A stretch of 64,000 nt of DNA from NCBI RefSeq assembly GCF_036374615.1, contig NZ_DASUTK010000100.1, positions 5,103 to 69,102 on the forward strand, in the 5' to 3' direction. Under the pieces are notes generated by a model. That model saw nothing but the letters and a program-made list of their open reading frames with translations. It was not told the origin of the DNA and ran no database searches. Shown piece after piece: positions 1 through 64,000 of the stretch (positions are counted from its first letter, which is position 1; each line of letters begins with the position of its first letter). A program made the position numbers and the translations under genes. The DNA comes from Nocardioides sp. GTDB lineage: Bacteria > Actinomycetota > Actinomycetes > Propionibacteriales > Nocardioidaceae.

Positions 1-841
1 TCGAGAGCATCGCCTCGCTGCGGGTCTCGGTCCACGCGACCGGACGGCGGAGGGCGAGCGCCGCGCACACGACCGCGGCGTGGTCGGGCGAGACGCCGGC
101 CTTCCCGCCGAAGGCGCCGCCGACGTGGGGCGCGATCACCCGGATCTCCTGCCGGTCGAGGCCGGTGATCTTCGAGAACAGCCGCTGCCCGAGGTGGGGG
201 TGCTGGGTCGACACCCAGACCGTGAGCCGGTGCCCGGCGTCGTCAGGAGTCGGGTCGGCCAGGATCGCGTTGCCCTCGATCGGTGCGGTGGCGAGCCGGT
301 TGTTCTCGATCCGCGCCCGCACCACCACCTCGGCGTCATCGAGCGGGTCGCCCTCGCCGAGCCGACGGATCGCGATGTTGCGGGGCAGCTCCTCGTGCAC
401 CTCGGGGGCGCCGGGCTCGGCCGCCGCCTCGGGGTCGACCACCACCGGCAGCGGTGCGTAGTCGACGTCGACCAGCTCGGTCGCGTCCACCGCCTGCGCC
501 CGGGTCTCGGCGACCACCAGCGCGACGGGGTCGCCGACGTACCGCACCCGGCCCTTGGCGAGCGCGTAGCGTGGCACGGCGTCGTTCGCCTGGGCGAAGA
601 GCGGCACCGGCGTCGCGCCGAGATCCGCGGCGGTGAAGACGCCGACGACGCCCGGGGAAGCGGCCGCCGCGTCGATGTCGACCGCGGTGATCTCGGCGTG
701 GGCGAACGGGCTCCGGACGAACACCGCGTGAAGCGTGTCGGCGCGGGCGCGGGCCACGTTGTCGACGAAGCTGCCCCGGCCACGCAACAGCTCGGGGTCC
801 TCCACCCGGCGGACCGCGGTGCCGAGGATCGATCCAGACAT
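1..841 (-). CDS. Xanthine dehydrogenase/CoxL-family molybdopterin-binding subunit (N-terminal part; runs off window start)
   Basis: Frame not in the ORF track, translated by hand: MSGSILGTAVRRVEDPELLRG...VRSPFAHA...VRYVGDPVALVVAE...VSTQHPH...APHVGGAFGGK. ATG at 841 lies 6 nt after TAGGCT. Confidence 0.88.
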   Translation of the reverse strand, partial: MSGSILGTAVRRVEDPELLRGRGSFVDNVARARADTLHAVFVRSPFAHAEITAVDIDAAAASPGVVGVFTAADLGATPVPLFAQANDAVPRYALAKGRVRYVGDPVALVVAETRAQAVDATELVDVDYAPLPVVVDPEAAAEPGAPEVHEELPRNIAIRRLGEGDPLDDAEVVVRARIENNRLATAPIEGNAILADPTPDDAGHRLTVWVSTQHPHLGQRLFSKITGLDRQEIRVIAPHVGGAFGGKAGVSPDHAAVVCAALALRRPVAWTETRSEAMLS

Positions 842-919
842 GTGCGCAGCCTAGGGTCAGGGCGGAGGAGCGCCGGAAGGTAAGGCCCCCCTTACTTGAA
901 TCGCTCCAACCAATAAAGG

Positions 920-934
920 CACACTGATGTTGTG
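920..934 (+). promoter_or_regulatory. suf operon -10-like hexamer (CACACT) within a CACA-N7-TGTG palindrome; candidate SufR operator, leaderless start
   Basis: Sequence cacactgatgttgtg. CACACT is 6 nt upstream of the GTG start at 932. Confidence 0.5.
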
Positions 935-1606
935 GAAATCATCGAGGACCACCCGACCCGGGATCGCGTGGCACGCGCGATCCTGGTCAACGGACCCTCG
1001 ACGGCCGCCTCGCTGGCCGAACAGCTGGAGCTGACACCCGCCGCGGTCCGCCGCCATCTCGACCATCTGGTCGCCGAGGGCGTCGTCGAGCCGCGGGACC
1101 AGCGGGTCTACGGTCACCGTGGCCGTGGCCGGCCCGCCAAGGCGTTCGCGCTGACCGATGCCGGTCGCGATGCGTTCGACCAGGCGTACGACGACCTGGC
1201 GGCCGACGCGCTCCGGTTCCTGGCCGAGACGGCCGGTGACGAGGCCGTGCTCGCGTTCGCGCGGAGGCGGATGTCGTTCATCGAGCGCGACTACCGACGC
1301 GTCGTGGCCGACGACCCGAGCCTGTCACCCGCCGAGGCGCTGGCGAAGGTGTTCACCGACGAGGGGTACGCCGCCAGCGTGCGCGAGCTGCCCCTCGCCG
1401 ACCAGCGCATCGGTGAGCAGCTGTGCCAGCAGCACTGCCCGGTGTCCCACGTCGCGCAGGAGTTCCCCCAGCTGTGCGAGGCCGAGACCGAGGCGATCGG
1501 CCGGATCCTCGGCACCCATGTCCAGCGGCTCGCCACGATCGCCCACGGCGACGGCGTCTGCACCACGTGTATCCCGGACGTCTCCAATGAGAGGAAGACG
1601 CAGTGA
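932..1606 (+). CDS. sufR: SUF operon transcriptional regulator SufR (HTH plus C-terminal Fe-S Cys cluster)
   Basis: HTH ([13 protein letters not shown]), GRGRP wing, C-terminal QHCP..C..E and VCTTC; first gene of the suf operon. Confidence 0.88.
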
Positions 1607-3036
1607 CCTCCCAGAACCTGAGCATCGAAGAGCTCAACCCCGAGCTCAAGGGGCTTCGCGAGCGCTATCAGTTCGGATGGGCCGACCGCGACGACGCCGG
1701 GGCCGACGCCACGCGTGGCCTCAACGACGCGGTCGTCCGCGACATCTCGGGCAAGAAGTCCGAGCCGCAGTGGATGCTCGACCTGCGCCTGAAGGGCCTC
1801 AAGCTCTTCGGGCGCAAGCCGATGCCCACGTGGGGCTCCGACCTCTCCGGGATCGACTTCGACAACATCAAGTACTTCGTGCGCTCCAGCGAGAAGCAGG
1901 CGCAGTCGTGGGAGGACCTCCCCGAGGACATCAAGAACACCTACGACAGGCTCGGCATTCCCGAGGCCGAGAAGCAGCGCCTGGTCGCGGGTGTCGCGGC
2001 GCAGTACGAGTCCGAGGTCGTCTACCACTCGATCCGCGAGGACCTCGAGGAGAAGGGCGTCCTGTTCCTCGACACCGACACCGCGCTCAGGGAGCAGCCG
2101 GAGCTGTTCCAGGAGTACTTCGGCACCGTGATCCCGGTCGGCGACAACAAGTTCGCCGCCCTCAACACCGCGGTGTGGTCGGGTGGCTCGTTCATCTACG
2201 TGCCGCCCGGGGTCCACGTCGACATCCCGCTGCAGGCCTACTTCCGGATCAACACCGAGAACATGGGCCAGTTCGAGCGGACGCTGATCATCGTGGACGA
2301 GGACGCCTACGTGCACTACGTCGAGGGCTGCACCGCGCCGATCTACTCGTCGGACTCGCTGCACTCCGCCGTCGTGGAGATCATCGTGAAGAAGGGCGGT
2401 CGCTGCCGCTACACGACCATCCAGAACTGGTCGAACAACGTCTACAACCTCGTCACCAAGCGGGCGACGTGCGAGGCGGGCGCGACCATGGAGTGGGTCG
2501 ACGGCAACATCGGCTCGAAGGTCACGATGAAGTACCCCGCCGTCTACCTGATGGGCGAGCACGCCAAGGGTGAGACGCTGTCGATCGCCTTCGCGGGCGA
2601 GGGCCAGCACCAGGACGCCGGCGCCAAGATGGTGCACGCGGCGCCCCACACCTCGAGCTCCATCCTGAGCAAGTCGGTGGCGCGGGGCGGCGGCCGTACG
2701 TCGTACCGCGGGCTGGTCCAGGTCAACGAGGGCGCGCACGGCTCGAAGTCCAACGTGCTGTGCGACGCCCTGCTGGTCGACCAGATCAGTCGCTCCGACA
2801 CCTATCCGTACGTCGACATCCGCGAGGACGACGTGTCCATGGGTCACGAGGCGAGCGTCTCGAAGGTCAGCGAGGACCAGCTGTTCTACCTGATGTCGCG
2901 CGGCATGCAGGAGGACGAGGCGATGGCCATGATCGTCCGCGGCTTCGTGGAGCCGATCGCCAAGGAGCTGCCCATGGAGTACGCCCTCGAGCTCAACCGC
3001 CTGATCGAGCTCCAGATGGAAGGAGCCGTCGGCTGA
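1603..3036 (+). CDS. sufB: Fe-S cluster assembly protein SufB
   Basis: [41 protein letters not shown] motifs; 4-nt overlap with sufR. Confidence 0.97.
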
Positions 3037-4193
3037 TGACGGCAGTGGCCGAGGCTCTCGAACTGAACCGTGTCGAGAGCCACCTCAACCCGCCTGCGTC
3101 GTACGACCTCGCGGACCACCCGACCCCGACCGGTCGCGAGGAGACCTGGCGCTTCACGCCGCTCAAGCGGCTGCGCGGGATCCTCGACGGCGAGGAGTCG
3201 GATGCCGAGCTGTCGTGGGAGACCACGCTGCCCGACGGCATCACCACGTCGGTGCTCGCGTCGGCGGACGCCCGCGCGGAGCACCTGCCGCCCAACGAGC
3301 TGCCGGCCGCGCTGGCCGTCGAGCGCTCGGGTGCCTGCCGGGTGATCGACGTCCCGGCGGACTGGAGCTCCGACGAGCCGATCCTGGTCCGGCTGCACGG
3401 CGACCACGCCGACACCCTGGTGTGGAGCCAGCTGCTGGTCCGGGTCGGCCACCACGCCCGGGCGACGCTCGTGCTCGAGCACACCGGCTCGGCCCGCTAC
3501 TGCGTCTGCACCTCGGTGGTCGTGGGCGACGGAGCCGACCTCACCATGGTCACCATCCAGGACTGGGACGACGACGCCGTCCACCTCGGACGCGACGCCA
3601 TCAGGGTCGGGCGCGACGCGGCGGTCAAGCACGCCGCGCTCTCGTTCGGCGGCGACCTGGTCCGGATGCACACCAACGTCGACTACGACGGACCCGGTGG
3701 CTCCGCGGAGCTGCTCGGCCTCTACTTCGCCGACGAGGGCCAGCACATCGAGCACCGGCTCTTCGCCGACCACACGGCCCCGCGCACCCGCAGCCACGTC
3801 AGCTACAAGGGCGCGCTGCAGGGGCAGGGCGCCCACACCGTCTGGGTGGGCAACGTGCTGATCCGCAAGGTCGCGGAAGGCATCGACACGTTCGAGGAGA
3901 ACCGCAACCTGGTCCTCACCGACGGCTGCCAGGCCGACTCGATCCCGAACCTGGAGATCGAGACCGGGGAGATCGAGGGAGCCGGCCACGCGTCGGCGAC
4001 CGGTCGGTTCGACGACGAGCAGCTGTTCTACCTGCGCTCGCGCGGGATCGACGAGAAGGAGGCGCGCCGGCTCGTCGTGCACGGCTTCTTCAACGACCTG
4101 ATCCGCAAGATCGGCGTACCCGCGATCGAGGAGCGCCTGGTGCGGATCGTCGAGGCCGAGCTCTCGAAGAACGTCAGCGGGAAGGTGCTGTGA
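3036..4193 (+). CDS. sufD: Fe-S cluster assembly protein SufD
   Basis: EETWRFTP, PNLEIETGEIEGAGHASATG, QLFYLRSRGI; ATG shares the TGA of sufB. Confidence 0.95.
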   Translation: MTAVAEALELNRVESHLNPPASYDLADHPTPTGREETWRFTPLKRLRGILDGEESDAELSWETTLPDGITTSVLASADARAEHLPPNELPAALAVERSGACRVIDVPADWSSDEPILVRLHGDHADTLVWSQLLVRVGHHARATLVLEHTGSARYCVCTSVVVGDGADLTMVTIQDWDDDAVHLGRDAIRVGRDAAVKHAALSFGGDLVRMHTNVDYDGPGGSAELLGLYFADEGQHIEHRLFADHTAPRTRSHVSYKGALQGQGAHTVWVGNVLIRKVAEGIDTFEENRNLVLTDGCQADSIPNLEIETGEIEGAGHASATGRFDDEQLFYLRSRGIDEKEARRLVVHGFFNDLIRKIGVPAIEERLVRIVEAELSKNVSGKVL

Positions 4194-4528
4194 TGGCGTT
4201 CGAACGAGCGTGCTCGCTGAGCGAGGTGGCCGAGGACGAGGCGCTCGGCGTCACCATCGGCGCGTACGAGGTCGCGGTCGCCCGCCACGGCGAGGAAGTC
4301 TTCGCCGTCCAGAACATGTGCAGCCACGCCGCGGTCGCGCTCTCCGAGGGTGAGGTCGAGGACTGCACTGTCGAGTGCTGGCTGCACGGCTCGCGCTTCG
4401 ACCTCCGCACCGGCAAGCCCACCGGCCTCCCCGCCACCGAGCCCGTGACCACCTTCCCCGTCGACGTCCGTGGTGGAGACGTCTACGTCGACACCGAGAC
4501 CACCCTGAACGGAGTTACCCCCTCATGA
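4193..4528 (+). CDS. Rieske-type non-heme iron ferredoxin
   Basis: CSH...CWLHGSRFDLRTG Rieske ligands; lies inside the suf operon. Confidence 0.92.
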   Translation: MAFERACSLSEVAEDEALGVTIGAYEVAVARHGEEVFAVQNMCSHAAVALSEGEVEDCTVECWLHGSRFDLRTGKPTGLPATEPVTTFPVDVRGGDVYVDTETTLNGVTPS

Positions 4529-5286
4529 GCACCCTGGAGATCAAGGACCTGCACGTCAGCGTCGACACCGAGGACGGCGCGAAGGAGATCCTCACGGGGG
4601 TCACCCTCACCATCCGGGCCGGCGAGGTGCACGCGATCATGGGTCCCAACGGGTCCGGCAAGTCGACCCTCGCCTACTCGATCGCGGGGCATCCCAAGTA
4701 CACCAACACCAGCGGCTCCGTGACCCTCGACGGCCAGGACGTGCTGTCGATGACGGTCGACGAGCGCGCGCGGGCCGGGCTGTTCCTCGCCATGCAGTAC
4801 CCCGTCGAGGTCCCGGGCGTGTCCGTGGCGAACTTCCTGCGCACGGCCAAGACCGCGATCGACGGTGAAGCACCCAAGCTGCGGACCTGGATCAAGGACG
4901 TCAACGCCGCGATGGAGAAGGCCGACCTCGACCCGTCGTTCTCGCAGCGCAACGTCAACGAGGGCTTCTCGGGCGGTGAGAAGAAGCGCCACGAGATCGC
5001 ACAGCTCGAGCTGCTCGACCCCAAGGTGGCGGTCCTCGACGAGACCGACTCCGGCCTCGACATCGACGCGCTCAAGGTCGTCTCGCAGGGCGTCAACCGG
5101 TTCGCCGAGGACGACGACAAGGCGGTTCTGCTGATCACGCACTACACGCGGATCCTGCGCTACATCAAGCCGGACTACGTGCACGTCTTCGTCGCCGGCA
5201 AGATCGCCGACGAGGGCGGCCCCGAGCTGGCCGACCAGCTCGAGGCCGAGGGCTACGACAAGTACGTCAAGGCTGCGGCGGTCTGA
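4525..5286 (+). CDS. sufC: Fe-S cluster assembly ATPase SufC
   Basis: GPNGSGKST, FLAMQYP, NEGFSGGEKKR, LDETDSGLDIDAL. Confidence 0.97.
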   Translation: MSTLEIKDLHVSVDTEDGAKEILTGVTLTIRAGEVHAIMGPNGSGKSTLAYSIAGHPKYTNTSGSVTLDGQDVLSMTVDERARAGLFLAMQYPVEVPGVSVANFLRTAKTAIDGEAPKLRTWIKDVNAAMEKADLDPSFSQRNVNEGFSGGEKKRHEIAQLELLDPKVAVLDETDSGLDIDALKVVSQGVNRFAEDDDKAVLLITHYTRILRYIKPDYVHVFVAGKIADEGGPELADQLEAEGYDKYVKAAAV

Positions 5287-6548
5287 TGTCGCTCCCCGGT
5301 CTGCTCCCTGATCTGGAGGTCCTGCGCAAGGACTTCCCGATCCTCGCGCGCACGGTCGCGGGTGGGCAGCCGCTGGTCTACCTCGACAGCGCCAACACCT
5401 CACAGAAGCCGCAGGTGGTCATCGACACGATGGTCGACCACCTCGAGCGGCACAACGCCAACATCGCCCGCGCCATGCACACGCTGGGCTCGGAGTCGAC
5501 CGAGGCGTTCGAGGCGGCCCGCGACAAGGTGGCCGGGTTCATCGGCGCGCCCTCGCGCGACGAGGTGATCTTCACCAAGAACGTCACCGAGGGGCTCAAC
5601 CTGCTGGCGAACACGTTCGCCTGGGCCGACGGCGACCTGCGGGTGGGGCCGGGCGACGAGGTGCTCATCACCGAGATGGAGCACCACTCCAACATCGTGC
5701 CGTGGCAGCTGCTGACCGAGCGGACCGGTGCGACCCTGCGCTGGTTCGGCATCACCGACGACGGGTTGCTGGACCTCTCCCGCATCGACGACCTGATCAC
5801 AGAGCGGACCAAGGTCGTCTCGCTGGCATGGGTGTCGAACATGCTGGGCACGATCAACCCGGTCCGGCAGATCGCCGAGCGGGCGCACCAGGTGGGCGCG
5901 GTGGTGATCGTGGACGCCGCCCAGGCGGTCCCGCACCTGCCGGTCGACGTGGTCGAGAGCGGCGCCGACTTCGTCGCCTTCACCGGCCACAAGTGCGTCG
6001 GTCCGACCGGGATCGGCGTGCTGTGGGGGAAGGCGGACCTGCTCGACCGACTGCCCCCGTTCCACGGCGGCGGAGAGATGATCGAGACCGTCACGATGGA
6101 GCGCTCGACGTACGCCAAGGCGCCGCACAAGTACGAGGCCGGCACTCCACCGATCGTCGAGGCGGTGGGTCTCGGCGCGGCCGTCGACTACCTCGGTCAC
6201 GTCGGGATGGGCGCGATCCACGCCCACGAGCAGGCGATCACCCGGTACGCGCTCGAGGGCATGTCGACCGTGCCCGGGCTGACTGTTCTGGGCCCGACCG
6301 ACCCGACCCTGCGCGGCGGTGCGATCAGCTTCGAGATCGACGGAGTCCACCCGCACGACGTGGCGCAGGTGCTCGACTCGCGCGGCGTCGCCGTGCGCGC
6401 CGGCCACAGCTGCGCCAAGCCGGCTCACGCCCGGTTCGGGGTCCAGAGCTCGACCCGGATGTCGTCGTACCTCTACACGACGCCGGGCGAGATCGACGCC
6501 TTCATCGAGGGGCTGGAATACGTCCGGTCCTACTTCAGGTTGGGGTGA
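5286..6548 (+). CDS. sufS: Cysteine desulfurase SufS
   Basis: YLDSANTSQKP, MEHHSNIVPWQ, TGHK (PLP lysine), RAGHSCA (group II Cys loop). Confidence 0.96.
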   Translation: MSLPGLLPDLEVLRKDFPILARTVAGGQPLVYLDSANTSQKPQVVIDTMVDHLERHNANIARAMHTLGSESTEAFEAARDKVAGFIGAPSRDEVIFTKNVTEGLNLLANTFAWADGDLRVGPGDEVLITEMEHHSNIVPWQLLTERTGATLRWFGITDDGLLDLSRIDDLITERTKVVSLAWVSNMLGTINPVRQIAERAHQVGAVVIVDAAQAVPHLPVDVVESGADFVAFTGHKCVGPTGIGVLWGKADLLDRLPPFHGGGEMIETVTMERSTYAKAPHKYEAGTPPIVEAVGLGAAVDYLGHVGMGAIHAHEQAITRYALEGMSTVPGLTVLGPTDPTLRGGAISFEIDGVHPHDVAQVLDSRGVAVRAGHSCAKPAHARFGVQSSTRMSSYLYTTPGEIDAFIEGLEYVRSYFRLG

Positions 6549-6552
6549 TCCC

Positions 6553-7002
6553 ATGAGCACGGATCTGGACAACCTGTACCAGGAGATCATCCTGGACCAC
6601 TACAAGAACCCGCACCACGCGGGCCTGCGTGAGCCGTTCGAGGCCGAGGTGCACCACGTCAACCCGACCTGCGGCGACGAGGTCACCCTGCGGGTGCACG
6701 TGAACGACGGCGTGGTGGAGGACGTGTCGTACGACGCCGTCGGCTGCTCCATCTCGCAGGCGTCCGCATCGGTGCTGGCCGACCTGGTGATCGGCAAGTC
6801 CGTCGACGACGCGATGGGCGTGCACGAGACGTTCCAGACCCTGATGCAGGGCAAGGGCCAGGTGGAGCCCGACGAGGACGTGCTCGAGGACGGCATCGCC
6901 TTCGCCGGCGTCGCGAAGTTCCCGGCCCGTATCAAGTGCGCACTACTGTCGTGGATGGCGTGGAAGGACGCGACCGCGCAGGCATTGGAGGAGAAGCCAT
7001 GA
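6553..7002 (+). CDS. sufU: SUF system sulfur-transfer protein SufU
   Basis: LYQEIILDH, NPTCGDEV, GCSISQAS, RIKCALL. Confidence 0.95.
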   Translation: MSTDLDNLYQEIILDHYKNPHHAGLREPFEAEVHHVNPTCGDEVTLRVHVNDGVVEDVSYDAVGCSISQASASVLADLVIGKSVDDAMGVHETFQTLMQGKGQVEPDEDVLEDGIAFAGVAKFPARIKCALLSWMAWKDATAQALEEKP

Positions 7003-7388
7003 CGACCAACCCGGCTCACACGCCCGACCATACGGACCTGCCCGAGGTGCCGGAGGCACAGTCGGGTGGCGGCACCGCGACCGTCACCGTCGACGACGTG
7101 ACCGAGGCGATGAAGGACGTCGTCGACCCCGAGCTCGGCATCAACGTGGTCGACCTCGGCCTCGTCTACGGCGTCCACCTCGACGACGACAGCAACTGCG
7201 TCCTCGACATGACGCTCACCTCGGCCGCGTGCCCGCTGACCGACGTGATCCAGGACCAGACCAACAGCGCCCTCGAGGGGCTCGTCGGTGACGTGCTGAT
7301 CAACTGGGTCTGGATGCCGCCGTGGGGTCCCGACAAGATCACCGACGACGGCCGCGAGCAGCTGCGCGCGCTCGGCTTCAACGTCTGA
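6999..7388 (+). CDS. sufT: DUF59/SufT (PaaD-like) Fe-S maturation factor
   Basis: VVDPELGINVVDLGLVY, MTLTSAACP, WMPPWGP. Confidence 0.88.
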   Translation: MTTNPAHTPDHTDLPEVPEAQSGGGTATVTVDDVTEAMKDVVDPELGINVVDLGLVYGVHLDDDSNCVLDMTLTSAACPLTDVIQDQTNSALEGLVGDVLINWVWMPPWGPDKITDDGREQLRALGFNV

Positions 7389-7453
7389 GCGAAACTCTGA
7401 TCCGGAGCAGGCGGGCGGAGTCGGTCCTTCCCGACGCCGCGTACGGTGGCGGT

Positions 7454-7960
7454 GTGAACACCGACACCGAGCCGCCGACCGACGTCGAGGCCTTCTGGAA
7501 CCTCGCGCGGTTCCACGCGAAGCTGAACGCAGCCCCGACGTACTTCGGTCCGACCACGCTCGAGGTGGTCCCACCGCCGGCGTGGTCGTTCGGCGCGACG
7601 CCGGAGCACGCTGACGGCCTGCTGCGGCTGGTCCTCGACGGCACCAAGACCGCCACGTCGACCGCCCTCTGGGACTTCGACGCCGAGGGGGAGGAGCTCC
7701 CGCAGTCCGGGACGCTCAGCATCATCCTGGACGGTGCCGGGCACCCGCGCGCGCTGATCGAGACGACCGACGTGACCGTGGTGCCGTTCGATGAGGTGGA
7801 CGAGGAGCACGCCTGGCTGGAGGGCGAGGGTGATCGTTCCCTGGCCCACTGGCGGGACGTCCACGAGCGGTTCTTCACCGAGCACGCGGCACACGACCGC
7901 GGGTTCGCGCCGGACATGCCGGTGGTGCTCGAGCGGTTCAAGGTTGTCTACCAGGCCTGA
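7454..7960 (+). CDS. ASCH domain-containing protein
   Basis: LVLDGTKTATS, EGEGDRSLAHWRDVHERFF, VVLERF; GTG 6 nt after TACGGT. Confidence 0.88.
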   Translation: MNTDTEPPTDVEAFWNLARFHAKLNAAPTYFGPTTLEVVPPPAWSFGATPEHADGLLRLVLDGTKTATSTALWDFDAEGEELPQSGTLSIILDGAGHPRALIETTDVTVVPFDEVDEEHAWLEGEGDRSLAHWRDVHERFFTEHAAHDRGFAPDMPVVLERFKVVYQA

Positions 7961-8567
7961 CGTCCTCGTCCCGGTGGAGCGGCTGGGTCGCTGGGTCGAG
8001 AACTTCGCTGCCAGGCACGGCGGCGTCGCACTGACCAGCGACGGCGCGCTGCACGGGACGGCTCCCGACGGGTCGACCTTCGTGGCCCGGCTTCCGTTCG
8101 ACCGGACGTACGGCGGACCGGCCGACCCCGTCGCGTTCGCCGCTGCCGCGGTGCCGCCGTCGGTCTGGGGCGTGCTGCTGGTGCGCAAGGGCGGGTTCGC
8201 GGTCGCCCGCCTCGGGGGATCCGCCATGGTGGAGCACAAGGTGGGGCAGCGGCACGTCCAGGGCCGCACGAAGGCGGGCGGGCAGAGCCAGCAGCGGTTC
8301 GCCCGGCGACGCGACAACCAGTCGCGAGAGGCGTACGAGGCGGCCGCCGGGCACGCGGCCCGGATCCTGCGCTCCGGCCCCCTGGTGACCGGTGGCGACC
8401 ACGCCGCCGTGGACTCGGTGCTCGCAGACGCGCGACTGGCCGACCTGCGACGTAGCGGCCTCACGGTCGTGGACCCCTGGCTCCCGGTCCCGGACCCGCG
8501 CCGGCGCGAGCTGGACGCGGCGATCGCCGACGCCCAGGCCGTGGCCATCGAGGTCCACAACGCCTGA
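7944..8567 (+). CDS. Actinobacterial VLRF1-family (acVLRF1) release-factor-like peptidyl-tRNA hydrolase
   Basis: LLVRKGGFAVA...KVGQRHVQGRTKAGGQSQQRFARRRDNQ, LVTGGD. TTG start is inferred and overlaps the ASCH stop. Confidence 0.82.
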   Translation: MSTRPDVLVPVERLGRWVENFAARHGGVALTSDGALHGTAPDGSTFVARLPFDRTYGGPADPVAFAAAAVPPSVWGVLLVRKGGFAVARLGGSAMVEHKVGQRHVQGRTKAGGQSQQRFARRRDNQSREAYEAAAGHAARILRSGPLVTGGDHAAVDSVLADARLADLRRSGLTVVDPWLPVPDPRRRELDAAIADAQAVAIEVHNA

Positions 8568-8570
8568 GCG

Positions 8571-9920
8571 TCAGCCGGGGGACTCGCCGAAGGCGAGCGG
8601 CTCGCGGGTCGCGCGGTAGGTGGCCCAGTTGAGCTTCGTCGGCACGCCCGAGTCGTCCCGGGTGACGAGCAGCAGCTCGCCCCGCTCGCGGCCGCTGACG
8701 GTGCGGTACCGGTCCTCGCCGACCTTCTCGAACACCGACGGGGGACTCGCTGCGGGTGCGCCCTGCGGCCGCGCCTCCAGCCGACCATGCACGACCGAGA
8801 ACACGAACGGAGATCCCTCCAGGAACCACACGCCGCGGAGGCCGGCGAGCTCCTCCGGCAGCTCGGTGCCGGGCGACCACGGCTCGGGCTCGTCAGGGAC
8901 GTCGGCCACGACCCGGTCGCCCAGCTCCACCGCGAACAGGTCGGGCGCGGGGGTCACGGAGGCGTTCATCAGCACCAGCGCTCCGGTCCCGGACTCCCGG
9001 TGGGTGAAGACGCCGGTGATGTGGCCCGGCATCCCGCCGGTGTGCCCGACCCAGGTCCGGCCGGCGGAAGAGCGGGCCAGAAAGAAGCCGAGTCCCATGG
9101 CCCCGGTCCAGCCGTCCACGTCGCGCAGCGCCTGGGGCTGGCACATCTCCTCCATCGTGTCGGGCGAGAGCACCCCCGGGTCGGGGTCGGCGACGAAGGC
9201 CGACCACCGCACGAGGTCCCGCGCGGTGCTGGCCAGACCGCCGCAGGGTGCCATCGCGTGCAGGTCGATGACCGGCTCGGGGCGAGGCACGTCGTCGTAC
9301 GGCGCCACGTAGTAGCCGGTCGCCCGGGCGCCGTCGTCGAACCCCACGGATGTCCGCCGCAGCTCCAGAGGCTCGAGCAGCCGGACACGGAGCGAGTCCT
9401 CCCACGAGCGACCGTCGAGGCGGGCCACGAGCTCGCCGAGCACGGCGTAGACGACGTTCGAGTAGTGCCAGCGGTCGTGCGGACGGCCCACCGCCTCGAC
9501 GTCGGCGAAGCCCCGGAGCAGTTCCTCGGTCGTCGGCTGTTGCAACGTCTCCCAGACGTTGCCCACCGGCTCACGCTGCAGACCGGAGACGTGGGCCAGG
9601 CCCTGTCGCACGGTGGTCGGATGGGTGATCTCGGAGAGGTGGTCGGCGATCCGGTCGTCGAGGCTCAGTCGTCCCTCATCGCGCAGCTGCATCACCATCA
9701 CCGCTGTGAACGTCTTCGAGTTCGAGGCGATCAGGAACTGGTCGTCCGGCCCGGGGGAGCGCTGGGCGCCGACCTCGACAACACCGATCCCGTCTGCCCA
9801 GAGCACGTCGCCCCGACGGTGCACTGCGGCGTACAGACCCGGTACGCGGCCGGTGCGTTGTCGGTCCAGCGCGGTACGACGGAGGGAGCGGACGGTCTGG
9901 TCGGGGAGTGCGGTGGTCAC
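8571..9920 (-). CDS. Serine hydrolase, beta-lactamase/PBP fold
   Basis: SxxK (SNSK), YSN, HTGG; -10 TAGCGT 6 nt upstream, overlapping the stop of the upstream gene. Confidence 0.88.
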   Translation of the reverse strand: MTTALPDQTVRSLRRTALDRQRTGRVPGLYAAVHRRGDVLWADGIGVVEVGAQRSPGPDDQFLIASNSKTFTAVMVMQLRDEGRLSLDDRIADHLSEITHPTTVRQGLAHVSGLQREPVGNVWETLQQPTTEELLRGFADVEAVGRPHDRWHYSNVVYAVLGELVARLDGRSWEDSLRVRLLEPLELRRTSVGFDDGARATGYYVAPYDDVPRPEPVIDLHAMAPCGGLASTARDLVRWSAFVADPDPGVLSPDTMEEMCQPQALRDVDGWTGAMGLGFFLARSSAGRTWVGHTGGMPGHITGVFTHRESGTGALVLMNASVTPAPDLFAVELGDRVVADVPDEPEPWSPGTELPEELAGLRGVWFLEGSPFVFSVVHGRLEARPQGAPAASPPSVFEKVGEDRYRTVSGRERGELLLVTRDDSGVPTKLNWATYRATREPLAFGESPG

Positions 9921-9929
9921 GCCACGACG

Positions 9930-10406
9930 CTAGCCCTTGACCTCCCGCTCGTACGCGGCGCGGTGCGCGAGCCAACGCTCGGCGACACCCTCCATCTCGC
10001 GTCCCACGAACACGAGGAACTCTCGCATCAGGCGCAGTCGACGATAGGTCGGCGACTCGTGATCGAGGTGGTCCAGGGCGTCCTCGAGTGCGGTGATCAT
10101 CGGCCCGTAGAGCTGGTCCTCGCGCAGCATCGCCTGCAGCCACGCGTCGTCGTCGACGACGTAGACGTCGCGTCGCCCGCCGCGCTCCCGCTCGCGGTGG
10201 ACGAAGCCGATCTGCGCCAGGTACCGGACGGCACCCGACACCGATGCGGGACTGACGCCCAGGGCGTCGACCAGCTCCGCGGAGGTCATCCGGCCGTCCT
10301 CGTCCGCGGTCAGCGCGGCGAAGACACGGGAGGGCAGCCGCTGCAGGCCGGCCGCGGTGAGGGCGGCGCCCATCCGCTCGACGTAGCGGGTGGTGGGGTC
10401 CGTCAT
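9930..10406 (-). CDS. MarR/GbsR-family transcriptional regulator
   Basis: MTDPTTRYVERMGAAL...LPSRVFAAL...LGVSPASVSGAVRYL winged HTH; divergent from an ABC exporter. Confidence 0.85.
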   Translation of the reverse strand: MTDPTTRYVERMGAALTAAGLQRLPSRVFAALTADEDGRMTSAELVDALGVSPASVSGAVRYLAQIGFVHRERERGGRRDVYVVDDDAWLQAMLREDQLYGPMITALEDALDHLDHESPTYRRLRLMREFLVFVGREMEGVAERWLAHRAAYEREVKG

Positions 10407-10419
10407 GACTGCAGTATCA

Positions 10420-10438
10420 CAGAATTTAGAAAGTTCTG
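10420..10438. promoter_or_regulatory. AT-rich imperfect palindrome CAGAA-N9-TTCTG; likely operator of the MarR-type regulator
   Basis: cagaatttagaaagttctg lies between the divergent starts at 10406 and 10461. Confidence 0.6.
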
Positions 10439-10460
10439 AAAGTTGTGTACGCTCGTCGTC

Positions 10461-11375
10461 GTGAGTGCACCGATCGAGATCAGGCAACTGGACAAGCGCT
10501 TCGGGGCGACGCAGGCCCTCGACGGCCTGGACCTGACGGTCGACGAGGGGGAGGTCCACGGCTTCCTCGGACCGAACGGCGCCGGCAAGTCGACCACGAT
10601 CCGGGTGCTGCTCGGGTTGCTCCGGAAGGACCGCGGGGAGGTCCTGCTGCTCGACGGCGACCCATGGCGCGACGCCGCCGCCCTGCACCGCCGTCTGGCG
10701 TACGTGCCCGGCGACGTCACGCTCTGGCCGAACCTCACCGGTGGCGAGGTGATCGACCTGCTCGGCCGGCTCCGGGGGGGTGTGGACACCCGACGCCGGG
10801 ACGAGCTGGTCGAGCGGTTCGAGCTCGACCCGACGAAGCGGGCGCGGGGCTACTCCAAGGGGAACCGGCAGAAGGTCGCGCTGGTGGCCGCGCTGGCCTC
10901 CGACGTCGAGCTGCTGCTGCTCGACGAGCCGACGTCGGGCCTCGACCCGCTGATGGAGGCCGTCTTCCAGGACTGCATCGACGAGTTCAAGGAGCGGGGC
11001 CGGACCGTGCTCCTCTCGAGTCACATCCTCGCCGAAGTGGAGCGGCTCTGTGACCGGGTGAGCATCATCCGGGCCGGCCGCACCGTTGAGCGCGGGACGC
11101 TTGCCGAGCTCCGGCACCTGACGCGGACCTCGGTCGCCGCCGAGCTGGCCGGACCCGCCGCTGACCTGGCCTCTCTCGACGGGGTCCACGACCTCGTCGC
11201 CGAAGGGCACCGGGTGCGGTTCGAGGTCGACACCGCAGCCCTCGACGAGGCCGTCGGTGTGCTGCACCGGGCGGGGGTCCGCACCCTGACCGCGACCCCG
11301 CCGACGCTGGAGGAGCTCTTCCTGCGGCACTACGGCGACGAGCTCCCGCAGGCCGTCGAGCCGACGTCGACATGA
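10461..11375 (+). CDS. ABC exporter ATP-binding subunit
   Basis: [31 protein letters not shown] 7 nt after TACGCT. Confidence 0.92.
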
Positions 11376-12943
11376 CCGGGACCGGGGTGCTGGTGCGGGC
11401 GTTCCTGCGACGCGAGCGCTGGCCGTTGCTGTGGTGGGCGCTCGGGGGCACGCTCCTCTACTGGAGCCAGGCGATCAGTGTGAAGGAGCTCTACTCCACG
11501 CAGGCGGAGTTCGACCGGGCCGCGACCATGATGGAGTCGAACCCGGCGCTGATCGCGATGGCCGGACCTGCCCGAGCGCTCAACACCGTCGGCGGGCAGG
11601 TGACGTGGCAGTCGGCCGCGTTCGGGGCGATCGTGGTCGGCCTGATGAGTATGTTCATCGTCGGACGCCACACCCGCGCCGAGGAGGAGAGCGGGCGGGA
11701 CGAGCTGCTCAGGGCGGGCGTGGTCGGCCGCCGGGCGCCGATGACCGCGGCGCTGCTGGTCGCTGCGATCGCGAACACCCTGGTAGGCGGGCTGGTCGCC
11801 GTCAGCCTGATCTCGGTACCGCTCGCGGTCGCCGACTCGGTGGCGCTCGGCGTCGGGCTGACGCTGTGCGGCCTGGTCTTCACGGGGGTCGCGCTGGTGG
11901 CCGCGCAGCTCACGGCCGGCACCCGCACGATGTACGGCCTCACCGGTCTGGTGATCGCGGCGTCGTACGCACTCCGCGCGGTCGGCGACGTGGGCAACGA
12001 GGCTCTGAGCTGGTTGAGCCCGATCGGCTGGTACCAGCAGATGTACGCCTTCTCCGGCCTGCGCTGGTGGCCGGCACTGCTGCTCGCATCAGCGGCGTTC
12101 GTCACCGTTCTGGTCGCCTACGCCGTGTTCGAGCGCCGCGACATCGGAGCGGGCGTCTTCGCGTCGCGGCCCGGACCCGCCCGGGCGCACCCGGCGCTGC
12201 GCAGCTCGTGGTCGCTGGCGTGGCGGCTCCAGCGCGGCGCGGTCATCGGCTGGTCGCTCGGGCTGCTCGCGGCCGGGCTGGCGTACGGCTCGATCGGCAA
12301 CGACGCCGGCGACCTGATGGGCGACAGCGACGCGGCGCGCGAGGTGATGGTGGCCGCTGGCGGCGACCTCGTCGACGGGTTCTTCGCGATGGCGATGACG
12401 ATCCTGGCGCTCCTCGCGTCCGGCTTCGCGATCTCCTCGGCGCTGCGTCCCCGGGGTGAGGAGGACGCCGGCCATGCGGAGGTCGTCCTTGCGACCGCGA
12501 CGTCGCGGACCCGGTGGCTGCTGAGTCAGGTCTGCGTGACGGTAGTCGGCAGTGCGGTAGTGGTCGGCGCAGGCGGCCTGGGGCTCGGCGGCGCCTACGC
12601 CTTGGTGACCGGTGACGCGAGCGAGATCGGCACGTTCATCTGGCAGAGCCTGACCTGGCTGCCGGCGGTGCTGGTGCTGGCCGGGCTGACGCGGTTGTTG
12701 TACGGGCTCGCGCCGCGGCTGGCCACCCTCGGCTGGCTCGGGCTGGCGTACGCCGTGGTCGTGCTCGTGTTCGCGGAGATCCTGCGCTTCCCGGAAAGGC
12801 TGCGATCGCTGTCGCCGTTCGAGCGGTTGGCCTCCGTGCCGGTCGAGTCGTTCGACGTCGGTGCCTTCGCGGCCGTCCTGGGGGCCGCCACGCTGTTGAG
12901 CGCCGGTGGCTGGTTCGCGTTCACGAGGCGCGACGTCGGCTAG
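11372..12943 (+). CDS. ABC-2 type exporter permease (polyether/tetronasin-resistance TnrB3-like family)
   Basis: About 12 TM segments in two repeated halves ([25 protein letters not shown]), LSWLSPIGW; 4-nt overlap with the ATPase gene. Confidence 0.85.
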
Positions 12944-13106
12944 TGTCTCGTGCGTGAGGCCTCTTGATGCTTGGCGTCTTCAAAGTGCGTGCAGCGCAAG
13001 GCGGCGGAGCGCGGGACTACTGGGCGTACTTCGAGCGACGCCAACGCAGCGAAGTGTGTGCTGTGGGGGCGCGAAGCGCCTAGAGGTCTCGCGCACGGGA
13101 CACTAG
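12940..13106 (+). mobile_element. CTAG-bounded 167-bp MITE-like element with long terminal inverted repeats
   Basis: CTAG at both ends; 24-nt arms (12941-12964 and 13082-13105) differ only by G:T pairs; pairing extends to about 52 bp; no ORF. Confidence 0.6.
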
Positions 13107-13115
13107 GTCCCCACC

Positions 13116-14021
13116 ATGTGGGAGCCGGAGCCGCACTGGCATCCGCTGACCGGCGGGACCGGAACGTCGACCGTCGGGGTGTGGCGCGCCGCCCTGGGCG
13201 AGCAGCCGGTGGTCATCAAGCGGCTCGCGCGACCGGCCCGACACGACCCGGCAGAGTTCAGCGACCCCGAGCACTTCGCTTACTGGCGGCGCGAGGCCGA
13301 CGTCCTCTCCACCGGAATCCTTGGGGGCACGTCGGGGTTGCGCGCGGTTCCGGCGGCGGTCGAGGAGGACCCCGACGGCATCACGATCACACGCGAGTGG
13401 GTCGAGGATGCCGCGAGCAGCGGGCTCTTCGTCGCGATGGCTCTGGGCCGGTTCGCCGGCAGCCTCACCGCCCGGCCCCGGTTCCTGGCCCGCCACCAGC
13501 TGCGCGACCGGTTGGCGAGGGTGGAGCGGCGGGGCGGGTGGCCCACCTTGGCCAGGACCGCCATCGCCGATGTCGCAGACCATCTCTGGGAGCGGCGCAC
13601 CGCGTTCCTCGAGAGGGTCGAGTCCCTGCCGCGGGTCGCCCAGCACGGGGACGCGACTCCGGTGAACCTGCCGGGGCGGGTCGCGGACGAGGTGGTCGCG
13701 ATCGACTGGGCGACGCTCGGCGTAGGCCCGGTGGGCAGCGACCTCGGCCAGTACGCGTTGGCCGCTCGCGAGGAGTTCGATCCGCTGCTCGACGCCTACC
13801 TGATGGGTCTCGACCCCGAGGTCGCGGAGTACGACGAGGTGCTGCTCGGGGCCCGGGTCACTGCCGTCTACACCGCCCTCAACCGCGCGGAGTGGGCGCT
13901 GGAGCGCGTGTCGGGCGGCGAGGGCGCCCTGGCCGCCAAGTTCCGACACCCGGCCGTAGCGCCGCACCTGCGGACCCTGCAGCGGCAGTACCCGTTGATC
14001 GAGGCCCTGGTGGAGGGCTGA
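13116..14021 (+). CDS. APH/choline-kinase-like phosphotransferase
   Basis: VVIKRL, Brenner-type QHGDATPVN, AIDWATLG. Confidence 0.75.
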   Translation: MWEPEPHWHPLTGGTGTSTVGVWRAALGEQPVVIKRLARPARHDPAEFSDPEHFAYWRREADVLSTGILGGTSGLRAVPAAVEEDPDGITITREWVEDAASSGLFVAMALGRFAGSLTARPRFLARHQLRDRLARVERRGGWPTLARTAIADVADHLWERRTAFLERVESLPRVAQHGDATPVNLPGRVADEVVAIDWATLGVGPVGSDLGQYALAAREEFDPLLDAYLMGLDPEVAEYDEVLLGARVTAVYTALNRAEWALERVSGGEGALAAKFRHPAVAPHLRTLQRQYPLIEALVEG

Positions 14022-14024
14022 GCC

Positions 14025-14975
14025 TCACAGCTGCGATGCGCTGAACGTGTCGCAGGCCTGCAGCGACCCCTCTTGGTACCCGACCATGAACCAGCGCTGC
14101 CGCTGCTCGGCCGAGCCGTGGGTCCACTCCGCCGGGTTGACCCGGCCGGTGGTCTGGTCCTGGATCCGGTCGTCGCCCACCGACTTGGCAGCCGCGATCG
14201 CCTGGTTGATGTCCTCCTCGGACAGCTCGAGGATGAGGGGTACGCCGGACTGGTCGTCGGTGCCGGTGGCGTTGCGGGTCCACATGCCGGCGTAGCAGTC
14301 GGCCTGGAGCTCGAGCCGGACGGCGTCGCTCTCCGGCCCGCGCTGGGTGCGGACCTGTCCCATCGTCCCCATCACGTTCTGGATGTGGTGTCCGTACTCG
14401 TGGGCGAGGACGTAGGGCTCGACGAACTCACCGGCCGGTCCGCCGAGCTGCTGCTGCAGCACCTGGTCGAAGAAGGTGGTGTCGAGGTAGATGCCCTCGT
14501 CGGGCGGGCAGTAGAACGGCCCGACCTGGGACGTCGCCTGGCCGCAGCCGGTGCCCACGGCGCCCCCGAACGTCCGCATCACCTGCACCGGCCGGAACTG
14601 CATGTCTGCCTGCGCCGGCAGCGCCTCGCCCCAGTAGTCGGTCAACGAGTTCTCGACCGCCACTCGGGCGCAGTCGACGTCGGACTCGGCGTCGGCGCCG
14701 GTCTGGCAGTTCGCGTACCGGTCGCTGTCCGCCTCGGCCACCCGTGACGTGTCGAGGCTCGTGTCGGGAAGGGGCAGTCCGCCCTGACCGCCGCCCACGC
14801 ACTGGGTCAGCACGAGGAACAGCACCAGCACCAACAGCCCGCCGAGGCTGCTGCCGGCCTTCGCGCCGCCGGGGATGGGGATCCGCATGCCCCCGCCACC
14901 CATGCCACCGCCGGAGCCCCGGCCGCTGTCGCGGACCCGCGACGTGTCCAGCCTGGCCTTCGGGTTGAAGCGCAT
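14025..14975 (-). CDS. Neutral zinc metallopeptidase (YpfJ family)
   Basis: GPFYCPPD, YVLAHEYGHHIQ, LELQADCYAG, WTHGSAEQR; N-terminal TM; RBS AAGGGGA. Confidence 0.92.
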   Translation of the reverse strand: MRFNPKARLDTSRVRDSGRGSGGGMGGGGMRIPIPGGAKAGSSLGGLLVLVLFLVLTQCVGGGQGGLPLPDTSLDTSRVAEADSDRYANCQTGADAESDVDCARVAVENSLTDYWGEALPAQADMQFRPVQVMRTFGGAVGTGCGQATSQVGPFYCPPDEGIYLDTTFFDQVLQQQLGGPAGEFVEPYVLAHEYGHHIQNVMGTMGQVRTQRGPESDAVRLELQADCYAGMWTRNATGTDDQSGVPLILELSEEDINQAIAAAKSVGDDRIQDQTTGRVNPAEWTHGSAEQRQRWFMVGYQEGSLQACDTFSASQL

Positions 14976-15048
14976 CGCCGTCCCCTTGTGTCGTTCGCGC
15001 GGTCCGGCCGTCGTCGGCCGGATCCGCGGCCCTACACTAACCATCCTC

Positions 15049-16647
15049 ATGATCACCGCCCAGCACCTCGAAGTACGGGTCGGTGCCCGACTCCTGATGG
15101 CCGACGTGACCTTCCGAGTGGCCGCCGGTGACAAGGTCGGACTGGTCGGCCGCAACGGGGCCGGGAAGACCACCCTCACCAAGATCCTCGCCGGCGAGGC
15201 GCTCCCGGCCGCGGGAAAGGTCCTGCGCACCGGCGACGTCGGCTACCTGCCGCAGGACCCTCGCACCGGCGACCCCGGCGTGCTCGCCATGAACCGGATC
15301 CTGTCCGCACGCGGCCTCGACGACGTCGTACGACGGATGCGCGCGGCCGAGGAGGAGATGACCAGCGACGACCCCGCGGTGCGGGAGCGGGCCATGCGGC
15401 GCTACTCGCGCGCCGACGCCGAGCTGCACGCCGGCGGTGGTTATGCCGCGGAGTCCGAGGCGGCCCAGATCGCACACAGCCTCGGGATCGAGGACCGGAT
15501 CCTCCAGCAACCGCTTCGCACCCTGTCCGGCGGCCAGCGGCGACGGGTCGAGCTGGCCCGGATCCTGTTCTCAGGAGCCGACACGCTGCTCCTCGACGAG
15601 CCCACCAACCACCTCGACGCGGACTCCGTCGTGTGGCTCCGCGACTTCCTCAAGGCGCACCAGGGTGGACTGGTCGTGATCAGTCACGACACGGCGCTGC
15701 TCGAGCAGACGGTCACCCGGGTGCTCCACCTCGACGCGAACCGGGCCGAGATCGACGTGTACAACCTGGGCTGGACGGCGTACCTCCAGCAGCGGGAGAC
15801 CGACGAGAAGCGCCGCAAGCGCGAGCGCTCGAACGCCGAGAACAAGGCGAAGGCGTTGACCGACCAGGCGAACCGGATGCGGGCGAAGGCGACCAAGGCG
15901 CAGGCGGCGCAGAGCATGCTGAAACGTGCGGACCGGCTGATGGCCGGCCTGGAGGGGGAGCGGCGGGCCGACCGGGTGGCCCGGATCGCGTTCCCCGCAC
16001 CCGCCCCGTGCGGCAAGACGCCGCTCACGGCCACCGAGCTGTCCAAGTCCTACGGCTCCCTCGAGGTGTTCACCGACGTCGACCTCGCGATCGACCGGGG
16101 GAGCCGGGTGGTCATCCTCGGCCTCAACGGTGCGGGCAAGACCACCCTCCTCCGCATTCTGGCCGGCGTCGACACCCCCGACACCGGTGCCGTGACGCCC
16201 GGACACGGGCTGAAGCTCGGGTATTACGCGCAGGAGCACGAGACGCTCGACGTCGAGCGGACCGTCCTGGAGAACCTCCATGCCGCAGCGCCTCAGCTCA
16301 CCGACACCGAGGCCCGCTCGGTGCTGGGTTCGTTCCTGTTCTCCGGCGACGACGCCTACAAGCCCGCGGCAGTGCTGTCCGGAGGGGAGAAGACCCGACT
16401 GGCGCTGGCGATCCTCGTGGTGTCGTCGGCCAACGTGCTGCTGCTCGACGAGCCGACCAACAACCTCGACCCCGCGTCGCGCGAGGAGGTGCTGGCCGCG
16501 ATCCGCGAGTACGCCGGCGCGATCGTCCTGGTCACCCACGACGAGGGCGCAGTCACCGCGCTCCAACCGGACCGGGTGCTGATCCTGCCCGACGGTGTGG
16601 AGGATCTCTGGACGGAGGACTACGCCGACCTGGTCTCGCTGGCATGA
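15049..16647 (+). CDS. ABC-F family ribosome-associated ATPase
   Basis: Two NBDs (GRNGAGKTT/LSGGQ/DEPTNHLD; GLNGAGKTT/LSGGEK/DEPTNNLD), helical linker, no TM segments. Confidence 0.92.
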   Translation: MITAQHLEVRVGARLLMADVTFRVAAGDKVGLVGRNGAGKTTLTKILAGEALPAAGKVLRTGDVGYLPQDPRTGDPGVLAMNRILSARGLDDVVRRMRAAEEEMTSDDPAVRERAMRRYSRADAELHAGGGYAAESEAAQIAHSLGIEDRILQQPLRTLSGGQRRRVELARILFSGADTLLLDEPTNHLDADSVVWLRDFLKAHQGGLVVISHDTALLEQTVTRVLHLDANRAEIDVYNLGWTAYLQQRETDEKRRKRERSNAENKAKALTDQANRMRAKATKAQAAQSMLKRADRLMAGLEGERRADRVARIAFPAPAPCGKTPLTATELSKSYGSLEVFTDVDLAIDRGSRVVILGLNGAGKTTLLRILAGVDTPDTGAVTPGHGLKLGYYAQEHETLDVERTVLENLHAAAPQLTDTEARSVLGSFLFSGDDAYKPAAVLSGGEKTRLALAILVVSSANVLLLDEPTNNLDPASREEVLAAIREYAGAIVLVTHDEGAVTALQPDRVLILPDGVEDLWTEDYADLVSLA

Positions 16648-16716
16648 CGGCCTGACCGGACGTGGTTCGACCGGCGTGATTCGGCTCGTCGACCCTCCCC
16701 TGCGAGGATGCTGGAC

Positions 16717-17508
16717 ATGACGCCAGACGAGCTGAAGTCAGTCGGCCTGCGCTACGACGTGGAAGGTTCGGTCGCCACGATCACCCTCGACCGCCCCGAG
16801 GTCCGCAACGCCCAGACGCCAGCGATGTGGCGTGCGCTGGCCGGTCTGGGCGAGGAGATCGCGGACGACGTACAGGTGGTCGTCGTCCGTGGCGAGGGGC
16901 CCTCGTTCTCCTCCGGCCTCGACCGGGCCATGCTCGACCCGCGCGGTGGCGAGGAGGGGGAGGAGACGCTCACCAGCCTGCTGTCGATGAGCGACGACCA
17001 GATGTCGGCGACGATCGACGAGTACCAGCGTGGCTTCACGTTCCTGCGCGACCCGCGGTTCGTGTCGATCGCCGCTGTCCAGGGCTACGCGATCGGCGCC
17101 GGCTTCCAGCTCGCACTCGCCTGCGATCTGCGGATCCTGGCCGAGGACGCGCAGCTGTCGATGAAGGAGGCCACCCTCGGGCTGGTGCCGGACCTGACGG
17201 GAACAAAGCCGCTGGTCGACAGCGTTGGGTACGCCAGGGCGTTGGAGATCTGTGCGACCGCGCGGATGATCGGCGCCACCGAGGCGGTCGACCTGGGCTT
17301 GGCGCTGATGTCGGTGCGGGTCGAGGAGCTCGATGACACGGTGGCGGACCTGGTCGGCGCCCTGGCCGCTCCGATGGCCGGTGCGGTCCACGAGACCAAG
17401 GCGTTGCTGCTCGCGGCAGCAGGGCGGACGCTGGAGGACCAGCGCCGGTTCGAGCGCGAGGCGCAGATCCGGAGGTTCCGAGAGCTCGCCCGCGCGATGG
17501 GCGGATAG
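16717..17508 (+). CDS. Enoyl-CoA hydratase/isomerase family protein
   Basis: ITLDRPEVRNA, FSSGLD, GAGFQLALACDLRI, EATLGLVPD. Alternative start at 16708. Confidence 0.88.
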   Translation: MTPDELKSVGLRYDVEGSVATITLDRPEVRNAQTPAMWRALAGLGEEIADDVQVVVVRGEGPSFSSGLDRAMLDPRGGEEGEETLTSLLSMSDDQMSATIDEYQRGFTFLRDPRFVSIAAVQGYAIGAGFQLALACDLRILAEDAQLSMKEATLGLVPDLTGTKPLVDSVGYARALEICATARMIGATEAVDLGLALMSVRVEELDDTVADLVGALAAPMAGAVHETKALLLAAAGRTLEDQRRFEREAQIRRFRELARAMGG

Positions 17509-17519
17509 AGGAGGCGCGC

Positions 17520-19400
17520 GTGTCGCTGTCGATGGGGATGGGGCCGGCCTGGCGGCACATGCGTACCGACCGGAGCTCGGTGAAGAGCCGTGTCGAGAAG
17601 GGCACGGTGCGGCGGGTCCTCGGGTTCGCCGGACCTCATCGCAGCACGATCACCGGCTTCCTCGCCGTGACGGTCGTCGACTCGCTGCTGGTGGTCGTGA
17701 CCCCGCTGCTCGTGCAGCGGATCGTCGACGACGGCATCCTCGGCAAGGACCCGCAGCTGGTCACGCTGCTCGCGCTCGCGATGGCGGCGACCGCCCTCAT
17801 CGGAGCGGTGCTGTCGGTGATCGGCGGCTTCCTGTCGTCCCGGATCGGCGAGGGTCTGATCTTCGACCTGCGCACCCAGGTCTTCGCACACGTGCAGCGC
17901 CAGTCGCTGGCCTTCTTCACCAGGACCCAGACCGGCGCCCTCGTGTCCCGCCTCAACAACGACGTGATCGGCGCCCAGCGGGCGTTCACCTCCACGCTGT
18001 CCAACACCGTCTCCAGCATCATCTCGGTGATCGTGGTCGGCGTCACGATGGTGGCGCTGAGCTGGCAGGTGACGCTGCTGTGCCTCGCCCTGTTCCCGAT
18101 CCTGCTGCTGACCTCCCGATGGGTGAGCGGTCGACTTGCAGCACTGACCCGGGAGCAGATGGACGGCAACGCCGACATGGGCAATGTCATGACCGAGCGG
18201 TTCAACGTGGGCGGCGCCATGCTGCTCAAGCTGTTCGGCCATCGCGCCACCGAGGACGGGCTGTTCGCAGCCAAGGCCGGTCACGTCCGTGACCTCGGGA
18301 TCCGGATCGCCCTCGTCACCCGGGTCTTCATGGCCGCGGTCCTCACCGTGCCGGCGCTGGCGCTCGCTGTCGTGTACGGCGTGGGCGGACACCTGGCCGT
18401 CGACGGCACCCTCACCGTCGGCACCCTGCTGGCGCTCGGCACGCTGCTGGTGCGGCTGCTCGGGCCGCTCCAGAGCCTCTCGAACGTCCGGATCGACGTC
18501 ATGACCGCCCTGGTCAGCTTCGAGCGGGTCTTCGAGGTCCTCGACCTTCCCTCGCTCATCGAGGAGAAGCCGGACGCGGTCGCTCTGCCGCGCTCCGCGG
18601 CCAGCCTCGAGTTCGACCACGTCGGCTTCCACTACCCGAGGCCGGACGAGTTCTCCCTCGCCTCCCTGGAGACCGTGGCGCGCGCCGAGAGCCGCGACTC
18701 CGGCCAGGTGCTCCACGACATCTCCTTCCGGGCCGACCCCGGCCAGATGATCGCCCTGGTCGGTCCGTCCGGCGCCGGCAAGACCACCGTCACCCACCTC
18801 GTGGCTCGGCTCTACGACGCCACCGGCGGCGTCGTCCGCGTGGGTGGCCACGACGTGCGCGACGTGACGCTGGAGTCGCTGGAGGACGTGGTCGGCTACG
18901 TCACCCAGGACGCCCACATGTTCCACGACACGATCGGCTCCAACCTGCGCTACGCGCGCCCGGATGCGACGGACGCTGATCTCTGGGCCGCCCTGGAGGC
19001 CGCGCAGATCGCCGCCTTGGTGCGTGGCCTGCCCGACGGGCTCGACACGGTCGTCGGCGACCGGGGCTACCGGCTGTCCGGCGGCGAGCGCCAGCGGCTG
19101 GCCATCGCCCGGCTGCTGCTGAAGGCACCGTCGATCGTGGTGCTCGACGAGGCGACCGCTCACCTCGACAGCGAGTCGGAGGCCGCGGTGCAACGAGCGC
19201 TGGACGCCGCGCTCGCCGAGCGCACCAGCCTGGTGATCGCCCACCGGCTGTCCACCGTCCGGAACGCCGACCTGATCCTGGTGCTCGACGCGGGGCGGAT
19301 CGTCCAGTCCGGCACCCACGCCGAGCTGCTCGCGCGGGGCGGCCTGTACGCCGACCTGTACCGCACCCAGTTCCTGGAGGACGCACCGACGCCGATCTAG
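17520..19400 (+). CDS. Fused ABC transporter permease/ATP-binding protein (exporter type)
   Basis: N-terminal TM domain, GPSGAGKTT, LSGGERQR, DEATAHLD, IAHRLSTV. Confidence 0.92.
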   Translation: MSLSMGMGPAWRHMRTDRSSVKSRVEKGTVRRVLGFAGPHRSTITGFLAVTVVDSLLVVVTPLLVQRIVDDGILGKDPQLVTLLALAMAATALIGAVLSVIGGFLSSRIGEGLIFDLRTQVFAHVQRQSLAFFTRTQTGALVSRLNNDVIGAQRAFTSTLSNTVSSIISVIVVGVTMVALSWQVTLLCLALFPILLLTSRWVSGRLAALTREQMDGNADMGNVMTERFNVGGAMLLKLFGHRATEDGLFAAKAGHVRDLGIRIALVTRVFMAAVLTVPALALAVVYGVGGHLAVDGTLTVGTLLALGTLLVRLLGPLQSLSNVRIDVMTALVSFERVFEVLDLPSLIEEKPDAVALPRSAASLEFDHVGFHYPRPDEFSLASLETVARAESRDSGQVLHDISFRADPGQMIALVGPSGAGKTTVTHLVARLYDATGGVVRVGGHDVRDVTLESLEDVVGYVTQDAHMFHDTIGSNLRYARPDATDADLWAALEAAQIAALVRGLPDGLDTVVGDRGYRLSGGERQRLAIARLLLKAPSIVVLDEATAHLDSESEAAVQRALDAALAERTSLVIAHRLSTVRNADLILVLDAGRIVQSGTHAELLARGGLYADLYRTQFLEDAPTPI

Positions 19401-20158
19401 GACGCGTCCTGCCGCTCCGGGTCGCGAGCGGTACGCATCCGGCGCCGCTCGTCGCGCGCGAGGTAGCCGAACCCGAAGAGCGCCAGCAGACCGAAGAACC
19501 ACCACTGCAGGCCGTAGAAGAAGTGCGGGCCGTTGTCGAGCTCCGGGAGCTCGACCGGCTCGAGCGACTCCGCGGGAGCCGGCTCCTCGGAGCGGAGCTC
19601 GAGGAACCCCCTCAGCACCTCACGGCCGAGCGCCTCGCCGATCGCGACGCTGGAGATCGCCCGGGTCGACTGGTCCGACACGCTCGTGCTGTCACCGGTC
19701 GCGTCGGCGCGAGCCCAGCCGGTGATCGTCACCTCACCCTCCGGCGGTGCGGGTACGTCGGCCGCCGTCACGCCGCGCGCGTCGGTGGCGACCCAGCCGC
19801 GGTCGACCAGCACCGCCCGACCGTCCCCGAGGACGAGCGGCACGACGACGTCGACGCCCGACGCCCCGTCGCGGGTGCGGTACCTCACGATGACGGTGTC
19901 GCTCACGTCGTACTCTCCGCTGGCGGTGACGAGCCGCCACTCGTCGGTGTCCGCCACGTCACCCGAGGCGGGGAGGACGTCCTCGACAGGGGCCGGTGGA
20001 AGGGTCTCGTTGCGCTCGATGATCGCGTTGCGGTCCTTGCGCTCCTCGAGCCGGTCGAACTGCCACTCCCCGAGCCACCACGCCCCCCACGCGAGCAGCG
20101 CCACGACCACCGCGAAGCCGACCCAGCGCCGGCTCAGCAGGAACCCCCACGCTCGCAC
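19397..20158 (-). CDS. SURF1-family protein
   Basis: N-terminal TM, LGEWQFDR, LVDRGWV, HFFYGLQWWFFG; GTG 6 nt after TAGCCT. Confidence 0.9.
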   Translation of the reverse strand: MRAWGFLLSRRWVGFAVVVALLAWGAWWLGEWQFDRLEERKDRNAIIERNETLPPAPVEDVLPASGDVADTDEWRLVTASGEYDVSDTVIVRYRTRDGASGVDVVVPLVLGDGRAVLVDRGWVATDARGVTAADVPAPPEGEVTITGWARADATGDSTSVSDQSTRAISSVAIGEALGREVLRGFLELRSEEPAPAESLEPVELPELDNGPHFFYGLQWWFFGLLALFGFGYLARDERRRMRTARDPERQDAS

Positions 20159-20234
20159 CCGGCGAGGCTATCCGAGCCCGCTCGACCCCCGGTCGCTGCC
20201 CGCTGGCCACCACCGGAGCCCTAGACTCGGTGGG

Positions 20235-21233
20235 ATGGAGCCCATTGCACTGGCGGACCGCTTCGGGCGGGTCGCGACCGACCTCAGGGTCTCGCTGACC
20301 GACCGGTGCAACCTGCGTTGCTCCTACTGCATGCCGGCCGAGGGCCTGGACTGGCTGCCGGGCCAGGAGATCCTCACCGACGACGAGGTGGTGCGGCTGG
20401 TCGGGATCGGCATCCGGCTGCTCGGCATCCGCGAGGTGCGCTTCACCGGTGGCGAGCCGCTGATCCGGCGCGGGCTCGTCGACATCGTGCAACGGACGCG
20501 CGCGATCGACCCCGCCGTGGAGCTCAGCGTCACCACCAACGCCCTCGGTCTGCAGCGGATGGCCGGCACGCTGGCGGACGCCGGGCTGGACCGGGTGAAC
20601 GTCAGCCTCGACACCATCCGGCGTGACACCTTCCACACGATCACGCGACGCGACCGGCTCGACGACGTGCTCGCCGGGCTGGCTGCGGCCCGCGATGCCG
20701 GCCTCACGCCCGTCAAGATCAACGCCGTCCTGCTGCGTGGCGTCAACGACGAACAGGCGCCGGAGCTGCTGGAGTGGGCGATCGGGCACGGCTACGCGCT
20801 GCGGTTCATCGAGCAGATGCCGCTGGACGCGCAGCACGACTGGAGCCGGGCCGAGATGGTGACCGCCGAGGAGATCTTCGACCGGCTCGCGACGCGGTTC
20901 ACGCTGACCCCGGCGTCCGAGCCTCGGGGGAGCGCCCCGGCCGAGCTGTTCACCGTCGACGGCGGTCCGGCCACCGTCGGTGTCATCGCCTCGGTGACGC
21001 GCCCCTTCTGCGGCGACTGCGACCGGGTGCGGCTCACCGCCGACGGGCAGGTGCGCAACTGCCTGTTCGCGCGCGAGGAGTCCGACCTCCGCACGGCGAT
21101 GCGGGCGGGCGCCGACGACGAGGATCTCGCCCGGCGCTGGGTGGTGGCGATGCTCGGCAAGCGCGCCGGTCACGGCATCGACGACCCGACGTTCCTCCAG
21201 CCCGACCGCCCGATGTCGGCGATCGGCGGGTGA
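20235..21233 (+). CDS. moaA: GTP 3',8-cyclase MoaA
   Basis: CNLRCSYC radical-SAM motif, FCGDCDRVR, C-terminal MSAIGG; ATG 7 nt after TAGACT. Confidence 0.96.
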   Translation: MEPIALADRFGRVATDLRVSLTDRCNLRCSYCMPAEGLDWLPGQEILTDDEVVRLVGIGIRLLGIREVRFTGGEPLIRRGLVDIVQRTRAIDPAVELSVTTNALGLQRMAGTLADAGLDRVNVSLDTIRRDTFHTITRRDRLDDVLAGLAAARDAGLTPVKINAVLLRGVNDEQAPELLEWAIGHGYALRFIEQMPLDAQHDWSRAEMVTAEEIFDRLATRFTLTPASEPRGSAPAELFTVDGGPATVGVIASVTRPFCGDCDRVRLTADGQVRNCLFAREESDLRTAMRAGADDEDLARRWVVAMLGKRAGHGIDDPTFLQPDRPMSAIGG

Positions 21234-21249
21234 CCCCGCAGCCGCTGCG

Positions 21250-21468
21250 CTAACCGGCGTCGTCGGGGATCTCGGCGAGCGGCACCACGTCGCGCAGGAA
21301 CTGTCGCGCCGTCAGGAAGTCGCCCAACGTCGAACGATGGTCGTCGCACGCGAGCCAGACCTTGCGCCGGTCGGGCGTGTGCAGCCTCGGGTTGTTCCAC
21401 AGCAGGCCCCAGCTCGCCGACCGCTGGCACCCCTTGGCGCTGCACGTCGGGATGTCCTCGGCTGCCAT
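21250..21468 (-). CDS. Small conserved-looking protein with Cys/His (putative Zn-binding) motif
   Basis: CSAKGC...WNNPRLH...WLACDDH; GC-rich third positions. Confidence 0.7.
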   Translation of the reverse strand: MAAEDIPTCSAKGCQRSASWGLLWNNPRLHTPDRRKVWLACDDHRSTLGDFLTARQFLRDVVPLAEIPDDAG

Positions 21469-21539
21469 CTCGGCATCGTCCCAGCACGACGCGAGCGGAC
21501 CTGGACCGGCCCTCCCGCCCATGAAGCACAGCCTGGAAA

Positions 21540-21612
21540 TATGGCACGGTGCCGGAGCGCCACAATAGGCGCCCGGCACCGCGGTGAACTGCGACGGGGG
21601 AGACACAGTTCG
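21540..21612 (-). ncRNA. Candidate small RNA of two hairpins, the first with a UCUCCCCCGU loop
   Basis: Follows TTGACT-N17-GACACT; stems gaactg/cagttc and cggtgccgg+gcgcc; no ORF. Confidence 0.5.
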
Positions 21613-21618
21613 GCTTCG

Positions 21619-21647
21619 AGTGTCCGGCCTTCCGGGCAGGAAGTCAA
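21619..21647 (-). promoter_or_regulatory. Sigma70-type promoter TTGACT-N17-GACACT
   Basis: -35 at 21642-21647, -10 at 21619-21624, spacer exactly 17 nt. Confidence 0.55.
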
Positions 21648-21655
21648 ATACTGTC

Positions 21656-21973
21656 CTACCTGTCAGATCCTTCGGAATCAGTAGGGTTCGGCAACTCATT
21701 TCGTGGTTCGGGGTCGCGTCTCAGCGCGAACCCGTCGGACTTCGAAGACACGGCGTTGGCCATCACCACGGCGACGTACGGGAGCACCACTGCCCCCGCG
21801 ACCAGGACCCATCGAAGCCAGCCGTCGGCCACGACGGCGCCGACGAAGCACACGGTCCGCAGCGACATCGACAGCACGTACCGGCGCTGTCGCTGCGCGA
21901 TCTCCTCCTGACGGCTCAGCGGCGCGGTGGTGATCCGGACAGCCCTGCCGTGGGCCACGCGCTGGCGCGTCAT
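21656..21973 (-). CDS. DUF3099-family membrane protein
   Basis: RQRRYVLSMSLRTVCF...VLPYVAVVMAN; ATG 6 nt after TACGAT. Confidence 0.88.
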   Translation of the reverse strand: MTRQRVAHGRAVRITTAPLSRQEEIAQRQRRYVLSMSLRTVCFVGAVVADGWLRWVLVAGAVVLPYVAVVMANAVSSKSDGFALRRDPEPRNELPNPTDSEGSDR

Positions 21974-22046
21974 ACCGTGATCGTACGTCGCTACCATCGA
22001 CGGCCCAGGGCTGCCACCAGGCGCCCGGCCGGAGCCGGAGGTAATC

Positions 22047-22259
22047 ATGTCCAACCGCACCTACCGCGTCACCGAGATCGTCGGCACTTCCCCGGAGGGA
22101 GTCGACCACGCCATCCGCAACGGCATCGAGCGGGCCGCGCAGACGCTGCGCCACCTCGACTGGTTCGAGGTCACCCAGATCCGCGGACAGGTCAAGGACG
22201 GAGGAGTCGAGCACGTCCAGGTCGGGATGAAGATCGGGTTCCGGCTCGAGGACGAGTAG
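22047..22259 (+). CDS. Dodecin (flavin/CoA-binding)
   Basis: TYRVTEIVGTS...TLRHLDWFEV...QVGMKIGFRLE; RBS GGAGG. Confidence 0.93.
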   Translation: MSNRTYRVTEIVGTSPEGVDHAIRNGIERAAQTLRHLDWFEVTQIRGQVKDGGVEHVQVGMKIGFRLEDE

Positions 22260-22317
22260 CTCCCTCGGGCGCGGACGGTTTCGGGCTACCCGTCGGTAAT
22301 CACTAGCGTCGTTGACC

Positions 22318-23034
22318 GTGAGCGACCCAGAACCCAGATCCGTGCTCGTCACCGGCGGTAACCGTGGCATCGGCCACGCCATCGCCTCGGCCTTCCTCGC
22401 CCGGGGCGACCAGGTAGCGGTCACCAGCCGGAGCGGCGGCGGCCCCGACGGTGCCCTCGCCCTGACGTGCGACATCACCGATCCCGAGGCGGTCGAGGCC
22501 GCGTTCGCCGAGATCGAGCAGGCGCACGGGCCGGTGGAGGTGCTGGTGGCGAACGCCGGCGTGACCGCCGACACGCTGTTGTTGCGGATGAGCGAGGACG
22601 ACTGGTCCAGGGTCATCGACACCAACCTGACCGGATCCTTCCGGCTCGCCAAGCGGGCGGCCAAGGGCATGCTGCGGATGCGGAAGGGGCGGATCGTGCT
22701 GATCTCCTCGGTGGTCGGCCTCACCGGCCAGGCGGGGCAGGTCAACTACGCCGCGTCCAAGGCCGGCCTGGTCGGCCTGGCGCGCTCGCTGTCGCGAGAG
22801 CTCGGGTCACGCTCGATCACCACCAACGTGGTGGCGCCCGGTTTCGTCGACACCGACATGACCTCGGTGCTGTCCGACGACCAGAAGAAGTCGATCATGG
22901 AGCAGGTGCCGCTGGGTCGGTACGGCACCGTGGAGGAGGTCGCCGCGGCGGTGCTGTGGTTGACCGGCGAGGGCGGCGGCTACGTGACCGGAGCCGTGAT
23001 CCCGGTCGACGGCGGACTTGGAATGGGGCACTGA
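22318..23034 (+). CDS. fabG: 3-oxoacyl-ACP reductase FabG (MabA type)
   Basis: TGGNRGIG, NAG, NYAASKAG, VIPVDGGLGMG; coupled to fabI. Confidence 0.93.
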   Translation: MSDPEPRSVLVTGGNRGIGHAIASAFLARGDQVAVTSRSGGGPDGALALTCDITDPEAVEAAFAEIEQAHGPVEVLVANAGVTADTLLLRMSEDDWSRVIDTNLTGSFRLAKRAAKGMLRMRKGRIVLISSVVGLTGQAGQVNYAASKAGLVGLARSLSRELGSRSITTNVVAPGFVDTDMTSVLSDDQKKSIMEQVPLGRYGTVEEVAAAVLWLTGEGGGYVTGAVIPVDGGLGMGH

Positions 23035-23036
23035 CG

Positions 23037-23807
23037 ATGGGCATTCTCGACGGCAAGCGGATCCTGGTCGCGGGAGTCACGATGGACTCCTCCATCGGGT
23101 TCGCCGTTGCGCGGGTCGCACAGGAGCAGGGCGCGACCGTGCTGATCTCCAACTTCGGGCGCGCGCTCGGCATCACCCGGCGGATCGCGAAGCGGCTGCC
23201 GAGCGAACCCCCGGTGCTCGAGCTCGACGTGACCGACCAGTCCCACCTCGACGGGCTCGAGGAGGCGGTGCGCGAGCACGTGGACGGTCTCGACGGCGTC
23301 GTGCACTCCATCGCGTACGGCAACCCCGAGACCCTGCTCGGCGGCAAGTTCCTCGACGGTCCGTGGGAGGACGTCGCGCAGGCGGTCCAGGTCTCGGCGT
23401 ACTCGCTGAAGGCGTTGGCCGTGGCGGCCCGCCCCTTGATGGAATCGGGCGGCTCGATCGTGGGCCTCACCTTCGACGCCACCACGGCGTGGCCGGCGTA
23501 CGACTGGATGGGCGTGGCCAAGGCGGGGCTCGAGTCCACCTCGCGCTACCTCGCTCGTGACCTCGGTCCCGAAGGCATCCGCTGCAACCTGGTGTCCGCC
23601 GGACCGCTCAAGACGCTGGCGGCCAAGGCGATCCCCGGCTTCGAAGGACTGGAGTCGCTGTGGAAGGACCGGGCGCCGCTCGGCTGGGACGAGGGCGACC
23701 ACGACCCGACCGCGCGCGCCGTATGTGCCCTGTTGAGTGACTTCTTCCCCGCCACCACCGGCGAGATCGTGCACGTCGACGGTGGGTTCCACGCGATCGG
23801 GGCTTGA
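23037..23807 (+). CDS. fabI: Enoyl-ACP reductase FabI/InhA
   Basis: SSIGFAVA, VVHSIA, AWPAYDWMGVAKAGLES, SAGPLKT. Confidence 0.95.
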   Translation: MGILDGKRILVAGVTMDSSIGFAVARVAQEQGATVLISNFGRALGITRRIAKRLPSEPPVLELDVTDQSHLDGLEEAVREHVDGLDGVVHSIAYGNPETLLGGKFLDGPWEDVAQAVQVSAYSLKALAVAARPLMESGGSIVGLTFDATTAWPAYDWMGVAKAGLESTSRYLARDLGPEGIRCNLVSAGPLKTLAAKAIPGFEGLESLWKDRAPLGWDEGDHDPTARAVCALLSDFFPATTGEIVHVDGGFHAIGA

Positions 23808-23824
23808 GCTCGGGTCACCCAGCG

Positions 23825-23875
23825 GCGGTGAGTACGGGACCGAATGAGGGCGTGGTTCGGTCCCTGATCCACCGC
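23825..23875. repeat. REP-like palindromic unit, copy 1
   Basis: gcggtgagtacgggaccgaa-N11-ttcggtccctgatccaccgc. Confidence 0.75.
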
Positions 23876-23968
23876 GCGGGGACGGTCGCTCTGCACAGAC
23901 AGGTGGGCGTGCCACGTCGTCCACAGGGACGCCGAGCGCTGTCGCCCCGTTCGAGTGGGATGGGACCC

Positions 23969-24940
23969 ATGAGACCGGTCCCCGAGCATCTGCTGCACCG
24001 ACCTTTCAGCCGCAGTGAGGCGGAGGCTTCCGGAGTGACCGGACGCATGTTGCGCGGCCGCCGCTTCATCCGCATCCTGCCGCGGATCTACCGGCACCGC
24101 GACCACGTCATGACCGACGATGACTGGGTGTTGGCCGCTCGTCTCGCCCTCCCGTCACGTGCACACCTGACCGGCATCACCCGGATCCAACAGCTGGGAC
24201 TCGACTTCGGACCCCGTTTCCCTGTGCGCTTCGTGGTCGAGGGAGACCTCCACCTCGCGTTCGACGAGATCTTCCTGCACCGGACCAAGCGGCTCCCGCC
24301 CACCGACGGGGAGGGCGTGATCCCGGCTGCCGCATTCATCTCCTTCTGCGGGCGAGCCCGAGTCATCGATGCGATCAAGGTCGGTGACTGGCTGCTGTAC
24401 CACGGGCACATGACCGTGGGCGAGCTGCACGACCTCGCGCTGGCCGAGCAATGGCGCGACGGAGCCGATCAGGCGCTCTGGGTGCTCGATCACCTCGATG
24501 GCGATGCTCGCTCGCTCCCCGAGTCAGAAACACGAGCCATTGTGGAGTTCGCCGGGCTGCCCGTGCCGGAAGTGAATCGTCGCCTCCCCATCGAGGACTC
24601 CATTGTCATCGGCGACCTGGTGCTTCTCGAGTGGCGAGTCGTCGTGGAGTACGAGGGGTCTCACCATCAGGCGGACCGGGGCCAGTACGTCTCCGACATC
24701 AGCCGCTACGCAGTCATGCGCCGGCACGACTTCGGTTACGTCCAGGTGACCAAGGAGAAGCTGGCTCGGGCGAGGAGTGTGGCTCGCGAGGTCCACCGCG
24801 AACTGGTCAGCCGTGGATATGATGGCCCGCCTCCCGAGTTCGGAGACCGGTGGCGGACGTTGTTCACCCGTCTTCACCGTGTCATCGGGTGTGAGCGCCT
24901 CGGTCGACGTGCTGGCGGTGAGGACGGGACCGCTTCGTGA
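23969..24940 (+). CDS. DUF559/Vsr-like PD-(D/E)XK endonuclease-domain protein with an N-terminal AbiEi-like region
   Basis: C-terminal SLPESETR...GLPVPEVN...GDLV...VVEYEGSHH...D..R...GYVQVT. Codon usage looks less GC3-biased than its neighbours (by eye). Confidence 0.72.
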   Translation: MRPVPEHLLHRPFSRSEAEASGVTGRMLRGRRFIRILPRIYRHRDHVMTDDDWVLAARLALPSRAHLTGITRIQQLGLDFGPRFPVRFVVEGDLHLAFDEIFLHRTKRLPPTDGEGVIPAAAFISFCGRARVIDAIKVGDWLLYHGHMTVGELHDLALAEQWRDGADQALWVLDHLDGDARSLPESETRAIVEFAGLPVPEVNRRLPIEDSIVIGDLVLLEWRVVVEYEGSHHQADRGQYVSDISRYAVMRRHDFGYVQVTKEKLARARSVAREVHRELVSRGYDGPPPEFGDRWRTLFTRLHRVIGCERLGRRAGGEDGTAS

Positions 24941-24965
24941 CGTGGATTAGTCCCTGGCTCACCGC
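24915..24965. repeat. REP-like palindromic unit, copy 2 (same orientation as copy 1)
   Basis: gcggtgaggacgggaccg...gtccctggctcaccgc; left arm matches copy 1 at 17 of 18 nt. Confidence 0.75.
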
Positions 24966-25000
24966 TGACCCGCGCGACCGGGTTCGGTAGCGTCCCGCGC

Positions 25001-26704
25001 GTGACCTCACTCGTCGAGCTCCGAGTCCTCGAGGGCCCGAACCTGTACTTCCCGCGCGCGGCGGTGAAGCTGACGCTGGACATCTCCCCGCTGGCGTCGG
25101 CGTCCGACGAGACGGTGGTCCGGTTCGCCCGGCGGATCGGGCTGAAGGGGGCGCGCCCGGGTGAGCCCGACACCGGCTTCCGGCAACGGTTCGCTGCCAG
25201 GGCCATCGCCCGGTTGGTCCGGACGATCGCCGCCGAGAGCGGGACGTCCCGGCTGGCGGTCCGGGTGCGTCCGACCGGCGACCCGCACCGGCTGGTGGTC
25301 GCCTACCCGTGGCGCCACCGGGAGCGCGCCCAGGTCATGGGCCGAGCCGTGGCCGAGGTCCTCGACGCCGTACCGGGCGTCGGTGTGGAGGAGGTCGTCG
25401 CCCGGGCGGCAGCAGCAGTGGCTTCCGCCGAGCCGGGGGAGGCGCCGAGCACGATCACGCCCACAATCCCGGTCGTGGCGGTGACCGGCACCAACGGCAA
25501 GACCACCACGAGCCGACTGATCGCCCACATCGCACGCACCGACGGCCGGCGCGTCGGCTGGTCGAGCACCGACGGGATCTACGTCGACGGAGCTCTGGTC
25601 GAGGCCGGCGACTACTCCGGACCCAGCGGCGCCGGTCGGGTGCTCGCCCATGACGACGTCGAGCTCGCCGTGACGGAGACCGCGCGCGGCGGCATCCTGC
25701 TCAAGGGGATCGGCCTGACGCGCAACGACGTCTCGGTGGTCACCAACGTCTCTGCCGACCACCTCGGACTCCAGGGGATCGACACGGTGGACCAGCTGGC
25801 CGAGGTCAAGGCCGTGGTCCCGCGGATCACTCGCAAGGACGGGTGGGCGGTCCTGAACGCCGACGACCCCCGCGTGTTCGCGATGCGCTCGGTCGTGAGG
25901 GCACAGCCGTGGGTGTTCTCCCGCGACCCCGACAGTCCCGCGATCCGCGAGGTGTTGTCGCACGGCGGTGGCAGGGCGACGACGGTCATCGACGGCTGGG
26001 TGTCGGTGCTCGACTCGCGCGGTGAGGTCGACCCGCTCGTGGAGCTGGTGGATGTGCCCATGACGCTCGCCGGCCTGTCCCGCTTCAACGTGGAGAACGC
26101 ACTGGCCGGGGCGTCGGCCGCACTGGCGGTGGGCATCTCGCGGGACGTGGTGGTGGCCGGTCTTCGGACGTTCCGGACCGACGCCGAACACAACCCGGGT
26201 CGGATGAACATCTTCAGCCTTGCGGGGGAAGCGCACGGCGTGACGGTGATCGTCGACCTGGCCCACAACGAGGCCGGGCTCGAGGCGTTGTTGGAGGTCA
26301 TGGCTGGAGTACGGCGGCCGGGCGCCCGGCTACTGCTCGGGCTGGGTGCGGTCGGTGACCGGCAGGACGACCTGATCGAGCGGCTGGGCGAGATCGGCGC
26401 GATGGGCAGCGACGTGGTGGCGATCTGCCACAAGCACCGCTATCTGCGAGGACGCACGGAGGGGGAGCTCGAGGCACTGCTGCGCGCCGGGACGGAACGC
26501 GTGGGCGTCGCCGACGTGCCGGCGTACCCGACCGAGGTCGAGGGCCTCGCCGCACTGGTCGCGCAGGCGGGGCCTGGCGACGTGGTGGGCCTGATGTGCC
26601 ATGCGGAGCGGGACGCCGTCTACACCTGGATCGCCGAGCACGGGGGTACCTCTGACAGCCCCGAGGAGCTGGCCGACAAGGTTCGCGCGACGGGTCGTGC
26701 ATGA
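25001..26704 (+). CDS. Cyanophycin-synthetase-like Mur ligase: degenerate N domain plus M domain, no ATP-grasp
   Basis: ELRVLEGPNLY N-terminus; TGTNGKTTT, ETARGG, NVSADHLG, LNADDP, NPGRMN, DLAHN; GTG 7 nt after TAGCGT. Confidence 0.85.
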   Translation: MTSLVELRVLEGPNLYFPRAAVKLTLDISPLASASDETVVRFARRIGLKGARPGEPDTGFRQRFAARAIARLVRTIAAESGTSRLAVRVRPTGDPHRLVVAYPWRHRERAQVMGRAVAEVLDAVPGVGVEEVVARAAAAVASAEPGEAPSTITPTIPVVAVTGTNGKTTTSRLIAHIARTDGRRVGWSSTDGIYVDGALVEAGDYSGPSGAGRVLAHDDVELAVTETARGGILLKGIGLTRNDVSVVTNVSADHLGLQGIDTVDQLAEVKAVVPRITRKDGWAVLNADDPRVFAMRSVVRAQPWVFSRDPDSPAIREVLSHGGGRATTVIDGWVSVLDSRGEVDPLVELVDVPMTLAGLSRFNVENALAGASAALAVGISRDVVVAGLRTFRTDAEHNPGRMNIFSLAGEAHGVTVIVDLAHNEAGLEALLEVMAGVRRPGARLLLGLGAVGDRQDDLIERLGEIGAMGSDVVAICHKHRYLRGRTEGELEALLRAGTERVGVADVPAYPTEVEGLAALVAQAGPGDVVGLMCHAERDAVYTWIAEHGGTSDSPEELADKVRATGRA

Positions 26705-27612
26705 AGCGCCATCCGGGCCCGCTCGTGGTCGCGACGTCGATCGGCGGCGAGCGTCACCTCGACCTGCGGGGACCCGCACCCTTCCCGCCCGACCAGCTGT
26801 TCCAGATCGGCTCCGTCACGAAGACGTTCACCGCCCTGCTCCTCGCCCGGCGCCTCGTCAGCGGCGAGCTGACCCTGGACACGCCGGTCGCCGACCTGCT
26901 TCCCAGCGCCGCGCCCGTGGGCGGTGACCGGCCGGTGACGGTGGGTGAGCTGGCGACCCACCGGTCCGGGTTGCCCCGCGTCCCCCGCAGCATGTGGCGC
27001 AAGGCGCTCACCTTCGACGACGACCCCTACCGCGAGTACGGCGACCAGCAGCTCGCGGACGACCTGCTCCGGGTCCGGCCGCGCCGACGCGGGCGACTGC
27101 GGTACTCCAACTTGGGAATGGGGCTGCTGGGCCATGCCCTCGCTCACGCCGCGGGAACGTCGTACGACGCCCTTGTGCACCGCGAGATCTGCGCACCGCT
27201 CGGACTCGTCGACACCACCGCGGCACCCAGCCACGAGCAACGGACGCGGCTGGCCATCGGCCACAAGCGCCTCGGCAAGCCACGCACGGTCGCATGGGAG
27301 TTCGACGCACTGGCAGGCGCGGGTGCCCTCTGGTCGACCGGCAACGACCTGCTCGCCTATCTCGAGGCGCACCTCGCACCGCCTGAGGGACCGCTCGGCG
27401 CGGCGCTGGAACGGGTGCTGGTGGAACCGGTCCTCGCCTGGCAGTCGATCCCGAGAGGCAAGCTCGCGGGGCTCTGGTGGCACAACGGCGGCACGGCCGG
27501 GTTCCGCAGCATGGTGGTGCTGGATCCCGAGCGTCGCCGCGCGTCGCTGGCACTGGCCGCGATCGACCGGGGTGTCGAGGCCGTCGCGCTCGACGCCCTC
27601 GAACAGAACTGA
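26701..27612 (+). CDS. Serine hydrolase, class C beta-lactamase/D-aminopeptidase fold
   Basis: IGSVTK (SxxK), YSN, HNGGT; ATGA overlap with the upstream gene. Confidence 0.87.
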   Translation: MKRHPGPLVVATSIGGERHLDLRGPAPFPPDQLFQIGSVTKTFTALLLARRLVSGELTLDTPVADLLPSAAPVGGDRPVTVGELATHRSGLPRVPRSMWRKALTFDDDPYREYGDQQLADDLLRVRPRRRGRLRYSNLGMGLLGHALAHAAGTSYDALVHREICAPLGLVDTTAAPSHEQRTRLAIGHKRLGKPRTVAWEFDALAGAGALWSTGNDLLAYLEAHLAPPEGPLGAALERVLVEPVLAWQSIPRGKLAGLWWHNGGTAGFRSMVVLDPERRRASLALAAIDRGVEAVALDALEQN

Positions 27613-27648
27613 GCGCTGACCGGCCCCCCCAAACCGGTCAGCGCTCAG
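27609..27648. terminator. Hairpin between convergent genes, probable bidirectional terminator
   Basis: Perfect 15-bp stem ctgagcgctgaccgg/ccggtcagcgctcag with a C7A3 loop. Confidence 0.75.
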
Positions 27649-27665
27649 CAGTCATCAGCGCCCGC

Positions 27666-28145
27666 TCAGTTGAGCGGGCACTCCGCGAGGTTGTTGTCGG
27701 TGTCGAGCCTCGAGGCGAGGTCGAGCATGGCGGCGCGGCTGCCGGTGGCGAAGGCGGCGTTCACCGTGCTCACCAGACCCGGCCGGCCGTCCTCGCCGGC
27801 ACCGACCCGGCGCCACGGGTAGCCGACGCCGTCGTGGGCCGCGTTGAGGAAGGCAGCGGTCGCGGCGCGGGCCAGGACCTTGGCAGCGCCGTCGGCACCC
27901 GACCCGCCTCCGCCCTGGAGCGACTGGAGCAGGGTCTTGCCTGCCACGTTGGCGCGAGCACTCGTGAACGCCGCGCCGAAGAGGTCGCCGGGTGCGGCCT
28001 CCTGCCAGTTGTCCGTGTGGTTCTTCCAGTAGCCGGGCGTACAGCCCTCGTGGCCGGTTCCGACGGCCTGTGCCGCCGGGGCCACCGACATCGTGGCGAT
28101 GACAGCAGCGAACGCGACGAGCGCGATCTTGATGATCTTGATCAT
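27666..28145 (-). CDS. Small secreted protein with GCTPGYWKNH motif
   Basis: Signal peptide ending AQA; GCTPGYWKNH; C-terminal ECPLN; RBS AGGGGAA. Confidence 0.8.
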   Translation of the reverse strand: MIKIIKIALVAFAAVIATMSVAPAAQAVGTGHEGCTPGYWKNHTDNWQEAAPGDLFGAAFTSARANVAGKTLLQSLQGGGGSGADGAAKVLARAATAAFLNAAHDGVGYPWRRVGAGEDGRPGLVSTVNAAFATGSRAAMLDLASRLDTDNNLAECPLN

Positions 28146-28328
28146 GTGAGTTCCCCTGAATCCCTTTCACTTGGCGCGGTTGCGAAAGGAAGTCAGAGCC
28201 CGAGCGTGCCCCCCGTTACACCCGCTCGCCCAGCATCGGTCCGCCAGCACGGAGGGTCAATCCCCAGGACAGGCACAGGATGTCAACGCACGGCGAGAGG
28301 TCTAGTCGACCCGAGCCCGAGGTCCCCG

Positions 28329-31103
28329 TCAGGAGTCGGCCGTGACGGGCGCGTAGTCGGGGTCGGCGGCCGGGGCGTCCTCGCTCGCGCCGGCGCCGGG
28401 ATACGCCTGGTTGGACCAGTTCTCCAGCTCGCTCATCACGGCCGCATGCTTGTCGACGCAGACGACGAGCAGGTCGCCCTTGTTGGCGCGACTCATCGCG
28501 TGGCGCACCGCCTCGATCTCCTCGAGCACGACCTCCACCTGCTTGCAGCGCGCACCTGCGGTCATGGCTTCCTGCACCCCTTGGCGGACCAGCTCGGCGA
28601 CGTCGCCCCGCTCCCGGCTGCGGAGCGACTCGTCCTCGCGGACGATCACGACGTCGAAGTGAGCCGCCGCGATCTGGCCGAGCTCCTTCATGTCCTCGTC
28701 GCGGCGGTCCCCGGCGGTGGCGATGATGCCGATCCGCGAGGGTCGCGCCAGGTCGTGGGACGAGGACAGCGACTCGCCGACGCGGTCGACGAAGTCACCG
28801 AGCATCCGCATGCCCGGTGCGTTGTGGCAGTAGTCGACGATGATGTTGACGCCGTTGACCTCCACCTCGTTGAGACGTCCGGGGGAGAGGTAGTAGTTCG
28901 TCGAGAACGTCCGGAGGCCCTGGCGGATGTCGTGCAGGGGGGCATTGGCGGCGAAGGCAGCGGCAGCCGCGGCCAGCGTGTTCTGGACGTTCATCCGAGC
29001 CCGACCGCCGAACGTCGCGGGCAGTAGGTGCGTCCACGCCAGCTGCATCTCGCGACGGCCGTGCTTGACGACTATCATCTCGCCGCGCTCGGACGGGTTG
29101 AGGACCAACGCCTTGCCCCCGCGGCGGCAGTGGGCCTCGATCATCTCGCGGACGTCACTGCCGGGGTCGTCCATGGAGAACCACACGACCTCGCCGCTGC
29201 ACTTGCGACGCATCTCGCGCACCAGCGGGTCATCGGCGTTCAGGACCGCGGCTCCCGTACGAGGCACGGCCTCCACGATCACGGCCTTCACGTCCGCGAG
29301 CTGCTCGATCGTGTCGATGCCGCGCAGCCCGAGGTGGTCGGGCTGCACGTTCAGGACCACCGCCACGTCGTTGCGCTCGTACCCGAGGCCTTCACGCAGG
29401 ATGCCGCCGCGGGCCACCTCGAAGACGGCGAAGTCGACCCGTGGGTTCTGCAGCACCATCCGCGCCGAGCGGGGACCGGAGGCATCGGCCCGGATCAGCA
29501 GCCGCTCGTCGATGACGACCCCGTCGGTCGACGTCATGCCGACCTTGCGGCCCATCCCCTTGAAGATGTGGGAGATCATCCGCGACGTCGTCGTCTTCCC
29601 GTTGGTGCCGGTCACCGCGACGATCGGGATCCGCGACGTCGCACCGGGCGGGAACAGCATGTCCACGACCGGCTTGGCGATGAACTGCGGCTCGCCGATC
29701 GTCGGGTGGGTGTGCATCCGGAAGCCCGGAGCGGCGTTGACCTCACAGATCGCTCCACCGGTCTCGCGCACCGGCTCGGTGATGTCGGGACAGATGAAGT
29801 CGATGCCGGCGATGTCGAGGCCGACCATGCGGGCAGCCTCCTCCGCGATCTCGACGTTCTCGGGGTGCGCCTCGAAGGTGCGGTCGATCGAGATCCCGCC
29901 GGTCGACATGTTGCCGGTGAGCGCGAGCTTCACCATCTCGCCCTCCTCTGGGACCGACTCCAGGGTGTGACCCTGGCTCGCGAGGACCTCGACCGCCGCC
30001 TCGTCGACCTTGATCCGGGTCAGCACCTTCTCGTGACCGACGCCGCGCCGCGGGTCCGCGTTCGTGTCCTCGACCAGCTGCTCGACGGTCGCGCTGCCGT
30101 CACCGATGACGTGTGCGGGCACCCGTTCGGCGATCGCCACCATGCGACCGTCGATGATCAGGCACCGATAGTCCTTTCCGGTCACGAAGCTCTCCACGAT
30201 CACCCAGCCGCGGCGTGACTGCTCCTGGGCGATCGCGAACCCCTCGCGCACCGCCGCCTCGTCCTGCAGGTCGAGGCAGACGCCGCGGCCGTGGTTGCCG
30301 TCGAGCGGCTTGACCACGACCGGGTACCCGATCCGCCTGGCAACCGAGACCGCCTGGTCGGCGGTGCGCACCGAGTCCTGCTTCGGCACGGGTAGGCCCG
30401 CCGCGCCGAGCAGCCGGGTGGTGAGGTCCTTGTCGGAGGCGATGTCGACGGCGATCGAGGACGTCTCGGACGTCATCGTCGCGCGGATCCGCTTGGCGTG
30501 GACGCCCTGCCCGAGCTGGACGAGCGAGTACTGGTTCAACCGGATCCAGGGGATGTCGCGGGAGACCGCCTCGTCGACGATGGCCTGGGTGGAGGGTCCG
30601 AAGGCGGTGCGCTCGGCACGTTTGATGAACGTCTCGAGCTCCGCCTCCCAGTCGAGCTCCGGATCTCCCTCCACGAGGTGGTTGACCAGCCGTACGGCGA
30701 GCCGGCCGGCGGCCAGCGCCACCTGCTCGTCGACGTACCCGTAGACGACGTTGTAGACGCCGGGGCGACCCTTGACGCCACGCGTCTTGCCCCGGCGGAT
30801 GTCGTGGCCGACCACCTGCTGCAGCGCCAGCGCGCAGTGCTCCGCGACGTGGCCGAGCCAGGTGCCCTCGTTCAGGCGCTCGACGAACCCGCCGCGCCGA
30901 CCGCGCGAGCAGGAGTGCTCGCGGAGCCCGGGCAGCATCACGAGCAGCCGCTCTGTGAAGCCGGGAAGCGTGTCGGTCGGGAACTCCTCGAGCCGACCGA
31001 GGTCCACGACCAGGTGGATCGCCTTCTCGTACGACCAGACATTGGCGCCGCGGTAGACGCGGGTCTCCTCGATCGTCAGATCGGGCGTGGGGCGTGTCGT
31101 CAT
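28329..31103 (-). CDS. cphA: Cyanophycin synthetase CphA
   Basis: N domain (CSRGRRGGF...HVAEH), ATP-grasp (VVKPLDGNHGRG, EVNAAPGFRMH), Mur domain (TGTNGKTTT, DYCHN). Confidence 0.95.
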   Translation of the reverse strand: MTTRPTPDLTIEETRVYRGANVWSYEKAIHLVVDLGRLEEFPTDTLPGFTERLLVMLPGLREHSCSRGRRGGFVERLNEGTWLGHVAEHCALALQQVVGHDIRRGKTRGVKGRPGVYNVVYGYVDEQVALAAGRLAVRLVNHLVEGDPELDWEAELETFIKRAERTAFGPSTQAIVDEAVSRDIPWIRLNQYSLVQLGQGVHAKRIRATMTSETSSIAVDIASDKDLTTRLLGAAGLPVPKQDSVRTADQAVSVARRIGYPVVVKPLDGNHGRGVCLDLQDEAAVREGFAIAQEQSRRGWVIVESFVTGKDYRCLIIDGRMVAIAERVPAHVIGDGSATVEQLVEDTNADPRRGVGHEKVLTRIKVDEAAVEVLASQGHTLESVPEEGEMVKLALTGNMSTGGISIDRTFEAHPENVEIAEEAARMVGLDIAGIDFICPDITEPVRETGGAICEVNAAPGFRMHTHPTIGEPQFIAKPVVDMLFPPGATSRIPIVAVTGTNGKTTTSRMISHIFKGMGRKVGMTSTDGVVIDERLLIRADASGPRSARMVLQNPRVDFAVFEVARGGILREGLGYERNDVAVVLNVQPDHLGLRGIDTIEQLADVKAVIVEAVPRTGAAVLNADDPLVREMRRKCSGEVVWFSMDDPGSDVREMIEAHCRRGGKALVLNPSERGEMIVVKHGRREMQLAWTHLLPATFGGRARMNVQNTLAAAAAAFAANAPLHDIRQGLRTFSTNYYLSPGRLNEVEVNGVNIIVDYCHNAPGMRMLGDFVDRVGESLSSSHDLARPSRIGIIATAGDRRDEDMKELGQIAAAHFDVVIVREDESLRSRERGDVAELVRQGVQEAMTAGARCKQVEVVLEEIEAVRHAMSRANKGDLLVVCVDKHAAVMSELENWSNQAYPGAGASEDAPAADPDYAPVTADS

Positions 31104-32068
31104 CGGCGGGTTTCCTCCTGGTGGGACTGGGAACGGCTGCGTCGTCGCGCCAACCTGCGTCGCAGGGTGCCTGGGGAGATGTCCTCGGCAGCGATGTCAC
31201 GCGCCATCTGCTGCATGTCACGCTGGGCGTCCGCCAGCTCGGCAGCGTCCTCGGGGTCCACCGTCGCCGGCTGTGGCACGAGTGCCCGGTCCTCGAGGTC
31301 GAACACGGACCCGGCGGGCAGCACGTGGAGCACCACGCCGCTGGCGAGCAGCGGGCTGGACCGCTTCGCCTCGAAGGCGTTGGTGACCATCCGGGCGGGG
31401 TCGAAGACCGTGACCGCCCCCTTGCCGATGACGCTCATGCGCCGCCGGCCCTCCTCAGCCGTGACGACCGCCGCCGTGTCCTCGTCGACACCGACCCCGA
31501 GCAGCTGCGGCGACTGGGACACGATCATCAGCAGTCGCCCGTACCGGTTGCGCTGGTCGAAATGCTGGTCGATCACGGCGTCCTGGAGCAGGCCGAGGCC
31601 GGCCGCGACCTGGGTCATCCGCTGCTTCGGCGTAGCCCCCGGCCCGCCGAAGGCGACCATGTGCGAGGACTGGATGCTGGCTCCCGCCGAGGTGCCCGCC
31701 ACGATCACGCCGCGCGCGTGGGCGTCCCGGATGGCTTCGCCCAGCGGCGTACCGCAGACGATCGAGGACAGCTTGAGCTGGTTCCCACCCGTCATGAAGA
31801 TGCCGGTCGCCGAGCTGAGCTGGTCCAGCAGCGCCTCGTCGTGGGCGTCCTCGCGGGTCTCCGGTCGGACCGCGACCACCTCGGCGGCCCCGAGCGACCG
31901 GAACAGGGCGTCGTAGACCTCGACCACCGCGTCTCCGAGCGACGATGCCGTCGGGATCACCGCGATCCGGGCCTGCTGGCCGCCGGCGGCGGCCACGAGC
32001 TCCTTGAGGATGGCGCGTTTCCGGAGCTTGTCCTCCGCGCCGCCGATGATCATGAGGGGTCCCGGCAT
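31100..32068 (-). CDS. cphB: Cyanophycinase CphB (cytoplasmic)
   Basis: IIGGAEDK, FMTGGNQLKL, GTSAGA nucleophile motif, DQHFDQRNRYGRL; no signal peptide; ATG 7 nt after TAGCGT. Confidence 0.93.
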   Translation of the reverse strand: MPGPLMIIGGAEDKLRKRAILKELVAAAGGQQARIAVIPTASSLGDAVVEVYDALFRSLGAAEVVAVRPETREDAHDEALLDQLSSATGIFMTGGNQLKLSSIVCGTPLGEAIRDAHARGVIVAGTSAGASIQSSHMVAFGGPGATPKQRMTQVAAGLGLLQDAVIDQHFDQRNRYGRLLMIVSQSPQLLGVGVDEDTAAVVTAEEGRRRMSVIGKGAVTVFDPARMVTNAFEAKRSSPLLASGVVLHVLPAGSVFDLEDRALVPQPATVDPEDAAELADAQRDMQQMARDIAAEDISPGTLRRRLARRRSRSQSHQEETRR

Positions 32069-32101
32069 GACAGCCACGCTAGCGGCTGAAAGAGTGAGTC
32101 C

Positions 32102-32617
32102 GTGCAGGAGTCACGTCGCCTCGTCATCGTCCGGCATGCCAAAGCGGACTCCCAGGGGTCGTCGGACCGCGAACGCCCGCTGGCCGCCCGCGGGTCCCGC
32201 GACGCCGCCGCGGGCGGCGCCTGGCTCGCTGCGTCCGGCGTCCACCCCGACCACGTCCTGGTCTCGTCGGCTCGCCGGGCCCTGGAGACCTACGACGCGT
32301 TGCGGGAGGGAGCCGGGTGGGACACACCGGTCGAGGCCTCGGACACGCTCTACTCCGCCGAGCCCGAGACGGCGCTCGACGTGGTGCGCCAAGTGCCCAC
32401 CGAGGCGTCCACCGTGGTCGTCGTCGGCCACAACCCCACGATGGGCACGCTGGCGCAGCTGCTCGACGACGGCGAGGGCGACGCGCAGGCGACCGGTGCG
32501 CTGCTCGCCGGGGGCTTCCCGACCTGCGCGATGGCGGTGTTCGACGTGGCCGTTCCCTGGGCCGACCTCGGCTTCACCGGCGCGACGCTCACCGCGTTCC
32601 ACGTGGGTCGCGGTTGA
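32102..32617 (+). CDS. sixA: SixA-family phosphohistidine phosphatase
   Basis: RHAKA, SSARRA, VGHNP, FPTC. Confidence 0.85.
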   Translation: MQESRRLVIVRHAKADSQGSSDRERPLAARGSRDAAAGGAWLAASGVHPDHVLVSSARRALETYDALREGAGWDTPVEASDTLYSAEPETALDVVRQVPTEASTVVVVGHNPTMGTLAQLLDDGEGDAQATGALLAGGFPTCAMAVFDVAVPWADLGFTGATLTAFHVGRG

Positions 32618-32623
32618 CCCGCC

Positions 32624-32650
32624 TGTCACATCCCGCCCGGCTGCCTCGTC
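32624..32650 (+). promoter_or_regulatory. ECF41-type promoter TGTCACA-N16-CGTC
   Basis: Exact match to the known ECF41 consensus, directly upstream of the ECF41 gene. Confidence 0.78.
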
Positions 32651-32687
32651 CACTGGTCATGGGGCAACCGTCGACGAGGAGGCTGAC

Positions 32688-33611
32688 GTGAACCGGATCG
32701 AGCAGTTCGAGGAGCTGCGGCCGCTGCTGTTCGCCATCGCGTACCGCATCCTGGGCAGCGTGACCGAGGCGGAGGACGCGGTCCAGGAGACCTGGCTCCG
32801 CTACGAGCGGACGTCCGAGGAGCCCGAGTCGCCGAAGGCGTTCCTGTCGACGGTCGTCACCCGGATCGCGATCGACGTGCTGCGCTCGGCGCGGGTCCGG
32901 CGTGAGGAGTACGTCGGCGAGTGGTTCCCCGAGCCGTTGCTGGCCGACCCGTACGAGGACCCGGAGCGCTCGGCCGAGCTCGCCGACTCCGTCTCGATGG
33001 CGGCGCTGCTCCTGCTCGAGCGGTTGAGCCCGCTCGAGCGCGCGGTGTTCGTGCTCCGGGAGGTGTTCGGCTTCGGGTTCGCGGACATCGCGTCCGCAGT
33101 CGATCGGTCGGAGGACGCCTGCCGTCAGCTCGCCGTCCGAGCGAGACGGCACATGGATGCCGGCCGCCCTCGTTTCGAGGCCGATCGTCGCGCACGCGAG
33201 GAGCTGGCCGCCCGCTTCTTCGAGGCGATGCGGGACGGCACGATGGACGGACTCCGCGACCTGCTGGCCGCGGACGTCCAGCTCGTCGCCGACGGCGGTG
33301 GCAAGGCACCGCAGCTCGCGCGGGGCCTGGTCGGTGCCGACAACGTGGCGCGGGTGCTGCTCGTGCTGTTCCCGGAGATGGTGGACCTCGGCGTGGGGTT
33401 CGAGCAGCACGTGGTGAACGGCCAGCCCGGCGCGATCATGCGCGACGGCGACGGCAACGTGGTCACGGTCTGGACGCTCGACGTGCTCGACGGGCGGATC
33501 CAGACGATCCGCGCCGTGCTGAACCCCGACAAGCTCGGCCACGTGGGACCGGTGGCGGACGCGTGGGCCCTGCACTACGCGGCTCGCGACGCCCGGCGCC
33601 GCTCGCGGTGA
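32688..33611 (+). CDS. ECF41 (SigJ-like) sigma factor with SnoaL-like C-terminal extension
   Basis: AYRILGSVTEAEDAVQE, WFPEP, DGGG, NPDKL motifs; RBS GAGGAGG. Confidence 0.9.
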   Translation: MNRIEQFEELRPLLFAIAYRILGSVTEAEDAVQETWLRYERTSEEPESPKAFLSTVVTRIAIDVLRSARVRREEYVGEWFPEPLLADPYEDPERSAELADSVSMAALLLLERLSPLERAVFVLREVFGFGFADIASAVDRSEDACRQLAVRARRHMDAGRPRFEADRRAREELAARFFEAMRDGTMDGLRDLLAADVQLVADGGGKAPQLARGLVGADNVARVLLVLFPEMVDLGVGFEQHVVNGQPGAIMRDGDGNVVTVWTLDVLDGRIQTIRAVLNPDKLGHVGPVADAWALHYAARDARRRSR

Positions 33612-33639
33612 TCGCGCACGTGTCCCCGAGTGGAACGGG

Positions 33640-34851
33640 TCAGACCGGCGGCGAGGGGGTGACGATGCCGGCCTCGGCGTCGGCCGCCTCGATCTCCTCC
33701 CGGGAGATCCCGAGCAGGTACATGATCGTGTCGAGGTAGGGCACGTTCACCGTGGTGTCGGCAGCCTCCTGCACGACCGCCTTGGCGTTGAACGCGATGC
33801 CCAGCCCGGCGGCGTTGAGCATGTCGAGGTCGTTCGCGCCGTCGCCGATCGCGATCACCGCCTCGAGCGGTACGCCGACGGCCTCGGCGAACTCGCGCAA
33901 GGCCTGGGCTTTGCCGGCCCGGTCGATGACGTCACCGACGATCCTCCCGGTGAGCCGACCGTCGACGACCTCGAGCTCGTTCGCCCGGGAGTAGTGGATG
34001 CCGAGGTCGTCCGCCAGCCGGTCGGTGATCTGGGAGAACCCGCCCGAGACCAGCCCGAAGCGGTACCCCAGCCGACGGAGCGTCCGCACCATGGTCCGGG
34101 CGCCGGGGGAGAGCACCAGCTCGTCGTACACCTCGTCGATCGCGGAGGCGGGCACGCCCGCGAGCCGTGCGACGCGGTCGCGCAGGGACTGCTCGAAGTC
34201 GAGCTCTCCCGCCATGGCGGCCTCGGTGGCGCGTGCGACGGCGTCCTGCTGCCCGGCGTGGGCGGCGAGCAGCTCGATCACCTCGCCCTGGATCAAGGTG
34301 GAGTCGACGTCGAGCACGATCAGCCGCATCCCGCGACGGAGCAGGTTGGCGGGCTGCACGGCGATGTCGATGCTGTGAGTCGCTGCCTCGCCCGCCAGCA
34401 GCGTGCGCAGCTTGTCGGTGTCGGCGCCCGAGACGTGCAGGTCGATGGCGGTGACGGGGTAACGCGCCATCCGCTCGATCCGGTCGATGTTGGCGCCACA
34501 GTCGGCGATCCGGCCGGCCACCGCGGCCATGTGGACGGCCTTGAGGGGGCTGCCGATCACGGTCACATGGGAGCGGCCCTCGGCGCGCGTCTTGTTGTCG
34601 CCGACTCCGCGATCGACGTCGACCGTCATGTCGAGGGCCGCCGCCGTCTCCTCGACCGCGGCACGCAGCCGCTTCCAGTCTCGTGGGGCCGTCACGAGGA
34701 CGCCGAGCACCAGCCGCCGCCGGAGCACGATCTGCTCGACGTCGAGGACCTCGACGCCGGCGCCGGTCAGGGTCGAGAACACGGCCGACGTCACGCCCGG
34801 TCGGTCCTTGCCGCTGAGGGTGATCAGCAGGGTCTTCGGCGCATCATCCAT
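33640..34851 (-). CDS. serB: Phosphoserine phosphatase SerB with ACT domains
   Basis: GKDRPGVT ACT, DVDSTL HAD motif I, VSGGF, GDGANDL. Confidence 0.95.
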   Translation of the reverse strand: MDDAPKTLLITLSGKDRPGVTSAVFSTLTGAGVEVLDVEQIVLRRRLVLGVLVTAPRDWKRLRAAVEETAAALDMTVDVDRGVGDNKTRAEGRSHVTVIGSPLKAVHMAAVAGRIADCGANIDRIERMARYPVTAIDLHVSGADTDKLRTLLAGEAATHSIDIAVQPANLLRRGMRLIVLDVDSTLIQGEVIELLAAHAGQQDAVARATEAAMAGELDFEQSLRDRVARLAGVPASAIDEVYDELVLSPGARTMVRTLRRLGYRFGLVSGGFSQITDRLADDLGIHYSRANELEVVDGRLTGRIVGDVIDRAGKAQALREFAEAVGVPLEAVIAIGDGANDLDMLNAAGLGIAFNAKAVVQEAADTTVNVPYLDTIMYLLGISREEIEAADAEAGIVTPSPPV

Positions 34852-34924
34852 GTCGTGACGAGGCTAGCCGGTTCGTTACGTCGTCGTGATTGACCCACCG
34901 GCGCGTGGACAGCACCGTGGTCGG

Positions 34925-35971
34925 GTGCGCAGCACCTCCGGCCGGCTCCAGCTCGTGCTCATGGGTGCGCTCGTCCTCGCCGGCTGCAGTGCCGACGAGC
35001 CGGGCGAGCGGGAGCCGGCCGGTGCGGCGACCGGGTCGCCATCGACGTCGACGCCGGTGCTCGGGGCATCTCACGAGCTGCTGCCCGATCCGGGCGGTGA
35101 CGGTGTGCTGCTCCTCTCGGGGCCACCCGAGCTCGACCCCGCCGGTGATCCGCTGCAGCTGTGGCGGTGGGACGGGTCCGCGTGGTCTCCCGTCGCGACC
35201 ACGGGCGATGTCCCCCCGCAGCGCTCCTACTTCTCGGCCACCTACGACGACGCGCGTGACGTGGTGGTGCTCTACGGGGGCGAGCTGCCGGGCGATGAGC
35301 CGGCGGTGGTCTGGGAGTGGGACGGAGCATCGTGGACCGCCCACGACGCAGCCCCCGGCCCAGGGCCCCGCCGGTCGAGCGCGATGACGTACGACGACGA
35401 CGGCCTGGTGCTCCTGTACGGCGGCGACGACCCAGGCGGCATCTACAACGACACCTGGGCGTGGGACGGCGAGGCCTGGCAGCGGCTCGTGCGAGGCGGC
35501 CCGGAACCGGCGCGCTGGCCGGGGGCGTTCGTCGACGTCGCGGATGCGGGGCCGGTGCTCGTCGGTGGCCACCAGGTGGAGCACGAGGACCTGCCGGCCG
35601 CACTCGGGGACACGTGGGTGTGGGACGACGAGTGGCAGGAGGCCCAGGACGCGAACGCCCCGCCACGGCTGGTCAACGCCAAGGGCCTCGTCCACCCCGA
35701 GCACGGGACGCTGCTGGTCGGCGGTGCCGACCTCGCAGCCGCCAGCGGCGACGTGCTCCGCTGGACCGGGACCGGCTGGGAGATGTTCGCCGAGGACGTC
35801 TTCCCCGAGCGACAGGCGTTCGGGCTGGCGTACGACGCCGGGCGCGACGTGGTGGTGCTGACCGGTGGCGTGGTCGAGCCCGGAAGCACGCAACGTCATC
35901 AGGACGTGTGGGAGTGGTCGGGCGACCCGGGCGACCGGGCGGTGCAGGTGCTCGACGCTCCGCCCGCCTGA
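34925..35971 (+). CDS. Kelch-repeat (beta-propeller) lipoprotein
   Basis: Lipobox LAGC; repeats WxWDGxxW and vLyGG. Start uncertain (34886-34961). Confidence 0.75.
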   Translation: MRSTSGRLQLVLMGALVLAGCSADEPGEREPAGAATGSPSTSTPVLGASHELLPDPGGDGVLLLSGPPELDPAGDPLQLWRWDGSAWSPVATTGDVPPQRSYFSATYDDARDVVVLYGGELPGDEPAVVWEWDGASWTAHDAAPGPGPRRSSAMTYDDDGLVLLYGGDDPGGIYNDTWAWDGEAWQRLVRGGPEPARWPGAFVDVADAGPVLVGGHQVEHEDLPAALGDTWVWDDEWQEAQDANAPPRLVNAKGLVHPEHGTLLVGGADLAAASGDVLRWTGTGWEMFAEDVFPERQAFGLAYDAGRDVVVLTGGVVEPGSTQRHQDVWEWSGDPGDRAVQVLDAPPA

Positions 35972-36030
35972 TCACGCCTGCACCATCGGTCGGTAGTGCA
36001 TCCCACGCCGGCCGAGTGCGTTCCCAATGC

Positions 36031-37335
36031 TCAGGGGTGCGGTTGGTCCCGACGGTCGCCGGGGAGTCTCGGCAGTGGTTGGGTTTCAGCGTCTGGTGTG
36101 GACTTCGGTGGGGTGGCCCGCCTGGGCACGGGCCTACTGAGGTAGGCCGGCCTCGGCCGGGTCGGGCGGACCAGTTGAACCTGGCGTCGGACCCTCTGCT
36201 CGAGATCCATCTCGGACAGCAGCCGTTTGACGGTCGACAGCGCCACGGCGTGCAACTCGCGCAGTTCGGGAGCACTCTCGGTGGTCGCCAGGTCGTCCAG
36301 TCGCGCCCGCGCCTCCTGCATGCCCTCGAGGGCGTCCCGGAGAGCCTGGACGTCCTCCGAGCCCAGACTCGCTGCGGGGCCCGCCTCGTTGCGGACGAGC
36401 TGCCCGAACGTGTCGATACCGGCGGCCAGTTCCCGCAGTGTCTGGGCGAGCCCGAGCAAAACGTCCTCGGCGCCGTCGTCGTCGAGCCAGGTCGGTTCGG
36501 ACGTCGCGTCCACCAGCGCGCGGAACATCGAGCGGATGGCGACCGCGGAGTGCTCCAATGCCTCGAACCCCTGGCGCAGACCCGGCCCCACGTCGGGGCT
36601 GGCGACGGCGCGAACGTTGAGTCGCCGCCCCTGCTCGGCGTGCAGGATGGCCAAACCGACCCGGGGGATGTCGTGGTGGGTGATCCGGCGGGCCTCGTCC
36701 AGCCACGTCCGAGCAGCCGACCCCACCTCACGCCCCCCGGTGACCAGCTCAGTCAGCTCCTCGGCGGCGCCGTTGAGCAACTCGCTGATCGAATCCGAAA
36801 GTCCGTCGATGGCCCGCGCGGCGTCGGCACTGGCGATCCTGGGAGGGAACAGCAGGTTCGCCGCGACTCCGACTGCGGCACCCACCAGGGTCTCTGCGAT
36901 CCGCTGCCAGGCTGCGGACTCGGCACCCAGCGAGCCGACGCCGAGCACCAGCATGCCGCTGATCGCGACCTCGATGAGGTTCGAGCGCAGGCGTAGCGCC
37001 TGGCCGATCGCCATGGAGACGAAGATCAGCAGGCCCAGGCTCCACCACTCCAGCGGGAGTACGGCAGCGAATGCCACTGCCAGGGACACGCCGGTCACCA
37101 CGGCCACCACACGGTCGAGACCGCTGGCGAGAAGCGAGACCGGAGTGACCTGGACGACCAGCATCGCGGTCAGGGGTGCGAGCAGTGGCTGCGTGCCCGG
37201 GAAGATCAGCGTCGCTACGACGAAGCTCGCCACCGCGGCCATCGTGATCCGCAAGGACCACAGGACTGCGGCGCGGCCGTCGTTGCTCAGCCGAGTCAGG
37301 TTGCGATCCAGCCCTCGTCGCCACTTGTCGCGCAC
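36031..37335 (-). CDS. FUSC/aromatic acid exporter family membrane protein
   Basis: LAPLTAMLVVQ, RVVAVVTGV, RIAETLVG..VG..ANLLFPP, followed by a helical cytoplasmic region. Confidence 0.78.
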   Translation of the reverse strand: MRDKWRRGLDRNLTRLSNDGRAAVLWSLRITMAAVASFVVATLIFPGTQPLLAPLTAMLVVQVTPVSLLASGLDRVVAVVTGVSLAVAFAAVLPLEWWSLGLLIFVSMAIGQALRLRSNLIEVAISGMLVLGVGSLGAESAAWQRIAETLVGAAVGVAANLLFPPRIASADAARAIDGLSDSISELLNGAAEELTELVTGGREVGSAARTWLDEARRITHHDIPRVGLAILHAEQGRRLNVRAVASPDVGPGLRQGFEALEHSAVAIRSMFRALVDATSEPTWLDDDGAEDVLLGLAQTLRELAAGIDTFGQLVRNEAGPAASLGSEDVQALRDALEGMQEARARLDDLATTESAPELRELHAVALSTVKRLLSEMDLEQRVRRQVQLVRPTRPRPAYLSRPVPRRATPPKSTPDAETQPLPRLPGDRRDQPHP

Positions 37336-37554
37336 GGTTCATCATGCTTGACGTTGGAGCGAATGCCTACGGAGAGTCGGCCGCAGGCTACGCCGGTGCG
37401 TCCACTCCTGCGCATGAGCGATCGCATCGAGCCATGAGGACGGTGTGCCTGCCAGATGCCGCCGGTACAGCGGGCCACGTTCGCTCAGCTGGGACACAAA
37501 GCCGAGCCGAGGGCACGACCGTCGGTGGGGACGGCCCTGCCTTTGCCGGCCTCG

Positions 37555-38487
37555 TCAGTCGATGTTCACGACGAGCTTGCCCAAGGTGCCAGCCGCGAAA
37601 GCTTCGAACGCGGCCGGGACCTCGCCTAGCGGGAAGGTCTGCTGAACGCGCACCCGCGAGTCACCGGCGACGTGATGGCGGACGGCCCGGTCGAGGGTGG
37701 CCGCGTCAGGGTTCGCGTAGATGGCGTGCACCGTGGCGTCGTCCGTAGGCACTTGCTCGGGCGACATGATCAAGGTCGAGGCGAGTCGGCCGCCTGGCCG
37801 CACCGGGGCCAGAGCGAGGCTGGGGTCGCCAGCGAAGTGCAAGACCACATCGACGCCGTCGGCGTGGACCTGGCGGACTTCAGCGGCGAGATCGCCGGTG
37901 TAGTCCACGACCGTTGCGGCACCCAGGTCAGTGACCAGCTCGCGCTCGTCGTCCGTGGCGGCGGTCGCGACCACGTGCGCCCCCGCCTGCGTGGCCAGCT
38001 GCACGGCCTGGTTGCCCACGCCACCGGTGGCGCCGACGACCAGGACCTTGTGACCAGGCTGGACCTCCGCGGCATCGAGGGCCTGAATAGCGGCCGTCCC
38101 GGCCAGCCCAAGGGCAGCACCTTCGGCGTAGTCGACCTCGTCAGGGAGCTTCGCAAGCCCGACCGCCGTCGACACCGTGACGAACTCAGCGAACGAGCCG
38201 TCGCCGAGGTAGGGCTTGGTGACCACCCCGAAAACGCGGTCACCGACCTGGAAACCGGTCACGCCGGGGCCGACGGCATCGACGACGCCGGCGAAGTCCT
38301 TGCCCAGCACGACGGGGAACCGGTGCTCCATCATGTCCTTCAGCAGGCCGCCGGCGACCGCGAGGTCAAAGCCGTTCACGGCTGCTGCACGGACTTGCAC
38401 CCGCACTTCACCCTCGGCGGGCTCGGCGACGTCGACTTCGATCAGCTCAGGAGCAGCGTCGAAAGCGGTCAGGCCGAAGGCACGCAT
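37555..38487 (-). CDS. NADPH-dependent quinone oxidoreductase/MDR-family protein
   Basis: GKDFAGVV, GDRVFG, GATGGVG, GKLVV. Confidence 0.9.
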   Translation of the reverse strand: MRAFGLTAFDAAPELIEVDVAEPAEGEVRVQVRAAAVNGFDLAVAGGLLKDMMEHRFPVVLGKDFAGVVDAVGPGVTGFQVGDRVFGVVTKPYLGDGSFAEFVTVSTAVGLAKLPDEVDYAEGAALGLAGTAAIQALDAAEVQPGHKVLVVGATGGVGNQAVQLATQAGAHVVATAATDDERELVTDLGAATVVDYTGDLAAEVRQVHADGVDVVLHFAGDPSLALAPVRPGGRLASTLIMSPEQVPTDDATVHAIYANPDAATLDRAVRHHVAGDSRVRVQQTFPLGEVPAAFEAFAAGTLGKLVVNID

Positions 38488-38513
38488 AGGGCATCTCCTA
38501 GGGAGTCAAGGAA

Positions 38514-38571
38514 TGGAACGGATGTTCCACTTACAGGTGACGTCAACGTAGGAAGTGGAGCGCCTATTCCA
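38514..38571. promoter_or_regulatory. Two TGGA-N8-TCCA palindromes; likely TetR operators
   Basis: tggaacggatgttcca (38514-38529) and tggagcgcctattcca (38556-38571) between divergent genes. Confidence 0.65.
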
Positions 38572-38591
38572 GATGTCTGTAGGCTTTTTCC

Positions 38592-39281
38592 ATGGCGAGG
38601 ATTCCCGCGAGCGAGCAGCCCCCGGCGGGGGCCGCTCTGCGGGCGGACGCCGAGCGGAACAGGGAACGGGTTCTCGAGGCCGCGCGCCACGTCTTCGCCG
38701 AGCAGGGCTTGGACGCCTCGACGAACGCCATTGCTCGCCGCGCCGGTGTGGGTGTCGCGACCCTGTTCCGACGGTTCCCCACACGTGAGGACCTGATCGC
38801 AGCAGCCTTCGCCGAGAAGATGCATGCCTACGCCGAGGCCGTCGATGACGCGCTGGCCGCGCCAGATGCCTGGCACGGCTTCTGCGCCTACCTGGAAAGG
38901 GTCTGCCAGATGCAGGCCGACGATCGGGGCTTCGCTGACGTGCTCACCTTGACCTTCCCGACGGCCAAGGCTTTCGAGGAGCAGCGCAAGGAGATTGGAG
39001 AGAAGCTGACCAAGCTGCTCGACAGTGCCAAGGCCACCGGCCGCCTCCGGCCAGACTTCGCCCATCAAGATGTGCCCCTGATCCTGATGGCCAACGCCGG
39101 CGTCATCACCGCCACCAAGGACGCCGCTCCCGACGCGTGGCGTCGCCTCGTCGGCTACCTGTTGCAGGCCTTCGCCGCCGAAGCGGCGCAACCCCTGCCC
39201 GACCCGCCGTCGCGCGCGCAGATGTACCGAGCCCTCAAGCGCCTGGCGCCAACTCCGCACGGCGCACGCTCTTCGGGCTGA
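38592..39281 (+). CDS. TetR/AcrR-family regulator
   Basis: RADAERNRERVLEAA...IARRAGVGVATLFRRFPTR; ATG 6 nt after TAGGCT. Confidence 0.93.
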   Translation: MARIPASEQPPAGAALRADAERNRERVLEAARHVFAEQGLDASTNAIARRAGVGVATLFRRFPTREDLIAAAFAEKMHAYAEAVDDALAAPDAWHGFCAYLERVCQMQADDRGFADVLTLTFPTAKAFEEQRKEIGEKLTKLLDSAKATGRLRPDFAHQDVPLILMANAGVITATKDAAPDAWRRLVGYLLQAFAAEAAQPLPDPPSRAQMYRALKRLAPTPHGARSSG

Positions 39282-39336
39282 CGTCAGTCGCTGCACTGGC
39301 TCCAGGCACCAGCACACCGCCGGCGGGGTCAGCACC

Positions 39337-39358
39337 TGTCAGTGCCCCGTCGTAGCGT
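39337..39358 (+). promoter_or_regulatory. PafBC/RecA-NDp-type promoter TGTCAG-N10-TA-N3-T
   Basis: tgtcag tgccccgtcg TAgcgT, 7 nt before the ATG at 39366. Confidence 0.6.
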
Positions 39359-39365
39359 GCCGACC

Positions 39366-39725
39366 ATGGAGTCCACACATCACACGATCTCCTACGTCGA
39401 GCTGGCGGCTCCTGACCTCGCCGCCTCCAAGGCCTTCTACGCCGCCGCGTTCGGCTGGCAGTTCAACGACTACGGCCCGACCTATGCGGGCATCCGCGCG
39501 GCCGACGGCGACGGCGAGGTCGGCGGGCTCAACGCCGCCGCTCAGGGCGGGTCGGGCAACGGGCCGCTGGTGCTGCTCGTGTCCGAGGACGTCGACGCCT
39601 CGCTCGCCGCGGTCGAGGCCGCGGGCGGTCGGATGGTGACCCCGGTCGAGGCATACCCGGGCGGCCGCCGGTTCACCTTCGCCGACCCGGCCGGCACCGT
39701 GCTGGGCGTGTTCCAGATCGACTGA
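39366..39725 (+). CDS. VOC/glyoxalase-bleomycin-resistance family protein
   Basis: ISYVELAAPDL...FYAAAFGW...GGRRFTFADPAG. Confidence 0.88.
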   Translation: MESTHHTISYVELAAPDLAASKAFYAAAFGWQFNDYGPTYAGIRAADGDGEVGGLNAAAQGGSGNGPLVLLVSEDVDASLAAVEAAGGRMVTPVEAYPGGRRFTFADPAGTVLGVFQID

Positions 39726-39727
39726 CC

Positions 39728-40399
39728 TCAGGCCGGCGGCCAGACGTCGGCAGAACACGCGGCCACCAGGGCGCGGCGCGCGGCGCGCTCGAGGCTCGCC
39801 AATGCCTCTCGCCGGGCCGACATCTCGGCTGACCCGATGGCCCCGCCGTCGTCCGCCAGGCCGAGCCCGGCGATCCGCAGCACGCGGCCGGCCCGACCGG
39901 CCAGTGCCACCGCAGCCGCCGGGATCCCCGCCGGACCGGTCAGCTCGTCCGGACGCGCCAGATCGAGGAACTCGTCGGCAAGTACCGGCTGCCACCGTGC
40001 GACGTCGAGCCGCGCGAGCGTCTCGGCGGCCGAGAGCGTCTCCGATCGCAGCGCCCGGTCGGCCTCACCCAGATCTGGGACCTGACGCGGCGCGGCGTCG
40101 TACTGCTCCCACCACAGTGCCGAGCCTTGGCGCCGCGGCACCAGCGCGATGCCTCGACCGACCACGGCCTCGCCGACGGAGAGCGCCGCGGCGTTGAGCT
40201 CCCGGGGCCCGCCGAGCCCGAGCAGGTCGCCGGCGCGCGGGAGGGCGATCCCCACCCCGTCGGCGCCGCTGCGTCGCAACCCGGCCAGCTGGTCGAGGTC
40301 GAGCCCGAAGGACGTGAGCTCGTCGGCCGGCTCGTGCCCCCGGAGCCACGACGTGGCGTGCCAAGCCACGCAGGCCGAGACGGGCAAGGAAGACGTCAC
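39728..40399 (-). CDS. Hypothetical protein
   Basis: Coding-like GC3 pattern; LPRAGDLLGLGGP; GTG 8 nt after TATCGT. No family recognised. Confidence 0.65.
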   Translation of the reverse strand: MTSSLPVSACVAWHATSWLRGHEPADELTSFGLDLDQLAGLRRSGADGVGIALPRAGDLLGLGGPRELNAAALSVGEAVVGRGIALVPRRQGSALWWEQYDAAPRQVPDLGEADRALRSETLSAAETLARLDVARWQPVLADEFLDLARPDELTGPAGIPAAAVALAGRAGRVLRIAGLGLADDGGAIGSAEMSARREALASLERAARRALVAACSADVWPPA

Positions 40400-40453
40400 G
40401 GCGCGCGACGATACGCCGAGGGGCCTCGCAGCACGGTGGATAGGGTGGCCGCC

Positions 40454-41254
40454 ATGTCCGCCGTCCTCGAGTTCGCAGGTGTCACCGTGCGCCGGGGCGG
40501 GGCGACACTGATCGACTCGATCGACTGGTCGGTCACGGAGGACCAGCGCTGGGTGGTGCTGGGACCGAACGGAGCGGGCAAGACCACGCTGCTGCAGGTC
40601 GCGTCGGCACAGATCCACCCGACGGCCGGGGTGGCCGGGATCCTGGACGAGGTCCTCGGCACTGTCGACGTCTTCGAGCTGCGACCGCGGATCGGCCTGA
40701 CAAGCGCGGCGTTGGCCGAGCGGATCCCGCGTGACGAGCGGGTGCGCGACGTCGTGGTGTCGGCGTCGTACGGCGTGATCGGCCGCTGGCGCGAGGAGTA
40801 CGACGAGCTCGACCACGAGCGAGCACAGAACCTGTTGGTGGAGGTGGGTGTCGACCGGCTTGCCGACCGCACCTTCGGCACCCTCTCGGAGGGAGAGCGG
40901 AAGCGGGTCCAGATCGCGCGGGCTCTGATGACCGACCCCGAGTTGCTGCTGCTCGACGAGCCCGCTGCCGGCCTCGACCTCGGTGGCCGCGAGGACCTCG
41001 TCAGCACGCTGACCGTGCTCGCGAACGACGAGGCGTCGCCGGCGACCGTGCTGGTGTCCCACCACGTCGAGGAGATTCCACCCGGGTTCACCCACGCGCT
41101 CCTGCTACGCGACGGTGCGGTGGTCGCGTCGGGTCCGTTGCGAGACGTCGTGACGGAGGAGAACCTGTCCGCGACGTTCGGCCTGTCCCTCGTGCTGCGC
41201 TACGAAGCCGGTCGTTTCAGTGCCCGCCGACGGGCCCGTCGACACCTGGGTTGA
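40454..41254 (+). CDS. Stand-alone ABC ATP-binding protein (ModF-like)
   Basis: GPNGAGKTT, LSEGERKR, DEPAAGLD; no adjacent permease; ATG 7 nt after TAGGGT. Confidence 0.88.
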   Translation: MSAVLEFAGVTVRRGGATLIDSIDWSVTEDQRWVVLGPNGAGKTTLLQVASAQIHPTAGVAGILDEVLGTVDVFELRPRIGLTSAALAERIPRDERVRDVVVSASYGVIGRWREEYDELDHERAQNLLVEVGVDRLADRTFGTLSEGERKRVQIARALMTDPELLLLDEPAAGLDLGGREDLVSTLTVLANDEASPATVLVSHHVEEIPPGFTHALLLRDGAVVASGPLRDVVTEENLSATFGLSLVLRYEAGRFSARRRARRHLG

Positions 41255-41317
41255 CACCTGGGTTGACGGGCCGCGAGTCGCGGCTTGCGGCGTGGTGTGC
41301 CCGGATAGGCTGCCAGC

Positions 41318-41791
41318 ATGGAGGACTTCGCCAGCTGGCTCCAGGAGAACATGTGGGGTGGCTGGCTGGCGCTCGCGACGGTCCTCGGCATCGCGGAGAT
41401 GTTCAGCCTCGACCTGGTCCTGATCATGCTCGCGACGGGTGCACTGGGCGGGCTGGTGACCAGCCTGGTCACCGACGTGGTCGTGGTGCAGTTCCTGGTC
41501 GCGGTCGTGGTGTCCGTCGGGATGCTGGCCGTCGTGCGGCCCGGACTCGCCCGACGCCTGCACACCGGTCCTGAGCTGATGCTCGGCCACGGCAAGCTGG
41601 TCGGCACCCAGGCGCTGGTCACCGAGTCGATCACGTCCCAGGAGCCCGGGAGGGTGCGACTGGCGGGAGAGATCTGGTCCGCACGACCGTACGACGAGAC
41701 CTTGACCATCGACGCGGGGGAGACGGTCGAGGTGTTCGAGATCCGAGGAGCTACGGCCTACGTCCACCCCGTACCCCGACTCGAGGGCTGA
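41318..41791 (+). CDS. NfeD-family protein (short type)
   Basis: TM hairpin then OB fold (GRVRLAGEIWSAR); precedes SPFH; ATG 6 nt after TAGGCT. Confidence 0.88.
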   Translation: MEDFASWLQENMWGGWLALATVLGIAEMFSLDLVLIMLATGALGGLVTSLVTDVVVVQFLVAVVVSVGMLAVVRPGLARRLHTGPELMLGHGKLVGTQALVTESITSQEPGRVRLAGEIWSARPYDETLTIDAGETVEVFEIRGATAYVHPVPRLEG

Positions 41792-41815
41792 CGGCCCTCG
41801 ACCGACAGGAGAACC

Positions 41816-42991
41816 ATGACACCGCTCATCATCCTGGCGCTGGTGGCGCTGTTCGCCATCGTGATGCTGGCCAAGACGGTCAAGATCGTCCCGCAGGCTC
41901 GCGCCGGCATCGTCGAGCGGTTCGGCAAGTACCAGCAGACCCTGGACGCCGGCCTGAAGCTGATCGTGCCGTTCATCGACAAGGTCCGGTACCTCATCGA
42001 CCTGCGTGAGCAGGTGGTGAGCTTCCCGCCGCAGCCGGTCATCACCGAGGACAACCTGGTCGTCTCCATCGACACGGTCATCTACTTCCAGGTCACCGAC
42101 CCGGTGGCAGCGACGTACGAGATCGCGAACTACATCCAGGCCGTCGAGCAGCTCACGATGACCACGCTCCGCAACATCGTCGGTGGCATGGACCTCGAGG
42201 AGACCCTCACGAGCCGCGACGCGATCAACAGCCGGCTGCGTGGGGTGCTCGACGAGGCGACCGGCAAGTGGGGCATCCGCGTCAACCGAGTGGAGCTCAA
42301 GGGGATCGACCCGCCGCCGTCGATCAAGGACTCCATGGAGAAGCAGATGCGCGCGGACCGTGAGAAGCGGGCGGTCATCCTGACCGCCGAGGGCCAGCGG
42401 CAGGCCGCGATCCTCACGGCGGAGGGTTCCAAGCAGTCGGCGATCCTGAACGCCGAGGGCGACCGCGAGTCGCTGATCCTCCGCGCCCAGGCCGACCGGG
42501 AGTCCCAGATCCTGCGCGCCCAGGGCGAGGGGCAGGCGATCCAGACGGTCTTCCAGTCGATCCACGACGGGCAGCCCGACCAGGCGCTGCTGGCGTACCA
42601 GTACCTCCAGATGATGCCGAAGATCGCCGAGGGCGACGCCAACAAGGTATGGGTCATCCCGTCGGAGATCACCAAGGCGCTGGAGGGTCTCGGCTCGTCG
42701 CTCCACGAGATCGCGGGGATCCCGAAGGACGCGACGCCGCGCAAGCGGGTGGACATGGGGCCGTCAGAGCCCCAGCTGTCGACAACGTCGAGCGACCGGG
42801 AGCTGAGCGGTGCCAACAAGGCCGTCGAAGAGGCGATCGCCGCGGCCGAGAGCGCGGCCGCGCCGGGCCGCTCCAACGCGCCCACCCCGTCGACCGACCC
42901 GAGCGCGCCCGCCGATCCCGATCCGCTCGGGCTCGACGACCTGCCGTCGTCCTCAGGCCCGGCGTCGCCAGGGGAGCCGCCCAGCGCGTGA
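41816..42991 (+). CDS. SPFH/stomatin-prohibitin (band 7) protein
   Basis: VERFGKY, PPQPVITEDN, WGIRVNRVELK, QMRADREKRA. Confidence 0.93.
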   Translation: MTPLIILALVALFAIVMLAKTVKIVPQARAGIVERFGKYQQTLDAGLKLIVPFIDKVRYLIDLREQVVSFPPQPVITEDNLVVSIDTVIYFQVTDPVAATYEIANYIQAVEQLTMTTLRNIVGGMDLEETLTSRDAINSRLRGVLDEATGKWGIRVNRVELKGIDPPPSIKDSMEKQMRADREKRAVILTAEGQRQAAILTAEGSKQSAILNAEGDRESLILRAQADRESQILRAQGEGQAIQTVFQSIHDGQPDQALLAYQYLQMMPKIAEGDANKVWVIPSEITKALEGLGSSLHEIAGIPKDATPRKRVDMGPSEPQLSTTSSDRELSGANKAVEEAIAAAESAAAPGRSNAPTPSTDPSAPADPDPLGLDDLPSSSGPASPGEPPSA

Positions 42992-43749
42992 GCCCCTTCG
43001 AGGTCGCGGCCATCCTGCTGGCCGGGATGGCTGCCGGCACCATCAACACTGTGGTGGGGTCGGGAACGCTGATCACGTTCCCGACCCTGCTCGCGTTCGG
43101 CGTCCCGCCGGTCACGGCCAACGTGAGCAACACGGTGGGGCTCGTCCCCGGTTCGGTGTCCGGGGCGATCGGCTACCGCGCCGAGCTCGAGGGCCAGCGG
43201 AGCCGGCTCGTGCGGCTGGGGTCCGCGTCGCTGCTGGGTGGACTGGCCGGGGCCGCACTCCTGCTGTGGCTGCCGTCCAAGGCCTTCGACACGATCGTCC
43301 CCGCCCTGATCGGGATCGGCGTGCTGCTCGTGATCCTGGGCCCGGCCATCTCGCGTCGGGTCGCGGCACGTACCGAGCGCGAGGAGCCGGCTGAGCACGG
43401 CGCGACGTGGGTGTGGCTCGCCGTCCTGCTCACCGGCGTGTACGGCGGCTACTTCGGTGCCGCACAGGGCGTGCTGCTGGTGGCGATCCTCGGGATCGGG
43501 ATCGCGGACACCTTGCAGCGGCACAACGCGACCAAGAACGTGCTGGCGGCCATCGTCAACGCGGTGGCGGCCGTCGTCTTCATCCTCGTCGCGGACGTGG
43601 ACTGGGCGGTTGCCGGCCTGATCGCAGCCGGGTCGATCGTCGGCGGGCAGCTGGGCGCCACCGTCGGTCGCCGGCTGCCGGCACCCGTGCTGCGGGCGGT
43701 GATCGTCCTGGTCGGCCTCACGGCTCTCCTCGTGTTCCTGCTCGACTGA
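42988..43749 (+). CDS. TauE/SafE-family sulfite exporter-like membrane protein
   Basis: GTINTVVGSGTLITFP, GVYGGYFGAAQG, NATKN. Confidence 0.88.
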   Translation: MSPFEVAAILLAGMAAGTINTVVGSGTLITFPTLLAFGVPPVTANVSNTVGLVPGSVSGAIGYRAELEGQRSRLVRLGSASLLGGLAGAALLLWLPSKAFDTIVPALIGIGVLLVILGPAISRRVAARTEREEPAEHGATWVWLAVLLTGVYGGYFGAAQGVLLVAILGIGIADTLQRHNATKNVLAAIVNAVAAVVFILVADVDWAVAGLIAAGSIVGGQLGATVGRRLPAPVLRAVIVLVGLTALLVFLLD

Positions 43750-43779
43750 CCGGGAGCGCCGCCCCCCTAGCATGCAGTC

Positions 43780-44361
43780 ATGGACGAGCAGCTCACGGTC
43801 AAGCCCCTCTCACCCGAGACGTGGGACGCCTTCGCCGCGATGGTCGACCGCCACAACGGGATCTTCGGTGGATGCTGGTGCATCTGGTTCCACCCCGACA
43901 GCGACGAGCGCGGTCAGGGGGCCGAGGCGAACCGGGCGCTGAAGCGCCGCTTCGTCGACGAGGGCCGCGCCCACGCCGCCCTTGTTCTCGACGGTGACCG
44001 TGCGGTCGCGTGGTGTGAGTTCGGAACGCCGGAGGAGCTGCCAAACATCCACCACCGCAAGGACTACGAGGCGGCAGGTGAGCCGGCCCCGGACTACCGG
44101 CTGACGTGCCTCTTCATCGACAAGGAGTACCGCCGTCGCGGACTGTCGGCCATGGCACTGCACGGTGCCCTCGACCTGATCGCGGAGGCGGGTGGCGGCG
44201 TCGTCGAGGGGTACCCGCAGGACCTCTCCGACGGTCGGCGGGTCGGCAACTCGTTCCTCTACAACGGCACCCGAGCCCTTTACGAGCGCGCCGGCTTCAC
44301 GTACGTGCGCCCGAAGGGCAAGAACCACACCGTGATGAGGCGGACGGTGGCCGCCCGCTGA
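43780..44361 (+). CDS. GNAT-family N-acetyltransferase
   Basis: GCWCIWF, AWCEFG, TCLFIDKEYRRRG, VEGYP; ATG 6 nt after TAGCAT. Confidence 0.85.
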   Translation: MDEQLTVKPLSPETWDAFAAMVDRHNGIFGGCWCIWFHPDSDERGQGAEANRALKRRFVDEGRAHAALVLDGDRAVAWCEFGTPEELPNIHHRKDYEAAGEPAPDYRLTCLFIDKEYRRRGLSAMALHGALDLIAEAGGGVVEGYPQDLSDGRRVGNSFLYNGTRALYERAGFTYVRPKGKNHTVMRRTVAAR

Positions 44362-44417
44362 CGGTGGGACCCCCAGGTCGAGTCGGTCCATCGTCTTCTG
44401 GCACTAGCGTCACTCGC

Positions 44418-46148
44418 ATGCTGGTCCACCGCGACAACCGTGTGCTGCGGATCGTCGCAGGTGTCGCCTGCCTGGTCCTGGGGGCCTGGGTGCTGGGCCG
44501 TCCGTTCGCCTCGCTCGCCGTCCTGGTGATCGGGCTGGCGGCCGTCCTGATGGTGCTCGGAGTCCGGGAGCTGGTCGGCGAGGAACGCCCGTGGCCGTGG
44601 GTGACGCTGCTGACGGCAGGTGGTTGGTTCGTCTCGGCCCTGGTCCTGCTGGCGATCCCAGCATGGGGCTTCCGCGTCCTCGTGGTTGCGGTCGGCATCT
44701 GGCTGTTGATGGAGGGGCTGAGCAGGGTCGTCCGGGGGTTGCGTGGTGCCGCGGACGACCGCATGACGTCCGTCCTCTACGGTGCCGCGTCGATGGTCCT
44801 GGGCGTCCTGGCCCTACGGTGGCCCGACATCACCCTGACCGTCGTCGCGCTGGCCGTCGGGGTCCGCGTGCTCTGGCTCGGCCTCTCCCTGGTCTGGGGG
44901 GCGCTCCGTGGGATGCGTCCGGCGCGGCCGGCCCGGGGCCGGCTTCGTCGGGTCGGTCGAGCCGGGCTGGCGGCGCTCAGTCTGGTGCTGGCCCTCGGTC
45001 TCGCCGGCGTCAGCTACATGCTCCACGCGACGGCTCCGGTCCCCGATGCGTTCTACGCGACCCCGGCCGACGTGCCCGACGAACCGGGGCAGCTGCTGCG
45101 CGCCGAGCCCTTCACGCGGGCGATCCCGACGGGAGCGAGCGCCTGGCGGATCCTCTACACGACCACGCGGGACGAGGGGGTGCCGGCACTGGCGAGCGGG
45201 CTCGTCGTGACCTCCGACGAACGACCGGTCGGTCCGCGCCCGGTGCTCGCCTGGGCACACGGGACCACCGGCGTCGCGGAGGGTTGCGCGCCGTCGCTCC
45301 TCGGCGACCCGTTCGAGGCTGGTGCGATGCCGGCCCTCGACGAGGCACTGGCCGAGGGGTGGGTGGTCGTCGCCACGGATTACGTCGGACTCGGCACGCG
45401 GGGCCCGCATCCCTACCTGATCGGGCAGGGCGAGGGCCGCTCGGTGCTGGACGCGATCCGCGCCGCCCGTCAGCTGGACGGTCTCGACCTCGGCCACGAC
45501 ACCGTCGTGTGGGGCCACTCGCAAGGCGGCCACGCGGCGCTGTGGACCGGCGTCCTGGCATCGACGTACGCGCCCGATGCCGGGGTCGGCGGAGTCGCCG
45601 CCTTGGCTCCGGCGAGCGACCTGCCGGCCATGGTGGCCGGCCTCGACGACGTGCCCGTGGGCGCGCTGTTCGCCTCCTTCGTCGTCGCCGCCTACGACGC
45701 GACGTACCCCGACGTGCGTGCTCGCGACCTGGTCCGGCCCGGCGCGCGGATACCGGTGGAGGAGATGGCCGAACGGTGCCTCGCGGAACGCTCGGTGCTG
45801 GTGTCCGTGGTCCAGAACCTGCTCTTCGAGCAGTCGATCTTCAGCGGTGACCCCGCGACGGGTGCGACGGGCGACCGGCTCTCACAGAACGTGCCCTCCG
45901 GGCCGATCGACGTGCCCGTGCTGGTGGCGCAGGGACAGTCCGACGAGCTGATCACGCCGACCGTGCAGGCGGCGTACGTCGACGATCGCTGCCGAACCGG
46001 CGGCGAGGTCGACTACCGCACCTATCCCGGGATGGGTCACCTGGAACTCGTCGCCGCGGACTCACCGCTGGTGCCGGAGCTCCTCGAGTGGACCCGGGCG
46101 CGCTTCGCCGGGCAGCCGGTGACGCCGGCCCAGGCCTCCGGGTGCTGA
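44418..46148 (+). CDS. DUF308/HdeD membrane domain fused to a secretory lipase (LIP family)
   Basis: About 6 TM segments, then AHGTTG, DYVGLG, WGHSQGG, QGQSD..I, H; ATG 7 nt after TAGCGT. Confidence 0.85.
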   Translation: MLVHRDNRVLRIVAGVACLVLGAWVLGRPFASLAVLVIGLAAVLMVLGVRELVGEERPWPWVTLLTAGGWFVSALVLLAIPAWGFRVLVVAVGIWLLMEGLSRVVRGLRGAADDRMTSVLYGAASMVLGVLALRWPDITLTVVALAVGVRVLWLGLSLVWGALRGMRPARPARGRLRRVGRAGLAALSLVLALGLAGVSYMLHATAPVPDAFYATPADVPDEPGQLLRAEPFTRAIPTGASAWRILYTTTRDEGVPALASGLVVTSDERPVGPRPVLAWAHGTTGVAEGCAPSLLGDPFEAGAMPALDEALAEGWVVVATDYVGLGTRGPHPYLIGQGEGRSVLDAIRAARQLDGLDLGHDTVVWGHSQGGHAALWTGVLASTYAPDAGVGGVAALAPASDLPAMVAGLDDVPVGALFASFVVAAYDATYPDVRARDLVRPGARIPVEEMAERCLAERSVLVSVVQNLLFEQSIFSGDPATGATGDRLSQNVPSGPIDVPVLVAQGQSDELITPTVQAAYVDDRCRTGGEVDYRTYPGMGHLELVAADSPLVPELLEWTRARFAGQPVTPAQASGC

Positions 46149-46150
46149 GG

Positions 46151-47107
46151 TCAGGCGCCGCGCGAGGCGTCGGCATACCGCTGCGCCAGAAGCCTCACCT
46201 CGGCGAGCAGCTCGGGTGAGTCGAGCACCTCGAACGGTGCATCCCACCAGGCGAGGTACTTGGCGACCATGGCGGCGTCGTCGGAGCCGACGGTGACGAG
46301 GCAGGCGTGCTCGCCGTCCGGCTCGATCTCGACGGACGCAGGTGCCCGCTCGCGGATCAGGTCGGCCGAGGCGAGCAGACGCACGCGGTAGCGGCTCTGC
46401 CAGGGTGCGGTCTCGAGGGCGCGCACGACGAAGTGCTCGAAGCCGCCCTCGGGGTCGGGTCGCGGTTGGAAGCGTCGACCGTTGGGCACCTTGACCCGCA
46501 TCCGATCGACCCGGAAGGTCCGCCAGTCGTCTCGTGCGAGATCCCAGCCCAGCAGGTACCAACGGGCACCACGGTGGACGAGACGGTAGGGCTCGACCTC
46601 CCGATCCGTGTTCTTGCCGGAGGCGTCGCGATAACGGAACCTCAGCTGCTCGCGTGCGTGGATCGCGGCCGCGATCGGAGGCAGGGTGTCCATGGCGACC
46701 GTGGGACCGCCGAGTGGAGCGTTCAGCGTGGCGCCGGCCAGCGACTCGAGGCGGGGACGCAGGCGCGAGGGCAGCAGCGCGACGACCTTGGTGAAGGCTC
46801 GCATCGACGATGTGGCCGTGTCGGACAGGCCATGCGAAGCGGCGAGAACCAGTCCCAGCGTCACGGCCATCGCCTCGTCGTCGTCCAGCAGCAACGGCGG
46901 GAGCCGACTGCCGGCGCCGAGACGATACCCGCCCGCGACACCCGGTGTCGCCTCCACCGGGTAGCCCAGCTCGCGCAGCGTGGCCACGTCGTTGCGCAGC
47001 GTGCGCACGGACACGCCGAGCTCAGCCGCGAGGGACGGTCCGCCGTGGGCGCCCGGCACCTGCAGCCGGGCAAGGAGACGGAGCAACCGCGCGGAGGTCG
47101 TCAGCAC
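46151..47107 (-). CDS. YafY-type HTH-WYL transcriptional regulator
   Basis: LGVSVRTLRNDVATLR, GGYRLG, EPYRLV..ARWYLLGWD...WRTFRVDR. Confidence 0.92.
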   Translation of the reverse strand: MLTTSARLLRLLARLQVPGAHGGPSLAAELGVSVRTLRNDVATLRELGYPVEATPGVAGGYRLGAGSRLPPLLLDDDEAMAVTLGLVLAASHGLSDTATSSMRAFTKVVALLPSRLRPRLESLAGATLNAPLGGPTVAMDTLPPIAAAIHAREQLRFRYRDASGKNTDREVEPYRLVHRGARWYLLGWDLARDDWRTFRVDRMRVKVPNGRRFQPRPDPEGGFEHFVVRALETAPWQSRYRVRLLASADLIRERAPASVEIEPDGEHACLVTVGSDDAAMVAKYLAWWDAPFEVLDSPELLAEVRLLAQRYADASRGA

Positions 47108-47127
47108 GCTTCAGGCTATCCGACAAC

Positions 47128-47146
47128 GCGGAAGTGAACCTGCCGC
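47128..47146. promoter_or_regulatory. Palindrome GCGG(A/C)AG-N5-CT(G/T)CCGC; candidate WYL-regulator operator
   Basis: gcggaagtgaacctgccgc lies between the divergent WYL and VOC-like genes. Confidence 0.6.
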
Positions 47147-47193
47147 AATACGTGATGGGATGGAAGCATCCGATCCACGAAAGGACACTCGTC

Positions 47194-47634
47194 ATGGGAA
47201 CTCCCACCATCGCCACCGTCGTCTTCCCGGCTCGCGACTTCGAGGCCGGCGTGAGCGCGTGGACGTCGGTGTTCGGCACCGGCCCGGCCTTCTCCAGCAG
47301 CGGCGAGCAGACCCCGCCCGGTGAAGCCGACTTCGCGGTGTTCAAGACGCCGGACCTCGAGATCGCGCTGACGTCCCTGCCCTGGGTCGACGCGCCTCTC
47401 GTCTTCCTCGACGCCGAGGACATCGAGCGGACCCGGCAGGAGCTGGTCGACTCCGGCGCGACCGGGCTCGGTGAGGTCTCCGACGGTTCGCTCGCGGAGC
47501 TCGGCAGCGCGTCCATCACCAACGGGAGTCCCGAGACGGGGATCGTCGACGTCCCCGGCGCCAAGCTCGCAGTCGTGCGGCTCGCCGACGGGAACCTCCT
47601 CGGTCTTCGTCAGTCGATGCCCGCCGCTTGGTGA
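47194..47634 (+). CDS. VOC-like (glyoxalase fold) protein
   Basis: VVFPARDFEAG..AW..VFG; VRLADGNLLGL; RBS AAGGA. Confidence 0.65.
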   Translation: MGTPTIATVVFPARDFEAGVSAWTSVFGTGPAFSSSGEQTPPGEADFAVFKTPDLEIALTSLPWVDAPLVFLDAEDIERTRQELVDSGATGLGEVSDGSLAELGSASITNGSPETGIVDVPGAKLAVVRLADGNLLGLRQSMPAAW

Positions 47635-47653
47635 CCCGCGGCGCGGAAGCCGG

Positions 47654-48043
47654 TCACGGGCGACGGGTCGCCAGGACGCAGAACTCATTCTGCTCCGGGT
47701 CAGCCAGGCACACCCAGGGCTCGTCGCCGGTCTGGCCGACGTCCGCGTGGCGCGCGCCGAGGTCCAGCAGCCGACGGACCTCGGCCTCCTGGTCCCGGTC
47801 GGCCGGGTTGAGGTCGAGATGGAGCCGGTTCTTGACGGTCTTGCCCTCCGGCACGCGGGCGAAGGTCAGCGCCGGCGGCACCGGACCTCGGTGGGCCTCC
47901 GGGTCGGTCACGTCGGGCGAGCCGATGGTGACCACGTCGTCGTCCTGGTCGAGCACGTCGTAGCCGAGGACCGCGCACCAGAACTCGGCAAGCGCTCCTG
48001 GATTGGCACAGTCGATCGCCAGCTCGGTGAACTTGCTGGTCAT
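47654..48043 (-). CDS. VOC family protein (glyoxalase_6 type)
   Basis: LAIDCANPGALAEFW, KNRLHLDL, LADPEQNEFC. Confidence 0.88.
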   Translation of the reverse strand: MTSKFTELAIDCANPGALAEFWCAVLGYDVLDQDDDVVTIGSPDVTDPEAHRGPVPPALTFARVPEGKTVKNRLHLDLNPADRDQEAEVRRLLDLGARHADVGQTGDEPWVCLADPEQNEFCVLATRRP

Positions 48044-48068
48044 GCCACGTCCTCCCCGGTCCTGAGTG

Positions 48069-48731
48069 TCATCGGCGTCGCGCCAGGGTGACGCCGTCCG
48101 CGAGCGGGAGCAGGCACATCGTGACCCGTTCGTCCGATGCCAGCTTCGCATTGAGCGCGCGAATGGCCGCTGTGTCCGCGTCGTCGGCGCCGTCCTCGAT
48201 CACCTTGCCGCCCCACAGGGTGTTGTCCAGCGCGATCAGCCCACCCGGACGGATCAGGCGGAGACAGCGTTCGTAGTACCCGTCGTAGCCGGCCTTGTCA
48301 GCGTCGATGAACGCGAGGTCGAACGTGCCTTCCTCGCCGGAGGCGATCAGCTCGTCCAGGGTGTCGGAGGCTGGTGCGATGCGGAGGTCGATCTTGTCCC
48401 TGACGCCCGCCTCGCGCCAGTACGTGCGCGCCAGCGCGGTCCACTCCTCAGAGACGTCACAACACACGACCTGGCCGCCGTCCGGGAGAGCGAGCGCCAC
48501 GGCCGTGGAGGAGTATCCGGTGAACGTGCCGACCTCGATGCACCGGTGCGCACCGAGCAGCTCGACCAGGAGGGCGAGGAACGCGCCCTGCTCGGGTGCG
48601 ACCTGCATGCCGTGCTGGGGGATCGCTGCGGTCTCCGCGCGCAGCCGGGCGAGGACGTCGGGTTCCCGCGTGCCCAGCTGGAGCACGTACGCCGCGAGCT
48701 CGTCAGAGATGCCGATCGTCTTGTTGGCCAT
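48069..48731 (-). CDS. Class I SAM-dependent O-methyltransferase (caffeoyl-CoA OMT type)
   Basis: IEVGTFTGYS, FIDADK, LDNTLWGG, DGVTL; ATG 7 nt after TAGAGT. Confidence 0.92.
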   Translation of the reverse strand: MANKTIGISDELAAYVLQLGTREPDVLARLRAETAAIPQHGMQVAPEQGAFLALLVELLGAHRCIEVGTFTGYSSTAVALALPDGGQVVCCDVSEEWTALARTYWREAGVRDKIDLRIAPASDTLDELIASGEEGTFDLAFIDADKAGYDGYYERCLRLIRPGGLIALDNTLWGGKVIEDGADDADTAAIRALNAKLASDERVTMCLLPLADGVTLARRR

Positions 48732-48875
48732 GGACGCGACTCTAGTTGCGCGTCGGCGGTGGGTTTGACGTCGAGCAGGGTGCTGCTTGTCCCGGACAGC
48801 TGACGGGGTCAGACTGGTACGAGGCGGTCTGACGACCGCACGGGCGTCAGACACGACCCTCTCGAGGTGAGTGTG

Positions 48876-49583
48876 ATGAGGCACGGAGAATCCCTGGCCC
48901 TGACCATCGAGGCGACGCAACGGTCTCTGGACGGGCGACTGCGCGAGGCTGTGATGCCCCACAGCGACCCGCTCCGGCCGCGCGACAACTACGCGGCGAC
49001 CGACACGTTCATGGCCGCGACCAGCCGGCACCTGGCTGCCGTCGAGGCCGTCGTGCTGCCGTCGGTGCGCCGCACCGTCCCGGACGGCGCGGCGCTCGTC
49101 CACGACTACGTCCACGCGGCTCGACAGCTCGAGCACACTCTCGCCCTGATCAAGGGGCGGTTGTACGGCGAGGCCTACGCGGTGCACCTCGCGTGGCCGA
49201 CGCTGTGGGACACCGTTCGCACCCAGCTGGCCGAGCACAACCGGATCGAGCGTCAGATGGTGGAGGAGCTGATCGGATACGGCGATCCGACGGACGTCGA
49301 GGCGCTACCCCGCAAGGTCTTCGAAGCGGAGACCCACGGGCCTACCCGGCCGCACCCGGTGTTGCCGCACACCGGCTTCCTCGGCCTCGTGGCCCGCCGC
49401 ATCTGGACCCTGGCGGACCGGTTCTGGGACAGCGCCGAGGGTCGCGTCATCCCCGAGCCCGTCCACCCCGCCCATCACCGTCACGACAGCCTGATGGCGC
49501 AGTACCTCGTCGCGGATCCGCAGTTCGACGCCGACGCCACGATCTTGGAGCACCGGCATCCCCGCCACGGGCGGCCCGCCTAG
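48876..49583 (+). CDS. Hemerythrin-like (HHE) helical protein
   Basis: H...E and H...E pairs (SRHLAAVE, EHNRIE) and PTRPHP motif; RBS GAGGTG. Confidence 0.55.
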   Translation: MRHGESLALTIEATQRSLDGRLREAVMPHSDPLRPRDNYAATDTFMAATSRHLAAVEAVVLPSVRRTVPDGAALVHDYVHAARQLEHTLALIKGRLYGEAYAVHLAWPTLWDTVRTQLAEHNRIERQMVEELIGYGDPTDVEALPRKVFEAETHGPTRPHPVLPHTGFLGLVARRIWTLADRFWDSAEGRVIPEPVHPAHHRHDSLMAQYLVADPQFDADATILEHRHPRHGRPA

Positions 49584-49606
49584 CAGCACCACCACCGCCG
49601 TCGACG

Positions 49607-50584
49607 TCAGCTGGTCAGACTCCGAGTCCTGATGCTCGCGTCGACGTACGCCGCCACCCATCGCTCCAGCTCGTCGTACACCCTCGCCCGGGCTTCCGGC
49701 CGCGAAAGCACCACGTCGTGGCGTGCGCCGGGAATGGCGATGTAGGTGACGTGGCTGCCGATCGCGGTCGCCCAGCGCCGGATCTGCTCGACGTCGAGCA
49801 CGATGTCGGTGGTGTGGACGTCCTCGCCCATCTCCCGCGGCCACGTGGTGCGGTCGGAGGAGAGAACCAGGACGGGCACCGGGACGTCCAGCCCGGCCTG
49901 CAGCTTCGCGTGCGCGCGCCGCACGCCGGCCAGCCAGCCGACGTACACCGGGAACGAGTCGACGGGTTTCCACGTGAGGTCGAAGGTCCACTCCCCACCG
50001 TGCTCGACGTGGAGGCTGCGGGCGTAGAAGCCCTCGATCGTGCGCGGGATCGTCCGGCGGGGTGCGCGCTGGGCCAGACCCTTGAGGGCGGCCGTTCCGA
50101 TGGTCCGCATCAGGGCGCTGCCCTGGAGGTCGAGCCAGGGCGAGTTCAGCACGAGCGCGGTCAGCTGGGCGGGTCGGCGCTCGTCCGACCAGAGCGAGCA
50201 CGTGAGCCCGCCGGTGGAGTGGGCGCTCACGACCACCTGGTCGTGGCCGTCGCGGACCGTGATCCGGTGCCAGGCGGCGTCGATCTCGGCGAAGTGCTCC
50301 CGCAGGTCCGTCACGTAGTTGGCGAGCTGATGGGGAAGGAGCGATCGCCCGTACTTGCGCAGGTCGAGGGCGTAGAAGTCGTAGCCGCGCTCGACCCACC
50401 ACTGGCCGTAGTCGGTCTGGAAGAAGTAGTCGCAGAAGCCGTGCACCTGGAGCACCGCTTTGCCCGTGGGCTGGTCGGCACGACGCGACACGAGCGTCGC
50501 CACCACCGGACCGTCCTCGTCGGGCGGGAAGTGCATGGTCTCGGCGGTCCAGGGTTCGCCGAGCACGTCGGTGATCACTGCCAT
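49607..50584 (-). CDS. Alpha/beta hydrolase (lysophospholipase-like)
   Basis: VHGFCDYF, DLRKYGRS, AHSTGG, HDVVLS; ATG 6 nt after TACGAT. Confidence 0.88.
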   Translation of the reverse strand: MAVITDVLGEPWTAETMHFPPDEDGPVVATLVSRRADQPTGKAVLQVHGFCDYFFQTDYGQWWVERGYDFYALDLRKYGRSLLPHQLANYVTDLREHFAEIDAAWHRITVRDGHDQVVVSAHSTGGLTCSLWSDERRPAQLTALVLNSPWLDLQGSALMRTIGTAALKGLAQRAPRRTIPRTIEGFYARSLHVEHGGEWTFDLTWKPVDSFPVYVGWLAGVRRAHAKLQAGLDVPVPVLVLSSDRTTWPREMGEDVHTTDIVLDVEQIRRWATAIGSHVTYIAIPGARHDVVLSRPEARARVYDELERWVAAYVDASIRTRSLTS

Positions 50585-50605
50585 GGCCAGATCGTAGGGG
50601 AGGCG

Positions 50606-51316
50606 TCAGCCGCCCGCGGCCCGGACCAGCCCGCGCACCAGGGCGAGCTCGGTCCGCATCTCCGGGTGCCACTGGACGCCGACGCGGAACGTGTCACCCG
50701 CGGCCTCCATCGCCTCGGCCGTCCCGTCCTCGGCTCTGGCGGTGAACGTGAAGCCCGGCGCCTCGCGCACCGACTGGTGGTGGTGGCAGGCGACCTCGAC
50801 CTCGGGGCCGATCAGCGAGGCCAGCCGCGAGCCGGGCTCGATGCTGACCCGGGTGTCGCCGAACTCGTCGCCGCCGGGGGAGTGCTGCTCGTGCCCGACG
50901 AGCTCCGGCGTGTGCTGGTCGAGCGCGCCGCCGGCGTGGACCGCCATGAGCTGCATCCCGCGACACACCCCAAGCACCGGGAGCCTGGCGGCGTCGGCGG
51001 CATCCAGCAGCGCCAGCTCCCACGCATCGCGGTCGGGCCGCCAGCCAGCGGTGCGGTCGTGCGGCTCCTCGCCGTAGCGCGAGGGGTCGACGTCAGCCCC
51101 GCCGGACACGACGAGCCCGTCGAGCCGAGCGACCACTGCGGCGGCTGCGGCCGCGTCATCCGTGGCCGGCGGCAGCAGCAGCGGTACGCCGCCCGCCGCG
51201 ACCACCGTGTCGGCGTACTCGGCCTGCAGCACGTCGGCGCGCTGCTGCCACACTCCCCAGGCGGCCTGCTCGCGATAGGTGGTGAGCCCGATGACCGGGC
51301 GGTTCACGACGCTCAT
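50606..51316 (-). CDS. Gamma-glutamyl-amide hydrolase (PuuD/peptidase C26 family)
   Basis: SGGADVDP, GVCRGMQ, HHQ, GVQWHPE. Confidence 0.9.
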   Translation of the reverse strand: MSVVNRPVIGLTTYREQAAWGVWQQRADVLQAEYADTVVAAGGVPLLLPPATDDAAAAAAVVARLDGLVVSGGADVDPSRYGEEPHDRTAGWRPDRDAWELALLDAADAARLPVLGVCRGMQLMAVHAGGALDQHTPELVGHEQHSPGGDEFGDTRVSIEPGSRLASLIGPEVEVACHHHQSVREAPGFTFTARAEDGTAEAMEAAGDTFRVGVQWHPEMRTELALVRGLVRAAGG

Positions 51317-51317
51317 C

Positions 51318-52097
51318 TCAGAGGGGCGTCACGTACGCCGCGTGGATGCCCCCGTCCACCAGGAACGTGGTGGCGGTGATGAACGAGGACTCGTCCGACG
51401 CGAGGAACAGCACGGCGTTGGCCATCTCGCGTGGCTCGCCGAAACGTCCCATCGGCACGTGCACGAGCCGACGGGCCGCGCGCTCGGCGTCCTTCGCGAA
51501 GAGCTCCTGGAGCAGCGGCGTGTTCACCGGCCCGGGGCACAGCGCGTTGACGCGGATGCCCTGGCGGGCGAACTGCACACCGAGCTCGCGCGACATCGAC
51601 AGCACACCGCCCTTGCTGGCGGAGTAGGAGATCTGCGACGTCGCCGCTCCCATCACGGCCACGAACGAGGCAGTGTTGATGATCGAGCCGCTGCCCTGCT
51701 CGACCATGTGCGACAGCGCGGCCTTGCTGCACAGGTACACGCTGGTGAGGTTGACCTCCTGCACCCTGCGCCACGCGTCGAGGTCGGTGTCGAGGATCGA
51801 GGCGTCCTCCGGTGGGCTGATGCCGGCGTTGTTGAACGCGATGTCGACCGAGCCGTAGGTGTCCTTCGCCGTGGCGAACAGGGCATCAACGTCGTCCTTG
51901 CTCGTCACGTCGACGTGGGCGTACGTCGCGACGTGCTCGCCTCCGAGCTGGCCCACCAGAACCTTTCCGCGCTCGTCGTCGATGTCGCCGATGACGACCT
52001 TGGCGCCCTCCTCGACGAACCGCTCGACCGTCGCCAACCCGATGCCCGAGCAACCCCCGGTCACGACCGCCACCTTCCCCTCGATCCGGCCAGCCAT
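51318..52097 (-). CDS. Short-chain dehydrogenase/reductase
   Basis: TGGCSGIG, NNAG, YSASKGG, CPGPVNT. Confidence 0.92.
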   Translation of the reverse strand: MAGRIEGKVAVVTGGCSGIGLATVERFVEEGAKVVIGDIDDERGKVLVGQLGGEHVATYAHVDVTSKDDVDALFATAKDTYGSVDIAFNNAGISPPEDASILDTDLDAWRRVQEVNLTSVYLCSKAALSHMVEQGSGSIINTASFVAVMGAATSQISYSASKGGVLSMSRELGVQFARQGIRVNALCPGPVNTPLLQELFAKDAERAARRLVHVPMGRFGEPREMANAVLFLASDESSFITATTFLVDGGIHAAYVTPL

Positions 52098-52100
52098 GAG

Positions 52101-53468
52101 CTACTCCTCGTCCCGATCGGTGGCGATGAACACGTTCTTCTCCTCGGTGAAGGCCGCGGGAGCGTCCGGTCCCAGCTCACGGCCCAAGCCGGACTGCTTG
52201 TAGCCGCCGAACGGCGTCCAGTAGCGGACCGACGCGTGGGAGTTGACCGACAGGTTGCCGGCCTCCACCCCGCGTGCCACGCGGAGCGCGCGTCCGAGGT
52301 CGCTGGTGTAGATGGAGCCGGACAGCCCGTACTCTGTGTCGTTCGCGAGCGCGACGGCATGGTCCTCGTCGTCGAACGGCATCATCGCCACCACGGGGCC
52401 GAACACCTCCTCACGCCACACCGGCTCCTCGGTCGACCTGGACTCGACCACGGTCGGCGGCAGCCACCAGCCCGGCCCGTCAGGTGCGCGGCCGGTGAAG
52501 GCGACCGACGCGCCATCGATGTAGCGCTGCACCGAGTCGCGCTGTGACGCCGACACCATCGGCCCCATCTCGCTGGCGTCGGCCGACGGGTCCTCGACCC
52601 GCAGCGACGCGACGGCGTCCTGGAACCGGCCGACGAACTCGTCGTACGCGCTGCGTTGCACGAGGATCCGCGACCGGGCGCAGCAGTCCTGACCGGCGTT
52701 GTCGAAGACGGCGTACGGCGCAGCGGCGGCCGCCTTCGCGAGGTCGGCGTCGGCGAACACGATGTTCGCGCTCTTGCCGCCGAGCTCGAGCGTCACCCGC
52801 TTCACCTGCAGGGCACAGCCGGCCATGATCTGCTGACCCACCTCGGTCGAGCCGGTGAAGCTGACCTTGCGGACGAGCGGGTTCGTGACGAACCGCTGAC
52901 CCACGACGGAGCCCTTCCCGGGGATCACGGTGAACACGCCCTCGGGCAGTCCCGCCTCGCGACCGAGCTCGGCGAGCCGGATCGCCGTCAGCGGAGTGAT
53001 CTCCGCCGGCTTGAGGACGACGGTGTTGCCTGCCGCGAGGGCCGGCGCGAGACCCCAGCCCGCGATCGGCATCGGGAAGTTCCAGGGCACGATGATACCG
53101 ACCACGCCGAGTGGTTCGTGGAACGTGATGTCGACCCCGCCGGCGACCGGGATCTGCTTGCCCATCAGGCGCTCGGGGGCGCCGGCGTAGTAGTTGAGGC
53201 AGTCGCGGACGTTCCCGGCCTCCCAGCGGGCATTGCCGATGGTGTGGCCGGCATTGGCGACCTCGATGCGCGCGAGCTCCTCGATGTGCGCCTCGACGTT
53301 CGCCGCGAAGGCACGCAACAGCCGGGCGCGCTCGCCCGGGGCGACCGCCCGCCACGACGTGAACGCCTCGTGCGCCCGCTCGATGGCTGCGTCGGTCTCT
53401 CGCTCGTCGAGGGACGGGACCTCGACGTCGAGCGGAGCCTCGGTCGCCGGGTTGATCAACGTGGTCAT
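52101..53468 (-). CDS. Aldehyde dehydrogenase
   Basis: PWNFP, FTGSTEVG, LELGGKS, AGQDCC, EEVFGPV. Confidence 0.95.
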   Translation of the reverse strand: MTTLINPATEAPLDVEVPSLDERETDAAIERAHEAFTSWRAVAPGERARLLRAFAANVEAHIEELARIEVANAGHTIGNARWEAGNVRDCLNYYAGAPERLMGKQIPVAGGVDITFHEPLGVVGIIVPWNFPMPIAGWGLAPALAAGNTVVLKPAEITPLTAIRLAELGREAGLPEGVFTVIPGKGSVVGQRFVTNPLVRKVSFTGSTEVGQQIMAGCALQVKRVTLELGGKSANIVFADADLAKAAAAAPYAVFDNAGQDCCARSRILVQRSAYDEFVGRFQDAVASLRVEDPSADASEMGPMVSASQRDSVQRYIDGASVAFTGRAPDGPGWWLPPTVVESRSTEEPVWREEVFGPVVAMMPFDDEDHAVALANDTEYGLSGSIYTSDLGRALRVARGVEAGNLSVNSHASVRYWTPFGGYKQSGLGRELGPDAPAAFTEEKNVFIATDRDEE

Positions 53469-53477
53469 GTGGTGGTG

Positions 53478-54839
53478 TTACATCCTCTCGAAGCCGCGCA
53501 CGAGCTCCCAGTCGGTCACGGCCGTGTCGAACGCCGCGAGCTCGACGTCGGCCATGTTGGTGTAGTGGTCGACGACCTCGTCGCCGAAGGCGGTCCGGGC
53601 CAGGTCTGACGTGGCGAACGCATCGCGTGCCTCGCGCAGGGTCGAGGGCACATGCTCCTTGTCAGAGATGTAGGCGTTGCCGACCAGCTCCTCTTCCAGG
53701 ACCAGCTCCTGCTCGATCCCGTGCAGCCCGCCGGCCAGCATCGCCGCCAGCGACAGGTGGGGGTTGACGTCGGCACCGGGAACCCGGTTCTCCATCCGCG
53801 CGGACGGGCCGTGTCCGACGAGTCGGACCGCGCAAGTGCGGTTGTCGTTCCCCCACGCGATCGCGGTCGGCGCGAAGGATCCCGGGGCGAACCGCTTGTA
53901 GGAGTTGACGTTCGGCGCGTACAGGAGCGTGAAGTCGCGCATCGTGGCGAGGACGCCCGCGACGAAGGAGTCGTAAAGGGCAGAGCGCCGGTCGCCGTCC
54001 CAGAAGACGGTCGAGCCGTCGAGACCGCGCAGGGAGAGGTGGATGTGGCAGGAGGACCCCTCGCGCTCGTTGAACTTCGCCATGAACGTGATCGACTTGC
54101 CGTGCTGGGAGGCGATCTCCTTCGCGGAGGTCTTGTAGACGCTGTGGTTGTCGGCCGTGACCAGTGCGTCGGCGTACAGGAACCCGATCTCGTGCTGGCC
54201 GAGGTTGCACTCGCCCTTCGCCCCCTCGACGTCGAGGCCGGCGAGGTACATGTGGTTGCGGATGTCGCGCAGCAGGGGCTCGACCCTGGACGTGCCGAGC
54301 AGCGAGTAGTCGACGTTGTACTGGTTCGACGGCACCAGATCGCGGTAGCGCTTGTTCCACGCCTCCTCGTAGGGCGTGTCGAACACGATGAACTCCAGCT
54401 CGGTGCCCGCCAGCGCCTGCCAGCCGCCTGCGCGCGCCCGCTCGAGCTGGGTCTTCAGCACCGTCCGAGGAGACTGGACCACGGGGGCGTGGTCGAGCCA
54501 CACGAGGTCGCACTGGACCATGGCGGTTCCGGGCAGGTGGGGGAGCATCCGCAGCGTGTCGTAGTCGGGCACGAACTCCATGTCCCCGTAGCCCTTGTCC
54601 CACGAGGACATCTCGTAACCGGCGACCGTGTTCATGTCGACGTCGACGGCGAGCAGGTAGTTGCAACCCTCCGTGCCGTGCTCGAGCGCCACGTCGAGGA
54701 AGTACGACGCGTGCAACCGCTTCCCTTGCAGCCGACCCTGCATGTCGGTGAACGCCAGCACGACGGTGTCGACCTCCGCCGCGTCGATCTTCTGCCGCAG
54801 GTCGTCCAACGTGAGGAACCGCTTGTTCGGTGCGGTCAT
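53478..54839 (-). CDS. glnA4: Glutamine-synthetase-like gamma-glutamyl-amine ligase (GlnA4 type)
   Basis: DMQGRLQGK, EGCNYLL, GTELEF, GQHEI, SSCHIHLSL, NRTCAVR, ENRVPGADVNP; cluster resembles mycobacterial glnA4 neighbourhood. Confidence 0.78.
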   Translation of the reverse strand: MTAPNKRFLTLDDLRQKIDAAEVDTVVLAFTDMQGRLQGKRLHASYFLDVALEHGTEGCNYLLAVDVDMNTVAGYEMSSWDKGYGDMEFVPDYDTLRMLPHLPGTAMVQCDLVWLDHAPVVQSPRTVLKTQLERARAGGWQALAGTELEFIVFDTPYEEAWNKRYRDLVPSNQYNVDYSLLGTSRVEPLLRDIRNHMYLAGLDVEGAKGECNLGQHEIGFLYADALVTADNHSVYKTSAKEIASQHGKSITFMAKFNEREGSSCHIHLSLRGLDGSTVFWDGDRRSALYDSFVAGVLATMRDFTLLYAPNVNSYKRFAPGSFAPTAIAWGNDNRTCAVRLVGHGPSARMENRVPGADVNPHLSLAAMLAGGLHGIEQELVLEEELVGNAYISDKEHVPSTLREARDAFATSDLARTAFGDEVVDHYTNMADVELAAFDTAVTDWELVRGFERM

Positions 54840-54884
54840 GTCGTCTCCAGTCCGATCGGTCCGGTCGAGGTCATCCGAGTCCCG

Positions 54885-55619
54885 TCATCCGAGGAAGGCT
54901 CGCAGCAGCGCCGCGGTGTCGTCGCAGTGCTGTTCCATCACCCGGCGAGCGCGGTCGGCCCGGCCCTTCACGATGGCGGTCGTGAGGTCGCGGTGCTGCC
55001 GGTGGCTGTGGCTGATGTTGGCGCCGAGGAACGGGATCGAGAGCAGCATCTCGTGCAGCGAGGACTGCACCGACGTGACCGCCTCGACGGTGCGCGCCGA
55101 GCCGCTGAGCGCAGCCACCGTGAGGTGGAACCGGGAATCGGCCTGCCGATGGTCGCCGGGCCGCTTCGCACCGGCGACGGCGTCGTGCGCCGCCTGCAGG
55201 CTGGCGCTCTGGTCCGGATCGAGGTCCGCCTCGGCAGCAAGGGCCGCTGCGCCAGGCTCCACGATTCGCCGGAAGTCGAGAGCGTCGAGCCAGTCGCGGC
55301 GCTGGGCCGGCGTGACCCGGGCCGCGCGACGCGCGAAGCTGCCACGGCCGCGCCGGGTGACCACCGTGCCACCTCCGCGTCCCCGCGTCGTCTCGACCAG
55401 TCCCGCCTCTCGCAGCGCCGCCATCGCCTCGCGCAGCGTGGCCCGGCTGACGCCGAGCCTGGTGGCGAGCTCGCGCTCGGCGGGGAGTGTGCTCCCGGTC
55501 GGGTAGACCCCGAGCCGGATCGCGGTGGCAAGCTGCTCGACGCACGCTTCGAAGGCGTGATGGCCGCGCACCGGGCGCAGCACTGCACCGGTCAGGTGCT
55601 CGAGCGGCTGGGCAGTCAC
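54885..55619 (-). CDS. GntR/FadR-family regulator
   Basis: LPAERELATRLGVSRATLREA wHTH plus FCD domain (DSRFHL, HRQH). Confidence 0.92.
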   Translation of the reverse strand: MTAQPLEHLTGAVLRPVRGHHAFEACVEQLATAIRLGVYPTGSTLPAERELATRLGVSRATLREAMAALREAGLVETTRGRGGGTVVTRRGRGSFARRAARVTPAQRRDWLDALDFRRIVEPGAAALAAEADLDPDQSASLQAAHDAVAGAKRPGDHRQADSRFHLTVAALSGSARTVEAVTSVQSSLHEMLLSIPFLGANISHSHRQHRDLTTAIVKGRADRARRVMEQHCDDTAALLRAFLG

Positions 55620-55625
55620 TGGGTC

Positions 55626-55696
55626 AGTCTCGTGAGGGTTGGTTCGGACGTCAATGGTCGGAGTTCATACCATTTCTAAGGTCGGAGTTCAGACCA
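55626..55696. promoter_or_regulatory. gntR promoter (TTGACG-N17-GAGACT, minus strand) and two FadR-type operator repeats
   Basis: -35 at 55649-55654, -10 at 55626-55631; tggtcggagttcatacca (55655-55672) and aggtcggagttcagacca (55679-55696). Confidence 0.68.
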
Positions 55697-55780
55697 ATTT
55701 GATCACAACTATGGACCGGTGACCGTCGGCGGGTCTAGCCTCCCGCGATGGGGGCGCGACCGTGCCCGGGGAGGTATCCG

Positions 55781-57358
55781 ATGGCAGAGCTCAAGAACAT
55801 GAACGACGACGAGAAGCACCTCGCGAAGCTCGGGTACAGCCAGGAGCTCAACCGATCCTGGTCGGGGTTCTCCAACTTCGCCATCTCGTTCTCGATCATC
55901 TCGATCCTGGCGGGTTGCTTCACCAACTTCGGCGCCGGCTTCAACAACGGCGGTCCGATCTCGATCTCCTGGTCCTGGCCGATCCTGGGCCTGTTCATCC
56001 TGCTCATCGGCTTCACGATGAGTGAGCTCGTCTCGTCGTACCCGACATCCGGCGGCATCTACTGGTGGGCCGCCAAGCTCGGCGGGCCGGCAGCCGGGTT
56101 CTTCACCGGGTGGCTGAACCTGATCGGTCTGGTGGCCGTGACTGCCGGTGTCTCCTACGGATGCGCGACCTTCATCGACCTGACGATCAGCACCTACTCG
56201 GAGTCGTTCGCGGGCAGCTACTCGCTGACGCGCGTGTTCATCATCTTCGTGATCGTGCTCGGCCTCGCCGCGGTGCTGAACATCTTCAGCAGCCACCTGA
56301 TGGCGATCATGAACAACGTCTCCGTGTGGTGGCACGTCGTGGGCGCCTCGATCATCGTGGCGATCCTGATCTTCGTCCCGGACCAGCACCAGAGCTTCAG
56401 CTACGTCTTCACCGAGCGTTTCAACAACTCCGGTTACAGCGACGGCAGCACCACCAACCTGGCGTTCTGGTTCGCGATCGTGCCGTTCGGCTTCCTGCTG
56501 ACCCAGTACACGATCACCGGGTTCGACGCGTGTGCCCACCTGTCGGAGGAGACGTCCGAGGCGTCCCAGGCTGCAGCCAAGGGCATCTGGCGCTCGATCT
56601 TCTACTCGGTGCTCGGCGGCTACATCCTGCTGCTGTGCGTGGTCTTCGCCATTCCCAACAACGCGGAGGGCCAACCCGACAACGCCCTGGCCGGCGGCGG
56701 TGTGGCGGGGATCTTCGTGGAGTCCCTGGGCACGAACTGGGCCACCCTCGTGCTGTTCATCTCGGCGTCGGCGCAGTTCTTCTGCGCCACGTCCTGCATG
56801 ACGTCGGCTTCCCGGATGACGTTCGCCTTCAGCCGCGACGGCGCCATCCCTGGCTCGAACTGGCTCAAGAAGCTCACGTCGCTGCGAGTGCCGGCGAACG
56901 CCGTCATGATGGTGGGCGTGGCGGCGGCCGTGCTCACGCTGCCCGCGCTGATCGAGGTGGACGTCAACGGCACCCCGGTGCCACTGGCGTTCTACGCGGT
57001 GACGTCGATCGCCGTGATCGGTCTGTACCTCGCGTTCGCGATCCCGATCTTCCTGCGCTGGCGGCACGGCGACCGGTTCGAGGTCGGGTCGTGGAACAAC
57101 GGGTCCAAGTACAAGTGGATGAACCCCATCGCGGTCGCCGAGATCCTGTTCGTCTCGATCATGCTGATGATGCCGTCCACGCCTGCGGCGAACCCGTTCC
57201 GTGACGAGTTCGAGTGGAAGTTCGTCAACTACGCGCCGATCGTCACGGTGGGCGCGCTGATCCTGCTGACGATCTGGTGGCACGCATCGGCCAAGCACTG
57301 GTTCACCGGGCCGAAGCACACCATCGACGAGGCCGTCATCGAGGCCTTCGACGGGTGA
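55781..57358 (+). CDS. APC-superfamily amino acid/amine permease
   Basis: FSNFAISFSIIS, YPTSGGIYWW, GFDACAHLSEET, RMTFAFSRDG; about 12 TM; RBS GGAGG. Confidence 0.92.
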   Translation: MAELKNMNDDEKHLAKLGYSQELNRSWSGFSNFAISFSIISILAGCFTNFGAGFNNGGPISISWSWPILGLFILLIGFTMSELVSSYPTSGGIYWWAAKLGGPAAGFFTGWLNLIGLVAVTAGVSYGCATFIDLTISTYSESFAGSYSLTRVFIIFVIVLGLAAVLNIFSSHLMAIMNNVSVWWHVVGASIIVAILIFVPDQHQSFSYVFTERFNNSGYSDGSTTNLAFWFAIVPFGFLLTQYTITGFDACAHLSEETSEASQAAAKGIWRSIFYSVLGGYILLLCVVFAIPNNAEGQPDNALAGGGVAGIFVESLGTNWATLVLFISASAQFFCATSCMTSASRMTFAFSRDGAIPGSNWLKKLTSLRVPANAVMMVGVAAAVLTLPALIEVDVNGTPVPLAFYAVTSIAVIGLYLAFAIPIFLRWRHGDRFEVGSWNNGSKYKWMNPIAVAEILFVSIMLMMPSTPAANPFRDEFEWKFVNYAPIVTVGALILLTIWWHASAKHWFTGPKHTIDEAVIEAFDG

Positions 57359-58260
57359 GCCCGGACGGGCTCGACGAGCTCCTTGACCAGGTACCCCGCC
57401 TCCGCGGGCGGGTCCGGGTCGAGGAGCTGGCGGGCGGGTTGACCAACCGCAACTACCGGGTGGTGACACCGGACGGCGACTACGTCGTCCGCTGCAGCAG
57501 CAGCGACGCGGCCCTGCTCGGCATCGACCGCGACGCCGAGCACGCCAACACCCGGGCTGCGCACACAGCCGGCGTCGGCGCACCGGTGCACGAGTACCGT
57601 CCCGACCTCGGCATGCTGGTCGTCGGGTACCTCTCCGGTACCACCTTGCAGAACGAGGACTTCGCCGACCCAGGCGTGCTCCAGCGCGCGGCCGACGCCT
57701 GCCGGCGCCTGCACGCCGGCCCCCGGTTCACCGGGGAGTTCGACATGTTCGCGCGCCAGGCGTCGTACCTCCGGACGGTCCGCGAGCAGGGGTTTCCTGT
57801 CCCACCCGGGTACGACGACCACGCGGAGGCCTGGGCGCAGGTCCGAGGGGTCGTGGAGTCGCGGCAGCGAGTGACTGTGCCGTGCAACAACGACCTGCTG
57901 GCCGGCAACTTCATCGACGACGGCGAGCGCGTCTGGCTGATCGACTACGAGTACTCCGGCAACAACGACGTCGATTTCGAGCTCGGTAACACGTGCACCG
58001 AGTGCGAGTTCCCGCCAGAGCGGGTCGAGGCGTACGCCGAGGCCTACTACGGCTCTCCGACTCGCGGCGACGTCGCGCGCGTGCGGCTGGGCTCGTTGCG
58101 CAGCGAGTACGGCTGGTCGCTCTGGGGCTTCATCCAGGCAGCGTCGAGCCCGCTCGACTACGACTTCCACGAGTGGGGGATGCACCGGTACGAGAAGGCT
58201 TCGCGGACCTTCACCTCCGACGGCTTCGGTCGCCTGCTCGAGGAGGCCGCTGGTGACTGA
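57355..58260 (+). CDS. Choline/ethanolamine-kinase-family phosphotransferase
   Basis: GGLTNRNY, PCNNDLLAGNF, LIDYEYSG; 4-nt overlap with the permease gene. Confidence 0.85.
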   Translation: MSPDGLDELLDQVPRLRGRVRVEELAGGLTNRNYRVVTPDGDYVVRCSSSDAALLGIDRDAEHANTRAAHTAGVGAPVHEYRPDLGMLVVGYLSGTTLQNEDFADPGVLQRAADACRRLHAGPRFTGEFDMFARQASYLRTVREQGFPVPPGYDDHAEAWAQVRGVVESRQRVTVPCNNDLLAGNFIDDGERVWLIDYEYSGNNDVDFELGNTCTECEFPPERVEAYAEAYYGSPTRGDVARVRLGSLRSEYGWSLWGFIQAASSPLDYDFHEWGMHRYEKASRTFTSDGFGRLLEEAAGD

Positions 58261-60676
58261 GGTGCCGGACCGGGCTCAGGTCGTCATCGTCGGCGGCGGC
58301 GTCATCGGGTGCTCCACGGCCTACCACCTGGCGAAGGCGGGAGTCGCCGACGTGCTCGTCCTCGAGCAGGGGCGGCTGTCCGGCGGGACCACGTGGCATG
58401 CGGCGGGCCTGGTGGGGCCCCTGCGGGCGTCGGAGAGCGGCACCCGTCTCGTGCAGTACTCCGCCCAGCTGTACGCACGCCTCGAGCACGAGACCGGCCT
58501 CGCCACCGGCTACCGCAACGTCGGTGGCCTCGTGGTGGCGCGCAGCGAGGATCGGATGGTCACCCTGCGACGTACCGCCTCGAACGCGGTCGCCTACGAC
58601 CTGCCCTGCCGGCTGCTCGCACCCGAGGAGGCCGGTGAGCTGTGGCCACCGATGCGGGTCGACGACCTGCTGGGCGCCCTGCACCTCCCCGGCGACGGCA
58701 AGGTGAACCCCACCGACCTGACCCAGTCCTTGGCCAAGGGCGCGCGGATGGGCGGTGCGCGGATCGTCGAAGGAGTACGGGTCACCGGGTTCGCCGTCGC
58801 CGACGGGCCGTCCGGACCGCGTGTGACCGGCGTTCGCACGGACGCCGGAGACGTCGAGGCGGAGGTGGTGGTCAACTGCGGCGGCATGTGGGCGCACGCG
58901 CTCGGTCGGCTGGTGGGGGTGACCGTGCCGCTGCATGCTGCCGAGCACTTCTACGTGGTCACCGAGGAGGTCGAAGGGGTTCATCCCGACCTCCCGGTGA
59001 TGCGCGACCCGGATGGCTGGACCTACTTCAAGGAGGAGGTCGGAGGCCTCGTCGTCGGGGGGTTCGAGCCGGAGGCAAAGCCTTGGAAAGGCCCGGACGA
59101 GGTCCCGTACCCCTTCGAGTTCCAGCTGCTCGACGAGGACTGGGAGCACTTCTCGGTCCTCATGGACGAGGCGCTGCGCCGGGTCCCGGCGCTGGAGGAG
59201 ACCGGCATCCGCAAGTTCTACAACGGCCCGGAGTCGTTCACCCCTGACAACCAGTTCCTGCTCGGCGAGGCGCCGGGCCTGCGCGGCTACTTCGTCGGCG
59301 CCGGGTTCAACTCGGTGGGAATCGCCTCCGCCGGGGGAGCGGGGCGGGCGTTGGCTGAGTGGATCGTGGCCGGCGAGCCGCAGGACGACCTGGTGTCGGT
59401 CGACGTCCGCCGGTTCGCTCCGTTCCACAACGACGTCGACTGGCTGCGTTCGCGGGTCGCGGAGGTGCTCGGCCTCCACTACGCGGTCCCGTGGCCGAAC
59501 CGTGAGATGACCTCGGGCCGCGACCAGCGCCGTTCCCCGCTGCACGACCGACTGGCCGAGCATGGAGCGCAGTTCGGGACCCGGATGGGCTGGGAGCGGC
59601 CCAACGTCTTCACGACCGGGGATCGCGGTTCGTCGTATACCTGGGGGAGACCGGACTGGCTGGACGACTGCGCGCGCGAGCAGCGCTCCTGCCGGACCGA
59701 CGTGGCGGTGTTCGACCAGACGTCGTTCTCGAAGTACGCCGTGTCCGGCCCCGGCGCTCTCGCGTCGCTGCAGTGGATCTGTGCGGCGGACGTGGACGTC
59801 GCCGTCGGGCGCTGTGTCTACACGCCCTGGCTCAACCACCGCGGAACCTACGAAGCCGACCTGACCGTCAGCCGGACGGCTGCCGATGAGTTCCTGGTGG
59901 TCAGCTCCTCGGCCTCGACAGTCCGCGATCTCGACTGGCTGCGGCGCCACGTCGGCCCGGACACGCTCGTCGACGACCTGACCGACGACTTCTCCGTGCT
60001 GGGCGTGATGGGGCCGGCGTCCCGGCACCTGCTCGCCGGCCTGACCGACGCCGACCTGAGTGACGGAGGCTTCCCGTTCGCGACGACGAGGCCGCTCGAC
60101 CTGGCGGGGGTCCGGATTCGGGCGACCCGCATGACGTACGTCGGTGAGGTGGGGTGGGAGCTGCTCGTGCCGCTCGCAGGTGTCGAGCGCGTGTACGACG
60201 CGGTGCGAGCCGCCGGCCCCGTCGTCGACGCCGGCTACTACGCGATCGAGGCGCTCCGGCTCGAGAAGGGCTACCGGGCGTTCGGACGCGAGCTCACCCC
60301 CGACTACACGCCGATCGAGGCCGGGCTGGTCTTTGCCACGGCTCTGCGTGGGAGCAAGGACTTCCTCGGACGCGCGGCGCTCGAGGAGCGACGGCGTGAG
60401 CTCCAGCACGACGGGCCGCGGCGGCGGCTGGTCAGCCTGGTCGCGGCCGACCCGGACGCCATGCTCTGGGGTGGCGAGCTGCTGCTGCGCGACAGAGAGC
60501 CGGTGGGCCAGGTCACCAGCGCTGCCTGGGGTGCCACCGTGGGGGCAGCCGTCGGGCTCGGCTACGTGCGTGCGCACGGCCAAGTCAGCAGCGACTGGCT
60601 GGCGGCCGCGCAGCACACGGTCGACCTCGCCGGGACCGCGGTGCCGGTCGAGCTGACGATGCGCGCCCCGCTCTGA
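58253..60676 (+). CDS. GcvT-family FAD-dependent oxidoreductase (dimethylglycine/sarcosine dehydrogenase-like)
   Basis: GGGVIG, GTTWHAAG, NGPESFTPD, C-terminal aminomethyltransferase domain (LRLEKGY). Confidence 0.92.
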   Translation: MTEVPDRAQVVIVGGGVIGCSTAYHLAKAGVADVLVLEQGRLSGGTTWHAAGLVGPLRASESGTRLVQYSAQLYARLEHETGLATGYRNVGGLVVARSEDRMVTLRRTASNAVAYDLPCRLLAPEEAGELWPPMRVDDLLGALHLPGDGKVNPTDLTQSLAKGARMGGARIVEGVRVTGFAVADGPSGPRVTGVRTDAGDVEAEVVVNCGGMWAHALGRLVGVTVPLHAAEHFYVVTEEVEGVHPDLPVMRDPDGWTYFKEEVGGLVVGGFEPEAKPWKGPDEVPYPFEFQLLDEDWEHFSVLMDEALRRVPALEETGIRKFYNGPESFTPDNQFLLGEAPGLRGYFVGAGFNSVGIASAGGAGRALAEWIVAGEPQDDLVSVDVRRFAPFHNDVDWLRSRVAEVLGLHYAVPWPNREMTSGRDQRRSPLHDRLAEHGAQFGTRMGWERPNVFTTGDRGSSYTWGRPDWLDDCAREQRSCRTDVAVFDQTSFSKYAVSGPGALASLQWICAADVDVAVGRCVYTPWLNHRGTYEADLTVSRTAADEFLVVSSSASTVRDLDWLRRHVGPDTLVDDLTDDFSVLGVMGPASRHLLAGLTDADLSDGGFPFATTRPLDLAGVRIRATRMTYVGEVGWELLVPLAGVERVYDAVRAAGPVVDAGYYAIEALRLEKGYRAFGRELTPDYTPIEAGLVFATALRGSKDFLGRAALEERRRELQHDGPRRRLVSLVAADPDAMLWGGELLLRDREPVGQVTSAAWGATVGAAVGLGYVRAHGQVSSDWLAAAQHTVDLAGTAVPVELTMRAPL

Positions 60677-60902
60677 CGCTCGACCCGTGATCCGCGCCAC
60701 GCGGGAGTGAAGCGGTCGGCAACAGATCCCCGACCGTTCGGCAACAAGGCCTCCACGCCAGGGCAAATCGGGCCGTGGTCGGCGCTACCGGTACGTAGCC
60801 TTCTCCTCGCATCGACCCGATGCCGGCCATGTGGGGACAGGGCCGTAACCGTGGGCAATCGTGACTCCGGCCGCCGCATGGCCGCCGGGTCAGGGGGAAT
60901 CA

Positions 60903-62117
60903 ATGCGTCTCGCACTTCTTCAACTGCGCGCTGCCGTCATGGCCGTGGCCGTGCTGCTGCTCGGCCTGGTGGTCGTGGCCGCCCCGGCCAGCGCCGACGA
61001 CTCGTCGCTCCCGGACGGGTTCTACCTCTGCCATGCGACCGGCCAGGCGTCCGCCGTCGAGAGCGTCGGCCACTGGTCCCTGAACAGTCCGAACAGCGCC
61101 GGCGTGGCCGCCGGGCACATCGGCCACCAGAACGGCAACGACATCATCCCGCCGATCCCCGGGTTGCTGCCCGCCGGCCAGAACTGGACGGCCTACGGCC
61201 AGCAGGTGCACGCGAACCGGTGCGAGGTCCCGCGCCCGGCCCAGCCGCAGGCAGAGACCCGCGCCGTCCCGCGTACCGAGTCGGGCTGCGCCCTGGGCGG
61301 CGTCAGGTCCTGGGTCGACGTGTACTACCGGCCCTACGTCTGGAGCGACGGTGCGGGGCAGTGGGTGCTGGGTGACGAGACCGGTCCGGTCCGCACCGAG
61401 GAGTCGTTCGCGGCGTACTCGGACGGCACCTACTTCGACCTCTGCGCCACGGCGAAGCCGGCACCCGAGGTCCGGACGGTGGCGATGAGCTCTGCCTCGT
61501 GCGACCCGGCGGGTGTGACGGCGTGGTCTGACGTCTACACGACCGAGTACGTGTGGAACGCTGCTCAGCGCCGGTGGGTGGTCGGCCAGGAGACCGGCCC
61601 GGTGAAGGCCGGGGAGACCTTCGCGTCGTTCACCGACGACGAGTTCCTCGACGCGTGTGCTGCGCCGAAGCCCGCACCCGTCATCCGTGAGGTCGCCGGG
61701 GTGCAGGCTTCCTGCAAGACCCGCAGCACCACCACCTGGACCGACATCTACACGACCGAGTACGTGTGGAACGTCGAGACTCGGGCATGGGAGCTGGGTG
61801 AGGAGACCGGCCCGGTCCGCACCGACGAGACGCACGTCGAGTACTCCGAGGAGGACCTCGCCGAGCACTGTTCCGAGGTCAGCGGCGAGACGGAGGCGAA
61901 CGTTCCGGCGGCCCCGACCGCTCCGACCGGGTCGGACGCCGACGCGCCGGCGGCCGGACCCGCGACAGCGGTGCCGACGGTCGTCAACGCTGGTGTCGGC
62001 ACAGAGATCGTCCCATCGACCCAGAACCCCGATCCGATGTGGCTGATGGCCCTCGGTGCCGGGCTCGGCCTGATGGGCGCCGCCGGCTTGCGCCGGCGGG
62101 CGACGGCGAACCGGTAG
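60903..62117 (+). CDS. Secreted surface protein with three 71-aa repeats and a sortase-like C-terminal signal
   Basis: Signal peptide (APASA); repeats with Cys at aa 129/200/271; VPTVVNAG + TM + RRR tail; RBS AGGGGGAA. Confidence 0.85.
   Translation: MRLALLQLRAAVMAVAVLLLGLVVVAAPASADDSSLPDGFYLCHATGQASAVESVGHWSLNSPNSAGVAAGHIGHQNGNDIIPPIPGLLPAGQNWTAYGQQVHANRCEVPRPAQPQAETRAVPRTESGCALGGVRSWVDVYYRPYVWSDGAGQWVLGDETGPVRTEESFAAYSDGTYFDLCATAKPAPEVRTVAMSSASCDPAGVTAWSDVYTTEYVWNAAQRRWVVGQETGPVKAGETFASFTDDEFLDACAAPKPAPVIREVAGVQASCKTRSTTTWTDIYTTEYVWNVETRAWELGEETGPVRTDETHVEYSEEDLAEHCSEVSGETEANVPAAPTAPTGSDADAPAAGPATAVPTVVNAGVGTEIVPSTQNPDPMWLMALGAGLGLMGAAGLRRRATANR
61254..61892 (+). repeat. Three tandem 213-nt (71-aa) intragenic repeats
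   Basis: Consensus C-x7-W-x-D-[VI]-Y-x3-Y-V-W-x6-W-x2-G-x-ETGPV...C. Confidence 0.85.
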
Positions 62118-62234
62118 CCCACGACCGGTGCCGGGGGCGGGTCGGACCACGAACCGCTCGCCCCGGGGCGGTCACCGCACAGCGGTGGCCGCCCCTCGCG
62201 TACGCCCGGGCGCGAGCACGGTGACCGGAACGGT

Positions 62235-62273
62235 GCGGCGGATCGGTGTCACCCACTGGCACCGATCCGCCGC
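62235..62273. terminator. 14-bp stem hairpin between convergent genes
   Basis: gcggcggatcggtg / caccgatccgccgc. Confidence 0.65.
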
Positions 62274-62296
62274 GCTGTCCCTGCCCGTCCCCGCCT

Positions 62297-62815
62297 CTAG
62301 CTCGGGTCGCTGAAGTTCAGGACGCCGATGACGCGTCCGTCGCCGTCGATCCGGACGCCGATGCCGGCCCAGCGCGCCCGCTTCTTCAAGATCACCGCAC
62401 GGTGCGAGGGCGAGTCGAGCCACGCACTGACCGCCACGCGGGGGGTGAGGCCGGTCCCGCGCACGAGGGCCTCGCCGGTCCAGGTCAGGTCGCAACCGTC
62501 GAGAACCTTCACCTGGTTGCGATGCGCGAGCTCCCCGGTCCGCTTGATGAGCTCGGCCCAGCGTTCGGAGTAACGGTCGACGCAGGACTGGAACACCCGG
62601 ACCCGCTTCAGGCCGGCGGCGACGCGGGCCCGGTTGATCTCCCTGAGGACGCGGTTCTCGAACTCGTCGAGGTCCTGAAGGGGGTCGACCGCCGGATTCG
62701 CCTTGGGACCTACCCAGGTCTTGGCCTCCGCCGAGCCCAGCACGAGGGCGGTGCCGCCGACGGTGAGGCCGACCGACAGGACCACGATCGCGATGGCTCG
62801 CGCGAGCTGGCGCAT
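62297..62815 (-). CDS. Secreted CAP (SCP/PR-1) domain protein
   Basis: Signal peptide; INRARVAAGL, GEAL, WLDSPSHRAVIL, GIGV. Confidence 0.87.
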   Translation of the reverse strand: MRQLARAIAIVVLSVGLTVGGTALVLGSAEAKTWVGPKANPAVDPLQDLDEFENRVLREINRARVAAGLKRVRVFQSCVDRYSERWAELIKRTGELAHRNQVKVLDGCDLTWTGEALVRGTGLTPRVAVSAWLDSPSHRAVILKKRARWAGIGVRIDGDGRVIGVLNFSDPS

Positions 62816-62987
62816 GGAGGCTCCGTCGTCGGGGCCACCGGGGGATGGCCGTCTGGGGGTCGGTGTGTGCGGTGCTGGTCGACCGTGGCGGCCGACGGGG
62901 GGATCGGCCACCTCGGTCGTGCGGCGTGCGTACACGGGGGAAGAACGCAGCACCCACAGTTTGGTAACACATCCTCACGTCCCGCAA
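62816..62987 (-). promoter_or_regulatory. Putative promoter (TTGCGG-N18-CAAACT) and ~135-nt leader with three C-rich-loop hairpins
   Basis: Minus-strand hairpins tgcgt-tcttcccccgtgt-acgca, ggccga-tccccccg-tcggcc, ggccat-cccccg-gtggcc. Confidence 0.55.
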
Positions 62988-63060
62988 TGGCACGAAGTGA
63001 CTAGCCGTGGATGCCACGAGAACCACCTCGGCTGGTCACTCCGTCGCCGATACTGGCTGC

Positions 63061-63726
63061 ATGGACACTGACGACCGGCCCCAGCAGCGGGCTCCGACCG
63101 GCGGCCGCTGGGTCGCGTCGGCGCTGCTCGTGGCCGGTGTCGTGCTGCTCGTCGTCGGCGTCGTGGCCTGGGTCCAGCAGTCGGGTGACCCCGGACCGGA
63201 GGCGGCCGGACCGACTGCCACTGATGGCACCGGCGAGCAGGAGGTGGTCGACAGCCCGGACCTGCCGAACGCCGAGCGGGCGTCGTGGAGGCCCGGTGCC
63301 CCGCGACGGGTGCTCGTACCCGTGCTCGACATCGATGCCCCCGTGGTGCCGATCGAGGCGCCGGGCGGGGTGCTCACGCCTCCGGCGGACCCTCAGGTCC
63401 TGGGGTGGTGGGCCGCGGGTGCCAAGCCGGGTGCTCGCACCGGTTCCGCGCTCGTGACCGGCCACACCGTGCACTCCGGAGGCGGGGCGATGGACGACCT
63501 CGAGCAGGTCGAGGCGGGCGACCGGATCTGGGTGCGCACCGCCCGCGGCAAGCTCGGGTACGACGTGCGCTCGGTGGTCGTGCTCGGCAAGGGCGAGCTC
63601 GCCGAGCGCGCGGAGCGCCTGTTCAGTCAGCAGGTGCCCGGCAGGCTGGTCCTGATCACGTGTGAGGACTGGAACGGCGTGGAGTACCTCAGCAACGTCG
63701 TCGTGACGGCGACGCCGAGCGCGTGA
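63061..63726 (+). CDS. Class F sortase
   Basis: N-terminal TM; GWW, GSALVTGH, LVLITC catalytic motif; no canonical Arg after the Cys, as in actinobacterial class F. Confidence 0.88.
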   Translation: MDTDDRPQQRAPTGGRWVASALLVAGVVLLVVGVVAWVQQSGDPGPEAAGPTATDGTGEQEVVDSPDLPNAERASWRPGAPRRVLVPVLDIDAPVVPIEAPGGVLTPPADPQVLGWWAAGAKPGARTGSALVTGHTVHSGGGAMDDLEQVEAGDRIWVRTARGKLGYDVRSVVVLGKGELAERAERLFSQQVPGRLVLITCEDWNGVEYLSNVVVTATPSA

Positions 63727-63917
63727 TCGCGCCCGGTCTGCCTGACAGTCGGCCGAGGTCGCGCGTAACCCAGGTTCGGGCCGCTCGTTGTCTGACGGGC
63801 GCCGGATCGCAGCATCAGGGGAGGACGGACCAGATTCGTCCTGGCCGCGGTCCGGTGCCCTACCATCCGGGCGTCCCGGCCCAGGTCAGAGCTCGGTCGC
63901 CGGAGCGGACCGCTGCG

Positions 63918-64000
63918 TCAGTGCTGGTAGGTGCCGTGGATGACGGCGCGCGCCAGCGTCTTGAACGCGAGGTTGAAGCTCATCACGGCGTTCGACGCGT
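63918..64000 (-). CDS. C-terminus of an unidentified protein (runs off window end)
   Basis: ...ASNAVMSFNLAFKTLARAVIHGTYQH*; high GC3 codons; too short to assign. Confidence 0.55.
   Translation of the reverse strand, partial: ASNAVMSFNLAFKTLARAVIHGTYQH

Follow-up and report, generated by a model that had tools for sequence, protein, structure and literature searches.

The usual view of a MITE is that of a symmetric, double-stranded passenger of a DDE transposase. Among described families, the element that we analyze here most resembles the IS630-derived MITEs, namely RUP of Streptococcus pneumoniae with its partner IS630-Spn1, Correia/NEMIS of Neisseria, and the Nezha-type elements of cyanobacteria. 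Like these, it belongs in the range of 100-200 bp, has no ORF, carries TIR arms that resemble those of IS630-family ISs, duplicates a TA, and occurs in numerous hairpin-capable copies at gene ends, and its preference for CTAG is that of IS630 itself. The differences lie in the interior and in the behavior of the copies. Unlike in RUP, Correia/NEMIS or the Nezha-type elements, the arms vary by subfamily while a foreign, conserved and strand-asymmetric core spans genera, G:T wobbles are conserved, the orientation of the copies is biased with respect to replication, and most hosts are without a detectable transposase. We know of no replication-orientation bias in the RUP, Correia/NEMIS or Nezha-type families.

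Three other kinds of sequence invite comparison. Palindromes on the lagging-strand template are classically unstable, and the SbcCD-sensitive asymmetric palindromes, which Trinh and Sinden reportedly studied in 1991 as engineered inserts with measured deletion rates, have strands that differ in hairpin stability. The same is true of the present family, in which copies with their stable hairpin on the lagging-strand template are likewise in the minority, although here the bias is a genomic census rather than a measured deletion rate. Integron attC sites, the sso origins of rolling-circle plasmids and the ends of IS200/IS605 also have a function that resides in the fold of one strand, and they too are imperfect palindromes with conserved unpaired or non-Watson-Crick positions. 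In contrast to these, no integrase, Rep or Y1 enzyme is associated with the present family, the motifs are unrelated, and the polarity relative to the fork is the reverse of that of IS200/IS605, whose active strand, as Ton-Hoang reportedly found in 2010, lies on the lagging-strand template. Finally, REPINs, which occur with RAYT, share with our family a fold-back hairpin as the replicative unit and extragenic copies that often lie between convergent genes, and compensatory changes keep their stem (PMC3116915). The present family differs from REPINs in being without RAYT, in having a TA duplication and IS630-like arms, and in its greater length (161 nt) with a conserved apical domain.

As a small non-coding IS630-type element, the MITE is of an ordinary kind. 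What is unusual is the trio of a hairpin core specific to one strand, differing transposase-type arms on the same core, and a replication bias of roughly 3:1 that is reproduced in two distant genera; the family itself is apparently undescribed. Should the bias stem from single-stranded fold-backs being excised, lost or integrated in a manner coupled to the fork, the family would provide a natural test case for two long-proposed, unproven ideas: that MITEs amplify via hairpins formed in replication, and that palindrome instability shapes mobile DNA.

Layout, insertion site and distribution of the element

The window, by which we mean the whole 64,000-nt stretch of Nocardioides sp. DNA that was analyzed, contains a feature of 167 bp bounded by CTAG at 12940-12943 and 13103-13106. 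A preliminary description of this DNA had counted 52 paired positions with 12 G:T, 1 A:C and 4 mismatches, and ungapped pairing of 12941-12992 with 13054-13105 reproduces this count, with 36 Watson-Crick pairs, 12 G:T (4 G:T and 8 T:G), 1 A:C and 3 others. The 12 wobbles turn into A:C on the reverse strand, the arms begin with TGT and end with ACA, and the left CTAG supplies a gene stop, all as had been proposed: ORF 11372-12943 terminates with the TAG at 12941-12943, and its 523-aa product has about 9-11 hydrophobic segments and no match in Pfam. An exact-repeat search overlooks the arms because the G:T positions break exact seeds. The parts of the locus are as follows.

11372-12943, + strand: upstream gene, 523-aa multi-pass membrane protein; its stop codon is the insertion target
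12941-12942, + strand: left TA of the target-site duplication, within the left CTAG; a single ..GGATAGCGTCCCC.. at the empty site of relative G024, and TA/TA flanks elsewhere
12943-13103, + strand: MITE proper if the duplicated target is TA; 161 nt, with G as its first base and C as its last
12943-12965, + strand: left arm, TIR equivalent, GTGTCTCGTGCGTGAGGCCTCT.., pairs with 13081-13103
12985-12992, + strand: GTGCGTGC, 5' half of a conserved helix in which G:C alternates with G:U; partner 13054-13061
12993-13053, + strand: conserved apical core, common to all subfamilies and genera, with an apical stem-loop
12995-13006, + strand: core motif CGCAAGGCGGCG, in the apical core
13040-13051, + strand: core motif GCCAACGCAGCG, in the apical core
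13054-13061, + strand: GTGTGTGC, 3' half of the G:C/G:U helix, a direct repeat of the 5' half
13068-13080, + strand: GGCGCGAAGCGCC in the right arm; may fold locally into a GCGAAGC mini-hairpin, in competition with the long helix
13081-13103, + strand: right arm, TIR equivalent, ..AGAGGTCTCGCGCACGGGACAC, pairs with 12943-12965
13104-13105, + strand: right TA of the target-site duplication, within the right CTAG (13103-13106)
13116-14021, + strand: downstream gene, APH-family phosphotransferase (PF01636, E 1.5e-8)

All of 12943-13103 forms one imperfect fold-back hairpin on the + strand. As 13054-13061 is a direct repeat of 12985-12992 and pairs with it solely by virtue of G:U, this helix forms on the + strand only. 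In the apical core there is a tandem G.A/A.G, in place of which some copies have Watson-Crick pairs. The mini-hairpin of GGCGCGAAGCGCC is used in minimum-energy folds and is found in most copies of the subfamily to which the window copy belongs.

The closest syntenic relative, G024, has an exact empty site (...CGACTTCGGATAGCGTCCCCACCATG...) where the window reads ...CGACGTCGGCTAG[TGTC...ACACTAG]GTCCCCACCATG..., and judged from these two sequences the insertion is precise, at the TA of the stop codon. In G024, the orthologue of the membrane-protein gene ends in ATAG with no element after it, and the downstream gene begins 10 nt past the upstream stop codon, from which it follows that the element has split a probable operon. 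The MITE-like, mobile character claimed in the preliminary description, which had called for a search for empty CTAG sites, is therefore upheld by an empty site, by many copies in the genus and beyond, and by an IS with the same ends in a congener.

Since CTAG is palindromic, duplication of TA and of CTAG are indistinguishable at CTAG sites. Among the Streptomyces copies with recognizable ends, TA is present on both sides in 54/72, and the outer bases vary independently (C..G 45, C..A 4, T..G 2, T..A 2). These non-CTAG contexts identify the duplication as TA and the target as YTAR, mostly CTAG. A preference of IS630 for the TA in CTAG is attributed to Tenzen & Ohtsubo (1991) where that work is cited in PMC2170065. 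About 19% of the CTAG sites in the genome of the window are the stop of a confident ORF, and in roughly 40% of the copies one of the two CTAGs of the element coincides with a gene stop; this supply of stop codons results from target choice together with selection against intragenic insertions.

Copies of the family were sought by BLAST, with a covariance model (see below) and by a pattern scan. The preliminary description had raised the case of a single copy without homologues, and this holds only in part: BLAST finds one copy in the genome of the window, a 241-contig draft, but the covariance model adds three divergent copies there and hundreds elsewhere. With BLAST, 15/37 congeneric genomes have many copies and 24 genomes from other families of the order have none; the covariance-model search places the family in 120/201 genus genomes. 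A two-core-motif pattern scan of named genomes recovers at least 120 loci, with hosts among the matches listed that include Nocardioides, many Streptomyces, Streptacidiphilus, Frankia, Nocardiopsis, Mangrovactinospora, Marmoricola and Actinomycetota MAGs. Records of 54 Streptomyces-type plasmids contain a match to a Streptomyces copy, and in almost all of them this place bears no annotation; the same copy has no match in the phage collection, and the window copy has none in the phage and plasmid collections. Near-identical bursts (93-100% identity) occur inside single genomes, as in G093, where three subfamilies at 93-100% identity have different arms and the same core, and where a 59-bp internal-deletion derivative shows hairpin-associated slippage. 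We found no description of the family in the literature on actinobacterial MITE families, and it is apparently both widespread in actinobacteria and undescribed.

Fold, covariation and strand asymmetry

The RNA minimum free energy of the element is -104.3 kcal/mol on the + strand (z -4.7) and -84.0 on the - strand (z -4.1), z-scores that indicate pairing beyond chance, and with DNA parameters the corresponding folds are -52.5 (+) and -41.8 (-). The continuous long helix of the preliminary description is recovered in the consensus structure of 29 homologues but not in the minimum-energy fold of the single sequence, in which only the outer ~25 bp pair in this way and three separate hairpins take up the interior. 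For the consensus, the 29 copies were aligned with MAFFT and folded with RNAalifold, and the covariance model was made from the same alignment, in which the core is conserved, the arms are very variable yet mutually complementary, and the ends read CTAGTG....CACTAG. The consensus is a single rod-like hairpin of 54 pairs, with an energy of -71.6 kcal/mol on the + strand versus -28.9 for the reverse complement.

Compensatory double changes are observed in 40/54 of these pairs. Paired cells make up 92.9% of the alignment versus 77.5% when shuffled and 31-46% when slid, and the covariation score is 0.449 versus 0.166 and 0.08-0.11, respectively. In helix 1, formed by the outer arms, 17/18 pairs have double changes, with the arm sequence varying among subfamilies and complementarity being kept. 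Covariation in the outer arms could simply stem from both ends having been copied off the inverted repeats of one transposon. This argument fails for the middle helix and the apical core, which covary also, as at columns 69:110 (G:C to C:G) and 82:97 (A:U to G:C); helices 3-5 of the apical core are 92-99% paired with compensatory changes. On the window copy, the covariance model (R1) scores 162.6 bits on the + strand and 38 bits on the - strand.

The wobbles themselves are conserved. Columns 50:129, 51:128, 54:125 and 55:124 are U:G or G:U in 23-27 of the 29 copies, and the helix GUGCGUGC/GUGCGUGC is a direct repeat that pairs via G:U alone. Across 92 non-redundant copies from several genera, a model-fitted alignment contains 744 G:U versus 50 A:C, and when the outer 30 nt of 172 copies are read in a strand-neutral ungapped register, G:U still exceeds A:C by 257 to 124. 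The more stable strand is the + strand in 63/64 and 108/108 copies. As a result of the conserved G:U pairs, the complementary strand folds about 20% worse. Strand asymmetry is a conserved property of the family and not the product of decay. The single-strand constraint on the + strand that the preliminary description had suspected is thus borne out by the covariation, the conserved G:U pairs and the strongly asymmetric consensus fold, while the strand-specific editing that it had offered as an alternative is unnecessary, since the genome itself encodes the G:T positions and the copies conserve them.

Orientation relative to genes and to replication

Selection of the + strand could in principle act on a transcript, in which case the core would be a structured RNA, either an sRNA gene or a terminator, stabilizer or RNase III site acting in cis, that has spread on MITE arms. 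Among known MITEs, ERIC and Correia work at the RNA level and offer a precedent; compensatory changes, G:U pairs and a tandem G.A motif are what one commonly sees in RNA; folded as RNA, the hairpin is predicted to be stable (-104 kcal/mol); and the copies lie mostly at gene 3' ends, with 40 convergent versus 14 divergent contexts according to a crude GC3-based gene caller. We nevertheless consider this explanation improbable. G:T wobbles stabilize DNA hairpins too, as the DNA-parameter folds above illustrate, and within the GC3-called contexts the copies have no orientation preference relative to the direction of the flanking genes: gene stops lie at the left (sense) end in ~19 copies and at the right (antisense) end in ~25, and tandem contexts comprise 25 sense and 36 antisense. 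Rfam 15 has nothing at gathering score in the window, the sole match to the element being a chance one to mir-17 (E 0.42), and the family has no conserved promoter. Moreover, the orientation tracks replication even beside lagging-strand genes (see below). The mobile RNA terminator or stabilizer envisaged in the preliminary description is not sustained by these near-equal sense and antisense counts, the lack of a U-tract and of an Rfam match, and an orientation that follows replication. As an intrinsic terminator, specifically, the element was rejected, as GGTCCCCACC follows it with no U-tract 3' of the hairpin and its orientation relative to upstream genes is random.

Orientation relative to replication was assessed in six complete Nocardioides-like genomes, with the origin anchored on dnaA and the terminus assumed to be opposite. 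The structured strand is the lagging-strand sequence, that is, the leading-strand template, in 81/105 copies (p = 2e-8, counting copies that are related and hence not independent events). The polarity assignment is validated by the genes at these loci, 61% of which lie on the leading strand, and the bias holds both beside leading-strand genes (18:3) and beside lagging-strand genes (6:1). Four linear Streptomyces chromosomes, with oriC assumed to be central, give 108:38 in the predicted direction (108/146 copies, p = 6e-9, again from related copies). The orientation of the family follows the direction of replication and not that of neighboring genes.

The age of the copies was also considered. 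In Nocardioides, older copies are distributed 36:6 and recent ones 14:8 (p = 0.058), a contrast that is absent in Streptomyces. There, copies that share at least 99% identity with a paralogue stand at 20:6, and since recent copies are thus already biased, insertion bias and fast loss are inseparable. Copies in the "wrong" orientation are not less stable.

It is very unlikely that the element is an inert, decaying palindrome whose G:T excess and orientation bias come from strand-asymmetric mutation or from a skewed (KOPS- or Chi-like) core oligomer. Replication-linked compositional skews do exist in bacteria, and a polar core motif could bring counter-selection of one orientation. However, the same G:U positions recur across genera, which makes them inherited and conserved rather than recurrent, and the covariation is far above that of the shuffled and slid controls. 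The + strand is also G+T-rich and yet lies on the lagging strand, the reverse of the usual compositional skew, so that a mutational origin is unlikely.

Transposases and a proposed mode of movement

The check for a transposase with the same ends, also suggested in the preliminary description, led to a locus in the congener G033 (L304) that carries an IS630-family IS with a 371-aa ORF (NF033545, 267 bits) and the ends TA-GTGTGTTGAGTCAGAAATTCGC and TA-GTGTCCTGAGTCAGAGATTCGC. Its end TA-GTGTCCTGAGTCAG has 16 nt identical to the MITE arms of loci L031, L044, L047 and L104, and the arms that it matches are those of the commonest MITE subfamily (e.g., TAGTGTCCTGAGTCGGAAGTCC). The window copy has in common with this IS end the terminal TAGTGTC only. 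At the ends of a second IS630-type IS, of 1258 bp, the resemblance to the arms of the GTAGGCCGTCGCAGC (GTAG..) MITE subfamily is about 75%. The core is absent from the interior of both ISs, and the MITE as a simple deletion derivative of the IS was rejected on this ground.

The distribution of transposases differs from that of the family. DDE_3 (IS630-type) is found in 26/201 genus genomes and is not enriched among those that are element-positive. No IS630-type transposase was detected in the genome of the window or in G093, G035, G183 and G110, which are element-rich complete genomes with recent bursts, and when G093 was searched for an autonomous element that shares its ends with the most active subfamily there, the yield was only MITEs, solo ends and the 59-bp derivative. 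Hosts without IS630 are compatible with orphan MITEs, but the recent bursts in them remain unexplained. That the element is instead a REPIN- or PATE-like sequence moved as single-stranded DNA by a Y1 HUH transposase (RAYT or IS200/IS605 TnpA), with CTAG as the cleavage or target tetranucleotide, is scarcely credible: although its hairpin has compensatory changes as in REPINs (PMC3116915), its strand asymmetry goes with a replication-linked orientation, and the empty site also fits insertion 3' of a tetranucleotide, the idea is largely refuted by the occurrence of Y1_Tnp (PF01797; RAYT, IS200/IS605) in only 1/201 genus genomes, by T-TA..TA-A and C-TA..TA-A flanks that fit TA duplication and not a fixed tetranucleotide, by arms that match an IS630 TIR, and by a structured strand that about 75% of copies have on the leading-strand template, opposite to IS200/IS605.

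We consider it probable that the window feature is one copy of a non-autonomous MITE that is, or formerly was, moved by IS630/Tc1-mariner DDE transposases and whose fold-back acts as single-stranded DNA at the replication fork. The observations that carry this explanation are the mobility of the element, its TA/CTAG target, an IS630 partner with matching ends, the covariation, the strand asymmetry and the replication bias. Because orientation tracks replication and not gene direction, we infer that the hairpin matters at the fork rather than within host mRNAs, and the relevant single strand would then be DNA rather than RNA. An enzyme that moves copies in genomes without IS630 is likewise postulated. 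The retention of the + strand hairpin would be accounted for most economically by a need for the fold-back in propagation.

Under this DDE-transposase model, the transposases would insert at the TA of CTAG, or more broadly of YTAR, and duplicate the TA; the target here was the TAG stop codon of the membrane-protein gene in the probable two-gene operon. The family is modular, with outer arms of ~25 bp that are subfamily-specific, transposase-type inverted repeats and an inner ~110 nt forming the conserved rod-like hairpin that is common to actinobacterial genera and constrained on one strand. The orientation bias could arise by two routes. In the first, copies with the stable strand on the lagging-strand template would quickly be lost through hairpin-mediated excision or deletion, the mechanism being cleavage or else slippage from one flanking TA/CTAG repeat to the other, much as palindromes on that template are classically unstable; exposure of the weaker-folding strand as the lagging-strand template is what would be expected if a stable fold-back there causes loss. 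In the second, integration itself would be coupled to the fork and thereby oriented.

Double-strand cut-and-paste needs neither a hairpin nor a particular strand, and the link between transposase and fold is thus unexplained by the standard model. A bolder suggestion, which we regard as possible though rather doubtful, is that the fold-back is itself the transposition substrate or a fork-coupled module. Either a conserved hairpin cassette, under selection on one strand, would ride on the ends of various IS630-type transposons, or the core would be recognized in IS630-free genomes by a host or element protein that moves it there. If true, a hairpin cassette excised and integrated as single-stranded DNA at the fork would give a DDE-type MITE a means of replicative amplification, with a built-in orientation rule across Actinomycetota.

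The ends of the element also bear on its clustering and on its practical consequences. Draft assemblies break at the elements, which lie on stop codons and within operons and which current pipelines leave unannotated. In the genome of the window, CTAG is 11-fold under-represented (875 sites versus 9967 expected), and since each insertion leaves two CTAGs in a CTAG-poor genome, the elements create their own rare targets and thereby seed clusters. MITE pairs and triplets occur, and in 3/3 of the IS copies inspected the IS sits exactly between two complete MITEs; both arrangements are explained by the G...C start and end of the element, which turn one C-TA-G into two.

IS630-family insertion sequences and MITE clusters

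In one compared genome, G033, three IS630-family insertion sequences are each directly flanked by two complete MITE copies (positions within the respective loci):

L233, 3792-5049, IS630-family insertion sequence
L235, 3570-4827, IS630-family insertion sequence
L304, 1347-2493, IS630-family insertion sequence

MITEs also abut one another as pairs and triplets (loci L236 and L237), and CTAG targets are re-formed by the element ends. More distant IS630-like transposases, scoring at most 63 bits against the IS630-family profile NF033545 and thus under its cut-off, are found in two other genomes:

L306, G191:C1:563627-564493, distant IS630-like transposase, with two further copies
G007, distant IS630-like transposases, 346-aa ORFs

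The ends of these elements read TA-GCTGTACCCGGCCA.., likewise within CTAG, and the MITE arms in both genomes are unlike them.

Divergent relatives and CTAG in the window's own genome

Three loci in G000, the window's own genome, have diverged from the window copy yet belong to the same superfamily, scoring 54 bits with the family covariance model R1:

L082, C103:9715-9885 (+), superfamily member
L083, C67:1375-1548 (+), superfamily member
L084, C158:1858-2032 (-), superfamily member

They share with the window element the apical motifs GGCAAGGC...AACGCnGCC, while their arms differ; the boundaries of L083 are CTAGACGAC...GTCGTCTAG. Across the whole genome, CTAG occurs at 875 sites versus 9967 expected from base composition and TTAA at only 45; GATC and TCGA are over-represented 3-4-fold.

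Deletion derivative and inserts

In one mini-element the two ends of the subfamily are fused:

L301, G093:C1:3604833-3604891, 59-bp mini-element

Its deletion, between direct repeats CGTCGCG (one per arm), is a slippage footprint across the hairpin. Some copies (L295 and L297 in G142; L097, L137, L153 and L127 in Streptomyces) are interrupted, within an arm or within the G:U helix on its right side, by ~25-40 additional nt that in many cases form a small hairpin of their own; copies of one genome have this insert in common.

Other features of the window

A terminator-like hairpin at 62227-62281 (25-nt arms, 84% complementary, 5-nt loop) is unrelated to the MITE. Divergent from and upstream of the membrane-protein/kinase gene pair lies 9930-11330 (-), whose product has 466 aa and carries a MarR-type HTH domain at its C-terminus.

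Follow-up and report, generated by a model that had tools for sequence, protein, structure and literature searches.

Palindromic repeats of the REP type are among the most abundant non-coding elements of bacterial genomes, and to our knowledge their only known protein partner is RAYT, an HUH transposase that occurs mainly in Proteobacteria. Gene and repeats together make up the REP/REPIN-RAYT systems ('REPtrons') of Proteobacteria, reportedly described by Nunvar in 2010 and by Bertels and Rainey in 2011. Separately, the literature describes a Vsr/DUF559 clade of PD-(D/E)XK nucleases (Pfam PF04480; clade 58, PMC3424549) and a group of EDxHD/Vsr-like homing endonucleases, e.g., I-Bth0305I (PMC3239194, PMC3384342). 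We found no paper in which REP-like repeats are connected with DUF559 or AbiEi-nuclease genes, the sole trace in the literature being a table row in which DUF559 proteins are enriched among predicted inversion targets. Here, we examine a locus in a 64,000-nucleotide stretch of Nocardioides DNA (this whole stretch is referred to as the window), which a sequence-only reading had taken for a REP-like system that uses a restriction-like nuclease in place of the HUH enzyme. The segment at 23,808–24,975 is an inserted cassette, consisting of one gene (hereafter X) between two direct copies of its own palindrome, and we judge the chances to be about evenly balanced that it works as an X-driven analogue of REP/RAYT with an enzyme of unrelated origin. 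The family to which this cassette belongs spans Nocardioides and has relatives in other Propionibacteriales.

The layout of the cassette (Table 1) is as the sequence-only reading had described it, i.e., two imperfect palindromes of ~51 bp in the same orientation flank one gene, and the whole lies between fabI and a CphA paralog (the Mur-ligase-like gene). The fabI stop codon (TGA) occupies 23,805–23,807 and hairpin 1 begins 18 bases further on, and the start codon of the Mur-ligase-like gene at 25,001 is GTG. The left arms, GCGGTGAGTACGGGACCG and GCGGTGAGGACGGGACCG, are identical at 17 of 18 positions, and the loops differ, yet CGTGG is present in both, again as previously read. Over 52 nt (23,824–23,875 vs 24,914–24,965), the two directly oriented copies are 75% identical, the arms within each copy are 80–81% complementary, and the 49-nt cores of copies 1 and 2 have RNAfold energies of −26.2 and −21.2 kcal/mol, respectively. 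The X stop codon (TGA, 24,938–24,940) does fall within the second copy, inside its loop. A 93-nt leader separates hairpin 1 from the X ATG and holds the two boxes that the earlier reading had pointed out, which are ~29 nt apart and located at about −87 and −58 relative to the ATG.

Table 1 Features of the cassette and its neighbours, in window coordinates
Feature	Position	Strand	Remarks
fabI (enoyl-ACP reductase), left neighbour	23040..23807	+	79–91% identity across genus; adh_short_C2-type neighbours
Inserted segment	23808..24975	+	Between fabI stop and conserved pre-Mur motif GGTTCGGTAG; ends approximate
Hairpin copy 1	23825..23875	.	51-bp imperfect palindrome, GCGGTGAGTACGGGACCGAA-loop-TTCGGTCCCTGATCCACCGC
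Distal leader box TGCACAG	23892..23898	+	Variant of conserved TCCACA(G) box
Proximal leader box TCCACAG	23920..23926	+	Candidate operator or promoter element
Gene X	23969..24940	+	323 aa; ATG 23969 to TGA 24940
Hairpin copy 2	24915..24965	.	Orientation as copy 1; contains X stop codon
Mur-ligase-like gene (CphA paralog), right neighbour	25001..26704	+	Pfam Mur_ligase_M + Mur_ligase_C

Within its own genome, represented by a 3.74-Mb metagenome-assembled genome (MAG) of 241 contigs, the cassette stands alone. The exact 16-mer arm occurs only at the two cassette sites in the 3.74-Mb assembly, the two-arm pattern was matched twice genome-wide vs 0 times with the reversed control, and arm searches at ≤1 mismatch returned no hairpin copies in the focal assembly beyond these two. 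Allowing ≤2 mismatches, the arm search in the 64-kb window gave 3 matches vs 0.92 expected. The generic pattern GCGGTG-N-CACCGC is at background in the focal genome (43 matches vs 42, and 20 vs 21, for pattern and control), and tblastn detected no X paralog in the focal assembly. Since the palindrome is found at two places only, there is no dispersed repeat in this genome; uniqueness of the repeat to this site, which the sequence-only reading had named as counting against it, thus holds for the focal genome, but scattered populations are present in its relatives (see below). An Rfam search of 23,600–25,200 gave no match, and scanning the cassette for sigma-70 promoters and intrinsic terminators gave no signal, so the hairpins are no canonical terminators. 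The focal unit is therefore minimal (one hairpin per side), intact, and non-proliferated.

Comparison with relatives identified the cassette as a segment of ~1.15 kb inserted between fabI and the Mur-ligase-like gene. In ~20 congeners, the distance from the fabI stop to the Mur GTG is 20–40 nt and includes a common motif, GGTTCGGTAGTTT, which in the window follows hairpin 2 at 24,977–24,990. Among 30 genus genomes sampled via fabI, X is present at fabI-Mur in G000, G014, and G062 only, and 13 further GTDB species carry it at this site. Most fabI-Mur sites in relatives are thus empty, a state that the sequence-only reading had proposed to look for, and when 13 filled and 20 empty sites were compared on a fabG-fabI-Mur tree, the filled/empty distribution needed 7 changes, at least 4 of which were forced by well-supported branches. 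Nor is the locus fixed and syntenic, with X residing at ≥7 recurrent sites and 12 singletons. None of the empty fabI-Mur sites has a GCGGTG hairpin, and hence hairpins and gene came to fabI-Mur together. A search for target-site duplications at the fabI-Mur junctions found only a conserved right junction, CACCGC/TGACCC, and, on the left, hairpin-end fragments. The nearest metagenomic relatives (L156 and L157) encode an X protein 77–78% identical to the focal one at the same site, with the same hairpin variant and one hairpin per side; at a dS of ~1 between the focal cassette and these two, the hairpin arms and TCCACAG boxes have been kept, and the loop and the remaining leader have diverged. 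The focal cassette has descended at this site within a small clade.

An AlphaFold (AF2) model of X built from 25 homologs (mean pLDDT 90.8) was compared with known structures using Foldseek. Residues 1 to ~190 of the model are AbiEi-like, comprising a winged helix and a second domain, and the whole AbiEi protein was superposed (6y8q_A; E=5.7e-4, probability 1.0, 187 aligned columns). Residues ~195–280 form a predicted Vsr/DUF559/I-Bth0305I-like nuclease domain, which matched the I-Bth0305I catalytic domain (3r3p; target-normalised TM-score, TMt, 0.80, rmsd 2.9, probability 1.0), and E. coli Vsr (1vsr) was also listed. The last 13 residues (311–323) are a disordered tail that corresponds to the translated left arm of hairpin 2, and the ATG start is backed by an alignment of homologs' N-termini. 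At the sequence level, Pfam DUF559 (PF04480) reached E=0.024 and 14.9 bits, i.e., under its 20.6-bit cut-off, Pfam gave no AbiEi match, and no significant family was returned by NCBIfam or PADLOC. Judged from the model, the PD-(D/E)XK-like nuclease domain that had been read from the sequence is real, though weak by sequence, being clear by fold, and X appears to consist of an AbiEi-like winged-helix DNA-binding part and a putative Vsr-type nicking nuclease. At six positions (N203, D216, E227, H233, D243, and R246), all 83 X homologs examined carry the same residue, and position 229 is E, D, or Q among these. An acidic/His set of the form D ... E-x-D/E ... H ... D is present, for which analogy suggests a catalytic role. 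Together with pairwise dN/dS values of 0.12–0.23, which represent purifying selection, the invariant residues indicate that X is functional and not decaying.

These properties of the protein also bear on whether X is a domesticated host gene, e.g., a regulator that binds DNA, a nuclease of the defence or abortive-infection type, or a repair enzyme that processes cruciforms, in which case its hairpins would be only its own operator, terminator, or insulator and the genome-wide correlation would arise because hairpin-rich genomes need or tolerate such an enzyme. The AbiEi-like fold, the purifying selection, and the largely vertical inheritance of X as a single copy would all be expected of such a gene, as would conserved leader boxes, which are typical of autoregulated wHTH proteins, and a focal genome that has X and two hairpins and no population. 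However, the AbiEii (DUF1814) nucleotidyltransferase partner is absent next to X, where the neighbours are fabI and the Mur-ligase-like gene, and PADLOC found no defence-system match at X. The lack of an intrinsic-terminator signature in the cassette and the patchy distribution of X over many sites with clean empty sites, unlike that of a housekeeping gene, further argue against domestication, which would also leave unexplained why the scattered hairpin variant of a genome is the one flanking its X. We therefore consider this explanation distinctly unlikely.

Across the family, the bracketing of X by hairpins is general. A GTDB genome scan provided 80 X loci in Nocardioides-group species, oriented on the gene. 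A strict GGTG..CACC hairpin was located ≤400 nt upstream in 64 of the 80, at or after the stop in 64 of the 80, and on both sides in 55, and a generic hairpin finder detected a strong hairpin on both sides in 80 of 81 loci, so that homologous genes clearly do not lack flanking palindromes. The geometry is also regular. The nearest upstream hairpin terminates 100–145 nt ahead of the ATG, the first downstream hairpin opens 9 or 4 nt before the stop-codon end in most loci, with more at +64, +137, and +210, and this stereotyped spacing holds in ~80% of the 80 species. The hairpins are often repeated directly and in tandem, the arrays having a period of 73 or 82–83 nt. TCCACA was found in 72 of 81 homologous leaders, at ~−58 and ~−87, vs 0.018 expected per 130 nt, and the two TCCACA(G) boxes are probably the X operator or promoter.

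Upstream and downstream hairpins of the same locus are matched to each other. Global identity between them scarcely discriminates (0.61 within a locus vs 0.58) because the termini are common to all copies; sharing of inner 7-mers was used instead and was observed in 43 of 81 loci vs 20.5% of cross-locus pairs (p=5e-16). Propionibacteriaceae homologs with 28–56% identity are bracketed likewise by matched hairpins of quite different sequence (e.g., CGAGTGTGCGC..GCGCACACTCG and TGTGCGG..CCGCACA), and two X paralogs within one genome have different hairpin variants.

Beyond the flanks of X, gene and repeat are associated at the family level. For 61 genus genomes, we calculated the hairpin excess as the count over a reversed-pattern control, using a fixed-termini pattern. 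The median excess was 69 in 20 genomes with X vs 23 in 41 without it (Mann-Whitney p=1e-6), and an excess of ≥55 was reached by 13 of the 20 and by 0 of the 41. Genomes without X are not entirely free of hairpins, since they have a small excess (median 23) and a few true hairpins occur among them, and the focal genome's two sisters, both lacking X, have excesses of 3 and 7; ten other genomes with X at fabI-Mur all have an excess, ranging from 14 to 138. Hairpin counts are modest in 7 of the 20 X-bearing genomes, which means that the gene does not suffice for a repeat population. A large population thus requires X but is not guaranteed by it. Nine phylogenetically independent pairs had low power (median p=0.06, on a two-gene tree), with hairpin richness tracking X in 5–6 of them and opposing it in 0.

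The identity of the scattered hairpins agrees with this association. A dispersed cognate repeat was found in G014, G133–G136, G146, and G147, and the focal genome is without one (20 matches vs 21 in the control). In G014, where X is also at fabI-Mur, 140 matches were counted vs 21 in the control, with tandem arrays at ≥8 loci, and the scattered hairpins are all of the GGGTCG..CGACCC type, i.e., the variant flanking its X. Another variant, GGTTGC.GGCTGACCGC, flanks X in one clade; the four genomes concerned have 151, 94, 129, and 41 matches to it (both strands), and 9 other genomes are at background. The scattered hairpins of G147 likewise match its X-flanking type, and the cultured X-bearing Nocardioides halotolerans DSM 19273 has ~75 scattered hairpins. 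The expectation that each gene lineage has its own cognate repeat was thereby borne out, lineage-specific variants matching the scattered hairpins of the same genome. No X remnants were found in the scattered intergenic arrays. A Y1/HUH transposase (PF01797) was detected in 0 of 13 Nocardioides genomes, with control genomes positive. Of the REP-like system with a nuclease in place of HUH that the sequence-only reading proposed, the family-level association of gene and repeat and the absence of RAYT stand; dispersed repeats around the focal copy and REPIN-like doublets do not, the arrays being tandem and direct, and mobilisation of the repeats by X, acting on the hairpins, is something that we infer.

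The same comparisons speak to a reading without any functional link, in which ordinary intergenic REP-like repeats gather wherever a gene is a recent insertion or only weakly expressed, the correlation coming from shared ancestry. Related genomes do have both traits in common, the phylogenetically controlled test is borderline, and the focal genome has no hairpin population. Against this, such gathering would not be expected to produce the stereotyped geometry (−9 or −4 at the stop, and 100–145 nt between upstream hairpin and ATG) in ~80% of 80 species, nor to recreate this architecture around the Propionibacteriaceae homologs of 28–56% identity, where the hairpin sequences are unrelated, and it would not account for scattered variants that match X-flanking variants or for the absence of hairpin-rich genomes among those lacking X (0/41). 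Such a reading is already unlikely on the comparative results, and overall we hold it to be very improbable.

The hairpins themselves are under constraint. A set of 63 hairpins drawn from different loci had 86% of its cells paired vs 70% in shuffles and 113 double-change cells vs 40, and none of 500 shuffles reached either 86% pairing or 113 double changes. Compensatory changes were observed at 7 of 7 inner-stem pairs; the outer four pairs are uninformative, since they were fixed by the hairpin selection. Sense-strand mispairs are equally of the G:T (241) and A:C (236) kinds, and this lack of RNA-strand bias favours a palindrome that acts as DNA over a structured RNA. An RNA-level role (mRNA stabiliser or sRNA) as the main constraint was rejected for this reason. 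The constraint points to the DNA level, i.e., to a duplex bound by protein or to a hairpin/cruciform that may form on either strand. For the relatives' arrays, a CRISPR reading was also considered and rejected, as spacers are repeated within an array and the repeats vary.

With respect to how arrays and genes move, the arrays to the left and right of one gene differ in sub-variant and spacer, which indicates local expansion by tandem duplication. Host recombination alone can enlarge arrays, and we count this against an X-driven model. Vsr-type nucleases form no covalent intermediate and therefore cannot transpose DNA alone, which also weighs against such a model. The X phylogeny tracks the genomic site (8 changes vs 44.6 in shuffles), so jumps are rare, and comparisons of homologous loci revealed neither a target duplication nor a recent transposition or duplication event of X; both points likewise tell against the model. 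Two near-identical pairs (L115/L120 and L089/L117) were considered as recent duplications and rejected, as the members of each pair have a common context and probably reflect strain variation within MAGs.

Rare movement between defined sites could also mean that X is a free-standing, homing-endonuclease-like selfish gene that lands in, or is copied through break repair into, existing hairpin arrays or particular intergenic sites, the hairpins being an independent REP-like family, spread by host processes, and serving X only as landing pads, portable homology, and insulators. The best structural match of the catalytic domain is the homing endonuclease I-Bth0305I, presence or absence of X is polymorphic at a precise site (≥4 state changes), and the ties between X lineages and sites are what site-specific homing predicts. 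Further, two X lineages share one site, where they are oppositely oriented, ~4 of 21 genus X copies have an in-frame stop, as in a gain-decay cycle, and the X module is placed exactly at the spacer/hairpin boundary inside arrays. However, hairpins that are independent of X should sometimes abound without it, whereas 0 of the 41 X-less genomes are hairpin-rich, and the empty fabI-Mur sites offer no GCGGTG hairpin to land on. X is also mostly single-copy, even where dozens of arrays are available, and is under steady purifying selection. We regard this explanation as possible but, on balance, rather unlikely.

Returning to the X-driven analogue of REP/RAYT, the mechanism that we propose is as follows. 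X would recognise its cognate palindrome in DNA form, whether this is present as duplex or extruded as a hairpin/cruciform, and would nick or cut there. Repair of the break, through gene conversion, unequal exchange, or slippage, would then homogenise the copies and enlarge the arrays, and may occasionally seed new sites or shift the gene between arrays. Generalised to the whole family, AbiEi-wHTH/Vsr-type nucleases would be the cognate enzymes of an undescribed actinobacterial REP-like class, in which each lineage cuts its own ~50-bp palindrome, and repair homogenises, multiplies, and spreads the copies and occasionally moves the gene, i.e., a convergent, RAYT-independent 'REPtron' without transposase chemistry. 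We put this generalisation forward tentatively, as somewhat short of an even chance.

The cassette family thus potentially provides, in high-GC Gram-positives, a second enzyme family with palindromic repeats of its own, unrelated to the first. If the link is functional, gene-plus-repeat partnerships arose more than once, the common uncharacterised actinobacterial 'DUF559 / AbiEi-domain' proteins gain a testable role, and repeat spread must proceed via nicking and repair, with no transposase chemistry. There are also practical consequences, as the arrays disrupt short-read assemblies, with most X homologs found alone on 1–2-kb contigs, and are open to being miscalled as CRISPR arrays or programmed-inversion targets.

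Set against known systems, the cassette resembles IS200/IS605 elements in being a single-gene unit with an imperfect hairpin near each end, the two hairpins being similar and equally oriented, and with no obvious target duplication. It differs from them in that it has neither TnpA (Y1) nor TnpB, X being its sole ORF and PF01797 absent, and in that the hairpin stems of the X family are without strand bias and movement is very rare. With the AbiEi antitoxin of type IV toxin-antitoxin/abortive infection systems (6y8q), X shares residues 1 to ~190, which superpose in the model on the whole of AbiEi, and conserved, repeated leader boxes that resemble autoregulatory operators; unlike AbiEi, X is fused to a predicted nuclease domain, has no AbiEii partner, and has no Pfam AbiEi match. 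Homing endonucleases are approached in the predicted catalytic fold (TMt 0.80 to I-Bth0305I) and conserved acidic/His set, and in presence/absence polymorphism at a precise intergenic site, with occupied and empty alleles scattered on the host tree. However, X is in no intron or intein, its cleavage of a target is putative, its N-terminal DNA-binding part is AbiEi-like, unlike that of I-Bth0305I, and it is bracketed by palindromic repeats that are also present as gene-less arrays. From REP/RAYT, the family departs in its enzyme, an AbiEi-like wHTH with a predicted Vsr-type PD-(D/E)XK nuclease, of which covalent strand-transfer chemistry is not expected, rather than an HUH Y1 transposase, in the arrangement of its repeats, which form tandem direct arrays with a 73–83-nt period rather than the inverted doublets of REPINs, and in a focal genome without a scattered population. 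What it has in common with REP/RAYT is a gene that is usually present once per genome, is passed on mostly by vertical descent, and has its own palindromic repeat at its flanks, a flanking variant that is also scattered through the intergenic regions of the same genome (in the relatives, not the focal genome), large repeat populations only where the gene is present, and a cognate repeat variant for each gene lineage.

Among relatives lacking the nuclease gene, the two closest (L040 and L041, in genomes G024 and G044) carry a spacer of ~90 nt between fabI and the Mur-ligase-like gene, and inside it lies a single, unrelated hairpin of ~45-50 nt, which could be a remnant of a lost cassette or could belong to a separate repeat family. 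The empty fabI-Mur sites of more distant relatives measure 20-40 nt and contain no hairpin. The Mur-ligase-like gene itself is a CphA paralog without an ATP-grasp match, overlapped by a gene for a beta-lactamase-family serine hydrolase (Pfam PF00144, E=2.5e-46). In six congeners (L045-L050), a histidine-phosphatase-like gene (LVVMRHAKA...) follows fabI in its place, and therefore the presence of the CphA-paralog cluster beside fabI itself varies.

Both boxes in the leader of the nuclease gene follow TCCACA(G), are spaced ~29 nt apart, and were found in 72 of the 81 homolog leaders. In Propionibacteriaceae homologs they turn into the 9-mers TTGTCCACA and TTATCCACA, which are putative perfect matches to a DnaA-box-like element. 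The boxes could serve as an operator for the protein's wHTH domain, or could tie the gene to replication control.

Coordinates of features beside the nuclease gene and of example hairpin arrays
Feature	Location	Remark
Leader boxes	window 23892-23898 and 23920-23926; also leaders of L133, L135 and L136	
Mur-ligase-like and serine hydrolase genes	window 25001-27612	ATGA overlap
Tandem hairpin array	G014:C2:386528-387324	intergenic
Tandem hairpin array	G133:C1:164810-165530	intergenic

At one intergenic site (L077 versus L098-L128; flank clusters 6/7), nuclease genes of two distinct lineages occur, and the two lineages point opposite ways with respect to the genes on either side. Most metagenomic homologs (within proteins P0002-P0120) stand alone on contigs of 1.1-2 kb, which suggests that short-read assemblies break in flanking hairpin arrays.

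Intergenic tandem arrays, present at the two tabulated places and many others in related genomes, hold up to 12 units, each a 51-nt palindrome plus a repeated 22-32-nt spacer (period 73 or 82-83 nt), and would be miscalled as CRISPR arrays.

Follow-up and report, generated by a model that had tools for sequence, protein, structure and literature searches.

A VPTVVNAG C-terminal tail as the candidate sorting signal of a neighbouring divergent class F sortase in Nocardioides

Introduction

Class F ranks among the largest classes of sortase in the sequence databases. The classical sorting signals are LPXTG (class A/C), LAXTG (class E, exemplified by Streptomyces SrtE1/E2 and Actinoplanes SrtE), LPXTA (class D) and NPQTN (class B).

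Within class F (NF033748, InterPro IPR042001) the only enzyme characterized in the literature examined is SrtF of Cutibacterium (Propionibacterium) acnes, which, according to the reports that cite the original study, uses LPXTG (Di Girolamo et al. 2019, as cited in PMC8225981 and PMC13251363). [quoted passage not shown] Deletion of all four class F sortases of this organism led to no phenotype (PMC13251363).

Here we analyse a locus in a 64,000-nucleotide stretch of DNA from Nocardioides, a soil actinobacterium (the window, by which we mean the whole stretch) that encodes a secreted surface protein and a nearby sortase. A preliminary description of the window had proposed that the two form a dedicated module. 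Comparison with related loci supports the view that the divergent class F sortase would recognize the VPTVVNAG tail of the surface protein beside it as a sorting signal of its own.

Results

The candidate substrate gene (60903-62117, plus strand) encodes a secreted surface protein of 404 amino acids. Behind its signal peptide lie a Cys/His-rich N-terminal domain and three repeats, and the protein closes with a Pro/Ala stalk and a candidate sorting signal at the C-terminus. The predicted Sec-type signal peptide (MRLALLQLRAAVMAVAVLLLGLVVVAAPASA, encoded by 60903-60995, plus strand) begins MRLALLQ and is probably cleaved after ASA, immediately ahead of DD; the N-terminus of the protein is also conserved in the homologues P0003, P0006 and P0010-P0012. 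The three tandem repeats (61254-61877, plus strand), each of ~70 residues and bounded by cysteines, were delineated from conserved alignment columns that follow the pattern C..GGV..W.DVYTT.YVW......W.LG.ETGPV...E.F..Y.D.E....C. and from a confident, beta-rich AlphaFold2 (AF2) model, in which pLDDT exceeds 90 over the repeats (residues 118-325), with a disordered stalk and tail. Searches identified 23 homologues of the surface protein. Pfam and NCBIfam returned no family for it or for seven other passengers, and Foldseek with the full model found no PDB fold match at E <= 0.001.

Translation of the gene confirmed the C-terminal organization reported previously. The motif VPTVVNAG (residues 357-364; 61971-61994, plus strand), which is preceded by ATA and conserved in homologues, is followed on the same strand by a polar 14-residue spacer (VGTEIVPSTQNPDP; 61995-62036), a hydrophobic helix (MWLMALGAGLGLMGAAGL; 62037-62090) and, at the extreme C-terminus, the basic tail RRRATANR (62091-62114), the latter two elements being the predicted stop-transfer (membrane-retention) part of the signal. 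The tail thus has the hydrophobic helix and terminal basic residues expected of LPXTG-type signals (MWLMALGAGLGLMGAAGL then RRRATANR). The last 80 residues of the protein contain no LPXTG, LAXTG, LPXTA or NPXTG pentapeptide, however, and the TIGR01167-type LPXTG model did not match the protein. When six VPT-type tails were searched against NCBIfam at E <= 10 only noise was returned (MYXO-CTERM, 15 bits; LAVTG, 15 bits), and the motif strings were absent from the literature searched. VP[TG]xVxAG is retained in 20 out of 20 homologues that have complete C-termini.

A proteome scan for the motif followed by a TM helix and a basic tail, which the preliminary description had put forward as a check, retrieved exactly three VPTxVxAG open reading frames (ORFs) from the 3.7-Mb host genome; besides the window protein these are C27 and C135, both located elsewhere in the genome. 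One additional VPT-type protein (C166), which ends in VPTVIDAGL and has no membrane tail, lies directly before the second sortase of the genome, giving a tally of three sortases and 3+1 VPT-type tails. The same 3.7-Mb genome contains no genuine LPXTG or LAXTG signals.

The sortase gene (63061-63726, plus strand) encodes 221 residues, or 239 if an alternative GTG start at 63007 is used. The distance from the stop codon of the surface protein gene to the ATG at 63061 is 944 nt, in agreement with the ~950 nt given earlier. The protein contains an N-terminal membrane anchor (63109-63174, plus strand) and a catalytic domain (about 63295-63723, plus strand), and is placed in the sortase superfamily (MEROPS C60) by Pfam PF04203, which it matches at 59.8 bits (cut-off 26.6). 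Its AF2 model (pLDDT 91.8) adopts the eight-stranded sortase beta-barrel fold, which Foldseek matched with a probability of 1.0 and TM-scores of 0.65-0.72 to sortase structures of classes C, E and A, the best matches being to classes C and E (TM ~0.7). Among the class models NF033748 (class F) scored highest, followed by class C (20.9 bits, cut-off 160) and class E (17.4 bits), but the class F score of 65.4 bits falls well below the curated cut-off of 166. The assignment to class F made in the preliminary description consequently needs qualification: the enzyme lies downstream on the same strand and displays the hallmark of the class, as described below, but is not recognized at the NCBI threshold.

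The predicted catalytic residues (239-residue numbering) are His153 (63463-63465, plus strand) in the sequence TGHTVH, which hhalign aligned with His120 of Staphylococcus aureus SrtA, and Cys219 (63661-63663, plus strand) in GRLVLITCEDWNG, which aligned with SrtA Cys184 and with the TC motif of PDB sortases; both are invariant in 68 sequences. Asn230 (63694-63696, plus strand), in Y-L-S-N-V-V-V-T-A, appears to occupy the beta8 position that is filled by the catalytic Arg in other classes, and S229-N230 is invariant both in the 68 sequences and in an alignment of 64 sequences. The alignments obtained from PDB, searched with the sequence of the protein or with a profile, end at the TC motif, as does the hhalign alignment to SrtA, and thus the Asn-for-Arg assignment depends on the hairpin register and on pattern. 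In the AF2 model the register of the hairpin formed by beta7 (124-133) and beta8 (138-148) places Asn230 opposite the Cys, while the pattern xVVxA can be aligned, in part by judgement, with R197-KIFVA of SrtA. Actinobacterial class F enzymes have a conserved Asn instead of the Arg (PMC8703055), and the related loci derive from Nocardioides, Kribbella and other Actinomycetota. The sequence Y-x-S-N-V-V-V-x-A is invariant, and Y..N[VIL][VI]V.A is also found in lower-scoring class F neighbours. The protein ends with TATPSA, six residues past beta8, and has no C-terminal membrane anchor of the kind found in class C. We conclude from these sequence features that the enzyme is a member of a divergent class F clade that scores under the NCBI cut-off yet carries the Asn-for-Arg hallmark.

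Between the two genes lies a gene for a secreted or membrane-anchored CAP/SCP-domain protein of 172 residues (62297-62815, minus strand), whose start was set from the homologue in locus L004. The CAP domain, as originally proposed, was borne out by PF00188 (25.8 bits for a cut-off of 21.1, over profile positions 1-116 of 117), which places the protein in that superfamily; the gene, however, is on the opposite strand, and thus the substrate and sortase genes do not form one operon here and co-transcription is excluded. CAP homologues (E below 1e-38) occur in 17 related loci and lie between substrate and sortase in 9 of them, making the CAP gene a recurrent neighbour of the sortase module. The region between the convergent surface protein and CAP genes contains a perfect 14-bp inverted repeat (GCGGCGGATCGGTG, 11 nt, CACCGATCCGCCGC; 62235-62273), which may be a bidirectional terminator hairpin lacking a T tract. 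A scan of 60500-64000 for consensus promoters and terminators gave no matches.

The coupling between tail and sortase was explored in about 130 related loci. Using the sortase as query we retrieved 79 loci from Nocardioides, Kribbella and related metagenome-assembled genomes, which were screened for same-strand ORFs with the pattern [VALTI]P[TSN]x[VI]xAG followed by a TM helix and a basic tail. This yielded 96 tailed ORFs spread over 70 of the 79 loci, and 61 of these ORFs end <700 nt ahead of the sortase catalytic domain; only three opposite-strand matches, all spurious, were found. Clade A was defined as the sortases with the signature LVLITCEDW[DN]G..Y[LD]SN, and 79 of its 92 members have a tailed same-strand neighbour (P[TSNG]x[VI][DNAES]AG, TM helix and basic tail) within 1.5 kb, with 13 having no adjoining tail. 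The substrate gene of most relatives stops 150-350 nt ahead of the catalytic domain. The arrangement recurs in distant genomes: locus L004 displays full synteny with the window, and in locus L006 four VP[TS]xVxAG proteins are interleaved with two clade sortases. Reading of the sequences indicated that the tail is carried by at least four to six unrelated passenger domains; single-linkage clustering lumped 81 of the 96 passengers, probably through low-complexity linkers and shared repeats, and is a weak measure of their diversity.

Tail and sortase also co-occur across 121 species genomes of the genus: both are present in 38 and both absent from 55, 4 have just the tail and 24 just the sortase (Fisher odds ratio 21.8, p = 7.6e-11). 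A same-strand tail match lies within 2 kb of 44 of the 84 sortase matches in these genomes. Set against this coupling, the 24 sortase-positive genomes (out of 62) that lack a match to the tail hidden Markov model (HMM), and the 13 clade A sortases with no adjoining tail, are explained in part by motif variants and draft assemblies; in the 4 genomes with a tail only, it is a high-scoring clade sortase that is missing.

All 96 tails share the architecture of motif, helix and basic tail, with a median of 33 residues (range 27-40) between the motif Gly and the basic cluster. Counts at successive motif positions were V78/A8/L6, P, T84/S6/N5, A71/S12/V7, V92/I6, D65/N12/A10/E7, A and G, where P, A and G are fixed by the search pattern; these three residues are also invariant in an alignment of 60 tails drawn from the same pattern-selected set. 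The commonest form among clade tails is VPTAVDAG. The conserved core is [VLIAT]-P-[TSN]-x-[VI]-[DNAES]-A-G(-L), in which P, A and G do not vary, a refinement of the VPxxVxAG first suggested, which is itself supported by comparative genomics as the signal of the module. The candidate signal is represented by the peptide ATAVPTVVNAGVGTE and its consensus by AAVPTAVDAGLG.

The type of motif varies with the sortase clade. Sortases with TCEDW pair with PTxV[DNAE]AG tails, those with TC[DA]DW pair with P[TI]x[VI]PAG (the VPTxVPAG type; six of eight), and typical class F sortases with TCGG pair with PxGV[NSD]AG(S/T)GG tails. Enzymes with TCE[GDN]Y, by comparison, pair with proteins that end in VPTxIxAGL (for example ...VPTVIDAGL) and have no membrane anchor, as is the case for C166 and the second sortase of the host genome. 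The possibility that C166 is a truncated pseudogene was dropped when about 16 independent homologues were found to end alike: the family terminates exactly in ...VPT[VES]I[DNE]AGL, and a sortase gene directly follows each member. Three of these pairs reside in phage- or mobile-element-like contigs, and a tblastn search with a phage-context sortase against 50,697 phage records gave no match. Membrane retention is thus not always part of the system, and the tail-less ...AGL proteins are a poorer fit to the classical anchoring model. At the corresponding position, distant homologues of the C166-type passenger (P0037, P0047 and P0048) display LPNTG or LPATG followed by a TM helix and a basic tail, which supports the proposal that the VPT motif is equivalent to LPXTG.

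Discussion

The data presented here demonstrate genomic coupling: a tail type and a sortase clade adjoin, co-occur and co-vary. Four independent lines of genomic evidence, namely adjacency in ~80 loci, co-occurrence within a genus, covariation of motif with clade, and pairing that is kept where the anchor is absent, support the dedicated sortase/substrate module that had been proposed. The explanation we favour, with a probability of roughly three in four, is that the sortase (63061-63726) has the surface protein (60903-62117) as a substrate and that VPTVVNAG is the sorting motif specific to the clade of that enzyme; as part of this explanation the motif would probably be the clade's equivalent of LPXTG.

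In the model that follows from this explanation, the surface protein would be exported by Sec through its N-terminal signal peptide, and the hydrophobic helix and RRR tail are predicted to retain it in the membrane with the motif ~14 residues outside. The membrane-anchored sortase would then bind the extended motif V-P-T-x-V-x-A-G(-L), and Cys219 and His153 would cleave within it; the most likely site, on the model of the T-G bond of LPXTG, is the bond joining Ala363 to Gly364. It should be emphasized that the Pro is five residues before this presumed scissile bond, compared with two in LPXTG, and thus the mode of binding must differ. The acyl-enzyme could be resolved by an amino group of a wall precursor, probably the glycine bridge of lipid II in the LL-DAP-Gly peptidoglycan of the Nocardioides type, and the three-repeat passenger domain would thereby become covalently fixed to the cell wall. 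Cleavage of the surface protein and its attachment to the wall are the inferred part of this model.

It could be argued that the sortase reads the motif but processes and releases the protein, or ligates it to some other acceptor, be it a glycopolymer, a second protein or a surface component of a phage or host. Such activities would accommodate the tail-less family, each member of which precedes a sortase gene, the phage- or mobile-element-like context of three of these pairs, the A. missouriensis class F quadruple mutant that shows no phenotype (PMC13251363), and the replacement by Asn of the Arg that stabilizes the transition state in classical sortases. We consider wall anchoring to be the more persuasive function, however, as the window protein and about 96 others retain the full TM helix and basic tail, which serve lipid II transfer in every studied system, and homologous passengers elsewhere bear canonical LPXTG wall anchors; a role other than anchoring is unlikely. 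Assembly of a pilus or fibre, in which a class C-like enzyme polymerizes VPT-tailed proteins head to tail, is suggested by several loci with three to four tailed proteins and two to three sortases (L006, L065 and L075), and by the presence of class C enzymes among the best structural matches of the model. The TM-scores to classes C and E are, however, about equal, the enzyme stops soon after beta8 and has no class C-type C-terminal membrane anchor, the substrates showed neither a pilin motif nor a conserved box containing Lys when inspected by eye, and most loci encode a single substrate, making polymerization very improbable.

The motif might instead be left unprocessed and serve as a conserved element of the stalk or of the region next to the membrane, such as a signal for glycosylation or folding, its adjacency to the sortase reflecting shared regulation or ancestry. 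Cleavage is indeed deduced, the window genes are not co-transcribed, and some clade sortases are orphans. This view has difficulty in explaining why the motif type shifts in step with the sortase clade, why the motif is carried by unrelated passengers and keeps its sortase partner in proteins that have no anchor, and why motif and sortase co-occur inside one genus, and we ascribe only a slim chance to it. Chance resemblance, in which the tail would be no more than a common C-terminal membrane anchor located by accident close to a sortase, draws on nothing but the weakness of short motifs in G+C-rich DNA; it is already refuted by the recovery of 3 such ORFs from 3.7 Mb of the host genome compared with 96 from 1.2 Mb of sortase flanks, by the 96 to 3 bias in favour of the sortase strand, and by the Fisher test (p = 7.6e-11).

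A wider proposal, which we advance tentatively and with the odds against it, is that class F sortases as a class read P-x-x-[VI]-x-A-G(-L), diversified by clade (VPTAVDAG, VPTSVPAG and PxGVNAGSGG), and that the motif alone suffices, such that the tail-less ...VPTVIDAGL-COOH proteins, including those of the phage-like pairs, would be genuine substrates. If this were true the enzymes could act on soluble secreted proteins with a leaving group of one or two residues, and their role might differ from classical anchoring through lipid II. Tail-less substrates would also pose a mechanistic question, namely how a membrane enzyme captures a soluble protein.

Sorting of the surface protein through VPTVVNAG, the explanation favoured above, would have several consequences. 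An eight-residue signal that tracks sortase clades gives the poorly understood class F a testable substrate, and the module is carried by cultivable bacteria, including Nocardioides koreensis JCM 16022, N. ungokensis LMG 28591 and Kribbella species. Annotation would gain, since VPT tails and most of the passenger domains are without a family model, and the range of specificities of sortases, which are used as protein-ligation tools, would broaden.

With respect to described systems, the module resembles class F in its actinobacterial origin, type II membrane topology, sortase fold, His and Cys residues and Asn at the Arg position. It differs in the signature of the enzyme, LVLITCEDW[DN]G..Y[LD]SN rather than the class F TCGG.[FY][DN], and, with regard to SrtF, in the pairing with VPTxVxAG and not LPXTG. 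The A. missouriensis pairs, which were compared through their published description, are similar in arrangement, but a motif is defined here and none was defined there (PMC13251363). The window tail also recalls NCBIfam NF058571 (GVDTG_CTERM), a C-terminal sorting-type domain that consists of a motif, a TM helix and a basic tail. P.GV[ND]AG(S)GG, the tail type present next to other class F sortases, shares a V-[DN]-[AT]-G core with VPTAVDAG, and such tails score 14.8-27.9 bits with the GVDTG_CTERM HMM, below its cut-off of 29. The window tail and five other VPT-type tails, in contrast, were not matched by this HMM at E <= 10 and are not assigned to the family; the VPT type lacks the Gly-rich stretch past the motif and has T-x-V before it. 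A literature search for 'GVDTG' returned nothing relevant.

The classical signals provide the final comparison. The VPT motif is longer than these, at eight to nine residues with three extra between the Pro and the Ala-Gly, has no Thr at P1, and is separated from the helix by a longer spacer (about 33 residues from the Gly to the basic cluster). The two types nevertheless share the three-part layout, a Pro at motif position 2 and, at the presumed scissile bond, a small residue and then Gly, and the location of the sortase gene beside that of its candidate substrate is shared with classes B, C and D, in which dedicated sortase genes adjoin their substrates.

A surface protein with a conserved C-terminal motif

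The candidate substrate is a protein of 404 aa (60903-62117, + strand) with a Sec-type signal peptide (MRLALLQLRAAVMAVAVLLLGLVVVAAPASA), a Cys/His-containing N-terminal region, three cysteine-bounded repeats of ~70 aa each (C..GGV..W.DVYTT.YVW...W.LG.ETGPV) and a Pro/Ala stalk. At its C-terminus the motif VPTVVNAG (61971-61994, + strand) is followed in turn by VGTEIVPSTQNPDP, MWLMALGAGLGLMGAAGL and RRRATANR, in agreement with the preliminary description of a tail comprising motif, spacer, hydrophobic helix and RRR. Pfam and NCBIfam scans recognised no part of the protein. In the AlphaFold2 model the repeats have a pLDDT of >90 and the stalk and tail are disordered; comparison of the model with the PDB returned no significant neighbour. 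A search of 5.8 billion proteins identified 23 homologues, and VP[TG]x-V-x-AG is kept in every one with a complete C-terminus, where it precedes 12-20 polar residues, a helix (..PLWLLA.GGGLGLMG.AG) and RRR.

Two homologues have unusual settings. In the related locus L004 (contig_2360 of MAG MFD09206.bin.1.90, 6274-9239) the orthologue is called as a pair of ORFs that overlap (P0005 of 576 aa and P0004 of 412 aa). The first enters an out-of-frame tail rich in Arg, Pro, Ser and Thr, owing to a frameshift or assembly error within the repeat array. The distant homologue P0022 (L005:8001-9671; an 80-kb Logan SRR26188683 contig) retains VPTVVNAG, TM helix and RRR, and is surrounded by many small unannotated ORFs (DUF6011, DUF3039, Macro) of prophage- or plasmid-like appearance, with no sortase within 8 kb.

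The CAP/SCP-domain gene (PF00188) lies between the surface protein and sortase genes, as had been described, but is on the opposite strand (62297-62815, -; start set from the homologue in L004), and thus the two flanking genes do not form one transcription unit in the window. Between the convergent surface protein and CAP genes lies an inverted repeat (62235-62273) with perfect 14-bp arms and a loop of 11 nt, possibly a bidirectional terminator lacking a T tract. The CAP gene recurs near the sortase module (in 17 loci at E < 1e-38; those listed with the window are L008-L017, L023-L026, L033, L062, L064 and L081). In some cases it separates substrate and sortase, in others it is divergent from the substrate gene, and a functional link to the module is possible. 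Upstream of the surface protein gene (57214-60676, +) are a choline-kinase/APH-like gene and an 807-aa DAO-FAO_M-GCV_T fusion of the sarcosine/dimethylglycine-oxidase type. L004 keeps these genes in the same order, the entire block being syntenic in the closest relative; synteny between L004 and the window is full, antisense CAP gene included.

A divergent class F sortase

The sortase (63007/63061-63726, + strand; PF04203, 59.8 bits) shares the orientation of the surface protein gene, as previously noted. Its earlier designation as class F holds in that NF033748 is the best NCBIfam class model, but the score of 65.4 bits is far under the curated cut-off of 166 bits. The modelled catalytic domain is a sortase barrel (AlphaFold2, pLDDT 91.8), matched by Foldseek to class C, E and A structures with a probability of 1.0 and TM scores of 0.65-0.72; no solved structure was close in sequence, the best in a profile search being 2xwg (E = 6e-6). 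Residues invariant across 68 clade members include H153, C219 (GRLVLITCEDW), K195, Q208, R213 and S229-N230 (numbering of the 239-aa ORF), and hhalign aligned H153 with His120, and C219 with Cys184, of S. aureus SrtA. In the model, strands β7 (124-133) and β8 (138-148) form a very short hairpin, and thus Asn230 lies opposite Cys219; the pattern N-V-V-V-T-A also matches R-K-I-F-V-A of SrtA. From this register and pattern we infer that Asn230 would take the place of the catalytic Arg, which agrees with the conserved Asn that replaces Arg in actinobacterial class F sortases (PMC8703055). As the Asn hallmark is present and the curated threshold is missed, the enzyme is best described as belonging to a divergent class F clade.

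Tails and sortases are coupled across genomes

Scanning one genome per GTDB species with the sortase alignment yielded 79 loci from Nocardioides, Kribbella, Nocardioidaceae and Dermatophilaceae MAGs, and uncultured Actinomycetota. The flanks (1.21 Mb) contained 96 same-strand ORFs, distributed over 70 of the 79 loci, that end in [VALTI]-P-[TSN]-x-[VI]-[DNAES]-A-G, a TM helix and a basic tail; the opposite strand of the same flanks gave three matches, all spurious. A tail ORF ended <700 nt before the sortase catalytic domain in 61 of the 79 loci. VPTAVDAG is the commonest form (32/96), Leu directly follows the motif Gly in 48 tails, and the median distance from this Gly to the basic cluster is 33 residues. 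In one locus (L006) two sortases are interleaved with four proteins bearing such tails.

The remaining nine loci contain ‘orphan' sortases behind unrelated genes. Sortases of the window's clade (clade A) without an adjacent tailed substrate occur in L032, L034, L036, L046, L051, L061 and L069, four of them directly 3' of what by eye is a PP2C/SpoIIE-phosphatase-like gene; the substrates of orphan clade A sortases, if any, must be encoded elsewhere.

With 40 extra loci fetched around sortases scoring 73-242 bits against the clade profile, each of 134 sortase domains was paired with its nearest tailed neighbour. Clade A enzymes (TCEDW[DN]G..Y[LD]SN) are paired with P[TSNG]x[VI][DNAES]AG in 79 of 92 cases, and clade B enzymes (TC[DA]DW) with P[TI]x[VI]PAG (VPTSVPAG, VPTEVPAG, VPISVPAG, VPTAIPAG) in six of eight. 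All four clade C enzymes (TCE[GDN]Y) accompany tail-less ...AGL proteins, and tails of the AP[STN]GV[NSD]AG(S/T)GG, P.GVPAG and similar types occur beside typical class F sortases of clade D (TCGG.[FY][DN]..Y..N; 26 sortases in the clade). The short motif shifts in step with the neighbouring enzyme clade, and thus behaves as expected of a recognition signal.

Co-occurrence was assessed in 121 species genomes of the genus, using a tail HMM built from 60 aligned tails (match covering the motif, E <= 1e-4) and the clade sortase (E <= 1e-30). Tail matches were present in 42 genomes and sortases in 62; both were found in 38, the tail alone in 4, the sortase alone in 24 and neither in 55 (Fisher's exact test, odds ratio 21.8, p = 7.6e-11). 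For 44 of 84 sortase matches a same-strand tail match lay within 2 kb. The proposal of a dedicated sortase/substrate module recognising VPxxVxAG is therefore supported by adjacency, co-occurrence and motif-clade covariation.

Sortases and signals within the same genome

When the organism's genome (3.74 Mb at 92% completeness) was scanned for motif, TM helix and basic tail, as suggested in the preliminary description, exactly three ORFs had VPTxVxAG: C27:17124-18878, the window gene and C135:5652-6749. A test HMM of 94 tails (Python) ranked these three top, and the scan revealed no true LPXTG or LAXTG signal. The genome contains three sortase genes, on contigs C100 (the window), C166 and C217. 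The C135 protein (CVPTAVDAG, long charged spacer, TM helix, RGR) ends a cluster (C135:3936-6749) that by eye seems to encode a SipW-like signal peptidase I and a pair of TasA/camelysin-like secreted proteins, with no sortase nearby.

At C217:12072-14700 (-) a protein that by eye is DUF4397-like is immediately followed by a sortase of the typical class F kind (LVLVTCGGAYD..YQFNRIVEA). An NCBIfam scan of the protein returned nothing relevant, and its Gly-rich tail (..VPGGSGG..TM..RR) reads ..SDVPGGSGGPTYADEAVGGPGVLGWAGLACLAGALVLLGSALVRRSVPDHP; the two genes form a second, different sortase-substrate pair. A secreted protein at C178:3167-3886 (+), ending in TPGSSPVTAGGLALGVGLLLAAGFWLVRRRRTTQ, may carry another class F-type tail, in which P-V-T-A-G-G immediately precedes the helix; it ranks fourth among the tail-HMM matches, with only the helix part covered.

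Before the C166 sortase comes a protein ending ...RVPTVIDAGL*, whose stop overlaps the sortase ATG (TGATG). Truncation of this gene was ruled out by ~16 homologues from independent metagenomes, which end in VPT[VES]I[DNE]AGL, VPVKIDAGL or VPTVIASGL and likewise lack helix and tail; the sequences and loci examined were C166:5399-6920, P0025-P0049, L127:5001-6237 and L128/L129:5001-6360. In all four contexts read, no more than 170 nt separate the stop from the start of the sortase gene, which is of the VTCE[GDN]YD type (a gap of <=2 nt or an overlap in C166, L128/L129 and a JGI contig; 167 nt in L127). Three contexts are phage- or mobile-element-like (DUF5906 primase, phage ssDNA-binding protein, DUF2800), and their sortases are lipoproteins. 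In more remote relatives of the passenger domain (P0037, P0047 and P0048), LPNTG or LPATG with TM helix and basic tail takes the corresponding position. These tail-less proteins and LPNTG/LPATG homologues argue that the VPT..AG(L) element occupies the place of a bona fide sortase signal, and that it is the element, and not the anchor, that remains associated with the sortase.

Discussion

Nocardioides has LL-DAP peptidoglycan with a Gly bridge. The most likely reading is that the surface protein would be exported by Sec and retained by its C-terminal helix and RRR tail, whereupon the sortase would recognise V-P-T-x-V-x-A-G(-L), form a thioester at Cys219, probably by cleaving Ala|Gly, and transfer the protein to an amino group of the wall precursor, probably that Gly bridge. 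The coupling of signal and enzyme is observed in the genomes; cleavage, its site and the acceptor are deduced. It could be argued that the enzyme instead serves a non-anchoring role, such as release or ligation to another acceptor, a view favoured by the tail-less family and by Actinoplanes missouriensis, in which four class F genes were deletable without phenotype (PMC13251363). A less likely role in fibre assembly would fit the multi-substrate clusters. The defined signal makes class F sortase function directly testable.

Reviews name C. acnes as the only source of a characterised class F sortase, whose specificity is for LPXTG (PMC8225981). In A. missouriensis the neighbours of srtF1 and srtF4 have a signal peptide, TM helix and basic tail, lack a pentapeptide and ‘may encode substrates' (PMC13251363). 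The ‘GVDTG sorting domain' NF058571 (NCBIfam release 20) gives sub-threshold matches to tails whose neighbouring sortases belong to clades D and B, and none to the window tail or the other VPT-type tails tested; in our literature search GVDTG did not occur with this meaning, and the motif strings did not occur at all. The tail signal described here is a clade-specific, uncatalogued member of an emerging family of class F sorting signals.
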